Of a DNA stretch of 5,740 nt, positions 1 to 5,740 are shown one piece after another. How positions within the stretch are numbered: position 1 is the first letter of the stretch; each line of letters opens with the position of its first letter. Source of the DNA: a virus; the IMG/VR virus record IMGVR_UViG_3300045988_010074; one strand, written 5' to 3'. The notes under the pieces are model-generated. The model saw only the letters and a list, made by a program, of their open reading frames with translations. It made no database searches and was not told where the DNA came from. The position numbers and the translations under genes were made by a program.

Positions 1-55
1 TGGGTTCAGACCTGCTTTCTTTAGGTCTTCTACCCCTCTCTGGTAGGCTGTGCTG
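1..55. repeat. Terminal direct repeat, left copy; marks circular closure
   Basis: Compared base by base, the 55 nt are identical to 5686..5740. Confidence 0.95.
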
Positions 56-522
56 GACATCATCTGTTGCCAGTCTCGATTCTTTTGGCTTTCTTCCCGG
101 TTAAATGCCATTGCGGCAGCTTGGCTCTGTGCTGTCAGCTCGTTTGCCCTGGCGTTTGACCATAGGTTCATCAGGTTTCCCAGTGCCCATTGTCCGCTTT
201 GCAGGTTGTTTGCTGTCTGTGCTTGTCCGGCGTTAAAGCTGGCTGCTGTCTCTGAGTTGTTTCCCGTGATGCCCGTTAAAGCCTTTCCTAGGATGTCTGA
301 TATTCCAGCCGTGTTACCCTGCGTTACCTGTCCGCCTTGGGTTCCGGTTGCTTGGCTCATGTTTCCTGACATGGTCGTGTTTCCAACCTGTTGGTTCATG
401 GTGCTTTGATTCATTGCGCTGCTGTTCGACCCTTTCGAGTTGATATAGCTGCTTGCTATATTGCCCATAGCTCCTACTACGCTTGGCAGTAGCTGCAAAG
501 CGATTGCTCCCCATCCTGCCAT
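1..522 (-). CDS. VP2: Minor capsid / DNA pilot protein VP2, N-terminal 174 codons. The ORF runs off the window start and continues at 5685 on the circular molecule, giving 324 aa in total.
   Basis: ATG at 522..520 follows AAGGAGGTG with a 4-nt spacer (caaa). I checked every minus-frame triplet from 522 to 1 and found no stop. The N-terminus MAGWGAIALQLLPSVVGAMGNIA is hydrophobic, followed by Q/N/G/T/S-rich sequence. The motif NREESQKNRDWQQMMSSTAYQRGVEDLKKAGLNP matches the conserved microvirus pilot-protein core (SNTAYQR..DL..AGLNP.LA type). The ORF is missing from the supplied track because it has no stop inside the window. Confidence 0.85.
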   Translation of the reverse strand, partial: MAGWGAIALQLLPSVVGAMGNIASSYINSKGSNSSAMNQSTMNQQVGNTTMSGNMSQATGTQGGQVTQGNTAGISDILGKALTGITGNNSETAASFNAGQAQTANNLQSGQWALGNLMNLWSNARANELTAQSQAAAMAFNREESQKNRDWQQMMSSTAYQRGVEDLKKAGLNP

Positions 523-533
523 TTTGCACCTCC

Positions 534-2162
534 TTAGATCGTATCGAGGCCCGGCACGCTGTAGATCGGCATGGGTCTTGTCCAGGTTTGGTCAAAGTAA
601 AAGTTGCAGATGAATTGGTAGCTGTGTTCGGTGTCTTCCACTGCCAGTGTTCTGGCGATGTTTTCTGTACCTTCTTTGATCCATTCGTTCGACAGTGTCG
701 GCAGGCTCGTGTAGTGGTCTGCATAGTGCCAGGCATCCAGGCTCTGTGCATAGGTGCTGCGCATTTCGGACGTTACTATGTTCGTGCGGTATCTGTAGTC
801 GGCCCAGGCTTCCTGGTAGCCGAAAACCTCCTCGTCTTTTGCGTTTCCCTGTGCATAGATTTCCTGATTGAGCACCGGCTGTTCTCCCAGGTTTGCAAGC
901 ATTGGGTCATAATAGCTGAACCGTGTGCTTCTCGTCCACATTCGGCTTAAGCCCTGCTGATAGCTGTGATCTACTCGCACGCAGCACAGGCCTAGCACAT
1001 AGCCGTGTTCAGTTGCGCTGTAGGTGCACATGTGTCTGGACATGGTTGTCATACTGTATGCTGCTGTGTTGCCCTGCGGGCTGGTCGTGTTGGAGCTTGA
1101 CGTTTGGATGACCTGGTTGATGTTGATCGGCATTCTGTATCCGCCGATGTATTCGCTTCGGTCAAGGCGTGCATCCGGCGATGTTACACCCCAGGCTCCT
1201 TTCAGTATTTCTTTGTACCTGGTTCCGGTTCTTGCGTCTCGTTCCAGGATGTGCTGCACTGCGATGGCGTTGCGGAGTTCGTTGATTGTGGTTGCTGCTG
1301 TACTGCTTAGGTCAGCACCCAGGAATCCCTGCGTTGGTTTTTCTTCTCTTTGGAATGTTACTACTGTTCCGGTTGTTGTGATCGCTGTTGGTGCGTTGTT
1401 GTTTGTCATGCCTTGCTGCCATATAAATCCAAGATTTGATGCGCTCATGTCTGTTTTTTGGGTCAGGTCTTGATCTTCGTATGTGTATAGCTTTGCATTC
1501 CCTGTTAGCGGCAGCGGAACGGCCTGGCCTTTCTGCGGCTGTGGCAGACTGCTGGTGAAGTAGTCTTTGTGTTTGCAGACTTTCAGCGGATATCCTCCGC
1601 ATTCTCCAACATAGATTCCTTCTTTGTCGTTTGTTCCGTTGCTGGTTGCATCTCCTTTTGCCATTGTTTGAGGCTGTTGTAAGTTTTCATCCCGGAACCA
1701 TTCGTTCCAGATTTTCGCATAGGCTCGTAGCGGCATCGAGTTTACTTGAATGTTGGGTACTCCTGTTGGGATGCCCATATAATCTGCGATTGTGCCAACG
1801 TTCCAACCGTTTGCCGGTGCTGTGGTTTTTGGCGTTGTGTATTCTGTTGCTTCTGCCCAGAAGGTGGAGTCGTTCTGGCCCATCATGTTTACGAAGTGTT
1901 CCCACAGCAGTCGACACGGTACGAAGAAGAAAAACACATCCATGTTACAGTTATCCATGACCGGATAGAGCGGAGTGGCCATTCTCACCAGGCCGTTCAG
2001 GTCGATTTTGAAAGTGTCGCCGGGAAGCACCTCGTCTACATAGATCGGCACAAGATCGCCTTCGTTGAGTGTGGTCAGTAGCGAGAAGTCTCTCTTGAAA
2101 CGGCTTCGCCGGATTTCTGCGTGCGGCACTTGGTTGTAGTGCTGTTCACTGTTTCTGTTCAT
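534..2162 (-). CDS. VP1: Major capsid protein VP1 (F-like), 542 aa
   Basis: ATG at 2162 is preceded by AAGGAGGA, which lies within the last VP3 codons. Hallmark Microviridae capsid segments are present: RSRFKRDFSLLTTLNEGDLVPIYVDEVLPGDTF, DYFTSSLPQPQKG, INELRNAIAVQHILERDARTGTRYKEILKGAWGV and RSEYIGG. It is the longest ORF in the window. Confidence 0.97.
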   Translation of the reverse strand: MNRNSEQHYNQVPHAEIRRSRFKRDFSLLTTLNEGDLVPIYVDEVLPGDTFKIDLNGLVRMATPLYPVMDNCNMDVFFFFVPCRLLWEHFVNMMGQNDSTFWAEATEYTTPKTTAPANGWNVGTIADYMGIPTGVPNIQVNSMPLRAYAKIWNEWFRDENLQQPQTMAKGDATSNGTNDKEGIYVGECGGYPLKVCKHKDYFTSSLPQPQKGQAVPLPLTGNAKLYTYEDQDLTQKTDMSASNLGFIWQQGMTNNNAPTAITTTGTVVTFQREEKPTQGFLGADLSSTAATTINELRNAIAVQHILERDARTGTRYKEILKGAWGVTSPDARLDRSEYIGGYRMPININQVIQTSSSNTTSPQGNTAAYSMTTMSRHMCTYSATEHGYVLGLCCVRVDHSYQQGLSRMWTRSTRFSYYDPMLANLGEQPVLNQEIYAQGNAKDEEVFGYQEAWADYRYRTNIVTSEMRSTYAQSLDAWHYADHYTSLPTLSNEWIKEGTENIARTLAVEDTEHSYQFICNFYFDQTWTRPMPIYSVPGLDTI

Positions 2163-2165
2163 GCT

Positions 2166-2648
2166 TTATTCCTCCTTTTTTGTTGATTCTGCTGTGTCTG
2201 GCGTTTTTACTGCAGCATTGTTTTTCGGCATAATGCCCATATTTTCAAGCCATTCCGGCTCTCCTGCGGTTGCTGCCCAGTTATCAAAGTTGTTGTTGAA
2301 CTTGTTTCTGATCTCCAGTGGCAGTGCATCGAACTTTTCTTTCTGTTCGTTCATCAGGTTCCGCCATTCGATGTAGTTTGCAGGCAGCTTGCTGGTGTCG
2401 ATGTACCAGCCGGGATTCGCCATGACGGTTGTGTCACCTGCTGCATACCTTGCTAGGATGCTCATGGGGTCGACTTCGTCCCTGTAACTTTGGATTTTTT
2501 CATACGTGTTGATCTCTCCCACCTGTTCAAGGTAGGGATTTCCGTTTTCATCGTACCGCTCTTTGTATTGCGGCTCCATAATATTTCCCGGATTGTTTGG
2601 TACTCTTTTCGGTTTTTCATCTTCATAGGGTGTAAAGATTTTAATCAT
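2166..2648 (-). CDS. VP3: Internal scaffolding protein VP3, 160 aa
   Basis: ATG at 2648 has GGAGGA upstream. The size, the position immediately upstream of VP1 (3-nt gap) and the C-terminal FDALPLEIRNKFNNNFDNW segment resemble the gokushovirus VP3 scaffold family (F..LP..IR..F.N pattern). This rests on recollection, not a search. Confidence 0.8.
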   Translation of the reverse strand: MIKIFTPYEDEKPKRVPNNPGNIMEPQYKERYDENGNPYLEQVGEINTYEKIQSYRDEVDPMSILARYAAGDTTVMANPGWYIDTSKLPANYIEWRNLMNEQKEKFDALPLEIRNKFNNNFDNWAATAGEPEWLENMGIMPKNNAAVKTPDTAESTKKEE

Positions 2649-2898
2649 TCTTTTTTTCCTCCATGGTTTTCTTGACCTGTTCGATGTTCCATTCCAGCTC
2701 CGGCATGCATGGCGTGATCAGGCCGGTTTCGGTGTCGTACTGCCCCAGATGATAGACCCGTTTATCCTCGCAGTCGCTTTTTTCCATCTCCTGAGTCATC
2801 CACTTGAAGGTCCGTTCCTTTACGATCGGATTAATTACCATGATGTTTCCGAAGGTACCTGCCAGCTCATCTTTGATTGCATAGAGTTCAAAAGTCAT
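2641..2898 (-). CDS. Hypothetical small acidic protein, 85 aa; possibly a conserved microvirus non-structural protein
   Basis: ATG at 2898 has GGAGGATAAC upstream. It overlaps the upstream gene by 11 nt and VP3 by 8 nt, which suggests translational coupling. The pattern LYAIKDELAGTF ... HLGQYDTETGLI recalls small accessory proteins I have seen in gokushovirus-like genomes (Y.I.D ... LG.YD..TG.I); this is unverified. Confidence 0.65.
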   Translation of the reverse strand: MTFELYAIKDELAGTFGNIMVINPIVKERTFKWMTQEMEKSDCEDKRVYHLGQYDTETGLITPCMPELEWNIEQVKKTMEEKKND

Positions 2899-3088
2899 TT
2901 TTGTTATCCTCCATAACCTCGTTTATGATATCGTTTTTGTGATATTTTATCCCATATTCGATTGCTTTTCGTATCGCTGCCGGCAGGCTGCATCCCAGCT
3001 CTTCTGCCAGATCATCAATTTCGGCTGCTGTGTCATACTTTAGTCTGACTGTCAGTGTGCAGCATGCCATGTTCTTGATGTTTTTCAC
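2888..3088 (-). CDS. Ribbon-helix-helix (CopG/Arc/MetJ-like) DNA-binding protein, 66 aa
   Basis: GTG start at 3088 has GAGGAGGA 8 nt upstream and overlaps the preceding stop (cTGTGA). An alternative ATG lies 6 codons in. TLTVRLKYDTAAEIDDLAEELGCSLPAAIRKAIEYGI reads as a beta-strand, helix A, a G-x-S turn and helix B, which is the canonical RHH layout. Confidence 0.6.
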   Translation of the reverse strand: MKNIKNMACCTLTVRLKYDTAAEIDDLAEELGCSLPAAIRKAIEYGIKYHKNDIINEVMEDNKNDF

Positions 3089-3204
3089 AGTCTGATTCCT
3101 CCTCTGCTGGGCTTCGGATTGACATTGATTTTTTTGGTTTTCTTTGCCGTGTTGGTGAAAACCTTCTTGTCGGTCTTCGGTTTTACAGTGCTGCGGTGTG
3201 CCAT
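3085..3204 (-). CDS. Very basic 39-aa peptide; candidate J / ORF8-like DNA-binding packaging protein
   Basis: Translated by hand as MAHRSTVKPKTDKKVFTNTAKKTKKINVNPKPSRGGIRL, with 12 K/R and 1 acidic residue. ATG at 3204 overlaps the upstream stop (TAATG), and AGGAGGA lies 7 nt upstream. It is below the size cutoff of the ORF track. Confidence 0.5.
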   Translation of the reverse strand: MAHRSTVKPKTDKKVFTNTAKKTKKINVNPKPSRGGIRL

Positions 3205-3311
3205 TACTCTTCCTCCTTATCGAGTTCCATTGCGTGGTAAATCTTATCCAGCATGTGCAGGATTTTCTTCAGGTGTCGGAAAATTGCGTTGATGTCCTGC
3301 AATGTTACCAT
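3204..3311 (-). CDS. Hypothetical 35-aa helical peptide; first ORF of the coupled structural-module chain
   Basis: Translated by hand as MVTLQDINAIFRHLKKILHMLDKIYHAMELDKEEE. ATG at 3311 is preceded by AAGGAGGT with an 8-nt spacer. The stop overlaps the next start. No homology was recognised. Confidence 0.4.
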   Translation of the reverse strand: MVTLQDINAIFRHLKKILHMLDKIYHAMELDKEEE

Positions 3312-3363
3312 TTTTTTCAACCTCCTTTCGGTAATTTTGTTTATATTTCTATTTTATCAAAAG

Positions 3364-3401
3364 AAAAAAAAAAAAAACAAGGTGGGTTTTTGTCCACCTT
3401 G
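3364..3401 (-). terminator. Rho-independent terminator for minus-strand transcripts
   Basis: On the minus strand, an 8-bp stem CAAGGTGG / CCACCTTG (3401..3394 and 3385..3378) with an 8-nt loop is followed directly by a run of 14 T (3377..3364). It begins 10 nt after the stop of the 56-aa ORF. Confidence 0.75.
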
Positions 3402-3411
3402 CTGATTTTAG

Positions 3412-3582
3412 TTATTTGTTTTCGTATTCTTTGAGTTTTTCACAGATTGCATCTGTCCATTCTTTATCGAATCCGAATTTTTTTCTGAACTTCTCGCCGT
3501 CTGTGCTTTTGTAGTGTCTTCTGTGCATTTCCTTTGCTAGTCTGGTGATCTCTTCTTCATACATCGTCATTTTAAACACCAT
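3412..3582 (-). CDS. Hypothetical 56-aa hydrophilic protein, the sole gene of the P2-to-terminator unit
   Basis: This is track ORF 3412..3606 trimmed to the ATG at 3582, because the GTG at 3606 lies inside the P2 promoter spacer. Sequence: MVFKMTMYEEEITRLAKEMHRRHYKSTDGEKFRKKFGFDKEWTDAICEKLKEYENK. The Shine-Dalgarno site is weak or ambiguous (AAAGGTG / GAAAGG), and in-frame ATGs at 3570 and 3564 are alternatives. Confidence 0.55.
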   Translation of the reverse strand: MVFKMTMYEEEITRLAKEMHRRHYKSTDGEKFRKKFGFDKEWTDAICEKLKEYENK

Positions 3583-3588
3583 CCTTTC

Positions 3589-3608
3589 TACACCTTTATT
3601 ATACACCT
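3589..3608 (-). promoter_or_regulatory. Tandem direct repeat AGGTGTA-TAATAA-AGGTGTA overlapping the -10 and start region of P2; candidate operator
   Basis: The minus strand reads AGGTGTA (3608..3602), TAATAA, AGGTGTA (3595..3589), with a 13-nt period. The same arrangement sits in the same register at P1. Confidence 0.4.
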
Positions 3609-3626
3609 AAAATATACACTTGTCAA
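3598..3626 (-). promoter_or_regulatory. Promoter P2: perfect sigma70/sigmaA consensus
   Basis: On the minus strand, TTGACA (3626..3621), a 17-nt spacer and TATAAT (3603..3598). It is intergenic, downstream of the VP4 stop and upstream of the 56-aa ORF. Confidence 0.7.
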
Positions 3627-3645
3627 GCATTATTTTAAGTTTTTG

Positions 3646-3687
3646 GCTGTCCGTTCGGCCGTGGTCGGCCGACGAATAGAGGACAGC
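3646..3687. repeat. Compound inverted repeat (nested hairpin) in the VP4 to P2 intergenic region
   Basis: The outer 7-bp arms are GCTGTCC (3646..3652) and GGACAGC (3681..3687). The inner 6-bp arms are TCGGCC (3655..3660) and GGCCGA (3667..3672). The inner element is also a direct repeat, TCGGCCG-TGG-TCGGCCG. No U-tract follows on the coding strand. Confidence 0.5.
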
Positions 3688-3750
3688 GTGACTTTTAGAT
3701 TAGATTCCGGTTCGTGCTTTTATTGGCCGTTCTCGTGGTTTGTAGATGGC

Positions 3751-4854
3751 TTAGACCTCGGTGCGTATGAGTTTGCTTATTCGTTCTTGCATTTTTTTGT
3801 CTTTCAGGTTATAATAATCCTGCATGGTCAGGCCGGTCTGCTTGAGCTGAGCAAATAGAGCGTCGTTCGCGATTCTTCGGCGCTCTCGTTTAATTGCTTT
3901 CAGTTCTTCGGATTCGGCTTTTTCTGTTATATCTTCAATTTTTTGCACTTCTTCATCTGTCAGCGGCTTTGCTCCATGGTCGATGTCGAATAGCTTGTCA
4001 AAGTATCTTGGCGGTTTACAGATTTTTCCGTTCTTTAGCTGTATTTGATCTTTTTCGTAGATTTCCGCTGCATGGTCATAGTAGTATTGTGCACCTATTG
4101 CCGGTTTTTTGCTCATAAGGCATTGTTCCGGCATAATGCCTAGTTCTTCATAAAATTTTTTGCCGTCCTTTCCGTAAATCTTTTTTGTTGTGTACCTTGC
4201 TGTGTATGCCATAGATCGCCATTCTGCTGGTGCTAGAATGACGTGTCCCATGCCCCAGATTTTTTCTAGCCATTCGCAGTTATAGTATGTGAATCCTCTT
4301 TCTTTCTTGTAAACTTTTAAATCTTCCTGTTTTATTGGTAGATCGTAGACAATTGCGTGATAGTGTGGTCTGTGTGTCTGGCTGCCGTATTCGCCAGCTT
4401 GGAAATACATTAGCTTTCCGGTTCCTTTTTCGTGATACTCTATGTATCGCCGCAGACGTTTCCAGAATTTTTGCATGTCCTCATAGCATAGACTCAAGTT
4501 TTCTGTTATTACTTCGCCTGTCAGTGTGTCCCATGTCGCTCGATATGGGACATTTTCGTTATCATAGGTGAGAGTTAGGAACCATGCGTTCTTGTGGTAT
4601 GGCAGCTCCATTTCCATTCTGTTCGCCCAGGATGCTGCGTTCGCCATTTTGCATCCAGGACAGTGCCCGCATGGTAGCAGCTGAGCATTCTGTTCTTTGA
4701 GCAGTTTTTTAACTCGCTGTTCGTTCCACTTCTGCTGTCTTTGATCAGCGTCAAACTCTAGCCTTTCGCCTGTTTTTGACAAGTATGCCTTCAGGCTGAC
4801 CACTCTTTCTTGTCTGTTGATGACGGTTCTAACCAATGGTCTCGTACATGGCAT
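3751..4854 (-). CDS. VP4: Replication initiation protein VP4 (HUH rolling-circle endonuclease), 367 aa
   Basis: Microvirus Rep motifs are present: N-terminal MPCTRPL, LPCGHCPGCKMANAASWANR, motif I WFLTLTYD, motif II GEYGSQTHRPHYHAIVY, motif III YTARYTTKK and MSKKPAIG. The start is set at the ATG at 4854, with AAGGAAGGAGG 12 nt upstream, rather than the track's TTG at 4926. Confidence 0.93.
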   Translation of the reverse strand: MPCTRPLVRTVINRQERVVSLKAYLSKTGERLEFDADQRQQKWNEQRVKKLLKEQNAQLLPCGHCPGCKMANAASWANRMEMELPYHKNAWFLTLTYDNENVPYRATWDTLTGEVITENLSLCYEDMQKFWKRLRRYIEYHEKGTGKLMYFQAGEYGSQTHRPHYHAIVYDLPIKQEDLKVYKKERGFTYYNCEWLEKIWGMGHVILAPAEWRSMAYTARYTTKKIYGKDGKKFYEELGIMPEQCLMSKKPAIGAQYYYDHAAEIYEKDQIQLKNGKICKPPRYFDKLFDIDHGAKPLTDEEVQKIEDITEKAESEELKAIKRERRRIANDALFAQLKQTGLTMQDYYNLKDKKMQERISKLIRTEV

Positions 4855-4878
4855 AGATGTTTCATGCCTCCTTCCTTG

Positions 4879-4919
4879 AATGGGCCCCAATAACCTTCTT
4901 GATGTTATTGGGGCCCATT
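4879..4919. repeat. Perfect 16-bp inverted repeat with a 9-nt loop, directly abutting the VP4 ribosome-binding site
   Basis: The arms are AATGGGCCCCAATAAC (4879..4894) and GTTATTGGGGCCCATT (4904..4919), with loop 4895..4903. It sits in the 140-nt untranslated spacer between the 55-aa ORF and VP4. No T-run follows on the coding strand. Confidence 0.65.
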
Positions 4920-4994
4920 GACACAAAATTTAGATGCTGCTCGCTTCTCGTGATGGACAAATGTTGCTTCCCTGAGTGAGGCGGTAGCCGTAAC

Positions 4995-5162
4995 TCATGC
5001 TGTTTTGTATCCTAGCGCTTCTGCGTATACATCAATTGCATCCCTTATGATATCGCTGTCGATGTATTTATCATACAGTTTGCATGTTTTGATGAACTCT
5101 AGTTCTTCGATCTGTTTTTGTGTTAGGTTGATGTTCATTCTTTTTGCCATTTGGCTTCTCAT
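4995..5162 (-). CDS. Hypothetical 55-aa protein, possibly ribbon-helix-helix-like; first gene downstream of P1
   Basis: Translated base by base as MRSQMAKRMNINLTQKQIEELEFIKTCKLYDKYIDSDIIRDAIDVYAEALGYKTA. ATG at 5162 has AGGAGG 7 nt upstream, and the stop is TGA at 4997..4995. A basic stretch plus a short strand (KRMNINL) followed by two amphipathic helices fits an RHH, but the inter-helix linker is longer than canonical. It is below the track size cutoff. Confidence 0.55.
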   Translation of the reverse strand: MRSQMAKRMNINLTQKQIEELEFIKTCKLYDKYIDSDIIRDAIDVYAEALGYKTA

Positions 5163-5180
5163 GGTATGCCCTCCTACTTT

Positions 5181-5214
5181 AGGTGTGCGATTCTTACACC
5201 CATATTATACACCT
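5181..5214 (-). promoter_or_regulatory. Tandem direct repeat AGGTGTA-TAATAT-GGGTGTA plus an inverted copy ACACCT over the -10/+1 region and leader of P1; candidate operator
   Basis: The minus strand reads AGGTGTA (5214..5208), TAATAT, GGGTGTA (5201..5195), AGAATCGC, ACACCT (5186..5181). The 13-nt period and the register relative to the -10 are identical to P2. Confidence 0.4.
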
Positions 5215-5232
5215 CCTCTTTGTGTCTGTCAA
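5204..5232 (-). promoter_or_regulatory. Promoter P1: perfect sigma70/sigmaA consensus
   Basis: On the minus strand, TTGACA (5232..5227), a 17-nt spacer and TATAAT (5209..5204). It starts immediately after the VP2 stop codon (5235..5233) and lies upstream of the 55-aa ORF and VP4. Confidence 0.7.
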
Positions 5233-5740
5233 TTACCATTTTCGCATTGCTTTTCCGAGACCGTACAGGGCTGCACCTGCTGCCTTCGTTTTCGCTTTGT
5301 TTCCAGCGTCTATGAGCTTTGTGCCTGCTTCTACGGTTGTCGGCGTTGTAGTCTTTCTGCCAGACTGTTCGTTGTTGTAGGTGTTGTTTGCGGTCTGTGC
5401 AATGTTTCCAACGGTTTTTGCGCTGCTTGAACCAATGTTTTGCATGATACTCTGCATGTAACTGGCTTCTTCCCAGTTTTTGGTTTCTTTTGCCGTGTTG
5501 ATCGTCTGCATGGCGTTCTGCAGAAATTGCGCTGTGTTGTTTCCGTAGTCATACATTGCTTGCATGGTGGCTGTGTGTGCTGCTGGAATTCCTGATGCTT
5601 GAGTGTGGCTAAAGGTTGTGTTTCCTACAGCTGCCTGGCCTCCGCTGCCTGAGCTTGCACCAAACCCGTTGTATGCTGCCAGTGCTGGGTTCAGACCTGC
5701 TTTCTTTAGGTCTTCTACCCCTCTCTGGTAGGCTGTGCTG
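5233..5740 (-). CDS. VP2: VP2 pilot protein, C-terminal portion (150 aa from 5685 down to the stop at 5235..5233); 5686..5740 duplicates 1..55
   Basis: Track ORF 5233..5565 extends upstream in frame with no stop to 5685; I translated 5566..5685 by hand as ALAAYNGFGASSGSGGQAAVGNTTFSHTQASGIPAAHTAT. The frame joins exactly with the codon ending at position 1, which restores ...KKAGLNP|ALAAY... Confidence 0.85.
   Translation of the reverse strand, partial: STAYQRGVEDLKKAGLNPALAAYNGFGASSGSGGQAAVGNTTFSHTQASGIPAAHTATMQAMYDYGNNTAQFLQNAMQTINTAKETKNWEEASYMQSIMQNIGSSSAKTVGNIAQTANNTYNNEQSGRKTTTPTTVEAGTKLIDAGNKAKTKAAGAALYGLGKAMRKW
5686..5740. repeat. Terminal direct repeat, right copy; marks circular closure
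   Basis: The 55 nt are identical to 1..55. Confidence 0.95.

Follow-up and report, generated by a model that had tools for sequence, protein, structure and literature searches.

A ribbon-helix-helix protein gene translationally coupled into the late operon of a gokushovirus

The window analysed here, the whole 5,740-nt stretch of the IMG/VR record, corresponds to the circular 5685-nt genome of a single-stranded DNA phage with a 55-bp terminal duplication, and all genes of the genome lie on the minus strand (Table 1). Its identification as a microvirus in the initial annotation, made from the sequence letters, is confirmed and refined to the gokushovirus type by matches to the Phage_F capsid, Chlamy_scaf, Phage_ORF5 and Rep families, and none of the ORFs of the genome matches an integrase family, as had also been noted. 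Rfam and tRNA scans of the genome found nothing, and a PADLOC scan gave no significant match. The ORF map and the perfect promoter match place a 55-aa ORF (ORF55) first behind promoter P1 and ahead of Rep, in agreement with the earlier reading, and P1 is kept in all relatives. Promoter P2, ORF64 and the intrinsic terminator that closes this unit form a moron-like cassette, absent from several close relatives; the ORF64 start is probably the ATG listed in Table 1, because an upstream GTG at 3606 falls inside P2. Behind the terminator, the TG-n-TAAAAT sequence at the position of P3 is kept in nearly all related genomes and would serve as the late promoter.

Table 1. Coordinates of the genes and control elements discussed in the text.
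Feature	Position	Strand	Remarks
Promoter P1	5182..5232	-	TTGACA-17-TATAAT, 12/12 sigma-70-type, 5232->5204
ORF55, 55-aa ORF	4995..5162	-	strand KRMNINLT, helix B SDIIRDAIDVYA
VP4/Rep, HUH rolling-circle initiator	3751..4854	-	likely start ATG at 4854
Promoter P2	3598..3626	-	TTGACA-17-TATAAT, 12/12
ORF64, small ORF	3412..3582	-	start probably ATG 3582
Intrinsic terminator	3362..3403	-	10-bp stem then T-run; kept in relatives
P3, candidate late promoter	3351..3359	-	extended -10 TGaTAAAAT right behind the terminator T-run
35-aa ORF, first gene of the late operon	3204..3311	-	strong AAAGGAGG ribosome-binding site
39-aa very basic gene	3085..3204	-	pI 11.8, net charge +11, ends RGGIRL
RHH66, 66-aa ribbon-helix-helix gene	2888..3088	-	GTG start 3088, TGA stop 2890-2888
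VP5 (Phage_ORF5)	2641..2898	-	ATG at 2898 overlaps the end of RHH66

The subject of this analysis is a 66-aa gene, RHH66, for which a ribbon-helix-helix (RHH) product and an embedding in the structural operon by overlapping stop and start codons had been proposed. This coupling is present at both ends of the gene: its GTG start and the TGA that ends the 39-aa ORF upstream overlap in GTGA (3088-3085), and its final 11 nt overlap the VP5 start. The gene is preceded by a GGAGG ribosome-binding site supplied by the codons for RGG of the 39-aa gene, and both this site and the GTG start are kept in nine of nine relatives. The description of the gene as embedded in noncoding DNA is inaccurate, as two further small genes, of 35 and 39 aa, lie upstream. 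The first of these is kept across clades, is called as a gene in relatives and has a TAA stop that overlaps the ATG of the second, which in turn is kept in all relatives and encodes a protein that matches phrog_10695 over its full length (E 5e-8); we infer that it is a J/ORF8-like DNA-condensing protein. Substitution patterns identify RHH66 as a genuine gene. In its frame dN/dS is 0.23 (dN 0.054, dS 0.239), as compared with the two other frames, where dN roughly matches or exceeds dS (0.093/0.069 and 0.081/0.095), which at the level of sequence indicates purifying selection. Its 24 homologues (80-89% identity) are every one on contigs of 5.5-5.8 kb, and divergent genomes carry homologues at 53% and 44% identity in the identical slot, between the basic J-like gene and VP5.

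The RHH66 protein belongs to the RHH (CopG/Arc/MetJ-type) proteins, as first proposed, and the assignment is carried by Pfam, an AlphaFold monomer model, Foldseek and profile comparisons. The strings on which the proposal was built (TLTVRL, AAEIDDLAEELG, G-C-S and LPAAIRKAIEYGI) are all present in the ORF. Pfam RHH_1 matches residues 12-47 with 21.3 bits (E 2.5e-4), a narrow margin over the gathering score of 20.5, and it matches 23 of 27 family members (best E 6.1e-5); other subfamilies that occupy the slot match RHH_3. The monomer model (pLDDT 76.6) is non-helical at residues 7-17, followed by a helix at 18-31, a turn at G32-C33-S34 and a helix from 35, so that the predicted layout is a strand at about 10-17, helix A at 18-31, helix B from 35 and a conserved acidic C-terminal helix, and the strand alternation [hydrophobic]-x-[VIL]-[RKNY]-[LIC] is kept by all slot subfamilies. 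Nearly all of the 50 Foldseek matches listed for this model in the PDB are RHH proteins, with Arc at the top and CopG, TacA, VapB, ORF56, AmrZ and NikA among them, at probabilities up to 0.97, target TM-scores as high as 0.7 and an rmsd of 1.0-1.3 Å over 34-37 residues; the E-values are weak (0.04-3) because the domain is tiny (about 40 aligned residues) and the model monomeric. In the Foldseek viral library the top match is an RHH protein of Microvirus mar32, which is also recovered by BLASTP (E 5e-6, 33% identity) and hhalign (93.6%) and is the only other microvirus RHH protein that our searches turned up. Searching the PDB by sequence with RHH66, or with a profile of its close family, gave a designed repeat protein and TnsC alone, at chance level, and an RHH structure was reached only by the profile of the whole, diverse slot family, which aligns to ORF56 of pRN1 (E 0.0085) over the strand and both helices. 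The protein is acidic (pI 4.96, net charge -3), and as a fold it is a fairly ordinary addition to a very common regulator family.

The distribution of the slot gene is less ordinary. A survey of public microvirus genomes, suggested in the initial annotation, was productive among the relatives and empty for RHH66 itself in GenBank: an RHH gene occupies the slot in about 40 of 57 related gut gokushoviruses, and tblastn of the 66-aa protein against 50,697 GenBank phage records gave no match. Of three further slot subfamilies searched against these records, two returned nothing and the third gave two microvirus matches, both unannotated; slot RHH genes carry no annotation in GenBank phage records. 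An exhaustive HMMER search of 1.84 billion representatives yielded about four genuine RHH66 clusters, the other matches being long repetitive proteins aligned on the helix-turn-helix part, which we treated as spurious. Judged by sequence the slot family diverges fast, and for this reason annotation pipelines miss the gene; about two thirds of this virus group have an unannotated gene of DNA-binding (RHH) type at a fixed position. The slot is empty in 12 relatives, so RHH66 is dispensable, and in some others it is filled by a different small gene. All 16 genomes without a slot RHH gene have a leader of about 100 nt before the late operon, with an invariant anti-ribosome-binding-site sequence, which fits a view of gene and leader as alternative throttles on the late operon. 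This anticorrelation may stem from a single ancestral event. As to whether the gene-less genomes form one clade, the Rep tree divides them into at least two groups, but their VP5 sequences look alike, so that gene and leader may or may not have been exchanged independently.

The second RHH candidate, ORF55, is of a different kind. Its rating in the initial annotation as a weaker candidate holds at the level of the family, where the alignment has the RHH pattern: its strand, KRxNxNLT, is invariant, helix B reads SDIIRDAI, and RHH_1 matches below threshold in seven of 24 diverse homologues (best E 0.0015). It is less well supported by the copy in the window taken singly, which has no match in a Pfam search and gives a weak AlphaFold model (pLDDT 67.8) with zero Foldseek matches. 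The protein is plausibly RHH-like. The family is widespread (98 homologous clusters, all on microvirus-sized contigs), and in some lineages the protein ends in an SSB-like DDLPF tail. We considered whether RHH66 and ORF55 are recent duplicates and discarded this, because hhalign finds no relation between the two families.

A target for either protein might be sought in the GTGTA repeats of the early promoters. P1 has two direct copies (5212 and 5199) and an inverted partner ACACC (5186-5182), P2 has three direct copies at 13-nt spacing (3619, 3606 and 3593), and GTGTA-N8-GTGTA pairs occur three times in the genome, compared with 0.0065 expected. At P1 the pair overlaps the -10 element and the region of the transcription start. 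The initial annotation looked to P1 and P2 for binding by its RHH proteins, and we too at first assumed that the repeats were the RHH66 operator; this was dropped, since genomes without the 66-aa gene keep the repeats, which are thus probably not its target. No repeat specific to gene-carrying genomes was found among those surveyed, nor any subfamily-specific operator at their late promoters, where the region is nearly constant across subfamilies with differing strand residues, so that protein and site do not covary. The repeats probably go instead with ORF55, as every ORF55 homologue detected in the survey is preceded, at 47-53 nt, by a GTGTA pair, save for one in which the annotated start falls on the second copy. 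Should a phage protein bind P1 and P2, the ORF55 protein is accordingly a more likely candidate than RHH66.

We consider it somewhat more probable than the contrary that RHH66 is an RHH protein made together with the late proteins and acting as a dimeric regulator that feeds back on phage transcription or replication. Dimerisation, DNA binding, a target site and a regulatory outcome are here inferred by analogy with characterised RHH proteins. On the late, structural transcript RHH66 is translationally coupled to its neighbours and would therefore accumulate alongside the capsid proteins. Two chains would then pair their N-terminal strands (residues ~10-17) into a two-stranded sheet with T11, T13, R15 and K17 facing out, the sheet would read a short repeated DNA site, and its binding would, late in infection, exert feedback on the transcription or replication of the phage.

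Other roles must be weighed against a feedback regulator. An unlikely one is that RHH66 is an orphan antitoxin-like or anti-defence protein, which neutralises a host protein, for example an abortive-infection toxin, or represses a host promoter. The order of its parts, an RHH domain and then a conserved 20-residue acidic C-terminal helix, with the low pI, resembles that of an antitoxin; Foldseek matches include TacA1, VapB, MazE and AtaR together with phage proteins named 'Antitoxin', NCBIfam gives a weak match to a RelB-like antitoxin (E 0.058), and a variable, dispensable slot with fast divergence is typical of accessory or counter-defence genes. However, a toxin partner gene is absent, the neighbours being the conserved 39-aa gene (phrog_10695) and VP5, PADLOC has no significant match, and the matches to repressors are at least as good as those to antitoxins. 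Moreover, the pattern of the C-terminal helix is kept across subfamilies rather than being hypervariable as an arms race predicts.

Slightly more doubtful is a part in replication or packaging, in which RHH66, in the manner of the RHH proteins that assist conjugative relaxases, would bind dsDNA near the Rep nick site or handle the 39-aa protein and so aid the switch to single-strand synthesis and packaging. The position of the gene invites this reading, as it is encoded between a J-like basic protein and VP5 and translationally coupled to both, an acidic product beside one of net charge +11. Rep, like the relaxases, is an HUH enzyme; NikA and other relaxosome RHH proteins are found among the structural and Pfam matches; and conserved hairpins near Rep are possible origins (the genome has hairpins at 4919-4879 and 3687-3646). 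Genomes that lack the RHH gene, however, conserve the hairpins and the 39-aa gene just as well, and RHH66 is therefore not essential to that machinery; nor was a binding site found.

It is very unlikely that the protein is not RHH but a small helix-turn-helix (HTH) or other helical protein with a G-x-S turn that mimics the RHH signature. Such a view could draw on sub-threshold Pfam matches over the helix-turn-helix part, to IF2_N in 20 of 27 members (best E 6.5e-5) and to several HTH families, and on the designed helical repeat protein, which aligns to the same part. Yet RHH_1 alone passes its curated cut-off, the structural neighbours are nearly all RHH proteins, and the alignments to ORF56 and the mar32 protein take in the strand. 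The 17 residues before helix A are predicted to be non-helical and have a conserved alternating strand pattern, and so there is no room for the third helix of an HTH.

Temperate phages make use of small RHH repressors, Arc and Mnt among them, and the strand residues vary among the slot subfamilies in the manner of immunity types. Some gokushoviruses lysogenise without an integrase, via host XerCD and a phage dif site, and episomal persistence is possible (PMC7062461). That RHH66 is an immunity or lysogeny repressor keeping a prophage or carrier state is nonetheless the most improbable reading of all, as the gene sits in the late structural operon rather than in an early or divergent control region, the genome has no convincing dif-like motif (two overlapping matches only, with three mismatches, inside coding sequence), and no relative of RHH66 or Rep was found among 185,579 GTDB genomes of Bacteria and Archaea, each representing a species, a scan that for Rep detects close relatives only; the superinfection immunity, carrier or pseudolysogenic role first suggested thus gains no support from the dif search or the host-genome scans.

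A feedback regulator in the slot could be one half of a larger scheme, a two-protein control circuit in gut gokushoviruses with ORF55 on the early promoters and the slot RHH protein on the late operon or Rep, which we put forward tentatively, as a conjecture with the balance of probability against it. In such a circuit the ORF55 protein would be an RHH-like factor that reads DNA with its invariant strand and binds the GTGTA iterons of the early promoters, and the tail seen in some of its lineages could bring in replication proteins of the host. The late operon or Rep would be throttled by the slot RHH protein, produced alongside the capsid proteins, and where its gene is absent the leader RNA would substitute by sequestering the ribosome-binding site.

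To our knowledge microviruses are usually described as without transcription factors of their own, and in the phiX174 model expression is set by the strengths of promoters and terminators. That the late operon contains a conserved RHH gene suggests self-regulation or host regulation in at least one abundant gut lineage, and the near-universal RHH-like gene before Rep, behind a repeat-bearing promoter, likewise suggests regulation. Our literature search found nothing relevant that ties RHH proteins to Microviridae or gokushoviruses. If the two-protein circuit is true, microviruses would have timed and tunable expression and would not be simply constitutive lytic machines, and the circuit would be a possible basis of the carrier states seen in other gokushoviruses. 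RHH66 and ORF55 bear on the timing of replication relative to packaging in gokushoviruses, and on the persistence of these phages in the host.

Known RHH systems each share part of this organisation. The type II antitoxins RelB, ParD, TacA and VapB have, like RHH66, an RHH domain with an acidic C-terminal extension, but the adjacent toxin gene and the bicistronic toxin-antitoxin operon are absent at RHH66. Arc of phage P22 (PDB 1par, 1bdv) is a phage-encoded RHH protein of about 53 aa with a basic N-terminal arm before the strand. Its phage is temperate and tailed, with a genome of 40 kb, and Arc works there at the Pant promoter of the immunity I region; its identity to RHH66 is only about 21%, the genome analysed here having no lysogeny module. 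ORF56 of the Sulfolobus plasmid pRN1 (PDB 2k9i, 3ft7), labelled in the PDB 'plasmid copy control protein', is the best profile match of the slot family among solved structures, residues 10-52 aligning to 10-52 with weak statistics; unlike RHH66 it is archaeal, and its gene lies upstream of that for the plasmid replication protein. The microvirus counterpart, the CopG-domain RHH protein of Microvirus mar32 (UniProt A0A8F5ML28; GenBank MZ089778, 3607-3750, 'hypothetical protein'), is shorter than RHH66 at 47 aa, lacks the C-terminal extension and is basic (pI 9.3), and its gene stands alone between Rep and a small-gene cluster, in contrast to the slot position of RHH66. Its RHH label is automatic only, and the genome announcement does not discuss the protein (PMC8830333).

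CopG of plasmid pMV158 (PDB 1b01, 1ea4) resembles RHH66 in being a small RHH protein, and its replicon likewise replicates by a rolling circle and encodes an HUH Rep. Among solved structures it fits the RHH66 core best (32% identity, rmsd 1.2-1.3 Å over 34-37 residues), and both sequences follow L-T-[IV]-x-L ... A-x-E-[LM]-G-x-S without a gap. RHH66, however, exceeds CopG by 21 residues through an added acidic C-terminal helix, and the protein as a whole is acidic; CopG and Arc, which are stand-alone repressors, are both basic, and the charge of RHH66 counts against its likeness to a repressor. The gene order differs too. copG and repB are co-transcribed from a single promoter (PMC2724298), with copG upstream of repB, whereas RHH66 lies in the late operon, past Rep, the ORF64 cassette and the terminator, about 660 nt beyond the Rep stop as transcription proceeds. 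The copG-repB layout is found instead in the arrangement P1-ORF55-Rep, ORF55 preceding Rep as CopG precedes RepB.

The 66-aa ORF RHH66 and the peptide strings first quoted from it are both present in the sequence, embedded as described by overlapping stop and start codons, with its GTG start overlapping the TGA of the preceding 39-aa gene and its last 11 nt overlapping the start of VP5. Three observations show that RHH66 is a genuine gene rather than a chance reading frame: 24 homologues (80-89% identity) are all found on contigs of 5.5-5.8 kb; nine relatives keep a GGAGG site 8 nt ahead of the GTG; and pairwise dN/dS is 0.23 in its frame, while dN approximates or exceeds dS in the other two frames of that DNA. 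The dS within RHH66 (2888-3088) is 0.24, below the values for VP5 (0.68) and Rep (0.42) in the same genomes, suggesting that this segment has recently recombined or is under additional constraint at the nucleotide level.

A direct repeat of 55 bp at the termini (1-55 = 5686-5740) shows that the window holds the whole of a circular 5685-nt genome, with these 55 bp present twice; every gene lies on the minus strand, and VP2 is a single ORF only once the duplicate is removed. The virus is a gokushovirus-type microvirus, its closest GenBank records being human and pig gut microviruses with 75-81% identity across parts of the genome. The stretch 3085-3204, taken as intergenic in the initial annotation, is in fact coding. 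Its 39-aa product (phrog_10695), which has a net charge of +11 and ends in RGGIRL, is near-identical in all related genomes, is left without annotation in the GenBank relatives, and is probably a J/ORF8-type DNA-packaging protein.

Features of the genome in the direction of transcription, terminal duplication removed (window positions)
Feature	Position	Strand	Remarks
VP1 capsid	2162->534	-	Phage_F, E 2.7e-165
VP2	522->1 + 5685->5233	-	324 aa
P1	5232->5204	-	12/12 sigma-70-type promoter; precedes ORF55 and Rep
ORF55	5162->4995	-	55 aa
Perfect 16-bp hairpin	4879-4919	-	AATGGGCCCCAATAAC, loop ATCAAGAAG, GTTATTGGGGCCCATT; just ahead of Rep ribosome-binding site
VP4/Rep	4854->3751	-
GC-rich hairpin	3646-3687	-	GCTGTCC...CGGCCG..CGGCCG...GGACAGC; just past Rep stop
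P2	3626->3598	-	12/12 sigma-70-type promoter; precedes small ORF
Small ORF after P2	3582->3412	-
Strong terminator	3403->3376 + T-run	-	after small ORF
Extended -10 TG-n-TAAAAT	3359->3351	-	right after terminator; conserved in nearly all related genomes
35-aa ORF	3311->3204	-
Basic 39-aa ORF	3204->3085	-
RHH66	3088->2888	-	66 aa
VP5	2898->2641	-	Phage_ORF5
VP3 scaffold	2648->2166	-	Chlamy_scaf

The ribbon-helix-helix (RHH) signature proposed for RHH66 was borne out by Pfam, AlphaFold, Foldseek and profile comparisons. RHH_1 alone among Pfam families exceeds its curated cut-off, scoring 21.3 bits over residues 12-47 where 20.5 are required, and matches 23 of 27 family members. In the AlphaFold model (pLDDT 76.6) a non-helical N-terminus leads into a helix at 18-31, and after the G-C-S turn another helix begins at residue 35; Foldseek matches of the model in the PDB are almost exclusively RHH proteins, including Arc, CopG (32% identity, rmsd 1.2-1.3 Å), TacA1, VapB, ORF56, AmrZ and NikA. 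Among viral models, an RHH CopG-domain protein from Microvirus mar32 ranks first; RHH66 aligns with it gap-free at 33% identity (BLASTP E 5e-6), and the family profile matches it with an hhalign probability of 93.6%. Individual scores are modest because the domain is only ~40 residues long, but the separate lines of evidence converge and the fold assignment is solid. That RHH66 is not an RHH protein seems to us very unlikely: the main alternative, a helix-turn-helix protein, draws on sub-threshold IF2_N and HTH matches to the helix-turn-helix part, but does not fit the 17 non-helical residues, with their conserved alternating pattern, ahead of helix A.

Exhaustive searching found very few relatives of RHH66, the two remotest (53% and 44% identity) occupying the identical genomic place in divergent microviruses. 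We then read the interval between the 39-aa gene and VP5, termed the slot, in ~57 genomes sharing the conserved 39-aa gene. It holds a gene of 60-74 aa starting on the 39-aa stop codon in ~40, a mere 12-nt gap in 12, and a hydrophobic peptide of 27-30 aa in four. This peptide, replacing the RHH gene for example in L011 (KX513873, 3699-3791), L045 and L037, could serve in the membrane or in lysis. At least seven subfamilies, unconnected by HMMER, can be told apart among the 60-74 aa proteins, some matching RHH_1 and others RHH_3. They align alike, with a basic N-terminus, alternating strand, helix A, G/x-S turn, helix B bearing R40 and an invariant G46, and a third helix. Among solved structures, the RHH protein ORF56 (plasmid pRN1) is matched by the whole-slot-family profile from strand through helix B (E 0.0085). 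Fixed position and common architecture thus make RHH66 one form of an RHH gene that is widespread and dispensable, diverges fast, and is annotated in none of the GenBank phage records.

Of the six GTGTA copies on the gene strand, five lie in promoters, two in P1 (5195-5212) and three in P2 (3589-3619), spaced 13 nt apart and overlapping the -10 and transcription start. Three GTGTA-N8-GTGTA pairs are observed against 0.0065 expected, and the arrangement looks like an operator. RHH66 is probably not its ligand, since the repeats are also present in relatives lacking the RHH slot gene, and a GTGTA pair lies 47-53 nt upstream of every ORF55 homologue detected in the ~50 genomes surveyed, the one exception being a genome where the homologue's annotated start codon falls on the second copy. 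We conclude that the repeats belong with the ORF55 protein or a host factor; they probably serve the former as operator or iterons. No repeat specific to genomes bearing a slot gene was found, and the late-promoter region is almost identical across subfamilies with differing strand residues.

ORF55 does lie behind P1 and ahead of Rep, as first noted, and its family comprises 98 clusters, all on microvirus-sized contigs. The suggestion that it too is an RHH protein stands in part. In the family alignment, K-R-x-N-x-N-L-T is invariant and is followed by a variable helix and loop and by S-D-I-I-R-D-A-I, as would be expected of an RHH protein whose DNA target is conserved, and this matches the invariance of GTGTA; but the window copy has no Pfam match, and its poor structure model gave no Foldseek match. 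Out of 24 diverse homologues, seven match RHH_1 below threshold (best E 0.0015), and PDB profile matches, at E 0.2-0.7, are to ORF56, an RHH protein, and to the chain TTHA0139. On balance we lean towards an RHH-like ORF55, and rate it a better candidate than RHH66 for regulating P1 and P2. Seven of the 98 clusters (P0093, P0119, P0122-P0125, P0130), the window copy not among them, carry C-terminal extensions of varying length that finish with D(D)[LI]PF. The conserved SSB hexapeptide DDDIPF docks host replication proteins (PMC5872125), and the resemblance hints that members of the ORF55 family may recruit the partners of SSB or compete for them.

Two hairpins flank Rep. The upstream one is kept in all clades, with compensatory stem changes and a conserved loop (DNA fold z -4.9), and could be an origin/nick site or an attenuator of Rep expression. 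The downstream one, which all relatives share and more distant GenBank microviruses also have (85% identity; fold z -4.7), might be a complementary-strand origin or terminator.

P2, the small ORF and the terminator (3362-3626) form a self-contained, moron-like cassette that several close relatives do without; it is missing, truncated or carries a different ORF in L002, L004, L005, L006, L007, L008 and L003. From the extended -10 beyond it we infer a late-operon promoter, the operon starting with the 35-aa ORF and including RHH66. All 16 genomes without a slot RHH gene (L010, MG945797; L011, KX513873; and 14 further loci) have a leader of ~100 nt between this promoter (TGGTAAAAT) and the first ribosome-binding site, that of the 35-aa ORF, whereas the leader is short in every genome having a slot gene and an intact late-promoter region. 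The long leader contains a stem that covaries between genomes (e.g. CCAGAG/CTCTGG and CCGGCGCC/GGCGCCGG) and an invariant GCCTCC (CTGCCTCC) able to pair with that ribosome-binding site. It has no Rfam match and is possibly a cis-regulatory RNA of the late operon. Slot gene and long leader could be alternative limits on late-operon expression; the pattern may also go back to one ancestral event.

RHH66 would act as a dimeric DNA-binding regulator produced late, a putative role to which we give slightly better than even chances. An antitoxin-like or anti-defence protein, suggested by the acidic pI (4.96), C-terminal extension and accessory-slot behaviour, is unlikely, there being no toxin gene and no significant match in the PADLOC defence-system scan; slightly less probable again is an accessory role in replication or packaging, perhaps in handling the 39-aa protein with its +11 charge. 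Least probable is a lysogeny repressor: no convincing dif site and no integrase were found, nor prophage copies in species-representative genomes, which agrees with the initial annotation on the lack of an integrase in the window and tells against the immunity or carrier-state role it listed as possible.

Few small regulators of phages and plasmids are commoner than RHH proteins, so RHH66 is of an already known kind. We found no literature connecting microviruses with them; UniProt automatic annotation already names the mar32 RHH CopG-domain protein, but its gene lies at a locus other than the slot and was deposited as hypothetical. We rate RHH66 a known kind of protein in an unusual setting. 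New as descriptive results are the slot family and the pairing of ORF55 with GTGTA, in which the first gene of the Rep operon stands behind a repeat-bearing promoter, as in the copG-repB layout of plasmid pMV158 (PMC2724298).

Follow-up and report, generated by a model that had tools for sequence, protein, structure and literature searches.

Phased GTGTA heptamers over two paralogous promoters of a gokushovirus-like genome: candidate operators for a probable phage-encoded ribbon-helix-helix protein

The window, that is, the whole stretch of 5,740 nucleotides analysed here, represents a circular, gokushovirus-like genome of 5,685 nucleotides, with all of its genes encoded on the minus strand (Table 1). 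A promoter, P1, is followed by the gene of a protein of 55 amino acids, RHH55, and then by VP4, the gene of the rolling-circle replication initiator (Rep). This order is kept throughout the clade of related genomes, and it holds no further consensus promoter inside; RHH55 and VP4 are presumably co-transcribed, with VP4 as the downstream gene of the P1 transcription unit. A second promoter, P2, is located between the stop codon of VP4 (3751) and a small cargo ORF whose position is hypervariable between relatives. The intrinsic terminator that closes the cargo cassette is still present in relatives without P2 (L012, L014 and L015). The hairpin between RHH55 and VP4 is the best origin-like element, at about 260-300 nt from P1 and 1.25-1.3 kb from P2. 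P1 itself is unlikely to be a replication origin: this hairpin is a far better candidate, P2 repeats the same sequence, and two same-sense origins per genome would not fit rolling-circle replication.

Table 1. Positions of the promoters, repeats, genes and structural elements, in coordinates of the window.
Feature	Position	Strand	Remarks
P1 core promoter TTGACAGACACAAAGAGGAGGTGTATAAT	5232..5204	-	-35 TTGACA 5232..5227, 17-nt spacer, -10 TATAAT 5209..5204
P1 heptamer 1 AGGTGTA	5208..5214	-	at -17..-11; overlaps the first two bases of the -10
P1 heptamer 2 GGGTGTA	5195..5201	-	at -4..+3; 13 nt downstream of heptamer 1
P1 inverted copy (C)ACACCT	5181..5187	-	about +11..+17; ACAC core 13.0 bp from the core of heptamer 2
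RHH55 gene	4995..5162	-	predicted 55-aa CopG-like ribbon-helix-helix protein; first gene after P1; candidate repressor
Origin-like hairpin between RHH55 and VP4	4879-4919		16-bp stem, covarying; invariant loop
VP4, HUH rolling-circle replication initiator (Rep)	3751..4854	-	Pfam REP_ORF2-G2P E=8e-15; PHROG 942 E=2e-97
P2 core promoter TTGACAAGTGTATATTTTAGGTGTATAAT	3626..3598	-	-35 TTGACA 3626..3621, 17-nt spacer, -10 TATAAT 3603..3598
P2 upstream copy AGTGTAT	3614..3620	-	at -30..-24, within the spacer
P2 heptamer 1 AGGTGTA	3602..3608	-	at -17..-11
P2 heptamer 2 AGGTGTA	3589..3595	-	at -4..+3
GGTGT in the P2 5' UTR	3576..3580	-	about 50-58% conserved; 6-7 nt before the ATG of most relatives
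Cargo ORF behind P2	3412..3582	-	56 aa; without family assignment
Intrinsic terminator closing the P2 cargo cassette	3376..3403	-	10-bp stem and T run

Both promoters reach a consensus score of 12/12, which no other site of the window does, and a preliminary description of this DNA was right to call them exact TTGACA-17-TATAAT promoters in intergenic DNA. The -35 of P1 immediately adjoins the stop codon of VP2 (5235..5233), and the ATG of RHH55 lies 41 nt downstream of the promoter, behind an AGGAGG; the start codons of the cargo ORF lie 15-24 nt downstream of P2. Given the usual distance of 7 nt to the -10, transcription would start at about 5197 from P1 and at about 3591 from P2. All 58 genomes of the clade have P1 at the same place, directly after VP2 and before the RHH55 gene: its -35 is TTGACA in 52 genomes and deviant in 6, and its -10 is TATAAT in 27 and TATATT in 30, together 57 of the 58. 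P2 was found in about 36 of the 58, each time downstream of VP4. An ACAC just behind the -35 of P1 in the window is not conserved in the clade.

Beyond the hexamers, the two promoters share the module AGGTGTA-TAATAW-RGGTGTA, as had been proposed, with the linker TAATAT in P1 and TAATAA in P2; the RAA supposed to end the module fails for P1, which has AGA. The inverted ACACCT of P1 is present at 5186..5181, as described. The third copy of P2 had been sought in a GGTGT at 3581..3577: this motif lies at 3580..3576, is only about 50% conserved, and most likely serves the cargo ORF as its Shine-Dalgarno region, outside the array. The AGTGTAT at 3620..3614 is a better third copy, and P1 and P2 alike have GTGT/ACAC cores at three places, with a spacing of exactly 13 bp. 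A count against shuffled sequences, which the preliminary description had proposed, gives 6 matches to RGGTGTA where 0.68 are expected, and none of 200 shuffles reaches 6; GTGTA-N8-GTGTA has 3 matches in the window where 0.01 are expected, one of them at 3619..3602. An independent repeat finder recovers the same 20-nt family with 13-nt spacing. The 58 genomes, 321 kb in all, contain 116 phased pairs: 115 lie in P1 or P2 and one in a decayed P2; the other strand has none.

Two further candidates for the segment downstream of the P1 -10 were rejected. The first is a leader peptide: an ORF of nine codons, MGVRIAHLK and a stop, has its ATG directly after the -10 and a good SD-like GGAGGTG upstream, but its codon positions 1 and 2 vary and position 3 is fixed, the reverse of a coding constraint, and the ATG would lie upstream of the P1 start. 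The second is a sigma-dependent pause element, a second -10-like hexamer: the bases after heptamer 2, which read AGAAT, CCAAT, CTAAT or GCAAT, fail to keep A-11 and T-7 in register.

The earlier argument against a mere duplication of one promoter turns out to be wrong. The P1 of L008 reads TTGACAAGTGTAGAAAAGAGGTGTATATT and the P2 of L018 reads TTGACAAGTGTATAAAAGAGGTGTATAAT, and sequences such as these identify the two promoters as paralogues. Their likeness within the window therefore reflects common descent, and it is conservation across the clade that must carry the argument.

This conservation was assessed on the 58 genomes for P1, and on 31 distinct P2 regions for P2. In P1, the core GGTGTA of heptamer 1 and the GTGTA of heptamer 2 have no variant in any of the 58 genomes, in contrast to the -35 hexamer; at position 2 of heptamer 2, 30 genomes have G and 28 have A. 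Adjacent third codon positions (synonymous sites) and the middle of the spacer vary freely in the same genomes. In P2, the upstream copy AGTGTAT and heptamer 1 are at least 94% conserved, and heptamer 2 is 90-97% conserved per position; of the 17 spacer positions, 12 reach a conservation of 90% or more and make up two GTGTA blocks, with 5 freely varying nt in between, next to the upstream copy. Losses do occur: L135 is without exactly one 13-nt unit, and heptamer 2 of P2 is lost in L009 and L015. It had been asked whether relatives keep the promoters and let the heptamers vary; with the P1 cores invariant and the P2 copies at 90% or more, they do not. These comparisons support the view that the heptamers are a selected element, under purifying selection, and not free spacer or 5' UTR. 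However, the linkers between the heptamers (TATG in P1, TAAA in P2) are almost invariant too, which speaks against an operator reading; it is thus the whole block from -17 to +3 that is constrained, not the heptamers alone, and contacts of RNA polymerase could contribute to this constraint.

Four independent tests, weak to moderate in strength, suggest that RHH55 is a ribbon-helix-helix (RHH) protein, in keeping with the earlier statement that the genome appears to encode such proteins. The alignment of the family profile to CopG is full-length (hhalign, E=4.8e-4, 32% probability); against the Arc sequence, the same program gives no significant result. Pfam RHH_1 matches 12 of 28 family representatives (best E=9e-4), and the protein of the window itself has no Pfam match at E<=1. 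A profile search of the PDB with the family returns TTHA0139 (E=0.026), CopG (E=0.54) and ORF56. An AF2 monomer model (pLDDT 86) has an extended N-terminus (1-14) and two helices (15-27 and 35-49), a beta-alpha-alpha topology in which polar N-terminal residues alternate with hydrophobic ones. The top Foldseek matches of this model are mostly RHH proteins, namely NikR, Arc, ParD, PrpA (TM 0.66-0.67), AtaR, ParB of pCXC100, Reg576 and HicB3, with Arc-operator structures among them, at E-values of only 1.4-9 for a very short chain. The structure and PDB searches used the 28-sequence alignment; a profile of 11 sequences found nothing in the PDB, and Foldseek with a single-sequence model was uninformative. 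Residues R8, N10, N12, L13 and T14 are invariant or nearly so. The segment KR-x-N-x-N-L-T is predicted to be the DNA-reading strand, and its near-invariance parallels that of the GTGTA core.

The second RHH protein, of 66 amino acids (RHH66), passes the Pfam threshold (RHH_1, 21.3 bits for a cut-off of 20.5), but it was found in 8 of the 19 genomes surveyed first, all of the window's subclade, and the module is universal. RHH66, proposed earlier as another possible partner of the repeats, was therefore rejected as their general binder.

The link between the module and RHH55 was sampled in two independent ways, by protein homology and by the module alone. All 46 genomes retrieved by homology to RHH55 carry the module, and every microvirus contig retrieved by the module alone encodes RHH55, a co-occurrence of 100%. 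The preliminary description had suggested looking for heptamers that vary together with the RHH genes: the co-occurrence is complete, but no covariation of protein and site was found in the clade, where the predicted recognition strand of RHH55 is invariant and its subtypes are shuffled with respect to the promoter variants. In particular, the G/A position of heptamer 2 does not track the RHH55 subtype, a point against an operator. The co-occurrence, moreover, could reflect linkage and descent instead of function, because RHH55 has P1 as its own promoter, and P2 is paralogous to P1.

The reading that we put forward, and to which we give an even chance, is that the GTGTA heptamers are autoregulatory operator subsites for the phage's own RHH55, comparable to those of the CopG-RepB system. 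Found here were the repeats with their phasing and conservation, their confinement to the clade, the RHH character of the protein and its strict co-occurrence with the module; that RHH55 would bind the heptamers, and repress by doing so, is inferred. With its dimers on three subsites phased at 13 bp, RHH55 would occlude both the -10 and the start of transcription. P1 would be silenced, and with it RHH55 and, further downstream, VP4 (Rep); so would the paralogous P2, which drives the variable cargo gene and possibly the structural genes as well, by read-through of the terminator. The outcome would be a negative feedback on the expression of the replication initiator and of phage genes. The position of the gene fits autoregulation, since RHH55 is the first gene directly after P1 in 57 of the 58 genomes (the second in L008), and the repeated subsites overlap the core promoter of its own gene in 58/58. 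The earlier remark on the geometry holds as well: copies at -17..-11 and -4..+3, with a third copy beside them, sit where a repressor would block RNA polymerase.

The closest known parallel is plasmid pMV158, whose CopG represses Pcr, the promoter of a joint transcript of copG and of repB, which encodes the rolling-circle initiator; four CopG dimers make contact with about 50 bp across the -35 and -10 (PMC2724298). In both systems a tiny RHH protein (45 aa for CopG, 55 aa for RHH55) is encoded immediately upstream of an HUH initiator gene, one strong promoter of the sigma-A/sigma-70 type precedes the pair, and the operator, or candidate operator, overlaps the core promoter. The CopG operator, however, is a 13-bp pseudo-symmetric element with its centre at the -35 and a distance of 5 bp between its TGCA boxes, whereas the phage has non-palindromic GTGTA heptamers, with centres spaced by 13.0 bp, over the -10 and +1. 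An antisense RNA completes the control of pMV158; none is evident in the phage, where the promoter scan gave no plus-strand consensus promoter facing the RHH55-VP4 junction, a weak negative, and an Rfam search gave no matching family. The phage, an encapsidated ssDNA phage and not a plasmid, also has a strong covarying hairpin between the RHH gene and Rep, and a second, paralogous promoter with the same sites.

Protein omega (the ParB of pSM19035) is an RHH protein that binds 7-bp repeats, direct or inverted, overlapping promoters that include its own, with one dimer per non-palindromic unit WATCACW (PMC9499535). The phage has a similar mix, direct copies in P2 and P1 and an inverted copy in P1. 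The omega heptads, in contrast, are contiguous, with a 7-bp period and 7-10 copies, and double as a centromere with the ATPase ParA; the phage has three copies per promoter, 6-nt linkers, a 13-bp period and no ParA gene. Arc and Mnt, from the immI region of phage P22, are phage RHH repressors of about 53-83 aa that autoregulate via operators overlapping core promoters, but they belong to dsDNA temperate phages and bind, as a dimer of dimers spaced by about one helical turn, to single palindromic operators. The geometry of Arc and CopG is one of 4-bp boxes 5 bp apart in a 13-bp element. A core spacing of 13.0 bp fits neither Arc and CopG (about one helical turn) nor omega (contiguous 7 bp), and consequently only a functional analogy to their operators is claimed. 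With this spacing, each site is rotated by about 86 degrees relative to the next one on the helix; it is unusual for RHH dimers that bind cooperatively, and it also counts against the operator reading.

Among the other explanations, the one that survives best, although we think it unlikely, involves no dedicated phage repressor: P1 and P2 would be copies of one very strong ancestral promoter, whose block from -30 to +3 is tuned for the RNA polymerase and ribosome of the host, probably a member of the Bacillota, through recognition, open complex formation, choice of the start site or the 5' UTR. The clear paralogy of the two promoters and the conservation of the linkers, as strong as that of the heptamers, agree with this explanation. 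So does an unrelated contig, L214, in which AGGTGTATAATAA occurs three times, so that a 13-nt unit containing the -10 can evidently duplicate in tandem; the 19-nt module also turns up, without RHH55, in a handful of cellular and phage promoters that look strong. The sequence AGGTG matches the core of the Shine-Dalgarno sequence, complementary to the 3' end of 16S rRNA, and this resemblance is again a point against an operator.

On the other side, the GGTG at -16..-13 is not a known extended -10 (TGn), and the promoter scan scored no TG; the heptamer cores are better conserved than the -35 hexamer; and the third copy of P1 (+11..+17) lies outside every known core-promoter element. Unrelated promoters tell against the idea of a generic promoter feature, which was rejected. 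Among 101 non-redundant unrelated phage promoters matching TTGACA-N12-RGGTGTATAAT, with identical -35, spacing and GGTGTATAAT, only one has a GTGTA within the next 12 nt, and in non-microvirus phages the offsets 0-8 of GTGTA after GGTGTATAWTA are about equally frequent, without preference for +3. Cellular genomes (596 Gb) have 12 matches to the module, scattered over diverse Bacillota, Mollicutes and one Muribaculaceae MAG, a number within about one order of magnitude of chance for such a volume of sequence. The contigs that carry these 12 matches have no microvirus genes and point to no particular host, and a host-wide motif or a prophage is unsupported.

It is quite unlikely, in our judgement, that the repeats bind a protein other than RHH55, be it VP4, with an autoregulation similar to that of iterons, RHH66, the 'DNA-binding' protein VP5, or a host factor. 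HUH Rep proteins of other replicons do bind direct repeats near their own promoters or origins, VP4 belongs to the P1 unit, the window has its second RHH protein above the Pfam threshold, and no covariation of protein and site points to RHH55 specifically. Yet RHH66 is limited to a subclade and the module is clade-wide; VP4 and VP5 are present in all gokushoviruses, and the module was found only in microviruses that bear RHH55; and the cellular genomes show no taxon-wide use of the motif that would suggest a host regulon. Nor are the arrays placed as Rep iterons, direct repeats beside an origin hairpin or nick site: at their distances from the hairpin at 4879-4919, the repeats are not iteron-like.

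The inverted copy of P1 admits an explanation of its own, to which we assign a similarly small probability. Heptamer 2 and the inverted arm would form a functional stem-loop (GRGTGT / ACRCYT), with a 9-nt loop containing a conserved AATC, in read-through mRNA or viral ssDNA; it could serve, for instance, as a processing, translation-coupling or priming signal, and the likeness of the heptamers would be a by-product of promoter duplication. Columns 30-35 pair with columns 15-20, six core pairs, in 41 of 41 distinct sequences. The pair 16-34 is AU in 18 of them, GC in 12, GU in 11, and A-C in none: the G/A position of heptamer 2 covaries with the inverted arm as base pairing would have it, contrary to the operator reading, and all substitutions of the 3' arm are transitions that preserve Watson-Crick or wobble pairing. 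The A-T state arose at least twice, in the group with the CCAATCAC loop and in L194, which sits in the AGAATCGT-loop subclade together with G-C and G.T members, and the state of the stem is independent of the RHH55 subtype. Because it obeys base pairing and ignores the protein, the hairpin is a live alternative for the inverted copy; the sequence proposed for this copy is confirmed, but it also fits a weak hairpin.

Against the hairpin, only one pair covaries, the stability equals that of shuffled sequence (z about 0), and the stem is absent from the minimum-free-energy structure of the A-T clade. P1 transcripts would be without the stem, since their start at about 5197 falls inside the 5' arm. 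A palindromic protein site would predict the same symmetric changes; the length of the loop matches the 13.0-bp phasing of the direct repeats exactly, which a hairpin does not need; the P2 of most genomes has the heptamers but no inverted arm; and Rfam has no family that matches the stem-loop.

A more ambitious form of the autoregulatory reading has, to our mind, a slightly smaller probability still: the GTGTA arrays would be a nucleoprotein platform, with RHH55 coating about 45 bp of both promoters. Expression of Rep and of the cargo or structural genes would be throttled, and an ssDNA phage of 5.7 kb would gain a plasmid-like control of copy number and the ability to persist in a carrier state without lysis. 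The RHH55 of some relatives (11 of 57) has an SSB-tip-like tail, ...EEDLPF, at its end; there the platform would in addition tether partners of the host SSB, for instance primosome or repair factors, to the replicative form. The RHH55 of the window is without this tail, and only the first half of this idea could concern it directly. A chance likeness has a practically negligible probability: two consensus matches have identical hexamers by definition, but none of the 200 shuffles reaches the observed counts of RGGTGTA and GTGTA-N8-GTGTA, and every base of the module is kept in 58 genomes that have otherwise diverged too far in their coding DNA for a megablast match, which together refute it.

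We return to RHH55 as a candidate autorepressor. Phage phiX174 (Bullavirinae) belongs to the same virus order, with a circular ssDNA genome and host sigma-70-type promoters. To our knowledge, its expression is constitutive, set by the strength of promoters and terminators, with no phage transcription factor. Two surveys of microviruses (PMC9239249, PMC7062461) leave promoters, repressors and regulators unmentioned. The Microviridae literature that we searched held nothing relevant on RHH, CopG, repressors or promoters and described no microvirus-encoded transcription factor, which bears out the earlier remark that a repressor circuit would be unusual in these phages.

Microviruses are among the most abundant phages of the gut, and they are usually seen as minimal, constitutively expressed and strictly lytic, with the exception of lineages that integrate via the XerCD recombinases of the host. 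The P1 stem in its G-C, G.T and A-T states, together with the losses in L135, L009 and L015, provides natural variants that can serve as controls, and P1 and P2, as compact, potentially repressible consensus promoters of the Gram-positive type, are possible parts for synthetic biology. If the reading is true, a CopG-like autorepressor acting on the Rep promoter would give the family its first dedicated transcription circuit in the literature that we searched; it would link the replication control of microviruses mechanistically to that of rolling-circle plasmids, and it may help explain the long-term persistence of gokushoviruses in gut communities.

Two sites in the window match the consensus promoter at all 12 positions, P1 and P2, which read TTGACA-GACACAAAGAGGAGGTG-TATAAT and TTGACA-AGTGTATATTTTAGGTG-TATAAT on the minus strand; as the preliminary description held, both matches are exact, and they are the only ones. 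The two promoters share a module built on the heptamer RGGTGTA, AGGTGTA-TAATAT-GGGTGTA in P1 and AGGTGTA-TAATAA-AGGTGTA in P2, and P1 has, as described, an inverted ACACCT at 5186..5181. The observation of a shared promoter module is thus confirmed, with small corrections. The trailing RAA attributed to the module is not true of P1. The GGTGT reported near P2 at 3581..3577 exists, but at 3580..3576 on the minus strand, and with conservation of only about 50% it is better explained as the Shine-Dalgarno region of the cargo ORF, the small ORF behind P2, than as a partial third copy.

The first 55 nucleotides of the window (1-55) are identical to the last 55 (5686-5740), an assembly signature indicating a circular genome of 5,685 nucleotides; G+C content is 46.6%, and the gene for VP2 is split across the record ends. 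The nearest GenBank records belong to Microviridae of the gokushovirus type, from human and pig gut, and their DNA identity of about 75% is confined to the capsid gene. Every convincing gene is on the minus strand; the features are listed below in the direction of transcription. Downstream of the terminator (3320-3376, minus strand), no consensus promoter was found in front of the structural block, which runs from orf35 to VP2; its expression must therefore use terminator read-through from P2 or P1, or a non-consensus promoter.

Features of the window in the direction of transcription
Feature	Coordinates	Strand	Evidence or remark
P1	5232..5204	minus	promoter match
RHH55, 55 aa	5162..4995	minus	
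Perfect 16-bp hairpin	4919..4879	minus	
VP4, rolling-circle Rep	4854..3751	minus	Pfam REP_ORF2-G2P, PHROG 942
Second hairpin	about 3685..3640	minus	
P2	3626..3598	minus	promoter match
Cargo ORF, 56 aa	3582..3412	minus	without family
Strong intrinsic terminator	3403..3376 + T run	minus	
orf35, 35-aa ORF	after terminator	minus	
Basic 39-aa protein	after orf35	minus	phrog_10695
RHH66, 66 aa	2888-3088	minus	Pfam RHH_1, 21.3 bits vs cut-off 20.5
VP5	after RHH66	minus	
VP3, scaffold	after VP5	minus	
VP1 capsid	after VP3	minus	Phage_F, E=3e-165
VP2	spans circular junction, ends 5233	minus	

Relatives were collected in two independent ways: homology to the 55-aa protein RHH55 retrieved 39 IMG/VR genomes, and a search with the bare 19-nt module GGTGTATAWTAWRRGTGTA required neither the protein nor a -35. 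Together with the window, the two sets amount to 58 genomes. In the first set, a P1-type promoter carries the module in identical register in 46 of 46 genomes; in the second, every microvirus contig encodes a member of the 55-aa family. Since each set shows the other element throughout, module and RHH55 family co-occur in both directions. Six GenBank genomes keep both promoter regions almost base for base, while their coding DNA is otherwise beyond the reach of megablast.

The pattern GGTGTA-TAWTAT-G[GA]GTGTA-N8-AC[AG]C[CT]T is found at P1 in 58/58 genomes. Its GGTGTA and GTGTA are invariant. The -35, in contrast, deviates in six of the 58, the -10 is TATAAT in 27, TATATT in 30 and TATAGT in one, and the spacer varies freely in its upstream half. 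In the adjacent codons for R-x-N-x-N-L-T, whose amino acids are invariant, third-position majority frequencies are only 0.37-0.88. P2 is present in about 36 of the 58 genomes, and its 31 distinct sequences are conserved in blocks: TTGACA with AGTGTAT (at least 94%), five freely varying positions, AGGTGTATAATAAAGGTGTA (at least 90%), then GAAAGGA (74-97%), and noise beyond. This block structure gives P2 three copies, the third being AGTGTAT at 3620..3614, absent from the first reading. In both promoters a distance of exactly 13.0 bp separates the GTGT/ACAC cores, in either orientation. Of the 116 phased pairs in the 58 genomes, 115 lie in P1 or P2 and one in a decayed P2; the other strand has none. 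Overall, the element is real, specific to the clade and strongly selected.

A first alternative is that a constraint intrinsic to the promoter acts on what is a duplicated strong promoter. The sharing had been described as not simply a duplicated promoter; the spacer halves do look unrelated in the window, but relatives bridge the two, with TTGACAAGTGTAGAAAAGAGGTGTATATT as P1 of L008 and TTGACAAGTGTATAAAAGAGGTGTATAAT as P2 of L018, and some P2 copies (L016, L143, L153 and others) have a P1-like inverted arm (GGTGTAAGAAGAGCACACC). P1 and P2 are paralogues; descent therefore accounts for the sharing within one genome, and the case for function rests on clade-wide purifying selection. Larger phages of about 18 unrelated families also contain the 19-nt module. 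Three scans address the constraint itself. Fixing only TTGACA-N12-RGGTGTATAAT in IMG/VR yielded 101 non-redundant promoters from unrelated phages: a single one has GTGTA in the 12 nt after the -10, and position-specific information there is near zero. A variable-gap scan outside the clade counted GTGTA after GGTGTATAWTA at offsets 0-8 as 17, 9, 14, about 16, 7, 10, 7, 1 and 16, with no preference for offset 3. Finally, a scan that also required the -35 gave 12 matches in 596 Gb of genomes from bacteria and archaea, by a rough estimate within an order of magnitude of chance; they fall in assorted Bacillota, Mollicute and Muribaculaceae MAGs, microvirus genes are not nearby, and the genes behind them, from their N-termini, look like ordinary, highly expressed ones. 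The fixed register and the invariance are thus specific to this microvirus clade, and we consider the intrinsic constraint rather unlikely.

Two side observations concern other contigs. In the Acholeplasma-type MAG contigs L165, L171 and L172, the module is followed by a conserved stretch that looks non-coding, GTAAAATTCAAAC...AAAGGCAAAACTAGAGAAATCTAG..., and may be a structured RNA gene or a leader. The unrelated contig L214 (IMGVR_UViG_3300022212_000150, 4.6 kb, without a VP1 match) has, at about 3456-3474, a perfect threefold tandem of the 13-nt AGGTGTATAATAA upstream of a ribosome-binding site; a 13-mer containing the -10 can thus amplify by slippage.

Pfam and PHROGs leave the RHH55 of the window unclassified, so its ribbon-helix-helix label had to be tested. 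RHH55 belongs to a narrow family, with 28 clusters among 1.84 billion representatives, all of 55-125 aa. Pfam RHH_1 matches 12 of the 28 (best E=9e-4), and CcdA and 56B_RHH are matched by single members. Against CopG, the family profile aligns over the strand and both helices (hhalign E=4.8e-4), and a profile search of PDB sequences places TTHA0139, ORF56 of pRN1 and CopG near the top. An AlphaFold2 model from the 28-sequence alignment (pLDDT 86) predicts two helices behind an extended N-terminus; RHH proteins make up nearly all of its best Foldseek matches (NikR, the Arc-operator complex, ParD, PrpA, AtaR, pCXC100 ParB, Reg576, HicB3), with TM-scores up to 0.67 and E-values that are weak for so short a chain. 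On this predicted structure and these profiles we accept RHH55 as a CopG-like RHH protein. Its putative recognition strand KR-x-N-x-N-L-T is invariant or nearly so across the family, in parallel with the invariant GTGTA. An acidic C-terminal tail, ...EEDLPF or DDLPF, ends 11 of 57 clade homologues (L004, L005, L007, L148-L151, L154, L159, L160, L229) and several database representatives (among P0024-P0050); we take it to resemble the C-terminal tip of bacterial SSB, recruiter of replication and repair proteins. The window's RHH55 lacks it, ending in ...GYKTA.

That the heptamers are bound by another protein seems improbable. RHH66, the second candidate put forward, has a gene that overlaps the basic 39-aa gene at one end and VP5 at the other, and occurs only in close relatives of the window (L009-L015); restricted to that subclade, it cannot be the general partner.

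A hairpin role is a rival for the inverted repeat of P1, not for the whole module. The inverted arm can pair with heptamer 2, and the six core pairs are kept in 41/41 distinct sequences; pair 16-34 is A-U in 18, G-C in 12, G.U in 11 and never A-C, and substitutions in the 3' arm are all transitions that preserve pairing. The A-T state is found at least twice, once inside a subclade that also holds G-C and G.T members, and near-identical RHH55 proteins accompany all three states. Such changes fit a nucleic-acid stem, and equally symmetric half-sites in which that position is unread by the protein. As an RNA element, however, the stem folds no better than shuffled sequence (z about 0), is missing from the minimum-free-energy structure of the A-T clade, contains the inferred start site in its 5' arm and has no Rfam match, and its 'loop' length repeats the 13.0-bp phasing of the direct repeats; we doubt the hairpin strongly. 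Chance resemblance is negligible: RGGTGTA occurs six times in the window against 0.68 expected (0 of 200 shuffles reach six), the phased pair GTGTA-N8-GTGTA three times against 0.01, and an independent repeat finder recovers the same 20-nt family with 13-nt spacing.

Three further features lie along the P1 unit. An ATG right after the P1 -10 opens a 9-codon ORF, MGVRIAHLK* (5203..5174, minus), with GGAGGTG 8 nt upstream and a stop overlapping the RHH55 Shine-Dalgarno; the ATG is invariant in 58 genomes, but codon positions 1-2 vary and the third is constant. Translation of this ORF would be possible only from read-through transcripts. Between RHH55 and VP4, the perfect inverted repeat AATGGGCCCCAATAAC-ATCAAGAAG-GTTATTGGGGCCCATT has a 9-nt loop and no T run after it; it is found in essentially all 58 genomes, its stem varying extensively with full compensation, its loop (A/G)TCAAGAR.G almost invariant, and a conserved TTTTGTGTCA just upstream. 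It is a candidate Rep origin, with the nick site in the loop, or a candidate attenuator before VP4. The GC-rich second hairpin, GGCTGTCC...GGACAGCC, follows the VP4 stop codon ahead of P2 and may terminate the P1 unit; a related CGGCCGACC...GGAC[AG]GCC lies directly upstream of P2 in relatives and is kept where P2 is lost.

P2, a hypervariable small ORF and the terminator (3412-3626 in the window) behave as a gain/loss cassette, present in about 36 of the 58 genomes. Where P2 is missing the small ORF is absent as well and no replacement promoter was found, which leaves P1 as the sole consensus promoter. Several losses run through or end in repeats: L135 lacks exactly one 13-nt unit, -10 included, and in L009 and L015 the deletion starts at the -10, joining P2 straight to the terminator stem in L015.

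The reading best supported, to which we give about an even chance, takes the heptamers as candidate subsites of RHH55. Bound RHH55 would cover -30/-17 to +3/+17 of P1 and P2 and exclude or dislodge RNA polymerase; the RHH55-VP4 unit would be negatively autoregulated, and P2 co-regulated. Binding, repression, start sites and co-transcription are what we infer here, and comparative evidence makes the candidate operator plausible. Its closest analogue is plasmid pMV158, where Pcr drives co-transcription of the genes for the 45-aa RHH protein CopG and the rolling-circle initiator RepB, and four cooperative CopG dimers contact about 50 bp that take in the -35 and -10 (PMC2724298); the gene order here is copG-rep-like. 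The array also resembles the direct and inverted 7-nt units over promoters bound by the RHH protein omega (PMC9499535). However, its 13.0-bp period matches neither system, so we claim a functional analogy and not membership of the CopG or omega operator types.

Full-text literature on Microviridae and gokushoviruses yielded nothing relevant on ribbon-helix-helix, CopG, repressor, promoter or transcriptional regulator. In the main survey of microvirus diversity, methyltransferases and lysis-related genes are the only recognisable accessory genes listed, and promoters and regulators go unmentioned (PMC9239249); nor does the gokushovirus resurrection paper discuss them (PMC7062461). RHH autorepressors are of a well-known kind; what is new is the variant and its setting: a microvirus that encodes a candidate RHH autorepressor in a copG-rep-like gene order and carries, on two paralogous promoters, a heptamer array phased at 13 bp.
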